Shown in pieces: positions 1 to 64,000 of a DNA stretch of 64,000 bases; within the stretch, counting starts at the first letter, position 1; each line of letters begins with the position of its first letter. This DNA comes from Podospora anserina (Eukaryota), in contig CM030338.1 of assembly GCA_017654855.1 (NCBI GenBank), forward strand, positions 1,922,001 through 1,986,000. Reading direction: 5' to 3'. Below the pieces are notes generated by a model, which was not told where the DNA came from, did no database searches, and saw only the letters and a list, made by a program, of their open reading frames with translations. The translations under genes were made by a program, and so were the position numbers.

Positions 1-768
1 ACCATACTATGGACGAGGAAATAGAGAATGCTATTTTGAACAGGCCTCTTGATATGTTAGGTTGGCGTTTAAATCTCGTCTAGGTGGTCTACAAAAGGCT
101 TGTTAGATATGTTGGTGTGATTGGAATGCCTCTCTATTCCGATGATAGGTCTCTTCACGGTTTTCCAACCCCTTATCATCGCCTTCAGGGGTTTTTATTT
201 ATTCTAGCAGTCTGTCTCTTCTTGTCTAGGACACGCTGCCTTATAGCTCAATCTTGGACGAAAAATGTCCGTCCCCACAAGGTGTCGACAACCTTCACGT
301 ACCTACACAACTTAGCTGGGCTTTCCTTAAACGTACGTACCTTCCAGTTGAGAAATCATATCCTTGTGGTATAAATACGACCAACAGCTTCGCTCTCGAA
401 ATTCCGACCCTTCCTTTTACAACAACACCTACACCCAGCGTCAAGGGCGCTGCTATTCCCAAGAGCCCAGTGGCTTTCCGGTCAATCTCTTCTACATTGA
501 CCTTCTCATATCATTCTCCTAAACAGATTCCGTATTCTTCACATTCTTCCAACAAGATCACGAATCCCTTGTTTCCTGGCCAGGTCAATGCTGAGTGTCC
601 TCTAGGATTTCCTTTTCTTTCAGAAACGCATACTCGATCGATCGATCGATCATCCTCTTTTCATACCACTTAACTTGCACCTTGCGACTAACATGTTGGC
701 GCAGGTCAAATTCCCGACCTATTCTTACTCCATTTTTTGAAGATATTTCGGGCACAACGATCGCCACC

Positions 769-3700
769 ATGCTTCCTCTGAGCTTTCCCTTCGCTCAGAG
801 TTGGGGATTCCTTTCCCTCAACGCAAACGTCTCACCACCCGAAGCTGGGGGGACGGACACATCCCCCTCGACTCTTGCCAACAGCTCCCCCACAAATAAC
901 GCCGGTCAAGATTCTGCGCAAGTATCCGGTTCGAGTAAGCCTTTTCGTCTTATAAGTCACCTTTTCATCCCAACAAGCCGCTAACCCCTTAAAAACATGG
1001 CAGAGCCTTCACCTAGCACCAATGCTGGTCCAAACACTGCGGTCATTCATGATGATCCAGATTCCGATGACGATGAGGTGCTCGATATTGGCAAAGTCTT
1101 GAGACAAAAGGCCAACAGTTCGAAGCCTTCTACGACCAGAGCAACATTGGACCCCCCGCCCCCTGGTAGTTTGGCTGCAGAAGCACAAGCAAGACCTGTC
1201 CCGGAGACGCCAGCCAAAAAGCGAGGGTTGGGATGGCTGGATGAGAGCCCCATCACTCCAGCCGTGGGCATAAACACTACCACAGACACGCCGGTCACAG
1301 TCCCACACCAAACGCAGAGCGCTCATCGGCAGGCCATTCCGTCTCGGGCTTCAGTGACCTCGCCAGAGGCCCAGCGTGAGCATAACAGGTCCAATAGAAG
1401 CAAGGAAGAGAGAGAGCGTGAAAGACTCGAGACACTTGAAAAGCTCAACGCCAGACGCCAGGCTATCAAGACTCGGGCGTCTGATGATGGGAGATCTCAG
1501 GGTGGCCACCCTAGCTCCTCAAGGCTGCCGGTTGTTGATCTGAGGACGCCGTCTGCCAGTAAGGTGCCTTCTGTGGCAGATACGAGCTCATCTCGCCGTT
1601 CACGGGTTAAACTGGAGGAAAGAAGGCGGAGAAAGGAGATGGAAAAGGCTACTCGCGAAGCCAAGCGATCTCGTCAGAAATCAACGCCATCTCAACCTCC
1701 TCCATCTCAACCTCCTCCATCTCAACCTCCTTCATCTACACCTCCTCCATCTCCACCTCCACCTCCGCCCCCTACCTTTCAGACCGCGGAGCCCCGAGCC
1801 GTTGATAGAGAGATATCAAGGGCCATCCGACACACTCCAATCACTGCGGGTGAGGCTGCCGAGAGGAGACCGAATGAAATCAAAGCCCACGGAGCAGAGG
1901 TCTACCGGAGCGGTGCGAATAGGGGGACATTGATAGTTGATTCCCTGGAAGAGACAGAAACCACGGGCGCTGATGAGGCTGTCTTCGTCCAGGCAAAGAG
2001 GCTTGCCGAAGCTGAAGCTCGGAAGCCAAAGACCCGTGTTGTTACCGGGATGGAAAGTGATGATGTTCAACAGGATGCTCGGCCTTATGGCGTTTCTCGG
2101 GATCAACCTGCTTCTGCCGGGCCCAGTCGGCTTCAGCAGCCACGTAATCAAGGTTCTGGAGCTATCACCACACCAACCCGTGGCCGGAAGTGTGATCGCT
2201 GCACCAGGATGAAGAGGCCATGCACCTTTGGACAGCCTTGTTCGCGGTGTCAGATCGCTGACGTACAGTGCGTCTACTTTTCGAACGTTGGCAGACTGGA
2301 TCTACAGCCAGCTGAGCGTCCTGAGAGACCAGAGACGGAGAGTTTTGTTGATCAACAGTATCGACTATCTTTGCCTCAACCTGGGTTTCAGGAATCTCAA
2401 CCTATTAGCATGCCACCACCGCCTCCACGGCCTGTCAGGCAATGCCGACCACCACCACCTCCTCGTCCTCCTCCGCCACGTCCCAGGAGTCCGAGTTGTT
2501 CCCCTCCTCCTGAGCCTGGATCTCCTGCCACTGACGCCGTTTCTGCCATTGACGTCTTTGGCGAAGACAGAATAGTTTATCAATACGTCGTCTACAGGAC
2601 TCAGAAACTCCCTGTTGTTGAGGGGGAGGAAGATCCGGAGGAGAAGAGGGGAGACTATGCTATCCGGTGTAGTGAGCACAGCAAGTTGGCCGATGCTAAT
2701 AGGCAGGTTGAGGTGCGGATGCAGAGGCCGAAGAAGGGGGTTGTGGCAAAAGGTTGGAAGTACAGGCCTGGGTTAGATGAGGCGCAGAGACCTGGGTTGA
2801 TGGATGTGAGGGTTGTTTATGGGAAGGAAGGGGGGGTGGAGCTTTTCTGGGTGGAGGTTGAGACGAGGGATTTGACGGGGGTGGTGGAGGTTAGGGGTGG
2901 TAGGGGGAGGGGGGAGTTGATGGTTGAGAGGGTGGCTGGGGAGGTTTATAGGAGGTGGAGGTTTGATGTTTGGGGGGTTGTGGTTGTTAAGAGGGAGGAT
3001 TTGGCGGTGAGAAAGAGGGAGCAGAGGTTGGTTTTTGATTGTGGTGGGGTGGAGGATAGGGGGGTGCAGACTGGTGAGGAGATGGAAGCTGGGGGTGTGC
3101 AAGACGGTGAGGATATGGAAGTGGACGATGAGGTGGAGGTGGAGGAAGAAGTTGGGGTTGAAGAGAACGTCGCGGTGGAAGAGGATGTCGAGATGACCAA
3201 CTTTGGTGACGGGATGGAAGAAGAGACACCAATCGAAGCAGCCGGAGAATCTCAACTGACAGACACAACACAAGCCGATACCCAAAACACTACCGATGCA
3301 GCACCAAAGAAAGACCTCCCCAACTGGCACCCCGACTACTACGCCGATTCCAACGAGTCAGACGACGACGACGACGACGATGACGATGACGAAGACCACG
3401 TCTCCCCGTTCGAGTGTAACCCACCTTACAACCCACCCACCCCCCTCATCCTCCCACCCCAAACCAACGTCCTCGACCTCTTGACCGTCACGCCCACCCT
3501 CCACGGTAGCTACACCAGCCCCCACCGTGCCAACATCGCCGCACTGCGAGTCCTCCTGTCTGAAGCCAGGCCGAGAAACAACTACATGAACGACAACATC
3601 CACTACAGCTCCGTCTTCAAGCCCACCCAGATGCTCCAGTTCGAGGAAGACGGTCTGGATCAAGAGATGACGAGGGCTCTGTTCAACGTCACGTGGCGCC

Positions 3701-3948
3701 CACCGGGTGACACACCCACTGAGAAGTACAAGTGGGAGTTTGAGGAGTTGAGGGTGTGGGTTACGGAGACGGAGTTGAAGGGGGCTATTGATTTGAGTGA
3801 TTTTGTGGTCAGGGATGGGGAGGGGGATGGGTGGGTAGTTAGGAAGGGGAAGAAGAAGGCTGTGGCTGAGGAGGTTGAAAATGGGGTTGAGAATAGGGTG
3901 GAGCAGGTGGTTGAGGAGGTGGAGGGGGAGGCGTCAGAGGAGGAGTAA
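769..3948 (+). CDS. Large low-complexity protein with an internal Zn(II)2Cys6 binuclear cluster; exons 769-934 and 1004-3948
   Basis: ATG 769 sits in a GCCACCATG context. Intron 935-1003 (GTAAGC..GCTAAC..CAG) joins in phase to the 983-aa ORF. The motif CDRCTRMKRPCTFGQPCSRCQIADVQC (CX2CX6CX5CX2CX6C) lies at ~2191-2271. The protein also has PSQPP repeats and acidic tracts. Confidence 0.8.
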
Positions 3949-4057
3949 AAGCGGGGGGGAAAGGCCTTGAAAGATAGTTAATAGGTGTGGTTGAGGGGGG
4001 TTAGGGGGGTGGAATGGGGTGGAATAGGTGTATTGATGGGAGTTTGAGGCGTGAAAA

Positions 4058-4120
4058 GATAGTGGATAGGCGTTGAATGATAGTGGGAAGGCGTTAAATG
4101 ATAGTTGATAGGCATTGCTT
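4058..4120 (+). repeat. Degenerate 21-bp tandem repeat (GATAGTggatAGGCGTTgaat) x3 in the 3' flank of gene 1
   Basis: GATAGT recurs at 4058, 4079 and 4100, each followed by AGGC(G/A)TT. Further partial copies lie near 3972 and 4163. Confidence 0.6.
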
Positions 4121-6555
4121 TTGGGGAAGTAGGCGTTGATTTGGGGGGATTGGGCGTTATAAGATAGTGAGGAGGCAGTGTTAGGGAGAATGGATGGGTC
4201 CGATTTGAAATGGGAGGCGTTGGTTTTGAAAAGGGGGGCGGTGGATTGCTTTAGGGGGCGTTGACCTCCTTCGTGTAGGGCGTTGAGTTATTAAGAGGCC
4301 GGAAAGAGGTCCTGGAGATGTAGCATGAGTTCGCTACCAAATAACTACGTTGAATTTACGAGGAATTCCAGAAACCAAAATCAGATCTCAAACCTATTCT
4401 GGCCTTTTACGATACTTTACCCACAAATGCTGAAGGACAACTTGTATCCAATATTAAGACCTTGCTGTTATTTGTCGACTCATAACCAGAAACCCAATAG
4501 AAAGTAAGGAGAATCTCCGGTACCTTATCATCGATTTATATCTGTGAAAAGCACGTCGCGGAGCACTGGGCCTACTGCGGAGTCATCTCACACGTATCAT
4601 AGCCCGAAAAGCCAGATTATATCAGTTGGAGGCACCGCGATATCACGGAGGTCAGATACTAGGAACAAGTACTTCTTACGGCTCCGGTAATCAGACACAA
4701 CGAGGGTGAGGGCAGATTACTTGTCGGATATGCTGCGCATATGCCCTATATAGTCAACAATCTCCATATCATCTCCCCTTCATCTCCCCTCAGTCACCAG
4801 TCTCTGGGTGGACGTGAGAACGACTTGTTTCGAATATTAAGGAGGAGCAGAGCGGTGTCGTTCATGGGGCTTTTTTATGGTCTGAATTTGAAAGAAATTG
4901 ATGAGTGGTTGTCGTTTGGTAATGTCTTACCGAATAAACACCCCCGGCTGGGCTTGAGGCGGACTCTCCTCGGCCGGGGCTGTAGTGACTGTTGTCGTTC
5001 GTGCAGTTGTTTTCGGTCTTGAGAGAGACTGCTTGATTGCCTGATGAAGACGCCCATCCATAACAACTCTACCTTTGAGCTCTCACAGAATCTCAAACCC
5101 GATCATGGCGTCGTTGATATGGCTGTTTCTCAGATGAGGGAGAATATCAATAGGCTTGATCAAGGAGATGTGGATGGGGTCGTTCATGTGGTTGTTTTTC
5201 GTCTTGGGGTTCATATCCTGCGAAAGCTTGAGGAGGAACTTATGGTGACTCGATGCCGTCATTCATGTAGATGTTTTTTCGGGTTGGACTTTAGACTTAC
5301 ACAACATAGCAGTTGCCGTTTAGTATTCGTTGCTGAATACGCATTACAATTGTGATTCTGCTCACATATAAGAATTTTCAAAAAGTAATTGCGTCTTCAT
5401 CAGGAAGCATATCGTGATATCCGGGATCATGCAAAATGACCCCATCTTCGCTTCCAGGTGAACACACAAAGTGACATATGCAAGGAACTGCTTCACATGC
5501 AGTCCGATACACCCTTAAAGGACGGCCTAGACGCCGTGATAAGGTACCGAAGACTCGATGTAGTCAGCCACGGGTCCTCATGTACACATGGCCTGACATG
5601 GACTCGGCAGCTGCACCAGAAGATGGATGGTAGGGCTGACCGGTCAGGGGCTTGCTCGTCCCGAGACACCCACACCGGTTCGAGGATTCCCGATTAGCCG
5701 CGCGAACAGAGATTCGAGTATGTCGTTGGCTGCCAAAGTGCACTTTTCCGGTGTGGTATCGGACCCGAGCGACTGACAGTTGAGTAAGGAAGAGGTTACG
5801 AATTACACCCGAGAGGCAGCTGGGATACGCAGCATTATCCAACAGGAGCGGGCCGATATCGTATTCGGCACATGGTGAGAGACATTTGGTACTTACATTC
5901 CGAAGACTCTCACCCGAATCCTTCAATCCGAAATTGACATGGTTGAGCTGGGTGGTGATGGTGTCGCGGAATACCCGTGGATGGCACCCTGGGGTGATAT
6001 CAGTCTGAGTCTGAGTCTTCAAAGGAGAGAGATGAATCTGTGACTGTACAACTTATCACCATGTTGTGCCAATTACGTATCAACTCGGGAACGACACTCA
6101 TATCAACGAACCCATCTGTAATTGATTGCGTGCAGTCAACACGTGCATTCCTCTGCTCGGGGAGCGTTATCGGATGCTGATTGCTGGATACTCGGTCCGC
6201 TCCACACACGCCCCTCCATTCCGCGAATAAGCGTGCGGGTTTTCCATAAACGCCCAGCCACCACCCCCTCTCACCGCTGAGGAGTGCTGTAGGCCAAGGC
6301 CAGATCGCTGAAGCAGGCCCAGGTCTAGCCGGTACTTGGTGGTTCCAGAACCTGCAAGGTCGCTGCTCCAGTTACCTCATCACCTTTCCTCCAGGGCAAA
6401 AGTAAATCTAAAACACAACCTGGAATCGCACACAAACTTGGCTTTTTTTCTCTATCTAGCAGGAATACCAGAAAGGCCATGATCGGCAGCCTGCTTGGTG
6501 GTACGGATACATACTTTGTCCCCGTCACGCGCGTCATTCCGTCTTCAGCCAGAGA

Positions 6556-8523
6556 ATGGCTGCAACTGCAACAATGCCCGCTGCAACAATGGACGACGCT
6601 GCGAGGCTCGTGTCGGAGCTGCACGACAAGCTCGCTGAGCTAGATGGCAAAGTGGCCGCCTACCGGCGCGACATGCTGGCCGAGTTTCACAAGCACATGG
6701 AGGACTGTCTCAAGGACTACCCAGACGACGTCTCCAGTCAGGTGTCGCGAGTCATCGCCGAGTCAATGTCCAGGTACCCGGCTCTCAGTCCGACAAACCA
6801 CGACATGGCCGACTCGCCCGCTACCACCACCCATCATAAGACCCCAGGTTGGAAGGGCCGCAAGTCGCCTCCCCCGGTTCTCCCCCACACATCTGGCGTG
6901 CCGACAAAAGAGGGTCCCCGGAGTCCGCACGAGCGGGAGAAGGAGTTTCAGGGTGTCTTCACGCCGACATACCTGCCGCTGCTCGAGAGCAATGAGCGTT
7001 CCTCCCATCGACCGCCACCGACATCGCCGGTACCGGTTCCTCCCGTCGTTCAGCAGCCACAGCAGCAGCAGCAACAACCACCACCACAGCAGCCACCCCA
7101 GCAACAATTACAGTCATTAAACCCTCTGTCTGTCGACAACGTCAAAAAGGTGGAGGAAATCAAGAAGCCCGAGGCCCCTGTCGAGGGTAGGCCGGATCCG
7201 ATCAGGCGGCTGACCGACCGATCCACATCGTCGGTTGAGTCCTCGAGCAGCGAATCCAAGGTGCGGAGAAGTGCACTGCGCCGGAGCTCAAGCTCCGTCA
7301 AGGGTGCTGCGAGCCCAAGACGGGTGCGCTTCGACTTTTCAGGAGAGGAGGTGTTCCCGTCGTCTTCCCCGCAGCAGGCAGCCAGCCTCGTGGCTATGGC
7401 TGTGGAGGATGACGAGGCGGACAAGCCCAAGGCTGAGCTTCTGCCTGTTGTCGAAACGTCAGCCACCTCGGCTGCTGCTGTCGTAGAGGATGAGTCACCT
7501 GAGCCGGAAGAAGAGTATATCGGAACGTCGCTCCTCGACGTGGAAGGGGAGGAGGATTGGCTCCCAAGACCCAGAAAGGTTTCTTCAACCCAAGCTTTGC
7601 AAGCACTTACCCGCAGCCCGCTGGAAGAAGGTTCATTTTGGACTGTTGTTAACGCGAATAACAATGAGGAGTCTGGAAAGGTGAATGGTCAAAAAGAGAA
7701 AGAGACCAACACTTCAGCCCCAGCTCCTGTCAAGGTTGACTCTCAGGCTACCCTTCGGCCAGTTGACGGTCCGGGAGAAGATATCCCAGTCAGCGGTCTG
7801 CTTGGCTCACCAATTGAAGAATTAGAGCAGTATGTCGACGACGACGACGACGAATCCGAGGAGGAGTTTTTGTCCATGCGGCCCAAGAACAGCAAGAAGT
7901 CGCCCTCGCCAGGCGCCCAGACACCCTTCAAGTCGCCAGCCACTTCTCAATTTGCGCCATCTAACCAGACCTCCAAGGTATCCGGGCCATCAAAAACTAA
8001 CGGAAAACAAGACATCCTCGAAGAAGACCCCCTGTTCGACTTTGAAGATGGTGAGAACGGAACCGGGAAAGCAGACAAATACCTCCCCGAAGAGGAAGAC
8101 GATGATGATGAGGATGAGGATGACGGAGTGGAGGTCCGCATCCCACACAGACCAATGAGGACGACACCCACGCCCCTCCAGACCGTACTCGAGGACGAAA
8201 ACAAGAAACACTCTCGCACAACCAGCTTGCCACCAGTGTCTCCATCAGCAGTCCTGTTTGGTCACAGTATTGGGTCATTTAGAGGCAACTCTATCTCGCT
8301 AAACCCCATCAAGAACACAAAACTCTATGATGAAATCGCCGGGCTTAAGGATGTCCACTTCTTCGTCGGTAGTGTCGACGGACGTAGTGGTGCCGAGGCA
8401 GCCGATATGGGGAGCTACAGAGCGATGTCGAAGGGGGTGCCAGCTGTGCCGAGAAGTTTCACCGAGAGGTTAGCCATCGAGGAGGCGATGGAGCGGAGGA
8501 GACACGAGGATGATGATGAGTAG
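6556..8523 (+). CDS. Hypothetical protein, 655 aa, single exon; N-terminal coiled coil, acidic/disordered, RVxF motif
   Basis: Long uninterrupted ORF with coding-like codon use. It has an N-terminal heptad region (LVSELHDKLAELDGKVAAYRRDMLAEF) and an RRVRF motif. No catalytic domain recognised. Confidence 0.8.
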   Translation: MAATATMPAATMDDAARLVSELHDKLAELDGKVAAYRRDMLAEFHKHMEDCLKDYPDDVSSQVSRVIAESMSRYPALSPTNHDMADSPATTTHHKTPGWKGRKSPPPVLPHTSGVPTKEGPRSPHEREKEFQGVFTPTYLPLLESNERSSHRPPPTSPVPVPPVVQQPQQQQQQPPPQQPPQQQLQSLNPLSVDNVKKVEEIKKPEAPVEGRPDPIRRLTDRSTSSVESSSSESKVRRSALRRSSSSVKGAASPRRVRFDFSGEEVFPSSSPQQAASLVAMAVEDDEADKPKAELLPVVETSATSAAAVVEDESPEPEEEYIGTSLLDVEGEEDWLPRPRKVSSTQALQALTRSPLEEGSFWTVVNANNNEESGKVNGQKEKETNTSAPAPVKVDSQATLRPVDGPGEDIPVSGLLGSPIEELEQYVDDDDDESEEEFLSMRPKNSKKSPSPGAQTPFKSPATSQFAPSNQTSKVSGPSKTNGKQDILEEDPLFDFEDGENGTGKADKYLPEEEDDDDEDEDDGVEVRIPHRPMRTTPTPLQTVLEDENKKHSRTTSLPPVSPSAVLFGHSIGSFRGNSISLNPIKNTKLYDEIAGLKDVHFFVGSVDGRSGAEAADMGSYRAMSKGVPAVPRSFTERLAIEEAMERRRHEDDDE

Positions 8524-9987
8524 TTGAGCCAAGAGGTGGTTGTATATGTTTGCTTGACTTGGCTGGGTTTCTCAGGGTGTGGTGTCAGTTTTCCTTAGTT
8601 ATGGTTGCATGGATTGGAGTGATTGCATTACTTTCGACATTACCGGGATTTCTACATGGTGTTTGTCTTTTTCTTTGGGGGTGGTTAAAGAAAGGGAAAG
8701 AATTCGGGGAACTTGAACATCATGAAGAGAGGGGACGGTGTTATATTGTGGTTTTTGTATTATACTATGGCTGCATTATAAACTCGGATAACGGTAATGG
8801 GAGGGGGGGGGGGTTAATGGATCGGGATTGGGGGGAGGATGAGGGAATGGGTTGGGTTGGGAGTGATAGGTTAGTGGTGCTTTGCTGCTAGGTTGGCTGG
8901 GTGGGATGGGATAAATGAATAGGAGGCATACAGTACAGATTCATAGGCACGGCAATTAAGATCTGATGTTGCTTCTTGATATCGAGTTATTCACTGTCTC
9001 AGTGTTGAATGCCTCGTGGCAAGTGTGATGGGCAAAAAAACATCAAAAAGTACGCACCATCCACAATCAAATAGATTGTGGTGGCCAGCCACGAAAACCC
9101 ATGGGTTTTACGAGGATTTGAACAAGGAAGCTGTGGGGCTGAGCAGCCGAGGGGGGTACTTGCCCTCGACCAGCAGGCTGACCACTTGGCAACTTTGGGT
9201 GTTGGCCGCATGTGCTGCTGTCCTTGTTGGATGATGTGTGCGAAAACCAGTATATAAACTGCAGTTTAGGAAGGAGTAAGATGATGATGAGGAAGGAGCG
9301 AAATGGTGGTAAAAAGGAAGGAACAAAGGGTGGTAATGAGGAAGGAGCGTTTGGATGTAAACCGGAGCGGGGCCGGTCGGCATCGGGTGGCTTGCACCGT
9401 TTGGTACGGTCCAAACGGCCCGGCACTGGGGCTTGGACCCCATCTAAATGTGAGACTGACCAATCAGATCATGTTGCGACCGTGTCAAAGACATCTTGTC
9501 CGTGCTCACTGCTACTGCTGTAAGACGGTGATGTTGCAGTGTGGCCTTCTGAGGCACGACTACCTACCTAGGTAGTTTTGTCCAACAAAGCAAATGCCAC
9601 CAATTGTTACTGTTGCTGCCATGCTGTCAGGTGTTGTCTGACCAATTCTTTCTTTTGTGTGCCCCCGGCTGGCTTAATCAGATACGTACAGAGCGTAGTG
9701 GCTTTTTCTTTTTTTTATCCTTCCAGGTTGATTGCTACATACGGTTGCGACGAGAATACCTGGTGTCGATCGAATTGATTGATTGCACCTTGACGACCGA
9801 ACGGCGGCGCTTCTTCACGGCGGGATTAGATTCGAGGGAACAGACAGAAGAGCATGAGACGATAGACATCCCCTTTTCCGTTTCAACCCGTGGCGGCCAA
9901 CAGCGCAACCAAGCGAGCGAGCGAGCGCATCGCAATTCCTACCTACCTACCTCACACACCACCGCGTCCACTTGAACAACTCCCACG

Positions 9988-11173
9988 ATGCGCCTCCTCT
10001 CAACAACAACCCCCGTCGTCGTCCTCCTCCCCCTCCTCTCCCTCACCACAGCCTACACCCCCCTCCCCGACTCCCTCTTCTCCTCCATCACGCCCCCGCT
10101 TCCAACAGACTTCGACATCCTCCCCTCGCAACCCCTCTCCCTCCTCTCCCCGCTCCTCATCCCCCGCGTCCCCGGAACGCCAGGCCAAATCCGCGCCCAA
10201 GAACATTTCATTAAATTCTTTACCAAAAACCTTCCCGAATGGGAGATTAGTTGGCAAAACTCCACCGGGACGACGCCCGTGACGGGGGATAAGCAGGTTC
10301 CCTTTCAGAATATAATACTCCGGCGGGAACCACCCTGGACGAAGAAACGTGGGCCGGGGCAGGCGAGCTTGTTGACGCTTGTGGCGCATTATGACAGCAA
10401 GATTGAGCCAAAGGGCTTTATCGGGGCGACGGACAGTGCGGGGCCTTGTGCGGTGTTGATGTACACCGCGAGGGAGATTGAGAAGGAGTTGGTCAAGATG
10501 TGGGGCGCACAAGATGGGGGGAAGGTTGAGGAGGGGGAGGAAGGGAAGGGGAAGAGGGGGGAGGATGTGGGGGTCCAGATCTTGTTGCTGGATGGGGAGG
10601 AGGCTTTTGATAGGTGGACGGATACGGATAGTTTGTATGGGGCTAGGTGAGTACTCTGGGGAGAAGGGGGGACAGGAAAGGGGAATGCTAATAAGATGGG
10701 ATAGGTCACTGGCGCAACACTGGGAGGCTAACCCCTACCCGGCCATGTCCAAGTTCAAGAACCCGATGAGGCAGATCAGCTTGTTTGTCTTGTTGGATTT
10801 GTTGGGAAGTGCTAGTCCGAGGGTGCCGAGTTATTTCCAGTCGACGCACTGGGCGTATCAGAGGATGGCGAGCATTGAGGGAAGGATGAGGCAGATGGGG
10901 ATATTGAAGACGAGTCCCAAGGAGCCGTTCTTGCCGGATGGGGGGAAGAATTCTACGCAGTTTGAGAGTCAGGGGTTTGTGGGGGATGATCATGTACCGT
11001 TCATGGCGAGGGGGGCTCCGGTGCTGCATTTGATTCCTACGCCGTTTCCGAGGGTGTGGCATACGATGGAGGATGATGGAGAGCACTTGGATATTGAGAC
11101 GTTGAGGGATTGGGCGATGTTGGTGACGGGGTTTGTTTTGGAGTGGATGGATGTTGGGAAGGGGAAGTCATAG
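9988..11173 (+). CDS. QPCT: Secreted M28-family glutaminyl-peptide cyclotransferase-like protein; exons 9988-10646 and 10705-11173
   Basis: Signal peptide plus motifs AHYDSK, GATDSAGPCA, LDGEEAF..W..DSLYGAR, LLDLLG, DDHVPF and LHLIPTPFPRVWHT. Intron 10647-10704 (GTGAGT..GCTAAT..TAG). Confidence 0.92.
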
Positions 11174-12137
11174 GGGAGAAGGAATGAGGTATAACAGGAC
11201 TCGTGCGGGAGAGGGGTGGTTATTGTATATACGTATATATGGCTTTGGGAGGAAGGTTGCAATCAAGACATTCAAGATCTATGCATCTTGGATCCCTATG
11301 TTCAGTCTTACGACATGCTCCTCGACATGCTCCTTGGTGTACGGGAGCCGTTCGCCACTTCCCTCGTGTTGCGCAGCTCTTGCCCACAAGCAAGAAAGTG
11401 AAGACTCTCAAGATTTCCATGCCAGAGAGAAACTGGATATACATACAATTTATGTTTATACAAAAATAACAGCTGGTCTTCTAGAACGCCCTGAACCTGG
11501 CAGATCCGAGTGGGGCAGGCGCATCGTGGGGTGGCGCGGACGGCGGGGCGCTGTTGGCCCACGCAGTCAGTCACCCGCCAACCCCACCAATTATTGCATG
11601 TGCTGGAGCCGCCGCTGTGCCTGAAGTTCCCAAGAGACATGACCTGCCGACAGTGTTTCGTCCGACTTTGAAACAAACAATCAGACTTTTGCTCCATCTC
11701 AATCTCGGAGGGGCCCGTTCAAAACTCGACCGTTGCACCACATTCTAGGCAAGAAAAGCCACCCACCACTTCACGACCTTTAGCTCGCTTTAGGTAGCCG
11801 ACCATCCCTTTGAAGCACTCAGGGGATCAGCCATCACCAACTCCCCGGAATCTAGAAAGCGCGCGTAAGGTTGGGCTTTTCTTCCTCCTTCAAGTTTTCT
11901 GCAGAGACGCACAAGGCATCTCTGCAATACCCAAAAACGGCTTCTCACGAGTCTACCCAGTCTCTCACGCCCTCCGAGGCCCAACGCGATCTCCTTCGCA
12001 AAACAACCACCGCGGGAAGCATCCTCTTCAACCGCGCTTACACTTCCAACACCCAACCCCCGCCGACTCCGCGCTTCGTCGTTTCGCACCCCGAACGAGC
12101 ACCACAGTCGAGCTCGCAGAATCAACAAACGGCAAAC

Positions 12138-13205
12138 ATGGACGGCAAGAGACAGCACCACAGCTCCTTCCAGCAGCTGGAGAAGCTCGGCGAGGGTACC
12201 TATGCGACAGTGAGTCATGCGGCCTTGATATCTGTTTACTTTGTGTGGGGATTGTTCTAACTTTTTCGTTAGGTTTTCAAAGGCCGCAATCGCCAGACGG
12301 GCGAATTCGTCGCTCTCAAGGAAATCCATCTCGACTCGGAAGAGGGCACCCCTAGCACGGCTATTAGAGAGATCTCCCTGATGAAGGAGCTGAAGCACGA
12401 GAATATTGTCGCACTGCACGATGTGATCCACACGGAAAACAAGCTGATGCTTGTCTTTGAGTACATGGACGGCGATCTCAAAAAATACATGGACAACAAC
12501 GGCGAGCGTGGGATGCTCAAGCCACATATTGTCAAGTCTTTCATGTGGCAATTGCTGCAGGGCATTCACTTCTGTCACGAGAACCGAGTCCTGCACCGCG
12601 ATCTCAAGCCACAGAATCTTTTGATCAACAACAAGCTGCAGCTCAAGCTCGGTGATTTCGGCCTGGCTCGTGCCTTTGGCATTCCGGTTAACACCTTCAG
12701 TAACGAGGTTGTCACGCTCTGGTACCGCGCCCCGGATGTTTTGTTGGGAAGCAGGACATACAACACCAGCATTGACATCTGGTCAGCTGGTTGCATCATG
12801 GCCGAGATGTTTTCTGGACGACCGCTGTTCCCTGGCACCACTAACGAGGATCAGACGATCAGGATCTTCAGGATCATGGGCACGCCAACGGAGAGGACGT
12901 GGCCGGGGCTGTCACAGTTCCCCGAGTATAAGGCGAATTGGCAGATGTATGCGACGCAACCGTTGCGGAACATCTTGCCTCAGATTGACGAGAAGGGCAT
13001 CGATCTTCTTCAGCGGATGCTGCAGTTGCGCCCAGAACTGCGCATCTCGGCGGCCGAGGCGTTGAATCATGAGTGGTTCGCCGAGTTTCACCAGCCTGCG
13101 CACCCGCAACAACACCACCCTCAACAGCCGATGATGCATCCTCATCGGGGCTACCAGCAGCACACTGTGCCGAGCCAGAATGTCTATGGAAATTACCAAG
13201 GTTAG
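12138..13205 (+). CDS. PHO85: Pho85/PhoA-type cyclin-dependent kinase; exons 12138-12209 and 12273-13205
   Basis: Motifs [69 protein letters not shown]. Intron 12210-12272. Confidence 0.96.
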
Positions 13206-13931
13206 GGGCCGAGGCCGCATTTATACTCGGGTGGTCATGCTATTAGGAAGGCAGGTAGGAGGAAGTAGTTTGGGTAGGAAGGGGAGGTGTTGTGTGTCGG
13301 CAACGAGCAAGAAGGAGGATTTTTGGGTTCAGTTCTTTCTTCTCAGTAATATCATGTGCCATGATGATAATGAGTGGGAGGGGGGGGGAGGAAATGATAT
13401 TGGGTTTTTTGTTTCTTCCTCATTCGTATCTTTTATATAGCGTCAAGCGGAGGTAGTAGCAGCAGCATAGATAATCTCACGAGATACCCATATTGTTTTT
13501 TGTTCCAGCATCGGTGAGTGACTATGATTGATGGTTGAGTGATATGAATCAGTTCAAGGATCAGGTGCTCCATGGATTTGGTCAGGGCACCCCGCTAAGA
13601 AGGCACATCACACCCCGCTAGCGGCTTATCGATAACCTTAATTTGAGTGCATGTCCCCACTTTTATACGTCGCGCTGCCTTGTGGTGGTGCGCAAATGGT
13701 AGTCACTGCACTTCTATGGCGCAACTTGGCTTGCTCTTTGAACCTTGACTTTTCGACTTTTCGACTTTTGCAACAACAACAACAACAAAGAGCAACCCAA
13801 CTCAGCGAAGGATTTTTTTTTACTCCGTTGTGTGATGCGCTACCATCTTGCTCCACTCGATTTTTTTTTCCATTACGGGGCTTATTGGGCTGCTTGATTG
13901 ATTGATTGATTTGATAAACGACGACACGACG

Positions 13932-15368
13932 ATGGAGTCGCGCAAAGGTATGCATGCGATAACCCAACCCGACGCGTTAGGGGGAGGGTGGGGGGGAGGG
14001 TATCAAGCTGATGATGATGGGAAATAATAGACGAAGAAGCGACAATAAAGGTGGCTTCGACGAACAAGAAGTCCATGACGCCGTTGCGGGGGGGGAAAGG
14101 CGGAGGGGGGGTGGATGGGAAGATTAAGCTGAAGAAGCCCGGGCCGAGGTTCATCAAGCCGGGGAGTTGGAAGGAGGGGGGGGTTGTGGAGGGTTAGTAT
14201 CCCTTTTTCGCTCCTTTCGTGCGTTTGGGTGGTGTTGCTGATGGTGTTGGGAGCGACAACAGATGATAAGAAGAAGACAAAAGAAACCACCACCGCCGCC
14301 GCCGCCGCGTCGTCCCCCAGCCCCGTGGTCAACCAGCTTGACGAGTCCTCCCGCGAGACGTTTTCTACCGGCCGACCGCTTGATGATATACCCGAGCTTC
14401 AGTCTTGCAAGCACTGCAAGCAGGGGGTTACGAGGATTGCGGCCAAGGAGCATATTGCGCGGTGTTTGAAGATTAAGAAGGAGAAGGCGCAAAGGAAGAA
14501 GGAGGCTAGGGAGGCGAGGGAGAGGGCGAAGCAGCAGGAGGAGGCGAGGAAGATTGAGGGGGAGAACGGGGTTGGTGGGGATGATAGTGATGATGATGAT
14601 GGGGAGGGGGGGAAAGTTGGGGGTGGTGGTGGTGGTGGTGGTGGGACGGCGGGGAAGACGGCGAAGAGGGTTGCCGGGAAGAAGACGGAGGTTGGGGGGA
14701 AGAAGAGGAAGGCTGATGGGGAGATGGGGGGGAAGACGAAGAAAAAGAAGGAGGAGCCCAAGGGGAAGGTGGCTAAGCCGAAGGGGCCGGTGGATGTGGA
14801 GAGGCAGTGTGGTGTTACGCTTGCTAATGGGCTGCCTTGCGCGAGGAGTTTGACTTGTAAGAGTCATAGTATGAGCGCGAAGAGGGCGGTGCCGGGGAGG
14901 AGCTTGCCGTATGACATGTTGTTGTTGGCGTATCAGAAGAAGAATCAGGCCAAGCAGCAGAAGGCGGCGATTGATGCGAATGCGCCTTTGGAGGATGAGG
15001 ATGATGTGAATGCAGCGGCGGTGGACAGTGATGAGGAGACGGCCGCGGTGATGGCTGCGCTGGCTCATTGGAATCCGCAGCCGGTGGTGCCGCAGCCGGT
15101 GTTTACGCCGATTAAGAGGCAGTATCAGCTTTCGAGACTGCATGAGCAGTTGCAGACGGCCACGAATGGTGGGCGGGTCAATATCTTCAAGGTCAGCGGC
15201 TTCGGCGCCCAGAGGCTTCCGGATGGGCATCCGGGCCTGTTTGATGCCGAGGATGCCCCGGGGGAGCCTGACATCATCATGGGCGGTACCGACTTTCAAC
15301 GACGCTCGTCGAGTTTCAGTCTTGCTGGACCACCGCAACGGCGGCCGTCGGTGACAGGTCGGGCTTAG
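13932..15368 (+). CDS. SGF73: SAGA deubiquitination-module subunit Sgf73 (ataxin-7/SCA7 domain); exons 13932-13947, 14031-14192, 14263-15368 (427 aa)
   Basis: N-terminal zinc finger CKHC..H..C and SCA7 domain [40 protein letters not shown]. Introns 13948-14030 and 14193-14262 keep the frame. Ends at TAG 15366-15368. Confidence 0.92.
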
Positions 15369-16850
15369 AAAGCTCCGCCTGGTATTGCATCGTCGCCTCC
15401 ACCCCAGTTACCAAGAAACCAGTCAGCGTCTCTCCCTCCCCAGCGACGAGCTAGCCACCCGCTTACAGAAACAGGGTCGAATACTGGCACGATCCCGGGG
15501 AGACAGCAGCAGCAGCAACCGGAACCGGAACCGCAACCGCGATCACAACAGGCATACCCAACACCGGTTCTAAAGTCGGAATCTATACCGAACCTCAACC
15601 CACCTCGAGCGAGACCATCGCTGTCTCTGAAAGTGCCGAAGTCTCGGCCAAATACACCCAACTTACCTTCTGTCCCATCTCCCCCCGAACAAGAGATGGG
15701 GGTCTTGGTGTCGCGGCCAGGGGAGGCTAGACCTAGGCAGCAGGGATTGCCAACACCGGTTATGCCTTCTCGACCGTCTCCCCTTGAGCAACCTGAGCAG
15801 TCTGAGCAACCTGAGCAACCAGAGCAACCTGAGCTACCTGAGCTCCCTGAGCAACCCGAGCAACCCGAGCAAGAGGACCCGCTCGTTGCTCAAGAACGGG
15901 CCATTATACTAGGAAGGCCCGCACAACCGGCTACGTCGTCACCCGCGATGCAGTGGGTGCATGTCCCGGTGGCAAGTAGTCCACAGACGCCTAACCCTCC
16001 TCCTACTCCGCGTCTTGGATCGGAGGCGGGTTCACGCCGGGGATCGATAACAACACAAGGTTCTTCTCCAGTGTTGCCCATGGCTGAACCCCCGGCCAGA
16101 CCTCAAAAGATTGACACCTTACAAGTGCCCCCGCAACGAAATCTTCTCCAACAGCAGCAGAAACAGCGGCGAAGCTCTCTTTCATCCCACTTACCTTCGA
16201 GTCCAGTAGTGCCGTCTCAGGCAGTTCCGATGGCGCCTCCTGAGCTGAGCCCGGAGACAGTTCCGGCATCACCCATCGCACGGCCTGCTTCACGGGCACG
16301 ACCCACACATATCCAATTACCGCCACAGCAAGTACCCGCAAACTGGGCAGGAGTGCCCCCTCATCTTCGGCTTCCAAGCCAGGTCTTGCCATCGCAACTG
16401 AACACACAGTTTGCACCACGCCGCTTCTCTCAATCACACATCGACCCATCCACTAGCCACGCAGCCCATTATCGACTTGCCCAGTTTCGGGCGATGCAGC
16501 AACAAGCCGGGTTTGCTCATCAACTAGAGGCTCAGGCAGCTGGTTTTGCAATGGCAGGGCCAGCCCACCCTATTCCTATGATAAGGCGGGCATCAGATGC
16601 TCAGCCGCCGGTGTCGCCGGTGTCGAGGACGATGTCGATGCCGTTAGCGATGCCGGGCTTGTCTCCGTCACAGGTGGAGGCGAGGTCGAGGCAGCTGGTG
16701 CATGGCGACTTTGTGGGAGGAAACACGGGGGTCGAGTTTATGATGCAGCAGACGCAGGGGTTTGCCGGGTACCCAGGTCACCAGCAGCATTATCAGCAAG
16801 AACAACTATTTTTACCACATCAACAGAATCCATTTCAGGGCCAGCAGTAG
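15369..16850 (+). CDS. 493-codon in-frame open extension directly after the Sgf73 TAG; candidate readthrough/edited C-terminal extension, alternatively a separate gene from ATG 15696
   Basis: No stop in the Sgf73 frame from 15369 to 16847. The encoded sequence is P/Q/S-rich, with PEQ repeats that vary at synonymous positions and repeated RRxS motifs. Confidence 0.65.
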   Translation, partial: KAPPGIASSPPPQLPRNQSASLPPQRRASHPLTETGSNTGTIPGRQQQQQPEPEPQPRSQQAYPTPVLKSESIPNLNPPRARPSLSLKVPKSRPNTPNLPSVPSPPEQEMGVLVSRPGEARPRQQGLPTPVMPSRPSPLEQPEQSEQPEQPEQPELPELPEQPEQPEQEDPLVAQERAIILGRPAQPATSSPAMQWVHVPVASSPQTPNPPPTPRLGSEAGSRRGSITTQGSSPVLPMAEPPARPQKIDTLQVPPQRNLLQQQQKQRRSSLSSHLPSSPVVPSQAVPMAPPELSPETVPASPIARPASRARPTHIQLPPQQVPANWAGVPPHLRLPSQVLPSQLNTQFAPRRFSQSHIDPSTSHAAHYRLAQFRAMQQQAGFAHQLEAQAAGFAMAGPAHPIPMIRRASDAQPPVSPVSRTMSMPLAMPGLSPSQVEARSRQLVHGDFVGGNTGVEFMMQQTQGFAGYPGHQQHYQQEQLFLPHQQNPFQGQQ

Positions 16851-17688
16851 GAGGAGCTGGACTATGTGATGGGTGCTGGGGGGGTTGAGTCTATGATGCA
16901 CGGGTTTGTTGTGTACCCTGATCAAGAAGATTCTCGATACCCGCCTCATCGGCGAAACTTATATCATGGCCAGGAATAGGAATACCTGGCTTAGCAGACA
17001 TATCATTTTCGGTGCTTTGCCACGAGGAGGAGTGGCTTTTCGATGTTATATACCCCTTTGCTTTCCTTTTCTTCTTTTCTCGGGGTGATTGTCGTTATCT
17101 CAACATTGCTACTATTATATCCATGTTTTTCGGTCGGCGTTTTTTTATACATTTTTCCTACGAAGGGTTCCAGGACAGCAATCAATGGGGATGGATATTT
17201 TTCTCGGGGTCAGAGAGGGGGGAAGCGAAACGGCGTTTTGGCTTTGATTGTTTACCGTCCTTTCTTTTGCTGGATTTCTGTTTTGTTTTTTTTTGTTTTT
17301 ACTTCAATTTATTAGTTTTGGGCAAAAAGGCTGGGCCAGCTCTGGATTTGACGCAAGGAATTGATGGTTGCTTGGCTTTGAGTCGTGCTGGATTACCCTA
17401 TAGAAGGGGGTTTGTTTCTTGGGGGAAGTGTTTAATCAGTTGTTTTATTAGAGGAAATGGGGGGGTGTACACTATAGGGTTTGTCATTGCAGGGTGAGAA
17501 AGCAGGAATTGATATTTTTGACTGTTTGTGCTTGTGGTGTTGAAAGTGAAGGTGTGTGTGTGTGGTGGTTTGACGAGATGTGAGGGGTGATGAAGGGGGT
17601 GGAGGGAGGTTAAGGGTGAGTGGAGGTGGTGGTTGGTGGGTGTTAAATGGTGGGAGACTGGGGGTGGGGGACATGAAGATTTGAAAGG

Positions 17689-17814
17689 GGGCGTGTGGCT
17701 CAGTTGGTAGAGCGTTCGCTTAGCATATTTGAGAAAAATGAAGGCTTTCTGATGTGAGAGGTGGAGTTCAAACGGGTATGCGAAAGGTCCTGGGTTCGAT
17801 TCCCAGCTCGTCCA
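17689..17814 (+). tRNA. tRNA-Ala: tRNA-Ala(AGC) with a 53-nt intron (17726-17778)
   Basis: GGGCGTG/CTCGTCCA acceptor stem with G3:U70, A box TGGCTCAGTTGG, anticodon arm TTCGC-TTAGCA|T-GCGAA, T arm CTGGG-TTCGATT-CCCAG. Confidence 0.95.
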
Positions 17815-19479
17815 TGATCCACTATGATGGTGATTCTTTTGCTGGGTCGGGCTGGTTTATCTTTTTGGGGGAAAAGATGGTGGAATTGGCTGTGATATGG
17901 GGAATGGTGGCGGCGTTGATGGTCGGATGTTTTGAGCATTCTTTTGATGTGGGAAGAGATCTAAGTGTTGGTTTTTTGTGCTAGTGTTTCTCTGACCATT
18001 TATCTAGCCAAAAAAAAAAAAAAAAAACCACTCTTGAATGGGCAAGGGGTGAGTTGATAATTGGCCTTAGTTTCTTGTCATCTAGCATCGTCGAGATTAT
18101 GTACTTAACCCGTTAAGGGGAGATAGTCCCACGATAGACCAGGACAGTGATACTTTGTCGTTGTGGACTTTTATAGTTATATTGAGTCGACTTGGAATCA
18201 CACTGCCAGACGCTTCAAAGACGAGAAATCGAAAGAAAGAAGGACTGGGGCTATCTATCCAATTCCTTGACGCCTACCTTAGATATGTAGATGATACCAA
18301 GATAACTCCAACCGATCACTTCTACCGCCTGCCCTCCACCCACGCCGCCTCTCCCCTACTACGTAGGCACATCCGTCATCCCCTCACATCAAAAGTGGCT
18401 ACCTTACCTTCGGAGCATACTACCGTGTTAATACAGACCACCACGGAACAAGGAGCACCGGGACGTTTTCCGTTAGGCCGGTCGCTTCCCCGCGGTAGAT
18501 GGTTCCACAGGATACACAGCTAGAGACGATTCTACACCCTGCTGCTTGTACGAGGACGAGGGGAATCTCCTAGAGAGGGTGTTTCGATCTCTCGGTCCTT
18601 CGACTCAACGATGGAGGAAGGCGACCAAGCTCGCGAGCGAGCGCAGCGAAAGCGTCCCAGTCCGAGGGTATGTAGAGGACCGGACCGGGGCCGAATTAGT
18701 TGAGTAGTGATTGCAGGTTGCCGGGCGTTGAAAGATTGGGGGACTGGGGTAGGAGGTTGGGTATGTTCTGTTCACTGCTAATCGTGAAATAAAGATCGTG
18801 TGGAAGCGGTGGATGGGATTGCTGTTGGGTTGGCTGTTGAAAACTTGTGTGATGGAGATGTGGTCTAGGAGCGAAGTACTCTCGTGACCTCGAGGTCCAT
18901 TGTTGTGATGGGGGAGTGTTGTTTTGTAAGAGGGGAGGTATTGTAAGGGTCAGTATGTAGCTAAGAGGTAGTTGGGGGTGGGGGTGAACTTGGGTGGGAG
19001 ATAGGTAGTGGGCGACTCTGGCTACCATCATAGGGCTCAAGACGGATCGTGATGTAACGATATCAATAGGAAGATAATAGTGTCTGAGAATGGACTTGAT
19101 ATTAAATGTGAAAGTCTTTCGAGTTTTGTTGTTGCTAAAGGTCTGACTATATTTCGAGTGCTAGACCTTCCCTTGAACTATACTTATGATACGTGTCATT
19201 TTAGTTGATAAGAATTTGAATGACGGTAAAAGATCTCTCAGCTTTCGTTTCTTTAGTCCTCTGCATCTCTTATAGATATACTAAGCTTATGCCCTTTAAT
19301 TTGGACCCCTCTTCAACCAGTCTACAGCTAGTCCACTGGAACGGTAAAAGAGAACATATGTGGTCACGATTCGGGTAATCCAGCCCATCAAGATAATCTC
19401 CTCCGACTTTTCCATCAATAATACGAACGGATAATGCATTACCACTTCCGGCGGCGTCTTAATCAAAATAGAGCCAGCC

Positions 19480-20526
19480 ACAATAGATAAGATTTAAGTC
19501 ATATATAACTTACTCTTATTTCTATCCTAATTAAGAAGATGTCTACTACCTTTTAGCGATTAAGGATAGAGACGCTAGTTTAATCTATCCCAAATCCAAT
19601 CACTATCGTTATCCCGTTCTTAGGACTCCTATACAAGATCGGGTTTGCTATCTGTTCCCCGTTATTCAGTCTCACAGGGATCTCTTGTTCTTCTTGACTA
19701 CCTGGGAAGAAGGTTACATCTCGTGACGTACCTTGGAGGCCGATGAGATTGCCTGAAACCCTCTGACGCTTTCCCTCATGAGTAGTGAACTCAAGGTCAG
19801 AAAATGGAGTAAAACAGAAGTCAAACAAGAACTCCTTATAGCCCCAAACTGATTAAAGAGAGAATCTATCACCCTCTCTTTGAGGTCCTGGTCCTATGCG
19901 AACCAATATCTCATGACGCGAGGGATCATGGGCTGAACAGGAGACTCATATGCATGAAGATTCTCTTGGAACCTGGCCCGGCCAGGCACAGAGGTTCTAG
20001 ACTGCCAGATGTTGTTCGCCGGAAAGAGAAAAGATAGTATCCACCAAGAAATTTCTGAGCCGTCACAATTGTATAAAATAAGCGGGGATTAATTAAAGGG
20101 GTTGTGTATGAAGAACCGCCATCGGTAAGGATATAATGTTTTAGATGTTACTTCTTGGGAGTTGGTGATATCTGTGTGTATAGTGGAAGCTGAATAGGAG
20201 ATTTTGGTGTTGCTGGCGACTGCCGCATCAACTTTTGAGTAATCCCCGTCTATAACAGCTCCTTTGTCAAACGGTTGGTCGCTCTCCAAGACAGGCCTGA
20301 GGACGATGTTTCTCTGGAGGTCGTAAGTAACAGTAGGGAGACTGTCGCATTTTTGTAGGGATGACGGTGGAATTGGTGAATATCTCAATAAAGTCTTCTC
20401 AACTTCCATATCAAAAAGCTTCCAAAAGATTGATTCGTTAGCTGTCCAAATACTTTCAGAAACCCCAATATAAGCATGTGAGAAGATGCAACGGATTTCG
20501 GGCAACAGACCTATTTCAAAATCCAT
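19480..20526 (-). pseudogene. Disrupted coding relic of unknown family, with RIP-like nonsense changes and a frameshift
   Basis: ORF 20526-20089 continues past TAA (20091) to TAG (19896). A second frame carries TAA (19855) and ORF 19828-19580. The TAA/TAG stops are compatible with CAA/CAG C-to-T changes, and the flank is TpA-rich. Confidence 0.5.
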
Positions 20527-20947
20527 CTTATATCACAAAAGGATCCTTTAAGCTTTGAAACTTATCGTACCTGCATCCTCTCATACATATAACATGTGAA
20601 ATCCACGATTGGGTGTCGCAAAAATCGTTGATCACCAACCCTCATGCACCCCACAATCGAACAAACCCAGGGGGGGTGGTCCAGCACGCTAAGAAGCGGG
20701 ATGACGTCGTTGGTTCAAACACTCCGAGCTCCCCACAAACATGCATGGCCGATGCGTTCATGTCCATTGCAACGGGAAAAGAGCATGCATGTTACCGAGG
20801 TTCACGATAGTTTTGTCCTGTACCTATATGAATTGACAAGGACCACCTAATCTTTCCGTTTCCTCCCCCAATTTACTTGCTCCCTTCTGATCTTTCTATC
20901 ACCTCCCACTTGTCGCCTTGTCTGTCCCATCATTTTACACTCACAGA

Positions 20948-22137
20948 ATGCCACGAGCATCCAAACTCCTCCCCTCCCTAGGCCACGCCTCCTCCGGCGC
21001 GGCCGGCACAGTAATCTCCACCCTCCTTACCTACCCCCTCGACCTAGTCAACACCCGCCTCAAAGTCCAGCGCCAGCTCCGCCTCGACGACTCCCTCTCC
21101 GAAGACGAGTGTTACCGCTCCGTCTTTGACGCCTTTGTCAAGATCTACGACACCGAAGGCGGGATCCCGGCATTCTTTGCCGGTTTGAGCGCCGATGTTC
21201 TCAAATCAGCGGTGGATTCATTTCTGTTCTTTTTGTTTTATACCGTAAGTCCCCCCACCCCCAACCATTGATAATAGTAGGGAAATGCTGACATAGGTTG
21301 GGATAGTGGTTCCGCGCGCGACGCCTCGTAGGCCGACATCCGGATCTGCCATATCTAAGAGTTGTCGAGGAGCTGGCGGTGGGGGCTGCAGCGGGGGCTT
21401 GCGCAAAGTTGTTCACCACCCCGGTGAGCAACGTTGTCACACGGAGGCAGACGGCGTCGTTGCTGGATAGGTCGCCGCCTTCCTCACCTACACGGAAACA
21501 ACAAACGCAAAAGGGGTTTTGGGAGGTGCTGAGGGAGATTCAGGCTGAGAAAGGGGGTGTTCTTGGACTGTGGGCTGGGTATTCAGCATCTTTGGTCCTG
21601 ACGCTCAACCCAAGCTTGACATTCTTCTTGCAGGCGATACTGAAGAGGGTGTTGGTCGACAGAAAGAAGTGGGACGATCCGGGGAGCGGGATCACCTTTT
21701 TGCTGGCGGCGATGAGCAAAGTTGGCGCTACTGCTGTTACCTACCCGTTTCAGATTGGAAAGGCGAGGCTGCAGATGGGGCATAAGAGTAGTAAGGGTGA
21801 GGGTGAAAAGGAGAAGAGGGGTGGGATCTTTAATACTGTGGCGAGGATACGAAGGGAGGAGGGGGTCAGGGCGTTGTATGATGGGATTGGAGGCGAGTTG
21901 TTGAAGGGTTTCTTTAACCACGGGACAACAATGCTGACAAAGGATGTGGTGCACGGGGTTATTATTAAGCTGTATTACATCGTGGCTGGGTTCTTGGTGC
22001 AATGGCCTGCTTTGAAGAGGATATTGGTGGAGAGGATGAGGAAGAGAAATGAGAAAGGGGGCTGGCAACTGGTTGGGATGGGAGTGCTGGCGGATCTGGT
22101 AAAAGGCGGGAGGATTGGGGCATCAATGATGAGGTGA
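20948..22137 (+). CDS. ANT1: Mitochondrial-carrier-family protein, peroxisomal adenine nucleotide transporter Ant1-like; exons 20948-21244 and 21307-22137
   Basis: Three carrier signature-like motifs (YPLDLVNTRLK, TPVSNVVTRRQ, YPFQIGKARLQ) plus WAGYSASLVLTLNPSLTF. Intron 21245-21306. Confidence 0.85.
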
Positions 22138-22209
22138 CGCCGATTATGAAATGCATTGATTGTTATATAGAAGAATATTGGGTATTTGCGGGCGTTCCGG
22201 ATAAAACAT

Positions 22210-23420
22210 CTACACGGTAAAAGTTACAGTGTCCTTTTTGACCGTGTTGGCTCCTCCCGCAGAAAAGCCAGTACCTTCTCTGCGTAGCTCGACGAGGCCG
22301 GGACGTACTTTTTCTTTCTCTTTGCCCTCCTTCTCTTTCTTGCTGGGTTTGGACTCTGTCAGGTTAGCTTCACAGACATAACACAAGACCGGTTCTGATG
22401 ACTTGGAGGAGGAAGGCTTCATGAACTGGTCGACGCAGCTCTTGCAAAGGACGTGGCCGCATGGCTTTGCGAGAGTGGCTCTGGATGAGTTGGTCAGGCC
22501 CTTTTTACAGGCGGGACATATTCTTGTTGTCTTTTTGGTGGAGGAGTCGGTTTCTTCGGTGAAGTGGACTGTTACGAGAGTGTGGAGGGAGTAATAGTGG
22601 GGGTTGTCTTGTGAGCTCGAGGGACAAGTTGGTTGGGTTTTGGTCTTCCTCTTGACTTCGTGGAGGGTGTTGTTTTTGTTGGAGGAGGGCGTTACGAATG
22701 GGGACCAGAAGGAGGGCAGTGTTGGTTTTGCGGCCTGATTTGATGTTAGCTATTTATCCAGTTGAAACATATGCCTTGAAGGTGGCCGTACCTTTTCACT
22801 GTCAATCGCCTTTCTTGCCTTGGCTCTTTCCTCGGATGCAATACGTGCTAATTCGTCCTCGTCAAGGGCAAACTTGCGTTTCTCGCCCGTTTTCGCAGTA
22901 GGATCAGGTGTCCCGTTTAATTCCGATGGTGTTGCCTCAGGTGGCGGTTTTTCCATTGGTGTTGATGTTGACGTTGACGACTTCTTCCCATCGGCTCGAG
23001 CAGCAGGCTTGAGACTCAGCCCGGCCTGTGTCAACTCAAACTCCCGAATTGCCCTCGCCTCGGCCTCGGCATCGGCACGCGCCTGCTCCTCCAGAGCCTC
23101 CTTGTCTTCCTGTTCACGGGCCTTTTCATTGCGTTTGATTTCTTTCTTTTGGGCGAGGATGTTGCTCAGGGCGCATTCGCGGCAGAATAAGTCGCCGTTG
23201 GTGCATGCGACTGGATCGATGGCGGGCTCTAGACATAGCCAGCAGGAGGCAAACGGGAGGAAGGAGTCGCGGCCGAGACGGGCGGTGGAATCACCCCAGG
23301 CCGCGCGAGCCATGGCCCGCTCGTGGGAGGTGAAGATTGGGCGGGTGGTGTTTCTTTTGCCTGGAGGGTTAGCTTGCATGGCTGAATCTCAAATAAAATG
23401 TATGACTTACTGTGTGCCAT
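22210..23420 (-). CDS. NOSIP: NOSIP-like RING/U-box protein; exons 23420-23411, 23360-22792, 22734-22210
   Basis: N-terminus [58 protein letters not shown], a C-terminal RING ([17 protein letters not shown]), and [10 protein letters not shown]. Introns 23410-23361 and 22791-22735. Confidence 0.88.
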
Positions 23421-23674
23421 ATTTGCGCGTGTCGATATCAACTGCTGAGATCTCAATGTTGGGAAGAAGTCTCAACCAGCATCAGAGCTGCTGTCAAAAT
23501 AAATGTGGGTCGATTTCAATCCTGGGGAAGCTTGGCATTAAACCCCCCCTTGTCCTTTTACCAGGGGAGGCGACAGGGCACATGCTAAAATCGGCGCGGG
23601 TCGCGTTCTTTTCTGTTGCGGGCCGCGATTTTGAACTTTGTCTCCATCTTTCCGATCGCTCTGAAGAGAGAAGG

Positions 23675-23697
23675 GTGTGTGTGTGTGTGTGTGTGTG
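23675..23697. repeat. (GT)n microsatellite in the divergent NOSIP/tafazzin promoter region
   Basis: Read directly from the sequence. Confidence 0.9.
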
Positions 23698-24126
23698 GGC
23701 CCTCCTCGTGGTGGGCGACTGACAAACCTGCTGAAGAGAAACTCGAAGCTTTTTGTTGGTCCTGCGCCGTTTCTTGCTTTTTTGCCCATCACATCACTCA
23801 CACCCCGTCCTCTTTTACGGTCGGGTCTCTTCACGATTCCCATATCTTTTATCTTTGCTCTCTCTTTTTTCCCACTTTCCTCCCCCTCGGCAATGCAATA
23901 GACCACCAGTTTCGCTGCTCTTTTTCTCGGGGGCCTCAACAAAAATCTCTAACTCCTTCCTGTTTTTAACCGTCACAGTGTTACATCGGGCAACAAACCA
24001 TCCGGCCGTTTTGTCTCCCTCTTAACTTATAAACTCACCTCACCCACAGATATATCTCACTTACACATCGCCATTGATAATACAACATTGAGTTTTAATA
24101 TCCCCCCCGAGTATCGTAAAACTCAA

Positions 24127-25517
24127 ATGTCAGAACAACAATCCCAAGAACTCCGCGAAATGTCGCCGTCGCGGCCGCCGGCACAGATGCCGAGCCTGTC
24201 GATGCGCGTAAAGTCGTCGGTGATTATGGGGATCACGGGTCTGATCTCGCGCTGCTTCCTGCACGGGTTCAACACGGTAGAGACGCACGGGCTGGCTCAG
24301 TTCAGGGAGCTGTTGGACAGCCGGGCTGATCCGGAGAAGAGGGAGAGGGGATTGTTAACTGGTATTTTCTCACCCAGTTTTATCCTCTGCTGTATTAATA
24401 TATTTTTATACTGTAATACCAAAGTCCGCTGACTTGTATGTGGTTCTTAGTTTCCAACCATGTCAGCGTGTGAGTGATGATCTTCAAATGCTGTGATACA
24501 AGATGAGGTTGAAACTCATGATTAATCCAGTCTTGACGACCCCATGGTATGGGGTTTGCTGCCTCTTTCATACGCCTTCAACCCAAACAACCTCCGTTGG
24601 ACATTAGGGGCGCATGACATCTGCTTCAAGAACCAGTTTGTTCCCCCCTCCCCAATATCCCCCCTTGTATCTCACTAACCCTTTGTCCTAGACTCTTCTC
24701 CTCCTTCTTCACCCACGGCCAAGTCCTCCCCTGCCACCGATCAAAACACTCCCCCCACGGCGGCCTCTTCCAACCCTGCATGACGCAAGCCATCCGCCTC
24801 CTCTCCCACCCGTCCCCCTCCCCTCCCGCATCACCCTACTACACCACCACCGGCACCGACTCGATCCTCTCCCCGCTAACGCACCCCCAACACCGCCGGT
24901 ACAGCTGGGTGCACGTCTTCCCCGAGGGGCTGGTCCATCAACACCCCGATGTTGATTTGCGGTACTTCAAGTGGGGCGTCGCGAGGCTCATCTTGGAGTC
25001 TGAGCCAAGCCCGGATATTGTCCCCATGTTTATCGACGGAACGCAAAAGTGCATGGCGGAGGACAGGGGGTTTCCAAAGTTTTTGCCGAGGGTGGGCAAG
25101 ACGGTGAGGGTTACTTTTGGGGGGGTGCTGGACTATGAGGCGACGTTTGGGGACTTGAAGGCGAGGTGGGATGAGCTTGTCAGGAGGGAGACTAAGAAGG
25201 GGAATACGACGAAAACGGTGGGGTGGTTGTGGAAGACAGCTGTGATTGAACAGACAGATGATGGGGATGGGGATGGGCAACGACAGGTGGGCGAGTTGAC
25301 GAGTGAGGAGTTACGCAACGGCAGAGAGGCGAGGGAGATCAGGATTGAGGTTGCGAGGAGGATGAGGGAGGAGATTTTGCGGTTGAGGAGCGAGAGGGGG
25401 GTTTACAAGGAGAGCGAGGAGAGTTTTGGGAGGGCGGAGACGTGGAGGGTGGATAAGGGGGAGGAGGGGAAGAAGTATAGGAGCCGGGTTGATGGGAGTC
25501 AGATTAATCAGGATTAG
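24127..25517 (+). CDS. TAZ1: Tafazzin (monolysocardiolipin transacylase); exons 24127-24361, 24451-24469, 24531-24635, 24692-25517
   Basis: The spliced product gives LLTVSNHVSVLDDP (HX4D), RWTLGAHDICF, WVHVFPEG and YFKWGVARLILES. Three GT-AG introns keep the frame. Confidence 0.92.
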
Positions 25518-26423
25518 GAGACTTGAGGAAAAGAATTTGGGATTGGAATTTGGGGGTGGGTGGTGTTTATCGGCCTGTTGTGTATATATTTTTGTTTTAC
25601 TTCGCGTGGTGTTTGGGAAAGATAAAAAAGCGGGAGAGAGTATGGCTAGAGATAGATTTGGGAGGGGAGCGAACGAATTGTACCATGAGGAAATTTCTTT
25701 CAAGTGTATTTTGCTTTTGGTTGGGAATGTGTGAGGTGTTGGTATGATCGTGAGATGATCGAGTCGCTCTGCGGACAACGGCAACGACCTAATCTTGAAA
25801 GTCTTGCTTGTTGGCAGTTGCAGAACAACACAGCACTTCTGAGGAGATGTCGCATCTCGCCAGTGTATGACAGGTGTTTTATGGAGGCATTGTTTCAAAA
25901 GTAGAGGAAGAAAAGCAAAAAGCTCACCGGCCAACCTTGAGGGTGGCCAGCTACGAAAACCCTACGGGGGGTTTTACTTCGGAATCGAAGTCGGGGCTTA
26001 TCGGTTGCAAGCCCCCGGCTGGGGGGCGGTAACAGCAGCTCTTACAACTTGACCATTTGTCCTGACCACAGAGTCAGTGGCGCCCTAACCAAGATTCTCG
26101 AGCTGCTGTTGGAAGGTAGGTGGTTGACCTGATATATAAACCGTCGTTCTGTTCTGGGAAGGTGCAGACATCAGCATAGGGAAGGAGCGAGCAGGGATGG
26201 GTGTCCATGCTTGAGTGCTAGAGGTGGACAGGAGATGATGAGCCTGTGGTTTGTTTTTGCTCATCACACATCACGGTCACGGCCAGGTCTTTGGATTTCA
26301 GGTAGTGAAGGGAATATTTTCGATTTCATCTTCAGATATCCTGAAAGATTCAACTCCGAGGCAGTGGTACTCTTTTAAGCAGAGTATAAACACACTTTGG
26401 TGACCTCATATACAACCCAGTTC

Positions 26424-28497
26424 TCATGGATATCCCTCCTCCTTGATCCAAACAGGCGACCCCCTTTCTGGTGACCCCTCCGGCTCAATAGTCTTGGCCA
26501 GCATACCCGACAACACCTTCGACTGGTACATCCCCATCTTGGCCCATATCGTCTCCAGTATCCCCATCGCCCACGTTCGGTAATGCCTCGGTATCCCGGG
26601 CGCCACTCCCGCGACTTTGATCTCGAATAATAACGTCGGTATTCCTGCAATACCAATCACTGCGCCGCCTTGCGTTTTGTCAAAGTATTCGAGGTGTTCA
26701 GGTTGGAGGTTTGGATGCCGGTAGTGTGTTGGGATGGAGATGAGTGTGTCCCTCACAAGACGGACAAGGCAGTCTTGTATTTGCTGTATTTTCTTGTCGG
26801 ATATAAGAGACGAGCTGCTGCTCGGGAAGCGCTGGACGCTTTCGATGAGGAGCTGGCTGAGCATAATTCTCGCCCAGCGGTAATGATTCCATATCCGGGC
26901 AAAGTACATGTCGGTGTAGATGTGATAACGGCCCTCAAAGACCGCATCTGGTGGGAAGAAGTTGTCGCTGACTTGCTCTTCGATGACGGTCCATGGTCCG
27001 TCCTGGCGATCCTCCCAGGCGCCAAACTGCGCGTCTAGAGCAAGAGCTGTGCCGATCATGTCGGTGGTGGCTTGCTGTCCGTCGATAAAGTGTTGGCTTC
27101 GTACATAGCCTGATAGCTTGACGAACTCTACCACAGGGAGGATAAGTTCGGTCGATGGTATCTCCTTTGGTGTGGCCATGTTGGCGCCCATGGAAAGCCA
27201 TTGTTGGAATGGTGGGGGTAGGCCTCCTTCGCCGGTTTGTGGCTCTGGTCGGGAGGGGATCATGTTGTTTGGTTCTGGTGACGTGTACTGGAAGGCGCCC
27301 TGGGTCGACGCTATCATGGAAAAGCACAGCTGGAGGAGCCCGCGGAGACCTTCAGATTGCGATTGGTGAAAGGGCAAAAAGCTTGTTAGAATGGCAGCAC
27401 CGCCCATGATATGAGTTCGCGCTCCAGGGGCTGGCTTCTCGTCTCTTCCGCGAACAACCTTGATTCGGCGTTAGCAGAAACCAGCATTCAAAACTGAGGT
27501 ACTGTACTCACCTCGTACATGGCCATCATGACTACAGCTCGGAGGATGACATCGAGGTCAAGCTCCGGAACATGCCTGGCCATGATGGAGGACGAAATAT
27601 TGTGCAACGCACGCCCATAGTGTTGTTTCGATAACGTACTGAATTTCTTGTCGCCGTTAATGTTGGACAAGCTGGCCAGCCCAACGGCTGCCATGATTTC
27701 TCGCGTTACTGCTGAGTGGACCCATGGCCTTCCTTGAAGCTCCTGCCCGACCTTTGGCTCATCTGGAAGTCCAATCACATAATGCTCAATGTAAAACTGA
27801 ATAGCCCTGTCCACGGCATTGATGGATATCTCCGTGGGCACTCTGTACCCCAGTTCGGGGGCTTCTCGTTTGAAGATGATCGCCGATGATGCCGATTGTG
27901 GTGATTGGGAGGCTGCCAGCCGACGTCGTATACTAATTGGAGATGCTGTTGATGTCGACGTTGGCGAGGTGGCCGAGGAAGATGAAGATGTTGATGGCGT
28001 TGGCGAAGATCCTGACCCTTCTCCCTGTTCGGATGTATCCGGCACACCCCACTGCTGGTGTGCTCTTTTTATGACTTTGCTGCTCTCATCCCGGAACATC
28101 AACGAGAGCTGGTCTCGGTACCCGGGACATGGCTTACCCACCCGGATGCATTGCGCACACTGAGGGCGGACTTTGTCGCACTGCGAGGCACCACATGTCC
28201 GTCAGCACAAGATCCAGAACCCTTCCACCGGTACACTGATCTTCAATCCTTTGACACGACACAGATCTGACAGATGACAGACCACCAGGGGAGCCCGCAG
28301 GCAGGTATCTATAGCGGGAACACGACCCGAAGCTCTGGGCCACATGGGCGGCTGCGGATTGGGCCGGGCCCTGCCTGGTAGTGTCTGGCATATGTAGTCT
28401 GATGTCAGGGCATGGGGCTTAATACGTAAAAACTCACCTTGATGCGTCTCGTTCGACAGTTCTGGCAGCCCTGTGATGCCTTTCCACAGTAAACCAT
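26424..28497 (-). CDS. Zn(II)2Cys6 fungal transcription factor; exons 28497-28438, 28180-27512, 27458-26424
   Basis: N-terminus MVYCGKASQGCQNCRTRRIK|CDKVRPQCAQCIRVGKPCPGYRDQLSLMFRDES followed by a fungal-specific middle domain. Introns 28437-28181 and 27511-27459. Confidence 0.92.
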
Positions 28498-29671
28498 GGT
28501 TGATTTCGGTGTTCTCGTAAACAAAAGGCCAGAATGGGTATTCAACTCGCCGCCCGCATCCCCGCCCTCGCGCTCAGTTTTGCTGCGTTACTCCAGATAT
28601 TGGCGGGGACTCGCCGGTAGTTAACCGAGCAGGGAAACCACTTCGTCGATAGAGGGGAGATGGCGGACAAATGGCGGTCACTCTTCGGAAGCTTCCATCA
28701 GGCAGGTCGCATTCGCTTCGCAACGGCGTGCGCATGCTATGCTATGCAGCAGCGTGATACGGCATCACTGCTGGTGGCAAAAAGACGGCAGAGTACGGTA
28801 TGATATAGGGTGATTAGTAATAAATAATGGGGAGTTAGTTGCTCAAGGGCCAGAAGTGAGCTGAGGGCTTGGGACTTGTTCCTGAGAAACGGGAGCCTCG
28901 GTCTCTTGTACCCTGAGAGACGTGAACACAAGGACAGCTTGGCATAAAAAAAGGCCAACGAGAGATGATCCGCGATCGGCACCCGCTTGTGATGTGATAT
29001 GATATCAAAAAAATAAGAGAGAACGTAGGGGGCTCGGTGGTGAAATTGAAGCAGATGGGGAGCTGCCTGGCCAGATGGCAGATGGCTGATGGACCCCGGA
29101 AATAACGGCCAATTACCCACAGCTCTAAAAGCTCCGGCGATTCGAAGCTGAAGCAAGTGAGGTGGGAAGCTGCCAGCATTTCAGTGGGCATCGTGGAAAC
29201 TATAGCGCCGTTGGGATCTCGCGTGCTTCCGCCAGGTTCCCCGCCATTCCTATCCGAGTAGCTGTGACTTGTCGCTAGCCACGACTGCAACTCTGGCGCA
29301 GGTATCCGGAACACCCGCTGCTCTTCCGGGGGTCAATTAAACCGGCCGATGCGCCGATTGTCAATGCGCTGCGGCGTGCACAGGCCCGGCAGCTGCCATC
29401 CGGCGGCACTAACGCCAGCAAGATGCGGGGTGACACCTGTGACGCAGCCTTGGTATCTTGGAGTATTGGGGTTTCTGACAGCATGTGCTTGTTTACCTGC
29501 TGTAAGTTGCTGACTTGACACGGCACAGGTGTCCACAGAAAAATTTGGCCAGATTTTGCGCCTTGCTGTCGCCAGAACGATCATTACGATGCAACGGTGA
29601 TGTTTGGCTGGAGGCTATCGTGTTTCACGGTGGGCTTGGTTTCAATAGATCCGGATGATGTGGTAGCAGTG

Positions 29672-29794
29672 CCCCGCCGCGAGATTCGAACTCACCTAGT
29701 CGTTTGATCGAGGATCGGTTTCTTCAAACGACGGCGATAGCTTGCTGCTGGACATCAGTTTCCGACCCTGGCTCCCTGGTTCACCAACAAGCCA
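29672..29794 (-). other. Pol III-type B box in a T-arm-like hairpin with an adjacent 9-bp stem; possible extra-TFIIIC site or small structured RNA
   Basis: Minus strand GTGAG-TTCGAAT-CTCGC (29695-29679), perfect inverted repeat GTCGTTTGA/TCAAACGAC (29699-29707 / 29724-29732), and A-box-like TGGCTTGTTGG (29794-29784). Confidence 0.35.
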
Positions 29795-31334
29795 CGCATT
29801 GAATATGATCTGCGGCGGATCTCTATCAGCATCAGGGTAAGGATCGAAATCAGACAAAGTCGGTTGTGGCATGACAAAACCATTAGATCTATAAACCGAC
29901 GATTCCTCGCGTATCTGGTCTTTATGCTAGGTTGCCATGCTTCTTTTCCAGCAGATTTTGCCTTTTTTTAAGTTGGTGTGAAATTGCAACTCTGAGCATC
30001 CATCCATGACCGACATTACGGCCCACTCGGGGTCGGCCAGTGCCAGTATCTGCCCCTCCCCGAAAACAAAACCCCGGACTCCGGGCCGGCCATCTGCCAA
30101 GCATCGGACGGGGTACAGGAGCCAGAGCTCCGGCCCGAGTCAAGGGCCCCGTCTTCCGGACCCGCCATTCCGTCTTGATCAGCATTGAACTTGCATACTG
30201 ACAAAGTTCTCAGCTCTCTTGACTGCAGCTGCTTCTTGCGGGGAACTCTGCGTTGCCTCATGCAGACAGAGTGTTGAGAGCTTTGATCGACAGCGGGTAC
30301 GCACAGTTTCGAGGCAATCTTCAGCATGCCCTATAGCTATTTTGCCGAAGGTAGTCACATGTGTATGTCAATGGCGTAGTACCTTGCCCTAGCGAGATGG
30401 AGAGAAGCACCTTGCTGTAAGATTGAATATTCTGACTAATCTTTAGCAAAGGGCTACCTGGTGATAGGTAGTCAAACTCTCATCACTGTTCTTCTCAAGC
30501 AGAGCTTCCCTTCCGAGCTCAAATCAGATCAGATGCCGCTGCAGAATCCTCTATAGATAAGCATCAAATCTCAATATCACCAGTACTGAGGACAGAAACT
30601 AAAAACACAATTGGTGGCGAGTTGGCTACCGATGGCTGAAGTTTATTATGGAAGTGTGGTGGTGAAGCAACCTGAAAGGCAAGTTCCGCGGCCACACAGT
30701 GTGGGGGCAGGCGGCCCGACCTTACGCAAATCAATTTTCTGCGTGTGTTCAAGAATCCATCGACCTGATTCCCAAAGTTTCGCGACTGCCGCAGCCGCTC
30801 TGAACAACACCAGGTCACCCTTTCCACTCTGGAGAAGCTCCACCTCGAGAATTCAAACCATCTTCCACTAAATCATCGACCATCCCGTCGACTCTAGCCA
30901 TCGACCCAATCCGTCTTTGCCATCTCCCCCTCCATCTCTGCGAGCTTCTTCTCTTCTTTCTCTACAAGCCCTTCCCCTCTCCGATCCCGATCCCGCGCCC
31001 TGGTGCACTTTCTGCAAACGCAACCGAAGCCCAGCTCCGTTGCCAAATCAGCTCTGATCTCGGAGCCGGCTTCAAAAAAAGAGTGCGTGTGCTCCATCCT
31101 CCGATCTTGCTCTCTTCCATCCAAGATGCCCCTCTCTGCCCCTCGATGCGTCTTTTTTTTCTCCACTTTCCGCTGACCTCACCATTTCCAGAGATATCCT
31201 CACTTCTCTCCGGCGCCACACAAAGCCTAGTCTCGTCCGACTCTACCCCACGCCCGCGCCGTGATTTTCCATCTCCCTCGTCGTCATCACTTCTGTTTTC
31301 TTTAATCATCACACACAAAAAAACAACAGCAATC

Positions 31335-33106
31335 ATGTCGACAAACGGTAATGCTAATCACCACGAGCAATACGCTGCTACCGGCCCAACCACCACAGAG
31401 TCGACTCCCCAGATCGAGAACTCGCAGAGCGACCTCCCCAAGGATGAGATTGGCTGGTACTTTGTTGAGCAATACTACACAACCCTGAGCAAGAACCCCA
31501 ACAAGCTTCACGTGAGTCTGCGGATATTTCTGGCGGTGCAGTGGCTTGGTGGGCTAACGGTCAATTGTAGCTTTTCTACGGCAAGAAGTCTCAGTTCGTC
31601 GCCGGTGCCGAGGCTGAGGTCACCACTGTCTGCGTCAACAGACCTGTAAGACTTTCCAATTGGGTTTGTGTTTAGGTGTTGAGCCTCTCGAAGCTAACTG
31701 TCTGCCAAGAACATCCAAGAGCGCATCAAGCAGTTGGACTTTGAGGATTCCAAGGTCCGCATCTCCAACGTCGACTCCCAAGGGTCTGCCGAGAACATCC
31801 TCATCCAGGTCATTGGTGAGATCTCCAGCAAGGGTGCCGAGCCCCGCAAGTTCGTCCAGTCCTTCGTCCTTGCCAAGCAGCCCTCGGGTTACTTTGTCCT
31901 CAACGACATCCTGAGATATATCGTCGATGAGCCCGTTGAGGAGACTGAGGCCGCCGCTGAGGCTCCAGTAGAGGCCCCTGCTGCCACCGAGGCTGCCCCA
32001 GCCGTCGAGGCCGAGGCCGAGCCCGCCGCCGAGCCTGAGGTTCCTGTCGAGGAGCCTGTCGCTGAGGAGAAGGAGCCAGCTGAGTTGGACACCGCCGCTA
32101 TCTCTCAGAAGCTTGAGGAGGCTGCTGAGGAAGCCCCCGCTCCCGCTGCCGCCGAGGCTCCTGCTCCCGAGCCTGTTGTCGAGACCCAAGAACCAGTTGT
32201 TGAGGAGAAGACTGAGACCCAGCCCACCCCCGAGAAGGTCGTCGAGGAAGTTGCCGAGGAGGCGGCTGCGAAGCCCGAGGAGCCCAAGGATCCCGCACCG
32301 ACCCCCGCGGCTCCTGCCACTGCTGCTCCTGTTGCCGCTCCCGCGCCTGCGGAGCCCCCCAAGCCCCAGCAGCCCCCCAAGCCCATGACCTGGGCTAGTC
32401 GCCTGGCTGCTTCTGCTGCTGCCGCGGCTCCCAAGCCTGTCATTCCCAAGGTTGCGACTCCTCCTGCTGCTGCTCAGGCGCGTGCTCCTGTTCCTGCTCA
32501 GGCCCCTACTACCGCTCCTCAGTCCACAGAGGCCGCCCCTGTCGCCCCCAAGGATCAGGGTAGCGAGTGGCAGACCGCTGAGACCAAGCGTCAGAGCCGC
32601 GCTCAGCCTGCCGCTGCCGCTACTCAGACCGAGAAGGAGGGAACCCTTGCCTATATCAAATTTGTTACTGATAAGGTGAAGGAGGCCGATCTCAAGGCCA
32701 CCCTGGAGGCTTTCGGTGAGGTCGTGTACTTCGACATCAACCGTACCAAGGTAAGCGATATCTTTTTAGATGAACGTCAATGAACCAGACTAACCCAGCT
32801 GTACAGAACTGCGCCTTCGTCGAGTTCAAGACCCCGGCCGGTTACAATGCTGCTGCCGCTGCCAACCCCCACACTGTGAACGGCGAGAACATCGTCGTTG
32901 AGCCCCGTCGTCCCAAGTCGAACGCTTATGGCGGTGCCGGCTACCCCGCTCGTGGTGGTGCCACCGGTGGCCGTGGTAGCCGCGGCGGGTACGAGTCTCA
33001 GCGCAGCGGCAGCCAAGGCGGCGGCCGTGGTGGCTTCACTGGACAGGGCCGTGGTGGTCGCGGCGGTGCCCCTCGCGGACGCGGCGCTTCCCAGGCCAAC
33101 GCCTAG
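31335..33106 (+). CDS. BRE5: G3BP/Bre5/Nxt3 homologue (NTF2-like + acidic linker + RRM + RGG); exons 31335-31511, 31571-31645, 31710-32750, 32807-33106
   Basis: Motifs EIGWYFVEQYYTTL..LH|LFY and KFVQSFVLAKQPSGYFVLNDILRY, an RRM (NCAFVEF) and an RGG tail. Three introns keep the frame. Confidence 0.92.
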
Positions 33107-34866
33107 ACGGCGATTGCTGCTTAGCGCGAGTTCACAAGCTGATCAAAGACACATTTACTGTCCATGATCTTGAAAAGGTTCCAAGGTGAGCTGCTAGTGT
33201 CAACAAGCCTAGCATCCATCTTCACACGCCATACGACGGAGTTGAGGGGAGGGCGGGCATTCTTCTTGGTGCGTCATGGAGTCACGGGGTTTGATTAGTT
33301 AGGAAAGGGCAAAATGGTCAAGATTCATGGTTTTTTTTTTCTCTTGATGGCAATCTGGCGGTGCAGTGTTGTGGAGTTGTGTGTGTTTTTCTGCTGCTGT
33401 TATTCTTGTTCTCGTTGCTAGTTGGGCCGTGCATTTGACTTGCACAGGTCACTCTTTTCCCCAAACACGCCCCTTGCACACACATCACACACATATCAAA
33501 AGGTTGTCATGGTTTTGCGGCATCGTTACAGCGTTGGGGGAAACGGAAAACGGTAGCATTGTATACCTCACTGGCGGGGCGGACTGGCTGGATGAATGCG
33601 GGTGGGAAAGGTTGGTGTGGAAAAAGGAAAAAGACACGGCATGAAATGTTGACCTGGTGTACGGTATGGTACGACATGGTACGGAAAATGAAGGCAATGG
33701 GGCCCAGAAGGAGTATGCCTGAAAAGGAGATGGAGACAACCTCTACACATCACCATTACAACATTCTTCCCAATCGAGGGCGGGGTGGGCCTTGTACGAG
33801 TAATTACGTTTGGGGGGGAGAAAGGCAAAAGGCGAGGAAGGGGGACGAAGCGTGTTGAGACAGTATCGTTTTAGCTTGCTTGTGGATTGAAGGGGACCGT
33901 ACGGTATGGGATAGGGAATAGTTAGTACCTTAGATTAGGGAGGTTTAAAAAGATGTGTATTGTTAAAAGCGAGATATTATTTGCAAAGATTCTGTCTCAA
34001 CTTGATATGGCTGTCTTGTGATCTGTCTGGGGAAGGAGAGATATGGTGTTGGGCAAGATGTTGGATGTAAGGAAGCTTTATTTGAGTGGGCATGAAGAGA
34101 GGTGAGGCACCACCACTACAAGAGCCAAGGACTTCCATCTTGGATTCTGCTTTTGGTGATTTAAAGTCGGGGTACTTTAGTTGGTGTTTAGGTTGTAATA
34201 TAAACCATGCCTCAAAAGCAAATCAATACGCCTTTTAAGTATCTTTAATAAGGTAGCTTAGTGATTATCCTTCGAGGCATGGTCCACAATATGATATTGA
34301 TTAACTTACCTTTGCTCTTCTGTAGGGAGGGTGTGAATAGCCAGACGGCTAGATAAATGGACGTAGAGATATAGGCTGTGTCATCTTGACTATCTAGACA
34401 TCTAATAGAGCTAGCCACTCGTCTGGCTTTTCGATCTCGTTTTTCAGATCTGTTGATTGTTATGTTGAGCTTTCTCAGCCGGTGCAATTACGGTAAAACA
34501 GCTCATCATCACTTCTTCAACTGCTTCTTTTCTTTTCTTTCCTTTTTTTTTTTTTTTTTTTTGTTTTGTTTTCGAGAACATCCAGGCAGGTAGGCAGGTG
34601 GGAGTTGTCAAGGGATGTTGTCAAAACACTGCAATGGCCGTTCCCTGGTGTTGGGAGTTAGCGTGTGTTGTATTCGTCGTCTTTTTGCGAAGTTTACTGT
34701 TGAAGCCTATATGTTCCGTTGGGTCTTCTTGTCTTGGACGTGTTCTGCTTCACGATAAAGGAGGAGGCAATCAATGCTGTTGGAGACATAGACTGGTGAT
34801 GATGATGATAATGTTGGGGCAAAAAAAGAAAAAAAGCAAACGCTGGAAAGAAACAAACGCTGTTTG

Positions 34867-34939
34867 TGGACGGGCCAGGAGTCGAACCTGGGTCTTCGCT
34901 CAAACTCGGAAATGCACTAACCGCTGTACTACCGCGCCC
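34867..34939 (-). tRNA. Aberrant tRNA-Ala-like gene (pseudo-tRNA or non-decoding tRNA-like RNA); anticodon undeterminable
   Basis: Sequence GGGCGCGGTAGTACAGCGGTTAGTGCATTTCCGAGTTTGAGCGAAGACCCAGGTTCGACTCCTGGCCCGTCCA. It has an intact D arm, a perfect T arm/B box, G3:U70 and A73, and downstream T-runs. The anticodon arm is mispaired and lacks U33. Confidence 0.7.
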
Positions 34940-37161
34940 ACGGAATGCTAAACTTGGGACTCGGGATTGTATACTGGGCTGGGGTTGGGTTGGAGCTGAA
35001 GGCTTTGGATTGTGGATGTGGCTTTGTTTGACAGCTGGTGGACGTCGAACTAGTGTGGAAAAAGGGGGTGTTCGGAAAGGTTAAAACGCCTCCCTGTTTG
35101 GGTAATGAGAGGACGGTTTTTTGGGCGGATGGTGAGGGTTGATAAGTGCTTTGAATCAGGAGAGGGCGTTTGATATTGAGGAGGATGTATGAAATGGATT
35201 TTATGGGCGAGCGCGTGGCGAGGTGGCTAAGCGTGGTGAAAGAGCATTTTTCGAGGGTTCCGGCGTGATAAGCCAAGTAGAAATAGGGGCTTCCGAAATG
35301 TGTTGCTCGGCAAACTTCATCGGTTTTCTGTTGGGGTGATAAAGAGACAGGATCAGTTCCCAGCTGACTGGAGGCTGATGATCATTGGAGCATCGTTTTC
35401 ATTCAGAAAACGGCCACGAGGGCACGACATGTCAAAGTTCCAAGAGGTAATAGCGATGTGAAGCACGTCAGATCCTAAAGAGGCATGTATGACACTGATA
35501 ACCAGCTGTGTCATGTATCAGAACCATATCTCTGCTGTGTTTGGTTGAGAGATATGTGCTAGGTACTTCTCTGTTCACAGACTCAGGCCTGGTTCAGTTC
35601 ATGTAGGAAGGTTTGTTTGAGTAGTCTAGGTCTTGATATGCTAATGATTATATTTCCACAAAAGATTCTGCGGGTATGGCTGATAGCTTCTCATATGACA
35701 GCTGCCATGTCGGTCTGTGTGTCTCTGTCTTTCGAATCGGTGTAGCTGAGTCACTTCACGTCGATAAACCTCTCATCTTTCCTACGGCTACCTCGGCAGA
35801 GGCTCAGGGAGAGTACATCTGCCAGAGAAAGCAAGCCACTGATGCCCTGCTTGAACCCCAATAGTCCTATATCCCGCAGCACATGACGGTGATAGGGTGG
35901 TCGTGGTGGGTCAGGATCCGATAACGCCCCCGGAAACAAGCCAAACCCATACCAGGTAGTTACCCATCCCACATGGAAGACCGGCACTTTGGAGAGCAAA
36001 CCGACGATGGCGTAAGTAGCACTGACCAGTTGCTAGTCTCGCCCGTGATGTTTCCGAGGCTGTGGGGTAGGGGCTGGTTGGGCTAGTTCCTGCGAGAGGG
36101 CGGGATGTGGGCGTGCGGCCAAAACGTTTGGGCACAGATAGTCGGGCCTGTTGTCGGAAGAGCTTGTCGGGAAAGGCTTAGTTTGTCGAGACTTGGATGG
36201 GAGAGGGAGGTGTAAGATATCTGGGTGCGCGGTGTTATCTTTGCTCCGTCTTGTTGTTTGTCTGTTGGACATACATAGATAGGTCAACCTCGTGGTTCGA
36301 GATGTCTGGAGCTTAGATGAACCTTGATGGCCAACCTTGAAGGACTCTCCTGATCTGGTGCTGATCGCCTCGACATGCTGGTATCTCGGCCTGTGACATT
36401 CAGTCCAGACAGCCGCGCGGCCAAACCATGGTTCGTACAACTCGACGCAAAACTACAGTCTGTATCCGGTAGGTGAGTGCCCATCAAGGTGTGACTCGAA
36501 ACAGAATAAGGGATGTGTGTTTTTCCTGTCGAGGCTCGAAACAGCAAGCATCTCCGCTGACTAACTACGTGTCGCTGCTATGTAACCCCTGACCTGACAC
36601 TGAGCCGGAGTGTTACACCACGCGGTGAGAGTTGGTGCTATTTTATACAAGCATGTTTTATGCCGTGCTCTCTGCTCCGTTGTCGTTTGTAACCTAACGG
36701 ATAGGGTCAACAAACATACGTAATACGATCCACAAGAGGAGCCTTCTCCAGCCTCGTATATGGAAGTAAGCCGTCAATATCCTTCTGAAGAAAATGAGGA
36801 TTGAGAGTCCAGATTTGCAAATCATGCGAAAGTGAGATCCGCCTTCCTGTCTGGTGCAAAGGTCTCCAGGCTGGATCCAGACTGGCGGAGCGATACTATC
36901 GCCAATGCTTCGGGACTTGCAAGCAGCTAATGAATTCCCAAAAAAAGAAAAAGAAACGAGGGAGCCAGCAGGGAGCGAGGCACCGAGGGAGAGAGAAAGA
37001 AAGAGGAGTCTCAAGGACCGGTCCAATCCCCCGACGAGCCGAATCATGGTTGTGTTTTTCTACTCCCACCTTCCCAAAAGGAACACCGCACACACTTGGA
37101 TGAAGAAAATTGAATGTAATGAATGGGGCCCAGAGAAGGCCCACTCGGGCGGGTCCCCGCA

Positions 37162-37193
37162 ACTGCTTGACTGCTTGACTGCTTGACTGCTTG
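37162..37193. repeat. (CTGCTTGA)x4 tandem repeat
   Basis: Read directly from the sequence. Confidence 0.85.
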
Positions 37194-38789
37194 TCATTCT
37201 CTTTTAAAAACAACTGCAGACTGCCGGTGCCGAGAGGGGAGTCGGTATCGCACACACACGGAAGGCCAGCCCCGGAGTGCTCTATCGAGATGGTGATAGA
37301 TTGATCGGCAGAGGGTGATGAGATGGCTTAGAGGGCCTGTCGGTGCCGGAAGTTGTCTTCAGCTTGCGACCTGCCAAGTTCAGCTCGCTCACCCATCAAG
37401 GCCATTTCGTCCCGCACCCTGTCGATTGACCTGCCTTCTAGAAGGCAAAACTCTAGCTGGGAGAGCATGAGTGCGGCACGGGGTTGTTGTGTGCTTGGTT
37501 TGGGTCGGGGAGAGCGATGGGCAAAAAGGACGTATTAGGCGATTGGGTATCATGAAGCGTGCGGCGTAGTTTATGTAGTTATTATGTTATTATTCAACGA
37601 CTGTACTCCGTACTCAAGCCAATTCTCGACGATCCCCGGCATCTGGCGCCCCCGGGTGGCATGGCGTTTCCCCTCAACCACCTACCCGGAACAGCCTAGC
37701 CTAGCTGCGCGGAATGGCTGCGAACATCCCTGTCTCGCGTGGTGATTGGCAACGAAACCCCCGGTGCGCCCATCGGTCGACAGGGCATCTTCAGAAGAAG
37801 AAGAAGGCACCTTGCGGTAGGTTGGGGGTGGGGTAATAATCGGACCATGCTCAACGGGAAAGATCCAAATGAAGTCCAGAGACAACTTGCAGCCATCGCC
37901 ATCTCAGCGACCCAGTCGGGTAAAAAAGAGACGGGCTCGGCGCTGCATCTCCCATCTGTTAAAAAACTGCCATCAGCAAAAGAGAGAGAGACCCAGCATC
38001 TGGTTTGTGGTGGGGAGGGAGGGAGGTTCCATCGATATTGTGGATGGAGGATGCCCAAGCGAGCGAGCCGGGTGGGTTTTTTCAGCCCCTCCAGCGGTTG
38101 TGCCAAGGAGTCATATTGGGCACATCTTCCGCTTCCCGTCATCATTTGCCCGTTGCCCTTTACTTCTTTTGCCCTCCTGCCTGCCAGTACCTTGCATTCC
38201 CTATTGCCTATTGCCTATTCATAGTGCCGCCTGTCTTTTTTTACCATTCTTTCGCTCACTCTTTTTACTCGACTACATACATTCGAATACTCACTCAAGC
38301 ATCATCATCACTCATGTACAGTGTCCGATCTTCTGCAGCAGACTAACACTACGCCCACCCATTATATCATCACACACAGAACAGGTTCCCTTGCACCTCG
38401 GCTTGGGTGCTTCCCATATGCTAAGCTTTCCTGCCTTGGCGGTCTCTCCACCAATCCGATCCCTCTCAAAGTCAGACTCGGTGCATGGTAAACCCGCCAG
38501 CAAGTGTGCGTCGCTGGATTTCAAGTTCATCACCGGCCTCAAACTCTCGCCCGGGGGCTCAGCGTAGCAACCGGGCGCGCCGACTCAAGCAGCCCGACTC
38601 GTAGCAGGGAGACCACGCAAACATCGCCATCGTGCTGGGCCGCTTTTAAGGGAGTTTTACTCACCTCAGGGGAGGTGTACGGGGGTTCGGGGTGCACACG
38701 ATGCCAGTGGGGGACGACTCGAGCTATCTCACAAAAAGGAGGGCGTCACCACTTGCGTGATCAGTATCACAGAAAGTGTCACGTGTCCC

Positions 38790-40017
38790 ATGGAGCAAAG
38801 GCCTGGCGATGCCTTCTCCCAGCACAGCGGCGACGCGAGCGACGCGCCCCCATCAGGGGGGATGGGGCGCCCGCGCCGCATGTCCATGGAGGAGGATATG
38901 TTCTACCGGGCAGTCATGACGTCGCGGCCAAAGAACCCGCCGAGCTATGAGACGGCCATGCAGGCTGCTGTGGCGGCCGAGAGGAGGGTGATGGCGATGG
39001 CTGCTGTCGAGGACCAGGAAGAGAGGCTGCCCCAGTACTCATCCGAGTTGGATATTGAGGGCGTGTTTATGCGCAAGATGGAGATGGAGGACACGATCAA
39101 GCGGGCCGAGTATCGAGACTGGAGGATGGTTTATGTCGAGCTTCGGGGAACGGCACTCAACGTCTACTCGGTCAAGAAGGAGCGTGGATGGTGGTCGTCA
39201 AAGCCGGACGCACCTAACATTGCGCCTGATAATCCGCCATGGGTGAAGAAGCATGCGTTGGAGCGGAGCTACAGCCTGCTCTATGCGGATGCGGGGATCG
39301 CGGCGGATTACAAGAAGTGGGTTCAACCCTGTTGCTTCGCCATGAGATGGGATGACAGCTGACATGAGGAACAGGAAGCGCTACGTCATTCGGCTACGAG
39401 TGGAAACGGACCAGTTTTTATTGTCGTGTTTCGAGTTGAGCACATTTGTCACATGGCTCGACAGGCTTTATGCCGCCTTCAACGTGGCTGCACCCATCGA
39501 TGAGCGCGATTTCCCCAGGGACTACAGCATACCACGGATTCAGAGGATACGGTTCTTGCGCGGACAACGACCGCCACCCCAGGACCATCTTGGCAGGCAA
39601 CCCGATCATAGAAGACCAGACGAGAGCGACGAAGACGACAGCGAAGGGGAGGGAGAGGGCGGTGAACCACCAGATCACAGAGGTGGCGGCGGACGTGGGC
39701 CACGGCCGGCTGAATACCCAATAATGGCGAGGTTATCAATATCATCATACGCGAACGAGAACGTCGACCCGGAAACCGGAAAATGGCTGCCAGAACACGG
39801 CTGGACCATCGCCCACGACCAGCTCTACGCCCGTCTGTGCTACGCGGTACTATTATTCAAGTCACCACGGAAGAGCAATTACATTGTCTCACGAGGCAAG
39901 CGGTGGTGGGTCGACTGGGACAGCGGCAAGATGGTTCGGGTGCTGCCCCCGGCCTACGGCGAAATCGACGTCATGGGCCCATGGCAGATCATCATGGCCG
40001 AGAACAGGAGGATATAA
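38790..40017 (+). CDS. Fungal PH-domain-containing protein with PPxY-like motifs; exons 38790-39316 and 39375-40017
   Basis: PPSY and LPQY motifs, and PH-like strands (RDWRMVYVELRGTALNVY; YSLLYADAGIAADYKK|KRYVIRLRVETDQFLL..WLDRL..APIDER). Intron 39317-39374. Confidence 0.85.
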
Positions 40018-40652
40018 GCCTGTTGTCACAACGCAACTATTTCCTTCTATGTTTGTCTTGCATTATACTCACACTTGACTGTTATTTTCTTTTTATTATC
40101 TATCTATATATCTGGGCGCGGAGTTGCGGGTTTCGAATTATCGGGAGCATACTTGGGACACAATCTTTGCGTTTGCAGCAAATGGGGCATCTGGAACGGG
40201 AAGGAGGGAGGGATGTGTCTCGAGTCGGGCGAGCATTATACCATGCGTGTGATTTTATTGTTGGGGGGAAGAGGAGGAAAATGCGTTTTGCTTTTTTTGG
40301 TTGGATGTATATATACCCACGCGCAACAGATACCACATATTTAAGAGCATAATTGACCGGTTCCGGTAGCGAGACTTTTGTGTTGGCATGTGTTGTTTAA
40401 TACCGCCTGGCCCAACCACATGAACTTTTATGGTGGCATGTTGCTCTGTTTTGGTTGTGCCCTCCACCATACTTTCAGTGTGCTTGATTTCATTGCTAGA
40501 GAAAACCGAACACAGCCCCTGTCTGACTAGTTCAATTACGCCCAAACGCCCCCTCTGTCGTTCTTGTCCTGTCATGGCAGCGGAGGTATATATATCCATA
40601 CATGGCAAACAAAGCCCCTTATTCCCAACCTATACATCATCATCCCCCTATT

Positions 40653-41459
40653 TCAACCGCCCCCAACCCTTGCCAACTCCCCATCCACCCTCCTCGTCTC
40701 CTCCTCCAGCTCACCAGCCAGCACCCCCCCCAAAACCTCACTCGCCCCCCTCACATCCCCCACCATATTTTCCACCCCCTTGACCAGCCGCTCCATCTCC
40801 CTCCTCTGAGCCAACACCTCCTCAAATAGTCTTCCATTCCCCCCCCTCACCTCCTGTAACCTCTCCCCCAACCTTGTTTCCTGCTCCCTAAGGTAACCCC
40901 TTAGGTGAGCCTTAAGCACAACCTCAGCACCAAGCGTATGAGGCGGCACCGGCCTTTCCCCCCCTCCACCATCCCGCCTCCTCCCCGCCTGAGCCTCAGC
41001 TATCAACCCCTCTAGCTCATTCAGTTTCTGAATCACCTGTCTCGACTCGAGGATCCGCTCAAACTCCCTGTTCCAGAGGGTGGACAGCCGGTCGATCATC
41101 TGCCTGTGGACATTATCTAGCGTCCCTGGCGCTTTTTCTGCAATGGTTGGGAAACATTCCCGGAAGTTGGACGGGGAGAGTTTGTCGAGGGTGTGGGTTG
41201 TTGTTTGTTGGAATAGTTGTTTTAACCGCTGCGCGCGGGGGCCGGGGATCACGGGCTCGGATGAGGGTGGTAGCTGGTCCGAGGGGATTGGGTCCGAGGT
41301 TGGGTCCGAGTGGGGGGGTTGTTGATCAGGTTGGGATTGGGGTTGTTCTGGTTGGGATTGGGAGGGTGGTTGTGGTTGTGCGTCTGGGGCGGGGAGCATC
41401 TCGACGTCTTGTTGTTGGTCGGGTTGCTGGTTGGGTTGGGGTGGTGGTGGTTCAGACAT
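40653..41459 (-). CDS. NNF1: Kinetochore Mis12/MIND complex subunit Nnf1
   Basis: Pattern PGPRAQRL..TLDKLS..NFRECFPTIA..ILESRQVIQKLNELEGLIAEA..PPHTL..VLKAHL with a C-terminal coiled coil. Confidence 0.8.
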   Translation of the reverse strand: MSEPPPPQPNQQPDQQQDVEMLPAPDAQPQPPSQSQPEQPQSQPDQQPPHSDPTSDPIPSDQLPPSSEPVIPGPRAQRLKQLFQQTTTHTLDKLSPSNFRECFPTIAEKAPGTLDNVHRQMIDRLSTLWNREFERILESRQVIQKLNELEGLIAEAQAGRRRDGGGGERPVPPHTLGAEVVLKAHLRGYLREQETRLGERLQEVRGGNGRLFEEVLAQRREMERLVKGVENMVGDVRGASEVLGGVLAGELEEETRRVDGELARVGGG

Positions 41460-42049
41460 TTTATAGTGACTAGTATCTCAATGGGAAATAGTGAACGTGC
41501 TGATAAATGGGGTCGGAAATCGTGGTGGTGGTGGATGTTGATATCGTTAAAGAATTCAAGTGTAAGCCGAACAAGAAAATCGCGTCGCGTCGCGCAGTCG
41601 CAAACCCCAAGACAAGCATTTACCTTGGCCCCGCCCAAAAACGCGGGGCACCCGCTAAAAAGCTTCCCCTGCGCAGCCGCGCTTGGCTTCAAGACCCTGC
41701 AGCACTTGGTCAAGCCCGCCCCTTTCTTAGCCCCTTTCTCCGTCCTTCGTCCAACACGACAACTCAAAGGTGACCAGTTCCAAGAGCAGTGACATTATAT
41801 TCTACTAAAAAGGTATCAACCCCTCTCTCAAATTCTCATTATAAACAAAAAAACCCAATCCCTCCCTAACATTCATCATATACTTTGACATAATAAACCC
41901 ATCATCTCTACCAGTCCATCAAACCGAAATGTTATTTACAGTCCAAACCAAACATTTCTCTGACATGTCCCCCAAACCATCCCTCATATTCCCCTCCCCA
42001 AAACACAAAAACACTTTCTCCCAAACCCAAACGCCATGCCCCCAAAATA

Positions 42050-44907
42050 TCAATAATCATCCACCGACGTCCCCCCCCTCGTACTCGTATCCCCCTGCGC
42101 CCGCCTTTCCATTCTCCTCCTCCTCCTCCGGTCGATAGCGGCGATATCCCCACTAGTAAACGTCGCCTGACTACCCCCCGGACTAGCAAGGGAACTCATC
42201 GTCACAGTAGCTGTATTCGTCGGTGGCCCCCCCGACGGCCCAGGCTGTCCCTGAAGCGGTGCCACACCCGCCGGCGGAGGAGGTCCAGAATAATAAGCCG
42301 AATCCTTTCCTCCCGGAGGCCCTCCCGGTCTCCTTCCCGCACCATATGGCGTCGACAACGGTGGCACAGAGTCATCCCTCTCTCTGCTCTCTACCCTCTG
42401 CTCGGCCGCCGATTCAGCCCTTCTTGTGCTGCTGGGTTCACGTCGATACCGCCTGTTAGTCGGTGTCTCCGTCCCAGAAGAACTGCTGACCGAGTCCTGG
42501 CGCCGGCGTCGCTGCTGCTCCCGCCGAGCTTCTTCCTCGGTCAACATGCGGAGGGTGATGTTTCTGTCGGGGTCGTCGCGGACGCCTATCCTGACGCTGG
42601 CAACTGGGTCCCCCCGTCGTCGGCGATCCTCGTCCTCCTGCGCAGCCAAGGCACTAGCTGTGGCCGCGGCGGCAGCTGCTGCTGCTTGGGGGTCTCGGAT
42701 TCGACTGCGGCGACGGCCACCTCTGTTGGGAGAGCTAAAAGCGTCGCTGTCTGATTCCTGGCGGAGGAATCCCTGAGGGTCAGAGGGCATCGGTAGCATG
42801 GCGATGGGGTCGCCGAGGTTGTTTCTCGAATTTGGATGGGAAGGCCCGGAAGAATCACTTGTTGGGAAAGGCGGACCAGGTGCTGGGGGTCCACCGGCCG
42901 TCGCTACCGGATAAGCAGGCGGCGGTCCTGGATACCCTTGAGGTGGTGGACCAGTTGCCACAGGGGGAGCTGGAGGCGGTGCGACACTCGTGCCAACACT
43001 AGACGGCGGCGGGAGTCGAGAGCCAGGTGGTGCTGGATCGTATGGTGTGGTGCCCCGAGGTTCAATCGAAGACTCATCGGAAAGCATCGAGGTGGCGGTC
43101 TCGGTATACGTGACAGCTGATGGGGGTGGGCGGTTTCTGTGTAGACGTCTCCTCGACTGCTCCCTCCTTGGCGTAGCTGGACTAGAGTAGCCGTCACCCG
43201 TATACCTTGACCCTCGACGACCTGAGCGCCTATCATCTTCCTCTTCCCGGCGTCTTTCATCCTCGGCCCTTAACCGTTCCTTCTCTCTGTCATCTTGCTT
43301 GCTCTTGTTGCCGCTCATCCTATTCGCTAGCCATCCCAAACCAATGCCAGCCAAGAAACCCTTGCCTGCGCCGCCCCCGCCAGTGCTCGGTCGTCTTTCC
43401 GAAGCTCTTCTCGAGGGGCTGACATACGAAGAATAATCCGAAGTAACCACGGTGCTGTCCATTTTCGATGTGCCAGTGCGCGAGCGTCTCGGGGGCGTGA
43501 TAGGGCCTCCTCGTCGTTCATCGGCAGCACTCAAGGCAGCCGCAGCCGCAACTGGGTTGGGAGCAGGAAGGATAGGCGATCGGCGTCCATCACGTTGGCT
43601 AGGTCTCCGCGGGGGCACAGTCGACTCGGTGTAACCGGTGTAGCCTGTATAATCAGTGTATTCGCTCTGGGTGAACTCGCTCCGGGGAGGAGGAGGTCTG
43701 CGGCCGCTTCGGGTCCGGCTTGGGGTTTCGGTGGACACAGCAGAATAGTCGTCGCGCCGATTGTCTTTGCCTTTACCAAACATCTTGGACATGAGCATAC
43801 CAGCACCGACACCCGCGCCGGCGCCCAGAATCTTATTCATGAAGCCACCTCCACTTGCGCGACGTCGGTCAACCGGTTTCTCATCGTAATAGCTGTCGGA
43901 TCGGCGAGAAGAGAGAACTGTGGTAGCAGGTCGTGTGGTTCCAGTCCGCGTGCTCGGGCTCGGGCTGCGACTCAAAGCTCTTTCCGCGTCCCGGTCCTTC
44001 TTGTCCTTGCGGCCTCGCAAAAGTGCAATGGCACCAGCTCCAGCAGCCAACGGACCCAGCCAACCCATACCTCCGCTAGGTTTGCGATCCGAAGTCACCC
44101 TGCTGCTCGTCACCCTGCTGCTCGTCACCCCAGACACAGTGGTGCCACCACCGCCTCCACCCATGACCCATTCCCGTCTTCCATAGTCCTTAAAGTCCAA
44201 AAAGAAGAACAAGAACAGCAAGAATGCCATCCAGATAGCGAACAGAATAAAGGTGTACTTCGGGGAGCCGTAGAGCGTGAGACCGAGGGGCACCTGGACA
44301 ATGCCGAGAAGAACGATAGACCGTCCGAACCAGCGATGGAGATGTACCCTGAACGACCTCCTCCCAGAGAGCTTCTTGATCAAGCGGCCACCGAGAGCCT
44401 GGACGAGAATGAGTACGTAAATGGCGACGCCAATGCCATGGTGAGGGTTCGTAAGGTTTCGTGGCGGTCCAACGGCGAAGAATCCTAGCGCGAACACAAC
44501 GGTGCTCAAGGCGACAGCCAGTATCTGTAGGTAGGCATGGAAGCGGATAGCACTGCCTGGTCGTGCCGTGTAATATCTCGCCAGCAACACTGCGATAGGA
44601 ATAATGAAGAGGAAGGTAATGGCGGCCAAGACGCCATGCCCCAGTATGAGACTGTGGTATTCGGTAACACTTGAGAAGCGGTTGCCCATGCCTAGACGTT
44701 ATCAAACCGTCCGTTAGTATCCAGCACGGTGGGTTCCCAACTGTATGGTCACATACCATTGTACCGCATTGTCTCAAAGTTCAGCCCTTGGAGATTGGGC
44801 AACAGGAATGTATTCTTTGTAAAGTCCCATGTCCCATCGCCCACGCTCAGGGTGTCGGACGAGTAGGAACTCGACCCCGGCGGGGAGAGGGAGTCTGCCG
44901 GCGCCAT
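42050..44907 (-). CDS. Membrane protein: N-terminal cytochrome b561-like domain plus long disordered S/R/P-rich tail; exons 44907-44757 and 44691-42050
   Basis: Four conserved-type His in transmembrane helices (HGVL, FHAYLQ, PHHGIG, LHRWFGR). Intron 44756-44692 (GTATGT..ACTAAC..TAG). Confidence 0.82.
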
Positions 44908-45903
44908 GGCGGCGGTGCGCGGCGACCTTTTCGCTCAAGCAAACCAGGAAGTGCCCGCTATGGGTAATTCAGAGGAATGAATGGAACAATCGAGATTTGA
45001 GATGGAAAAATGCGCAAAAACACAAAAGAGAGTGGGTATGCCGCTGGAATGTGTCGCGGTAACCGGACCATGGACGTGGTGACGAGTTCCAGCTTCCGAT
45101 ACCCAAAATCTGGCGGTGGACTTGGAGGAGGCTGGGATGGCGGGGCAACTGGTTGGCTTCCGATTTGTATTTCCAAGCTGCCCTTGTGCCAGCTGTGCAA
45201 CTTGGTTTCGGGCGTGGAGCTGCTCGTCGGCTCAGCTGGAAAACCGGGTGGCTGGACGTCAAAAGAGCGCAGGACGACAGGGAATAACTTCAGTTTCCAA
45301 GGTGGACATCGTCATGGCCGGGAGGACTCCATCTCGAGGGAAACATTGAAGACCCTGATGCTGTCCAGCCTGCTTTGCCCACGCTCACAGAGCGTTGCTA
45401 CGGAAGCGAGCTTGGACCACCTTCCCAGCCCCTTCGCGCCCCTTGTTTAGTGGGTCTGCCGTCGATTTTCTGGGGTTCTTGGCGCGTCTGTCAATTGACC
45501 TTGGTGGGGTGGCACGGTGGATGAGATAAGATAAGATGAACACTTGAATTCAGATGAATTGACTTCAGATCATCTCTCACCATTCTCCTGTCCGAGTGGA
45601 CATGGCACTGACCTGATGGTGGTTAACTCAGCAAAATCTTGGCACCAATTGATACGAAATACGATTCCGACATGCGTCTCCAAGTTGTGGCTGCCGACGG
45701 CCAATCTTTGGTCTGCCCGCCCCGTCAATAACAATCGCAGCCTTGCCGCAGAGCTGCCATGGAATGGTCACCGAGGTGAGGAGGCTTTGCTTTGGATTTC
45801 CGAGGGGCATCTTGTTGGCCGAGATATATGGGCATCGTGGGCTCTTCGACGGGAGTTCTAGTCTTCACCTCTCCAAAGACCTGCTGGACACAACATCTCA
45901 AAA

Positions 45904-46695
45904 ATGGCAGATAATACCCTTGAAAACAACATGCCTGGCTCTTCCAAGTACGCCACCCTTTCTTTCCACAAAACGGACACCATCCGCTTGTTGGGTTTCC
46001 CAGACGAGATCAAGTCAAATATGGAATCCGTGATTGCCTCGGTCTGGCAACCTGGCATTCAATCTAATGGGCCATGTGGTGAGGCATTCGAATTCAAGTT
46101 GAAAGGGAAGCCGTGGGGATACTTTGGTAGTCAAGATGCGGTTGGAGGGATACGGCTGCTTCGGGATCTTCTCGCCCTACTTTACAACCACTCCTGGGAA
46201 CTTGTCACCTCGGCGATATGCAGCCGACGATATACCGCAAAGGACACTTTGATTTTCCGACGAACCTCACTTCCCTCAGCTGTTGTACCCGCACAGCCAG
46301 TTGAGTGGCTTGGGTTGGCGACGGCTTTCTATGACAAGATTCGGATCGTATATGACGCAAAGAACGACGGATGTCCAGGGACCGAGGCTGATCATGATCA
46401 CCTGGGTGTCGTCATCATGAATCTCAAGAAGATGCTGGAGAGCCTGGACTACTTTGAGAAGGGTGACTGGAGCCATGATTCGTTCGAGTTCAAGTTGAAA
46501 GGCCGGCCATGGCGGTCTAGAGGTGAAGCCTCTGTCAAGATGCGGCTGATGGTCTTGTGGCTGTTGGAGACGATGGAGTCGATGGGCTGGAGAGTGTATG
46601 CCACCATCTTGCAGCGCACTGGGACTGATGAGGACCGGATGATGGATACCTGGTATTTTGTGAGAACAAGACCAAGCGGCGAAAATGTCACTTAA
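45904..46695 (+). CDS. Hypothetical protein with an internally duplicated ~110-aa domain
   Basis: 263-aa ORF containing two copies of D.IR...FEFKLKG.PW......L...W.......DT..F. Confidence 0.8.
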   Translation: MADNTLENNMPGSSKYATLSFHKTDTIRLLGFPDEIKSNMESVIASVWQPGIQSNGPCGEAFEFKLKGKPWGYFGSQDAVGGIRLLRDLLALLYNHSWELVTSAICSRRYTAKDTLIFRRTSLPSAVVPAQPVEWLGLATAFYDKIRIVYDAKNDGCPGTEADHDHLGVVIMNLKKMLESLDYFEKGDWSHDSFEFKLKGRPWRSRGEASVKMRLMVLWLLETMESMGWRVYATILQRTGTDEDRMMDTWYFVRTRPSGENVT

Positions 46696-47259
46696 TAATA
46701 AGTGAGTGTGACGAAATCAGACCAGAAAGTCCAGCATTCCTTCCTCTCTTGAATTATAGACAGACATATCGGCCCACGCGGCTGCCCGTCCAAGCCGTAC
46801 CTGCCTGCTCATTACACGCAAGCGGGTAAGCCGGAAAGAGCGCTGTTCCAGTTGCACTTTCCTTTTTTTTTCTCCGCTCCTTGGCCACGAGCTGGATCTT
46901 GACCTTCCAGTTGCGCGTGGGGGTGAAAGATAATCACGTATTCGAATCATCAATCACTATATCCCATATCACTCGCCAAAGGCCTCACCACCGCCTACTT
47001 TGATTGGACGCAGCACAGCAGCTTCACCATCGCCGAAGCCGGAAACCCAAAATCCCTCGTGTTTTTTATGCCTCAATATGGCACCGGACTCGAGGTAACC
47101 GGCATATTGTAAAAAGAACAGTCATTAACGTATATATTTTCAGTTCAGCTTTCGCTATACAATCATTCTGGGGTCTTTTGCCCTGTTTTGTCGTCATGGG
47201 GATCCGAACGCCCAACCAACACCAAACGCCATAAGCTCAAATTCAATTTGTTTCCAGAT

Positions 47260-49887
47260 TTAATGGTCCCGGGAATACCTTGCAGGGTATGTCGCGGTCC
47301 TCTTCGCCAACCCGGGCCTCAGGCCCTCATATCGAAAACCACCTACATCTACCCCAGAGTCTCTCCTGTCATGTCTCTGGACAAAATCGCCCCGGTCTCC
47401 CTCGCGATCTCTCGCGTACACTGGATCATCCTCCCGTCTAGGCAACCGGTCAGCTCCTAATCTCACCCGCACAGTCTCATATTGTCTATCTCTGTCATCG
47501 TGAACAGACGGACGTCTGAGCCTGTCCTCGGCCTTGGGAGCATAAGAGACCGGGGATGCACGGCGGTATACTCCGGAGCCACGCTGACGCTCCTCATACA
47601 TCTCCTCCTCGTCAAAGACGTCTGAATCATAGGCACCAGTGCCGTACTCGACGACATATTCAGTACCATCATCCCGGCGCCGGTCAGTGTCTCGATCGAC
47701 GAAGCTGCTCCGTCTTCGGTCCGCTGTCATGCCCGACTCATATCGGTCAAGAGGCGAGGTTGGAACAAAGCTTTCACGTCTTGCTTCCATTCCCTGGACC
47801 CGCCTTACTCCAGAATGGGGTGTTTGAAGGGGCAACGTGATTCGGCGAACAGGCTGTGTTGGAACCGGGGACTGATGTCGCAGAACTTGTGGCGGAGATT
47901 GAGGGCGACTCCTCTCTGGGAGGATGATTTGGGGCTTGGCTGCCGCAGTCAGACGCTCGGCTAGCTTGAATGCTTCTTCCTGAGCATCAGCTCTTCCTGC
48001 CTCATAGGCATTCTTCTCAATCTCGTGGACATCGACCCGCGGACGCTCTTTCATGGGAAAGAGCGGAGGCGGCGTTGGGGCATACATGCGCTCTGTCGCC
48101 ATGTGGTTGCTGACCGAATGTCGTCGCCCTTTAACGACGTGACGTTGCTGTGGTTGCTGCTGTGGTTGCTTCTGATGCTGCTGTTGCTGCTGCATCATTG
48201 GCTGCACCGGCATTTGTCGCGGGAACTTGGGTGGCATACCATGCGCTGCGTTCTCCGTGAAGCGGGGCTGGGGGGGAGGGTTGTTCACAACCACATTGTT
48301 CGGCTTTCTTGGTCCAGCGAACTGAAGGTTTTCGGGAAAAGATTCCTCGGACACAGCAGTGTCTGAATCGTAATCTTCCTCGTCCTCGCTGAAGACTTCA
48401 GCTACCAGAGACTCGTCTGTACTCGGACTGTCGGGAGGATATGCAAAATGGGGAGTTAAGGATGCACGGCGTTGTGGAAGACCCTGTTCAGTGGGGTGTT
48501 GCTTCAGGATACCGGGCTTGTGGGGGGGGTGTGTTACAGTAACGATAGGGCCACCATTCCCTCGGTATTCCGTCTGCCGCTGGCCCTGGGCCGTTTGAAC
48601 TTGGGGATGGCCTTGCTGTAAGGAGACAGGCCTTGGTTGGACTTGGCCTTGAACTGGAGGTCGGTAGTGTGCTTGCTGATCTCCTTGTGGCTTTCCTTGT
48701 TGATACCCTTGAGTATGTCCATGAGGATGCCCCTGAGGGTGGCCTTGCGGAAGGCCTTGCGGATACCCCTGCGGTGGCATTGGTGGTCGGCCTTGAACAC
48801 CCGGGCTCTCGCCTCGATTTATGATGTTTGCTCCCGCCTGGTGTGGCGCATTCCGTGGAGCTTGAAGCGGAGGCTGGGGTGTTTGGCCGAACTGCCGGTC
48901 ACCAGGCGGGACATGCTGATGTTGGTGCTGTGGTGGGCCGTGGTCCTGGCGATGCTGAGGGTGCGGAAGGGATGAAGAGTGTTGACCATGTTGCGGTTGT
49001 TGCTGGTGATGCTGGGGGAGACCTTGAGCAGGCACCTGGAATCGCACATGACCCTCCTCTCGCACCTCATTCTGGTAGGCATATCTTGGCCTTGTCGAAG
49101 GCTCTTCAGCTCTGCCATACATGAGCATATGCAGATCCACCCCAGGTTTGGGTGCGGTCTTGTAATAGGCCGTGACGCTGGTCCGTTCCTCCTTCCTCTC
49201 TCTCGAGCGAGAGACGGGCGCTCCTCTCGACTTTGACCTCTTGTCCGAGTGTCGGCCACGGTGATGGTGCTTTGAGCCCTTGGGATCTCGCTCATACCCC
49301 CTGCCGCGCTCTCTAGAGGTCTTCTCCTTCACCACAACCCAAACCCTATCTTCAATCTGGGCCACTTCGGTCTGGAAATAGTAACCGAATAACTGCTGAA
49401 CCTCCTTTTGCACCGTGTTTATCTGGTCGAGGACATCCGCGTCCAGGTCGTTCAACTTGTGAAGGACCGGAACGGTGGTCCTGTTGAGCTCCCGCACCTT
49501 CGAGACGACCTGATCACTGGATGTCTCAGGCACATCTATCCGCTTAACAATCTCCCATCCGAGTCTCTTGCCAACTGGAACCTTTTCAAAGCGAACAACA
49601 TACCAACGAGTGAGTTCGTCATACATCTCCTCGGCGGTGAATAGTGTCTCTTCTCGAAGATCTGAGCTAACAGCTGCAGGGGTGATGGATGGCATAGTGT
49701 GTCTAGCGATGATTGGATTCCCAATCTGTTGGGTCAGGATCGGTCCATCGTGATACCGGGTGGTGCTCGTCCGTGGGTGGATGGCATCGGTATTCTGAAC
49801 AGGACGCTGTGGGGGGAGAGGCCGTCCAGCAGGAGGTATCCCCACAGGCCTTCGAGGCTCTTCGTGGAGGGTAAAGAAGTCGCCCAT
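47260..49887 (-). CDS. Hypothetical 875-aa Q/P/R-rich protein, single exon
   Basis: Long uninterrupted ORF with a structured-looking N-terminal ~200 aa followed by low-complexity sequence. Confidence 0.8.
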   Translation of the reverse strand: MGDFFTLHEEPRRPVGIPPAGRPLPPQRPVQNTDAIHPRTSTTRYHDGPILTQQIGNPIIARHTMPSITPAAVSSDLREETLFTAEEMYDELTRWYVVRFEKVPVGKRLGWEIVKRIDVPETSSDQVVSKVRELNRTTVPVLHKLNDLDADVLDQINTVQKEVQQLFGYYFQTEVAQIEDRVWVVVKEKTSRERGRGYERDPKGSKHHHRGRHSDKRSKSRGAPVSRSRERKEERTSVTAYYKTAPKPGVDLHMLMYGRAEEPSTRPRYAYQNEVREEGHVRFQVPAQGLPQHHQQQPQHGQHSSSLPHPQHRQDHGPPQHQHQHVPPGDRQFGQTPQPPLQAPRNAPHQAGANIINRGESPGVQGRPPMPPQGYPQGLPQGHPQGHPHGHTQGYQQGKPQGDQQAHYRPPVQGQVQPRPVSLQQGHPQVQTAQGQRQTEYRGNGGPIVTVTHPPHKPGILKQHPTEQGLPQRRASLTPHFAYPPDSPSTDESLVAEVFSEDEEDYDSDTAVSEESFPENLQFAGPRKPNNVVVNNPPPQPRFTENAAHGMPPKFPRQMPVQPMMQQQQQHQKQPQQQPQQRHVVKGRRHSVSNHMATERMYAPTPPPLFPMKERPRVDVHEIEKNAYEAGRADAQEEAFKLAERLTAAAKPQIILPERSRPQSPPQVLRHQSPVPTQPVRRITLPLQTPHSGVRRVQGMEARRESFVPTSPLDRYESGMTADRRRSSFVDRDTDRRRDDGTEYVVEYGTGAYDSDVFDEEEMYEERQRGSGVYRRASPVSYAPKAEDRLRRPSVHDDRDRQYETVRVRLGADRLPRREDDPVYARDREGDRGDFVQRHDRRDSGVDVGGFRYEGLRPGLAKRTATYPARYSRDH

Positions 49888-52800
49888 ATTGAAAGATCTT
49901 CAGGGCGTGAGGGGCTGGGAAGGGAAGCTAAGCTCTTGGCTTTTCAGGATGTAGGTCTCGGACCAGCCAAGCACACCCAGGGGTAAACTCAAAAGGTTCA
50001 GAGGGAGAAGTAGTGTTTCAAAATTTTGAAAGGGCAAAGGGAATTCTGGTCTGCCTCTTTGGTTTGGGATGGGTGCTAGGAGCGGGCTGTGAGGACTTAT
50101 ACCCAGGTTTCTGGGATATGGCGATGGGGCTTGTAAGCTGACAAAAGATGCAGGCCAAATGCAATGCTAGGTGCGATTCTCTCCTAACGACACAAGTAAG
50201 GGGCGAAGTACTCAGAGTCTGGGGAAGTTGGCACATGAAGCGGCTCAGCATCAAGAACAAGCTGGGCACAGCTGCCGTGTCTTATACCTTTGCCCGGCAT
50301 CTATGTACTGCAACCCAGACACTACCACACAGTTACGCAACAAAAGATCCCAACACGGAAACAGGTGTCGGTCACCCAGGCTGTATACCGGGGACGATAA
50401 TGTCGTCGATCACTCTCCTACACAGACACTCTATCAAGCACGGCAAACTGCAGCAGCAAGGCGACCGTTTTGGCGCATGTCGGATGATGAACATTTTAGT
50501 TACTTCAATCTCAGGTTGGATGGCAAATGAACGAGAGAGCTACGGAGGAACAGGACAGGCAGATCATCTTCGGTACATGAGAGCTTGGTGTAAGTGACAG
50601 CTTTACCAAAAGTACCTACCTAACTTCAACCGCATGTATGGCAAGGTCTCCAGCCCTCGAGCCGCAGACACCATACTAACAGAAGTGCCCAGGAGAGAGA
50701 TAACAGAAGTGGCCAGGAGGAGATAAACGCTACGTCAATCTCTCGGCTCTACCTGCATCAAATCGACAACATCACCTTCAGACAGCTTTTGCCGGGCGAA
50801 CAATTGCGAACCACCCTACGACCGATTTATTGGAACGGATGCCTTACTCAGAGGCACTGCAAATTCGGGCACGAAACAGCAAGGCCAAGTCTTCTAGCCT
50901 GGCATGTTAAACAAGTCGTAGCCACAATATCGACGCTGCAGCCTTCTCACCTTCTATTCGCTCTCTCGGGGAATAGGCTGGCCACGGGCACAGCGCCTCT
51001 TGCCTTCCCCACATCTTTCAGATCTCTCCCTCTTCTTGCCCGAGCTTACGTCTTGCCGGTGTTGGATATGCCATCTCTGCTCTTTGAGAGGCCAGGATGA
51101 ATACTTGTATTGAGCTGACTTTTTAGAGATATTTGCAGGTGTATTTGCGGCTCCATATTTCACTTGACAAAAGCACCATATCTTCACCTACCTCATGAGC
51201 CCTGTGCGGGACCGAAAAAGACAGCATTCTGTACTCTATGCTACCCCTCACCTGCACACCTTTCCTAGCTTCTGGATCCTACACCGCGACCAACGCTACC
51301 ACCGGGTTATAAACCACCAACTTCCCTGCATAACGCCTGCAGCCTCCCGATTGCAGCTGACTTATTATCGAGCGTCTTGGACGCGCTTGAGCGTGCCTAT
51401 CGGCAGATCATTCCGACGGCACGCATAACACGCCCCCATATCCTATTGCCCAGCTCTCGAGGGAGCTTTGATCTACGACGCCCGAGAAGCCTTGGGGATG
51501 GGGCACATCATGCGGGCTTGCATTGAAATAGGTGGGGGTTAGATGGCCCGCCCCCTCACCTGGGTCGCCACCAGAAGGCGAGTAGCCCAACCTACGGTAG
51601 GTGGGGAAGGACAACGGCGGCACTGTCTCAAGTTGATAAGCATACTCGGAAGTAGGGGAATATCACTGGGTGGTGATCTGACTTGTTGGCCGTTGAGCAA
51701 GTATTGGACATGATACAGCATGAGTTGGGCAATATGGGGGGAATGCAGGCGACGACCAACACATCCGGGCTGTATATCGACATCTTTCAACTGTACATGC
51801 CGGTAGGTTTTGATCCCGGACTGCATACCTTGTTTGGGAATTCCCTTTTCTCGAACGATAAGCGAGGCTCGGCCAAAGTGCGAGTTCTTACGAGATTCGG
51901 GATGCGGCTCTCTTTTGAAACAGTGTTGTAGCCTGGATTTCAGGATCATGTATGTCAGATTGGGCAGCAGTCTCAACACCATTTATACCATCGTTATCGT
52001 CATCATGACTATGAAAACCAACTATTGTCCTGATAGGTACCTCAGCACTTATCAACAAGCGGTCAAATATATGCCAGAATCTTGATTGATACACATTTGT
52101 GATAGCCTGAACATAGATTGACTGAATCTACATAGGGACTTTTTGTGCACCCTTTACCCCCTCTCCGTTCCCCCATGTTTTTCGGATCGGATCGCTGCCC
52201 GACGTGACCTGTCTGTCTGTCGCTCTGGGAAAGAAAAAGTTAGACAAGGCTGGGTGTACAAGACAATTGTTCTTTCCTTTCCCTTCCTTCGTCTCTTCCG
52301 TCCTGGGGTTTACAAGGTCAAGGTTAGTAGTAGGTATCCGGGGAAAAGGGTCATTCGCGGCGGGGGGGAGGAAGATGATCCAGAGGTAAGCGAAAAGTGG
52401 CACTTTTGTCCGACGTTTAACAGAGACAACGATGCTGGCTAACATGGGGGGGAGGTAATATAGAATTCTGGAGGGATTTCTGGTCCCAGTGGACACGACA
52501 TATTTGGGGGTGGTGGGGATGTTTGTAGTCGGCGCGGGTTTTGATCATCATGGTGAATAACTCCCCCGTAGAGATGTCCTGTTCATTGTTCGGATACCTA
52601 GGTAATCACTTACCTATCAGACGTGGCCATCCCATTCCTCCTGTAATATACCTCCCCAACCACTGCCAACGTTGGATAATTATCTGGCACCTACCTACCT
52701 ACCTAACTTGCTAACTACAGTAGTTGATCGTCAGTGAATCACACAATAACCACATCTCCACCTCAACTCCCTCTTAAGAACTTGAGAAACAGTTCCCCAA

Positions 52801-53716
52801 ATAGCATTCCCCATCCCGCTTCTCACAACATATCATCTTCTCGTTGCTTTGAGCCAACTTTTGATCGTCTGCAAGTCTCAAAACACAATGATGATCCATA
52901 TAGGAAAAAATCAATAGATCAACACAATATCACGCAATCCTCCTCCTCCTCCAGCGCCATCCTTATCCCGCCCTTTTACAACAACACATCGAATTCTCGT
53001 TGACAGCATTGATCGCCTGCCAATCCCCAGCATATTTAACATCCGTACCTCTCTGTACCACAAGGTCAGCCCCAAACAGCCGATCACCTCCCCATCCTTG
53101 CCAAACCCAGCCTCGGCGAAAAAGCCATAAACAAACCACCACATATCTCTGCATCAAACCTCTCTACATGATGTTGCGATCGCTTCTTGATTGTCAAAGG
53201 TCAAGAAGCGACGTCCAAATAAGAGCCTCTAGCGGCGCGGTACAACCCTGTCACAGCTCAGACTTACACAAGTCAACAAGGCACAGACACAGCGTTGATC
53301 TATCACAGCAGCAGACGTGAGACAAAGGGTAGTAGCATAGCTCCAAGACCTTTTCAGCAATAGCGGAACTTTGGAACCACAGTCTGCACAACTGATATGA
53401 CAAACCTCAATGTTTACACAAGCCGGATCCGAGTTTGTCCTGGCACGACTCCGTGGCACAAGCACCGGGCCGGCCACCGCGAAGCCAGATGCCGGTATTC
53501 CCACGTGTTTGAGCACTCAAGCGTTTCGCACAGCATTAGCACTGGTTCAACTTCCCATAGTAACCCAACTTCAGTAAAGAAGCAAAATTAATGTAAACTC
53601 CTTTGATTTTCACGATGCTAACTCTCAACAACCAATCCGCCACCAGTAAACATTATGATCTACATGTACATTTCCTGAATGCATGTTTTCCACAATCAAC
53701 CACCATGATTCGTTGC

Positions 53717-54836
53717 TTACTGCTCGCCCTCATGTCCCTCCTCTGCATGCTCCTCCTCAGCGTGTTCTTCCACATGAGCCTCCTCTGATGGCTGCTCACC
53801 CTCCTGGGTCTGCTCACCCTGAGACGCTTCCTGAGGCTGCTGCACCTGAGATTCGCCAGTACCCTCTTGAACAGCTCCGTTGAAGCCATGCTCCTCACCA
53901 AAACTGTTGCTGGCACTCCCTTCGGCGCTAGCACCCAGAGTCTCCTCTGGGTTTGCCTGCTGACCCTCTTGATGACCCTCAGCAGAAGCATCCTCGTCCT
54001 CGGCATCATCATCTTCATCGTCATCAGCTTCATCGTCATCAGCCTCGTCGTCTTTTTCGTCCTGATCCTCTTCTGGGGCAATTGGAGACCACTCGTCAGG
54101 CAACTCGTCCCAGGGACTGGAGATGATCAAGGATGCTGGATCGACTCTGACAATGGTGACAGGCTCGCAGGTAGGGTTGCGTGGCTCGCCGCCAGAGACC
54201 CAGCCGACAGAGTTGAAGTAATAGGCGCTGTACAACACCCAGCAAGAATGCCAATTGCGGAGCTGTCGCATGATGCTGCCGTCTGTGGTCGTCGCGTTGG
54301 GATAGACATTGGGTCTGAACTTGGAATCGTCGTAGGGCGCCGCGATGAAAAGAGTGTTATTGTCCCATCCGACAGGCGTACCAGCTTGACTCGGCTGTAG
54401 AATATGGTTAGCGAATGGCAGAATGACGACAACAAAGAAGTAGACCTACTGTAAACATGGGTACAGCCACATTACTTCCGGGCTCAAACATGAGGCTCAT
54501 GGGCTCAGAAAGGCTCAGGGGGCCCTCGGCGCCAGGAACAGGCAGCGACCATGTGAGGAAGCCGGTCTTGGATGGTTGGCCGTTGACGATGGTGTAGTTG
54601 TAGTAAAAGCTCAGGGTGAAGTTGCTGACGTCGTTGGAGCCGATGCAAAGGCCCGTAATGGTAGCGCCGGCATGGCAGGTGGTGAGATATTTGCCCACAA
54701 GTGCGTCATCATCAGCCGTGACGACCTGAAGGAGAAAAGGGCCCGTCTGATTGTAGGTTGTGCCTTGGAACTGAGCGAGCACAGAACTGGAGGAGGAGAG
54801 AAGCGCAAGGCTGTTGAAGGCGAGTTTGGAAACCAT
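53717..54836 (-). CDS. Secreted protein (signal peptide, four-Cys beta-rich domain) with a long acidic C-terminal tail; exons 54836-54450 and 54394-53717
   Basis: Signal peptide MVSKLAFNSLALLSSSSSVLAQ and motifs CHAGA..GLC and NWHSCW..YY..VGW..PRNPTCEPV. Intron 54449-54395. Confidence 0.85.
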
Positions 54837-56165
54837 TGTGATGTAGATGTGAACAAACGAGAAAATTGATGATGCTGTGCTATCTCCTGAAACAAAGTCC
54901 AAAAATGGGGGAAGCTGGGCTGTAAAAGTTGACTGCGTTGGCGATGCTTGATGATGATTGAGAGAATAGAGGAAGAAAGAGAAGAATACAAGACTGCAAA
55001 CTCTGAGGAGACATTTTATAGACACTCCGTCGTTGCCGACCCAAACCGGGGTTGACGCAGTTTGGCGATGACAATGTCGTTGAGGGAAGGAGTGATGTTC
55101 ATGTCGTGGAAACAATAACATGAGGGAGTGTTGACGAAGGAAGGAGGTCACGTTCGAATGCTCCGATGGCAAGACAAGTCCGAGATATTCAAGCAACATA
55201 TGGAAGGAAGGCATCTACGCGCCTGCCCAGCAGCATCTGATATCGGCTGATCGCTCACAGTTCGGTCCCGCCATTGCTTCGGTTCAAATCGAGTCATCCC
55301 AGCGGCTCGCTTGCCTTCCAAGCACATCTGGAAGGCATGATGCATTTCAGCTGTGGTTGTCTGCGTGTTGGGTCTCTACTTTTTGGAAGAAACGAGGGAG
55401 AGATCGACTGAGAAACAACACAGCACCACAAATCATGATGTTTCAAGCAGGAGTGTCAGAAACGCAATATGAAGCTATTCCGAGCATGTGGGTCAGGGGC
55501 AAATCAACAAATGCTGGCTGTAACCAGGCAACAACTGGCTGTTAGATCACACATTTGCTCTCAGCAACCTCAATTGATGTCTTCCACCCGCAATCTGGAA
55601 CGATTGGTAAGCTGGGTGAGCATGGCAGCACTTGCATCCAAAATGAGAAGGCCTCGCAGCTGCCGGCGCCGTTGTGGTGTTGCTGTGGCTGTTGTGACTG
55701 CTGTGTCACAAGCAAAGCCAAGGAAAACCCAGCACAAGACAGAAGCTCGAAGCACATGATTTGTGGGCCACAGCATGCGCGGTCTTAGCGCCATCCCCAC
55801 AATCTTTTGTTCAGCCAACCACAGCGAAAAACGGCTGCAATTGAGAAACTGGGTCTTCTGCAAACACTGTCCAGACGTCATCACCAATCCCGTCTGCAAC
55901 AGTAGAGAGTTGGAGACACCGCACCATTCAGATCATTTTTTACCACGACGATCAGCGATAAGCTCTCCCCCAGTCCGCTAAGGAACCAGCTTCGATTGGC
56001 ACGACAAAAAGGAAAGTCAGAGGGAGGAATAAGCAACAAACGATACCCTCTCCCGTCAATCACCACAATCCATAGCTGTTTTCGGATTGGACGCTTGATT
56101 GGAAAACACGGCCGAGACCTCGTGTCTCATCACAGCGCCCACCACTCAGGTGAAAAGACAACAAA

Positions 56166-57970
56166 ATGGCGGACACGACGGCGCCCATCGAGACAACGCC
56201 TCTCTTATCAAACAGTTCATCCACCTCCTCTGTCGAGCCCCCATCATCCCCCGAGTCTGCCACCCGCCCTCCAAAACCACAGCGCAATGTCACCTTCAAT
56301 CCAAACCCTGTCTCCAAGACGATCGAGCCCGAGCAGCAATACCGCACCCGGATAAGAACAGCAGGCCATCACCAACACCACCAACATCAACCGCCCTTAT
56401 CGCCCTCCAGCCCCTCGGCCATCAGCACCGGCGGGCTCGGCGGTGGCCCGCCTATGTTGTCCGCCCTAAACAATAAACTCCGCCGGCGCAATAGTCATGG
56501 GGGCGGAGGACCCAGCGGTGTACTTCCCGTGGCGGGCGCACCAGGACATCACCTACCCAAGATTGGCCCTCAACGTACCACGAAGAACGCTCAGAAGCTC
56601 AAGTTGCTGCCGACCCCGGAGTTGGAAGAAGATGGAGCGGATGAGGAAAGTGGCAGGGAGGTGTACTCGCAGTACACTCGCATCAAAGACCCAACTGCCC
56701 GCAGAGATGCCGCCCGTCTCGGCAAGGCCGACCGCCAGACACTGCCCAGGGTCACAGCCTACTGCACGGCGAACAGATACCAGATGGATGGGCTTATGAG
56801 GTTCCTCAAAGGGAAGGGCAAAGGGCGCGGCGCAAACCCGAAGCTGATCGACGAGTGCATCTACTCGCCATACAGCTATAGCTCCAAACAAGTCGAGCTC
56901 TCCCGGCAGGAACAAATAATCCAAGTCCACTCCACCCCTGAACGACGACACTCCACTGGCGAAGTTCCCGGAGCAGACGGCGAGGGCTTCCATCAGCAAA
57001 ATCTGATAGACCTCAGAAACGAGGCCGCAGAAGTGTATGCTTCCGAACAATACGGTAACGGTCCCCACCAAAGCGTCGACGACCTACAGCAACTGGGTGA
57101 AAGCGTGGTGGCAACAGAAGGTGGTGACCGTCTCCAACCAGTCGACTTTGACATCACCGTCCACACCCCAGAGGTCTTCTTCTTCAACTATGGTGTGGTG
57201 GTAATATGGGGCATGTCAGCAAGTCAGGAGCAGAGGTTCCTAAAGGAGATCACCAAATTCGAGCTAGAGAAGCTTGGCCCGGACGACGTGGAAACAGAAA
57301 AGTTTAACTTTTACTACACGCACGAGTATCAGCCGCGGATATACAACGATTTTATCACGCTGAGAGACAAGAGCAATTACATGACAAAGCTGGCCATCTC
57401 GCATGCCCTAGCCCAAAGTGTCAAGGTATTTACCTCCTCCCCTTTCCCCCTTCCACCCACTAACCGAAAGAAATAGACCTCCCTCTTTGAAGAACTCATC
57501 GCCTCCACAATCGAAGACTGCAAAGACATACCCTCCCAGCTCGCCCTTACTGGCAAGATTGACCTTTCTCGTAGACAGATCAACATGCAGATTGGCGAGT
57601 TGTTTATTTTGCGGATTGGTGTGCACCTGAATGGGTCGGTGCTGGACACCCCGGAGCTGTTCTGGGTCGAGCCGCAGCTGGAGCCGGTGTATCAGGCGGT
57701 GAGGAGTTATCTAGAGATGGACCAGAGGGTGGGGTTGCTGACGGAGAGGTTGGATGTGATTGCGGATTTGCTGGCGGTGCTGAAGGATCAGTTGAGTCAT
57801 GGGCACGGGGAGAAGCTGGAGTGGATTGGTGAGTTTTCATTCCCTGATATGAAGAACGAGACTGGATATTTTTGCTGACTGACTGGAAAATAGTTATTGT
57901 GTTGATCGCGGCGGAGATTGTGGTGGCGTTGGTGAATATCATTGTGGATTTGTATGTGGGTATTGATTAA
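56166..57970 (+). CDS. RMD1: Rmd1/Sif2 (DUF155) family protein; exons 56166-57425, 57477-57828, 57894-57970
   Basis: Motifs LPRVTAYCTA, EVFFFNYGVVVIWG, PRIYNDFITL, KLAISHALAQSVK, GSVLDTPELFW and LEWIVIVLIAAEI with a C-terminal TM segment. Confidence 0.92.
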
Positions 57971-58832
57971 TAGAATTCCACAGAGGGGCAATATATATAG
58001 GTAGAGAAGCGTGGGTGTGAAAGAGGAGTAGGGCGGGGGAGGGAGGATAATGAGCGGAAAGGGGGGGGGTTCGCGTGGCTGTATTTTCTACATATATACA
58101 CTCTTGTATGCAGTTGTAGGAGTTTTTGGTGTGTGTTTGTGTTCGCGGGACATGCATACTAAGGCATAGGCTTGGAGTTTTTCTTTTTCTATGTCTCTCT
58201 TCCCAATTCAAGACGAGTCTTTTACGTTGCAGGTGTAACTCTTTTCACTACCTTCACAACAAACACAGCACCACCAGAGAAGTAAAGGCTGTTGAGCAAG
58301 GTGGTTAAAATGAACGTTCCCATAGAGTCTATCAAGCTTTTTCAATGGCTGTTCTCAAACATGACTTACAAACGGTTGGACATTGTTCAAGGAATATCTA
58401 GTAGCTACAGTAACACAAAGAAGAAGCAAAACCATAATCGAAGAAAAAACCTAGTCGCCAAATAATGTACGCCTCAACACCACCCTTTTTTCTCCGTGGT
58501 CAGTCAACACGAACCTGCTCCCCGACCATTCCTGTTTATTTCCCTTGTCGCTCCCAGACCCATAGAAAGCGAGAAAAAAAACACGAGGTTAGAACGACGA
58601 AGGCACCAAGCAACTGCCTCACCCATTGGGCGGGTAAAACACACGTCTGTACTTAAAGTGGAAGGGTGAACCATCCTTCCTCCACCTACTCGTCCTCCTC
58701 TTCCTCCTCTTCCACCACCACCGGGTTAGCCTGCGTCTCTTGTTCCATATGTTGCTCCTCCCCCCCGCTGCGCAAAACGAGTATACTGCTTTTTCTCAGT
58801 GGTTCTTCCTCAGCCTTCGCAGCAGGGACACT

Positions 58833-60020
58833 CTAATCATCCTCCGGATTAGGCTGCGTCTCCTGATCAGTATCGTACTCCCCCATCTCCACATCCCCTT
58901 GGTCATCCTTTTGCTCCTCCTCCGTAGCATTTTCCGTACCATTCTCTTTCCCCTTCTCCTCCGCCTCCTCGCTCTCCTTCTGCCTCTTCGCCTCAGCAGC
59001 AGCAGCAGCATCATCATACTCCCCCCTCTCCTTCTCATACTGAGCCATATTCTCCCCCGCCCTCGTCTCAAACTCCCCACGTTGCGTCTCGCTCAGATCT
59101 TTCCACCCCCGAGCAAGCTCGTCATCGTCCACCTCCCGCCTTGACTCCTCCTGTTCGGCCTTATCGTCAGTAGCAACATCAGCAGAAGCAGCCGTGTTCC
59201 TCTCATTGCAATAAAGCTCAAACGCATTCCCCGGCTTCTTAGGCGGCTCCTGATGATGCACCCCGTTCGACCCCCCCCTATTCGCCAATGAAAAAGCATC
59301 ACTCCCACTCGGCGAGTGACTCGCACCCTCAGGATTCTGGCTAATAAACTGGCTCGCCGTCAAAGACGACGGCCCAACCCCATTCCCACCAGCCTGACTA
59401 CCCCCCGCCTGGCTCCCACTCCCATCAACAGGCAAAATGCTCGCCTTTCTATGGCCTCGCTTCAGTCTCAGCGGCTTCTCCTTGGGCTGTTTATCCAAAC
59501 GCGAAGGAGTCAGTCGATCATCTCTCTCATTTTGTGACGGGTTGTTGGAAAGAGCGGCGGCGTTCAACAGTAGTCTTCTTGGCGATAAAGATGATGGTGA
59601 TGAACTTACAGTCGGTGGTGGGCTCGGGCTGCCGTCAGAGTCCTCCACGTTTGTGCTCGTCCGCTTGGCGAGTTGCTCGAACAGAAAGACGCGCTCGAGG
59701 CGGAGCTTCTCGATCTGGCGCTTCAGGCGGTTGATGCGGACTCTAGAGGCGTCGTTGGCCTTTTCGACTTCGTTGGTGCGCTGGCGGAGCTTGTTGCATT
59801 TTCTGCGGTAGGCCTCCTCTACCGTTGGGGGGAGGGCTGGGGGGATTGCGCTTGCTGGGGAGAGGGCGAAGGTTTGGTCAGTGAGGTCGTCCATTTTTTG
59901 AGCGGGGGAATCAATGGATGGTGATGATGGTGATGATGATGAGGAGAAGATGGTTTTTTTGGGGAAAAAAGGTTACGGGGTGGTTAGATTGGGAGTTTGA
60001 CGTAACGTACCTGGCGCCAT
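58833..60020 (-). CDS. NHP10: HMG-box protein, INO80 subunit Nhp10-like; exons 60020-60011, 59854(or 59836)-59610, 59486-58833
   Basis: Coiled coil VEEAYRRKCNKLRQR..LRLERVFLFEQL, linker PPPT|PKEKPLR, HMG box PPKKPGNAFELYC..LARGWKDLSE, acidic tail. Introns start GTACGT (60010) and GTAAGT (59609). Confidence 0.8.
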
Positions 60021-60560
60021 GGTGGACGGTTGTGAACTAACTCGACCGGCGGATTACAGCGGCGTTGAGAATTGGGAAAGTTGAGAGCGTGGAAGAAATA
60101 AAAACAAGAGTCGCAAAGAATAAAGATGGTGGGGCTATAAATATCGCGTCAGCAATTGAAAAGCCTAGATTTCTGATAGCGTTTGGAGCTCGGGGCACCT
60201 TTTGAAGAGAGCAAGAAACGACGCAGGCCGGAATGAAGCACTCTGGGATGGATGGATCAAGAGACGTGAGAGTTGTAGTGCTTCGCGGCAGGCGCGACAA
60301 GGCTGAAAGGTCCAGACGGGGTCCACTGTTTTCTTGGGAGTTAGTGGATGGTGGGGTGCTGACTTAGCATGGCAGGGGGAGCTGCACGCACCCCAAGGCT
60401 GCCTACCGTTTTTGTTGACTTCAACTTTTTTTGCGGGCCTCCACAGCGGGAAACAGCGGGCAGCTCTTGGATCGTTTGGTTTAACTCGCTAACCTTGGGA
60501 ACGGTCGACACCTCCTATCCATTCTAAGCCTCGCAACCCGCGAGAAACCTCACCACAGCC

Positions 60561-62479
60561 ATGTCTCTCAACATCCCAAATGCGCCCAACGCCGGCCTTT
60601 TCAAGGGCGGCTATAACAAGTAAGTTTTCATTATCCCAAAGCTTGTGAACGCTGCCTGCCTTGCCCCCTTCCCCGCCTCATCTCGCCTCTGCCCCACCAT
60701 GCACTTGTTGCTGCCCCTGAATGGCATCGCAACAACACATAGCAACCCAGCGCTGACCTATCTGTTGCTTTCTTTGTCTATAGCTACGATTCTGAAGATG
60801 GAGCTGTCCTGCGCAACATCGATGCCTGCCGCGCCATCTCGTCGACGGTCCAGACATCGTTGGGTCCCTATGGCCGCAACAAGATCGTCATCAACCATCT
60901 CCAGAAGATGATCCTCACCTCCGACGCCGCCACCATCCTCCGCGAGCTCGATGTTGTCCACCCCGCCGCTAAGCTTCTCGTCATGGCCAGTCAGCAACAA
61001 GAGTCCGAGATGGGCGATGCCACCAACCTTGTCATCGTCCTCGCTGGCGAGCTTCTCAAGAAGGCGGAGGAGCTTCTGCGCATGGGTCTCAAGACATCTG
61101 ACATTGTTACTGGGTACGAACGGGCACAGAAGATTGCTCTCGACTTTCTTGATGAGCTCGAGATTGACAAGGTGGAGGATATCCGGACCCAGGACGAACT
61201 GAGCAAGGCCATCCGCACCGTCATCGCCAGCAAGCAGAACGGCAACGAGGAGTTCCTCTCCAAGCTCGTCGCCGAGGCTGTCCTCGCCGTCCTTCCCAAG
61301 AACCCAGCCAACTTCAACGTCGACAACGTCCGCGTCGTCAAGATCATGGGTGGCAGCTTGGAGCAGAGCCGTGTCGTCAAGGGTATGGTCTTCCCCAAGG
61401 AGCCCAACGGATCGGTGAAGAAGGCCAAGAAGGCCAAGGTCGGTGTCTTCACTTGCGCCATCGACACCAGCCAGACCGAGACCAAGGGCACAGTATTACT
61501 ACACAACGCCAAGGAGATGCTTGACTTCACAAAGGGCGAGGAGTCACAACTCGAGGCTGCTATCAAGGAGCTATACGATGCCGGCATCCGTGTCGTCGTT
61601 GCGGGCTCTACAGTTGGCGAGCTGGCCTTGCACTACCTCAACCGCTACGGCATCCTGGTCATCAAGATTCTCAGCAAGTTTGAGCTCAGAAGAATTTGCA
61701 GAGTGGTTGGTGCCACACCACTTGCTCGTCTTGGCGCTCCCATGCCTGACGAGATGGGTACCATTGACGTGGTGGAGACACAGGAGATTGGCGGTGACCG
61801 GGTGACGGTTTTCAGACAGGAGGATGAGGCCACGAGGACAGCCACCATTGTGCTCCGTGGAGCTACTCAGAACCATCTCGATGACATTGAGCGTGCCGTT
61901 GATGACGGTGTCAATGTTGTTAAGGCCATCACAAGGGACGCCAGACTGGTGCCTGGTGCTGGTGCTACAGAGATTGAGCTTGTTGAGAGGATACAGGCTG
62001 TTGGTGACAAGACTCAGGGTCTTGCGCAGTACTCCATCAAGAAGTATGCCGAGGCCTTTGAGGTCGTGCCAAGGACCCTTGCCGAGAGTGCTGGTTTGGA
62101 TGCCACTGAGGTTCTGAGCAGATTGTATGCTGCCCATCAGAAGCAGGATGGTTGGTCTGCGGGTGTTGACATTGAGGTATGCTCTCCTTGCCCTTTTTGC
62201 TACAGCTACAACTAACGTTTGATCCAGAACAACGACGGTACCTTCCTCCTGGATGCTGAGGAGGAGGGCATTCTCGACTTGCTGGTGACCAAGCAATGGG
62301 CCATCAAGCTCGCCACGGAAGCTGCCCGGACGGTGCTCTCTGTGGATCAGATCATTGTTGCCAGGCAGGCTGGTGGACCCAAGCCTCCTGGACCCAACAA
62401 GGTGAGTTCTTGTTAGATGATCGATGTGTCATTGATGACAGATGCTGACTTAGTATGACAGAACTGGGATGAGGACTGA
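60561..62479 (+). CDS. CCT8: Chaperonin CCT/TRiC subunit theta; exons 60561-60619, 60784-62176, 62228-62401, 62462-62479
   Basis: Motifs SLGPYGRNKIVINHL, TSDAATILRELDVVHPAAK, GDATNLV, TETKGTVL and VDQIIVARQAGGPK..NWDED. Confidence 0.97.
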
Positions 62480-62930
62480 GGGACGTGCGCATAGCAAAAT
62501 TACAAATGCTTGTGTGTGCTGGGTGGGAGTAGAAAAAGGATCAAATAACTGGGCGGATTAGACTAGAGTGAATTGAATGTACAATGTCCATGTCCAGACT
62601 TATGCCGGAGTTTATGTTTGACGTTATCTGTAAGGGCCATAGAAATGTTGTTTTCAAGCCGGGTCACTATCAATTATCTCTTTTCTTATGATCAGACCCC
62701 CCGTTTTGTTACCATCTCGCAACAGAAACAAAAGCCCCTTTATACATGCTCTACAAGTCTCTTTCACAGATTATTGTACATTCCCACCCAGATAGACCAG
62801 TCACAAAACATTCCCCCCTATTTCCCCGAATGTTTTGCTTTTGTTTTTTGATGCCTTCCGCTTTCTTCCAACCAAAACTAAATCATACACATACATACAA
62901 TGCCCTCCATCTCATGAGATGGGCAACTTT

Positions 62931-64000
62931 CTACCTCAACTCCACCATCCCCTTGACACTCTCCCACACACTCCTCGGCAGCACCTTCTCCATCTCCCTC
63001 TGCGTCAACCACCTAAACTCGGTCAGCCCCTGGGTATTCCCCGTCAGATCCGCCTGTCCAGCCATGATCCTCCCCTTGAGATAAAAAATCTTATCCCCCC
63101 TCTTGACGAGCTTCTTGGTCTCGGGTTCGATCTCGGGCTCAATCACCTGGTGAGCCACGGGCACACGGCCGACGACCCAAGTGTTCATGTTCACACCGGC
63201 CGCCTCCGCAAGCGCTCTCTTGGCAGTCTATTTCCTTGGTCAGCAACACACATCCTCACCAGTTTTAATGTAAGGAGGGGAAAAAACAAACATGATGTAA
63301 CGCCTCATCAGTCTCAACCTGCCCCATCGGAAACCCCCACTTCCCCTCCCTCCCCTTCTTCACAACAAGATAAAGCGTCTCGTCCAGCTTCCTATCCAAC
63401 CTAGTCTTATCCCCCTTCTCATCCGCCTCCGTCCTCCTCGGCATAGGTTTCTCCACCGGCACGATTTCTTCCGGGGCGATCAGTTCACCATCTTCACTGA
63501 CCCTGACCTCTGCGTCTTTGAGCAGGACTTCTGTCAGCGTCTCCGGGGAAGAGGCGGTGCTACCGACGAGAACCTCGTCGTTCCAGGCCATGCGGCCGCG
63601 GGGGTTGTACCGCCCGATGTCCTTGGCCGGCACGCCGTGACGCTCCTTGAGCTTGATGCGCCATTCGAGGTCGTGGGCGGTGTCTTGCTTGAAGTAGTAG
63701 TCTTTGCGGAAGGGGGCGACGAGGCGCTCGTTGAGGCGTTTTTGGTAGAGGTAAAAGGAGGATTCGAAGGGGGTGGGGAGGCGGGTTAGGAGGGGGGGGC
63801 GGGTGAGGATGAGGGCGGATTTGATGCGGTAGGGGGAGGGGCCTGGGCCAGGGGTGGGTGGTGGTTGGGTGGTTGTGGTGGTGGGTTGTTCTGGTATTGG
63901 GGAGGAGGGGGCGGTTGCTTCGGCTGCGAAGGTACGTCTAGGGAGGAGGGTGGTGGTGGTGGTTGTTGATCTGAGGAGGGGAGCGGCGGTGGGGGAGGAT
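62931..64000 (-). CDS. MRPL17: Mitochondrial ribosomal protein mL46 (MRPL17), 5' end beyond the window; intron 63291-63228
   Basis: Motifs YRIKSALILTRPPLLTR, PRRTEADEKGDKTRLDRKLDETLYLVVK..WGFP, G.NMNTWVVGRVP and FRWLT..E. Confidence 0.9.

Follow-up and report, generated by a model that had tools for sequence, protein, structure and literature searches.

The Sgf73 gene and its transcript

The window, which is the whole stretch of 64,000 nucleotides of Podospora anserina DNA that was analysed, contained on its forward (+) strand a gene that is, judging by its sequence, Sgf73 (PODANS_7_7050), a SAGA subunit with an SCA7 domain; orthologues bear the source name 'SAGA complex subunit Sgf73'. Exon 1 (13932-13947, ATG...AAAG) was delimited by a splice joint in all four RNA runs, and the N-terminus MESRKDEE agreed with orthologue models. 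Intron 1 (13948-14030, 83 nt, GTATGC..AG) appeared as an 83-nt GT..AG skip in runs X1, X3, X4 and X7. Exon 2 (14031-14192) was supported by sequence, orthologue models and RNA contigs, and intron 2 (14193-14262, 70 nt, GTTAGT..AG) was spliced in X3 and X4 and retained in X1, whose contig was gapless over 14029-14575. Exon 3 extended from 14263 to 15365, up to a canonical C-terminus (...RRPSVTGRA) common to the representatives with the same ending and to 13 metagenomic loci, and the short Sgf73 product measured 427 aa. The SCA7 zinc-binding domain (14748-14948; residues 163-229 of P0001) matched Pfam PF08313 (E 1.2e-29), the sole Pfam match, at E up to 0.1, in P0001 without its first 59 residues.

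Exon 3 was followed in frame (GCT TAG AAA) by the stop codon TAG at 15366-15368 and then by 493 open codons (15369-16847) up to a second TAG (16848-16850), as the sequence-only reading had described. The 3' untranslated region (16851-17272) was present in the same contigs in X1, X3, X4 and X7, and ended at 17272 beside a skipped repeat.

RNA was analysed as the assembled contigs of the four runs, which came from four studies and contain RNA, since spliced joints were seen in them. A single contig extended from about 14730 or 14808 to 17272 without differences or gaps in three runs (X1, X3 and X4); in X7 the stretch from the SCA7 region across the TAG and on to 17272 was covered by overlapping contigs. 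Continuous coverage past 16850, which the sequence-only reading had proposed as a check, was thus obtained. One X7 contig placed other sequence directly before exon 3, and a 17-letter piece of that sequence was absent from the window. A 53-nt GT..AG intron 3' of the TAG (15422-15474) was a minor alternative, its joint occurring in X7 only (depth 23.8 vs 65.4 for the unspliced contig), and its splicing would shift the frame of the extension. Position 15367 was A in the majority contig of 4/4 runs from 4 studies, in contigs that drop minor variants and samples without a recorded stage. The A at 15367 consequently means only that editing is no majority form in those samples and, because contigs lose minor variants, the missing A>G is no argument against editing. 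In the species complex, four different ORF variants from Logan also ended ...VTGRA; together with the A in 4/4 runs, they indicate that the TAG is no assembly error.

The open frame beyond the stop and its conservation

The chance of 493 open codons was about 8e-8 at the stop density of the stretch's other five frames (0.0325 per codon), and frames +1 and +2 past the TAG closed after 67 and 27 codons, respectively. The earliest in-frame ATG was at nucleotide 15696, as the sequence-only reading had placed it, and corresponded to codon 110 of the extension; a long isoform read through the TAG would measure 921 aa. The tail was rich in Pro, Gln and Ser, and was predicted to be disordered, with pLDDT below 50 nearly throughout. 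A Pfam search of the tail returned no family, and the top score with the tail in the ESM Atlas (0.80) was under the lead level. The tail held five RRxS sites, where its composition predicts 0.3, which bears out the repeated occurrence noticed earlier: RRAS at 15444-15455, not invariant, and RRGS (16035-16046), RRSS (16167-16178), RRFS (16419-16430) and RRAS (16584-16595), all four invariant in 8 Podosporaceae sequences. The tails of other lineages had 0 to 2 RRxS each; the enrichment is specific to the window and is no general property of the tail.

All five homologue clusters of the tail were SCA7 proteins (protein identity 66-97%), and the tail matched the P. anserina S mat+ model at 491/491 positions. 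Contrary to the earlier statement, the tail is not hidden: public Podospora models already contain it, joined on through a predicted intron. In the Podosporaceae comparison, conserved blocks began immediately past the stop, 5' of the first ATG. Proteins of 271-863 aa that would represent the tail by itself were sought as well, and only two already-known fused proteins came back.

Outside these close relatives, 14 metagenomic loci were found by a degenerate DNA pattern; an alignment-based metagenome scan confirmed 0 of 587 pattern matches. Thirteen of the 14 metagenomic relatives ended ...RRPS[VA]xxRA, with TAG in 13/13 of these, and the neighbouring Arg and Ala codons varied synonymously while TAG stayed. 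Of the representatives compared, 7/21 closed with the shared motif ...S[VI]xx[RH][AGT]. Because other Sordariomycete Sgf73 end at the same ...RRPSVxxRA, the TAG is, on these comparisons, the ancestral canonical Sgf73 stop and not a premature one, and any editing at it would accordingly be stop-loss rather than correction of a premature stop. The base following TAG was a purine (G or A) in 12/12 sequences.

Frame 0 past the TAG was open in the relatives for 116 to 890 codons (5 of them ended by a contig edge), compared with 3 to 142 codons in frames +1 and +2. The window and 7 loci carried the motif MAAAVAIAG[AP]HN[LR][RK]P, in every case in frame 0 and with no occurrence in the two other frames; it lay 153 to 842 codons past the stop in the 7 loci, and was represented in the window by AMAGPAHPIPM (16548-16580), a diverged copy recognised by comparison with the extensions of distant relatives. 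A motif of the AVAIAGxHNxRP type was also present in a Chaetomium tenue model (P0182). The first Met of the relatives' tails occurred anywhere from codon 7 to codon 217, or was missing. Over the first 500 nt of the tails of two metagenomic loci (L002 and L009) the indels were of 3, 3 and 3 nt, and past the tail the alignment was lost. Tail dN/dS was 0.52 at dS 0.32, and 0.5-0.8 over the two closest pairs; values for distant pairs (0.15-0.43) were discarded, as protein-guided alignment biases them. The window's tail had no BLASTP match to the metagenomic tails at E 1e-3 and was linked to them by the short motif alone. By these measures, the tail evolves fast outside Podosporaceae.

Continuous RNA, the conserved TAG, frame, motif and hairpin (see below), and the absent splice argue for reading the tail as the continuation of Sgf73. 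On this evidence it is coding, and it is very probably translated through the stop. The earlier proposal of a coding tail in the Sgf73 frame held up in this respect, with conservation starting at the stop and an in-frame ATG never conserved, and retention of TAG, hairpin and open frame extended well beyond Podospora.

The hairpin around the stop codon

The TAG lay within a conserved hairpin (15361-15375), whose stem paired 15361-15364 (GGGC) with 15372-15375 (GCUC) and whose 7-nt loop (15365-15371) was U-U-A-G-A-A-A. The loop consensus across sequences was N-U-A-G-R-N-N on a G/C stem, with UAG at loop positions 2 to 4, a form known for targets of A-to-I editing in fungi. The fold of 15337-15397 had a free energy of -27.7 kcal/mol (z -2.74). 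The four core stem pairs were retained in 12, 12, 12 and 11 of 12 sequences, and one core pair varied among AU, GU, GC and UA. Over a seven-pair helix, 86.9% of cells paired, compared with 27-37% with the 3' partners slid. In single folds the target A was in the hairpin loop in 10/12 sequences, and the minimum-energy fold had it in a stem in 2/12. Covariation was modest, with a two-sided change at one pair and an observed score reached by 15/500 shuffles; the 5' arm of the hairpin falls in conserved codons.

A15367 was preceded by U at -1 and followed by G at +1 and by purines at +2 and +3. In Fusarium graminearum, editing favours U at -1, G at +1, downstream purines and an A in a stable hairpin loop, according to the accessible parts of PMC4817773 and PMC11156358. 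The fit to the fungal editing preference suggested by the sequence-only reading was thus found again, and included the hairpin loop (PMC4817773, as far as accessible). The Sgf73 stop shares with fungal A-to-I stop-codon sites the U at -1, the purine at +1 and the hairpin loop, and also the extended in-frame ORF beyond it (493 codons; 116-890 in relatives).

Possible ways past the stop codon and their meaning

The tail could be a separate downstream gene, a gene relic or a fortuitously open 3' UTR. The lack of a Pfam family, the predicted disorder and the fast evolution of the tail are compatible with this, and a contig over two genes is no proof of a single transcript. It is very unlikely all the same: an open frame of this length by chance has a probability near 8e-8 in the window, the tails have no conserved start codon and are conserved from the stop onwards, every locus keeps its tail in register with Sgf73 even though tail length ranges from 177 to 890 codons, the search for standalone homologues of 271-863 aa came up empty, and indels within the tail are multiples of three next to sequence that cannot be aligned. 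The earlier judgement against a separate gene is strengthened by the missing conserved ATG, by conservation from the stop onwards and by the frame kept in relatives. Alternative splicing, in which a minor isoform excises the stop by a short intron (15313-15372 or another pair) and joins the tail, is the form in which public gene models draw the protein. Models that bridge the stop exist for Podospora, Triangularia, Cercophora, Apiosordaria, Chaetomium and Neurospora. The 60-nt intron 15313-15372 (GTTTCA..AAAG; junction RRSS-T-PPGIASS) is used by 6/6 named Podospora models and by Cercophora and Triangularia verruculosa models; the window has GT and AG at its ends, and the minor intron 15422-15474 nearby indicates that alternative splicing happens in the region. 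The 15313/15372 joint was nevertheless absent from the majority RNA contigs of 4/4 runs, in which introns 1 and 2 were spliced, even though X7 yielded the minor 53-nt joint, and a stop-removing intron, named in the sequence-only reading as a refutation, was not seen in the majority RNA of the four runs. The 5' splice consensus has G at +5, which GTTTCA lacks. The GT was kept in 3/12 sequences and the AG in 2/12, 6/12 sequences had no consensus-like in-frame GT..AG pair across the stop, and the intron would remove the conserved C-terminal motif. The junctions, moreover, differ among the species' models, as expected when gene predictors dodge a stop. Excision of the stop is therefore unlikely, and the stop-bridging models probably depict a protein never made in that form.

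Programmed readthrough, in which a near-cognate tRNA sometimes decodes UAG at a rate set by hairpin or context, would give a low level of the long isoform at all stages without editing. It accounts equally well for all evidence of translation past the stop, the contigs carry the unedited A in 4/4 runs, and readthrough isoforms are known in fungi (PMC4817773, in its accessible part). It nevertheless seems improbable on the sequence context. A purine after the stop favours termination, and leaky stop contexts comprise C at +4, UGA-CUA and UAG-CAR-YYA; at Sgf73 the stop was followed by a purine in 12/12 sequences, leaving C at +4 unmatched, and both the UGA-CUA and UAG-CAR-YYA contexts were absent. 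The stop was also within a hairpin loop rather than 5' of a structure, and readthrough has no need for strict TAG, which was nonetheless found in 13/13. Strict TAG retention fits editing, because UAA could be edited only to UGA. Stop-loss UAG>UGG A-to-I editing is thus regarded as the best candidate mechanism, with a probability of about 0.6. Of the editing-gated long isoform advanced by the sequence-only reading, the coding tail, the continuous mRNA and the fit to the editing preferences stood; the TAG proved to be a canonical stop, so that the editing would be stop-loss.

Under the editing proposal, unedited mRNA would give the 427-aa Sgf73 ending at ...RRPSVTGRA. The hairpin loop with its UAG may resemble a tRNA anticodon loop (U33-A34), and a Tad2/Tad3-type A-to-I system could deaminate A15367 during sexual development. 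UAG would then read as UGG (Trp) and the 493 further codons would give the 921-aa isoform, with the predicted junction peptide AW-KAPPGIASSPPPQLPR; against the proposal, Trp at the junction occurred in 0/5 and 0/37 database proteins. Sexual-stage mRNA editing is reported for the Sordariales Sordaria macrospora and N. crassa (PMC5381528 and PMC11156358, in their accessible parts). A demonstration of A-to-I mRNA editing in Podospora was not found in the literature, where one bioRxiv preprint on Podospora, in its accessible text, merely lists ADAT genes. Among the papers listed, nothing relevant was found on Pa_7_7050, or on Sgf73 with A-to-I editing or perithecia; the supplementary tables of the editing papers may list the Neurospora or Sordaria orthologue.

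Short motifs of the tail (AIAGxHNxRP-like and, in Podosporaceae, the four invariant RRxS) could let the SAGA deubiquitinase anchor be regulated in further ways or recruit further partners, and the long isoform may in this way affect SAGA, including the rewired deubiquitination suggested earlier. More tentatively, and at somewhat less than even odds, the Sgf73 UAG may be an ancient, selectively maintained editing switch (an anticodon-loop mimic) common to several Sordariales families, by which the sexual phase would make the SAGA deubiquitinase anchor two to three times larger and, through the tail motifs, SAGA would gain a partner or a kinase input specific to that stage.

In yeast Sgf73 and human ATXN7, the long C-terminal region is not known to be interrupted by a stop. 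The Podospora protein shares with this family, the SAGA deubiquitinase-module anchors, the SCA7 domain (PF08313), but its tail is without detectable similarity to any family. To our knowledge, hundreds of stop-loss editing sites have been catalogued in fungi, and DBF2 alone has a demonstrated function. DBF2 stop-loss editing in Fusarium graminearum and other Sordariomycetes acts on a TAG-biased stop in a hairpin (PMC13123824, as accessible). Sgf73 resembles it, as it is described there, in the canonical UAG in a hairpin, the TAG retained in the lineage, the disordered and poorly conserved tail and the proposed sexual-stage switch. The DBF2 tail, however, is a destabilising element of 24 aa, whereas the Sgf73 tail has 493 aa, compared with 177 to 890 in relatives, carries conserved motifs and would more than double the protein, and editing of Sgf73 is a proposal. 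Sgf73 is also similar to PUK1-like and premature-stop-correction (PSC) genes of F. graminearum and Neurospora crassa, in which, in the accessible parts of PMC4817773, PMC11156358 and PMC5381528, an in-frame UAG splits a long conserved ORF, predictors mask the UAG by a false intron, and UAG>UGG gives the full-length protein. It differs from PSC genes as portrayed there in that its stop is the ancestral C-terminus and its unedited product complete, whereas PSC products are truncated and pseudogene-like. With fungal readthrough isoforms, as outlined in PMC4817773, it shares a single mRNA that specifies both a short protein and one with a C-terminal extension; unlike them, it is without known motifs or +4 C, and its stop is in an editing-preferred hairpin loop.

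The adaptive value of stop-loss editing is disputed between PMC13123824 and PMC13684035, the latter a 2026 letter whose accessible text holds that such editing is not generally adaptive. The Sgf73 locus offers an independent conservation-based test in this debate: relatives with saturated synonymous sites share the TAG, the hairpin, a frame of 116 to 890 codons and the in-frame motif, which is difficult to account for without regular recoding of the stop. If the editing proposal is true, Sgf73 would be an unusually large new member of the known stop-loss editing class, and its long isoform would connect RNA editing, through a chromatin regulator, with the deubiquitination and acetylation of histones in fruiting-body development. 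Should the UAG also be an ancient, selectively maintained switch, Sgf73 would stand as a clear instance of adaptive stop-loss editing, with one gene giving two proteins. The parallel drawn earlier with Nhp10 in the same window was weak, as the INO80F-like ORF at 58836-59972 (-) ended in TAG with only 48 in-frame codons beyond it.

Sgf73 and the Open Frame Behind Its Stop

The Sgf73 coding sequence was resolved by splice joints as 13932-13947, 14031-14192 and 14263-15365 (+), encoded an SCA7 domain upstream of the stop (Pfam, E 1.2e-29), and ended in GCT TAG AAA with the TAG at 15366-15368. As the sequence-only reading had described, 493 codons stayed open behind it in the same frame (frame 0), up to the TAG at 16848-16850; at the rate of stop codons in that stretch's other five frames, so long an open run had a probability of about 8e-8, and frames +1 and +2 were stopped after 67 and 27 codons, respectively. 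Short Sgf73 had 427 aa and the long form, with TAG read as Trp, was computed at 921 aa, matching the approximately 920 aa proposed. In Logan, four ORF variants from the species complex ended in ...VTGRA, and the stop is therefore not an assembly error, which answers the doubt raised about the TAG itself.

The tail agreed at 491/491 residues with model PODANS_7_7050 of Podospora anserina S mat+, matched no Pfam family, was Pro/Gln/Ser-rich and was predicted to be disordered (pLDDT <50 almost throughout). The several RRxS sites noticed previously numbered five vs. 0.3 expected; four of the five were invariant in eight Podosporaceae sequences, and the enrichment was absent from other lineages. 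The tail may give the SAGA deubiquitinase anchor a regulatory input or a motif for partner binding.

Stop and Tail in Relatives

Many Sgf73 relatives, searched among 1.84 billion representatives, ended at query position 366-368, and 7 of the 21 fetched carried a ...S[VI]xx[RH][AGT] C-terminal end (e.g., RRPSISSRA, RRPSVASRA, RRTSVASRG). By this comparison the Sgf73 TAG is the ancestral stop, and the case is therefore one of stop loss, not of a premature stop. A degenerate DNA pattern for an 11-residue protein string found 14 metagenomic contigs. Thirteen ended in ...RRPS[VA][TS][GS]RA, always with TAG (13/13) and with synonymous variation in the adjoining Arg and Ala codons; the fourteenth (L005) was more distant, with TGA and 4 codons behind it. 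Contigs L003/L004 and L002/L012 were duplicates, so that, apart from the window, 11 different sequences remained.

Behind the TAG, frame 0 was open for 177, 182, 890, 681, 191, 188, 346 and 182 codons in eight loci and for >456, >116, >262, >246 and >227 codons in five loci reaching the contig end; frames +1 and +2 closed after 3-142 codons. BLAST linked no metagenomic tail to the window tail, divergence being too great. The motif MAAAVAIAG[AP]HN[LR][RK]P occurred in frame 0 of seven contigs (L001, L002, L003, L008, L009, L011, L012), 153-842 codons past the Sgf73 stop; frames 1 and 2 lacked it throughout. It was also present in the Chaetomium tenue model, and AMAGPAHPIPM at 16548-16580 of the window was a diverged copy.

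The first 500 nt of the L002 and L009 tails differed by indels of 3, 3 and 3 nt, and DNA past the tail end was no longer alignable. Their tail dN/dS was 0.52 (dS 0.32) vs. 0.02 in the core, and that of L006/L007 was 0.78 (116 codons); residue constraint is thus weak outside Podosporaceae, with the frame kept. Between Podosporaceae genera tail identity was 66-76%, with invariant blocks. Tails shared no conserved in-frame ATG (first Met at codon 7 to 217, or absent), which agrees with the earlier view that a separate gene is unlikely. The frame open in 13 relatives, the motif confined to it and the indels in multiples of three likewise uphold the tail as coding, and its translation as a continuation of Sgf73, i.e., through the stop, is judged highly probable (about 0.85). 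As a candidate stop-loss recoding site with deep conservation, the TAG of this chromatin regulator is well supported.

In L001 a second TAG stood in frame 177 codons past the Sgf73 stop; the shared motif lay beyond it, and the coding-like GC pattern (0.83/0.47/0.70) continued there. This contig may have two recoded TAGs or an intron.

Probable Passage of the Stop

A-to-I editing at 15367 would turn UAG to UGG and open the tail to translation, and is the somewhat favored mechanism. A conserved hairpin held the TAG, its core stem pairing 15361-15364 with 15372-15375; the four pairs were kept in 12, 12, 12 and 11 of 12 sequences, and one stem pair varied (AU 7, GU 3, GC 1, UA 1). In the seven-pair helix 86.9% of cells were paired vs. 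27-37% with slid partners, and the covariation score was matched by 15/500 shuffles. The 61-nt window fold had -27.7 kcal/mol (z -2.74). The 7-nt loop read N-U-A-G-R-N-N and had the A in third place, a geometry that we take to be that of U33-A34 in an anticodon loop. The A was in the hairpin loop in 10/12 single-sequence folds. Two papers report for fungal editing a preference for U at -1 (85.7%), A/G at +1, G at +2 and purines at +3/+4, together with stable hairpin loops and frequent editing of UAG (PMC4817773, PMC11156358), and TAG retention in a hairpin is likewise reported for DBF2 (PMC13123824). Context and hairpin of the Sgf73 TAG are, as sequence features, those reported; for the context, the sequence-only reading had proposed this. 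The site would fall into the known class of fungal stop-codon editing sites, among which the size and the conservation of the sequence after the stop are unusual. A literature search with supplementary site tables outside its scope returned no report of editing for Sgf73 or PODANS_7_7050.

Minor splicing that removes the stop is the route taken by public gene models. All five homologue clusters of the tail were SCA7 proteins of 824-901 aa, so that the tail, earlier called hidden, was already annotated, through an intron that RNA did not support. A jump from RRSS to PPGIASS, in the window a 60-nt intron at 15313-15372 (GTTTCA..AAAG), was found in 6/6 named Podospora-complex models, Cercophora samala and Triangularia verruculosa; T. 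setosa and Apiosordaria backusii models kept a 13-residue string and jumped elsewhere, and the junctions of long models in Neurospora, Copromyces, Chaetomium, Immersiella and Podospora aff. communis were mutually inconsistent, which is what gene predictors produce when dodging a stop. The annotated GT was present in 3/12 sequences and the annotated AG in 2/12, and in 6/12 no in-frame GT..AG pair of consensus-like form spanned the stop. Contigs assembled from four sequencing runs of four studies (X1, X3, X4, X7) had introns 1 and 2 spliced and thus contain RNA; a single contig ran from approximately 14730/14808 to 17272 without gap or difference in each of three runs, overlapping contigs covered this span in X7, and none of the four was spliced at 15313-15372. 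Splicing is accordingly improbable. Readthrough of the UAG is equally doubtful: a purine directly followed the stop in 12/12 sequences, and a purine there does not favor leaky termination. As to editing, the contigs (not reads, and of unrecorded sample stage) of all four runs kept the TAG, with A at 15367, and Trp at the junction was in no database protein examined. The locus exposes a recurrent annotation artefact.

Other Observations at the Locus and in the Window

A minor 53-nt joint (GT..AG, 15422-15474) downstream of the stop was found in one run of four, X7 (depth 23.8 vs. 65.4). An mRNA left unedited has this intron in its 3' UTR; once the mRNA is recoded, the splice would move the tail out of frame and end it at 15728-15730. 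Intron 2 (14193-14262) was kept in an X1 contig and spliced in X3 and X4; its retention lets the reading frame continue into exon 3 (ORF 14133-15368). In X7 record 14 (window 14262-14559, depth 671), 853 letters absent from the window were joined exactly to the exon 3 start, which might reflect an upstream alternative exon, chimerism in the assembly or an effect of repeats. In the 5' leader, all four runs had G, not C, at 13826 and a T-run at 13861 one base shorter, either a strain difference from the window assembly or a homopolymer assembly error. Many Hypocreales Sgf73 models of 770-880 aa (Trichoderma, Metarhizium, Tolypocladium; P0170-P0175, P0177, P0178, P0180, P0186) had an SGNH-hydrolase domain after SCA7, and may be merged neighboring genes or another annotation route for the frame behind the stop.

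The Nhp10 said to share the pattern is probably the INO80 subunit F-like ORF at 58836-59972 (-; Pfam INO80F, E 4e-15), which ended in GAT TAG AGT (TAG 58833-58835) with 48 in-frame codons before another TAG; it was not comparable with Sgf73 and could count at most as a candidate for a short stop-loss extension. Two long same-frame ORFs with a single TAG between them also occurred in a NOSIP/RING-finger gene (22213-23388, -) and a DUF155 (RMND1) gene (56154-57875, +), where ordinary introns around the stop are suspected.
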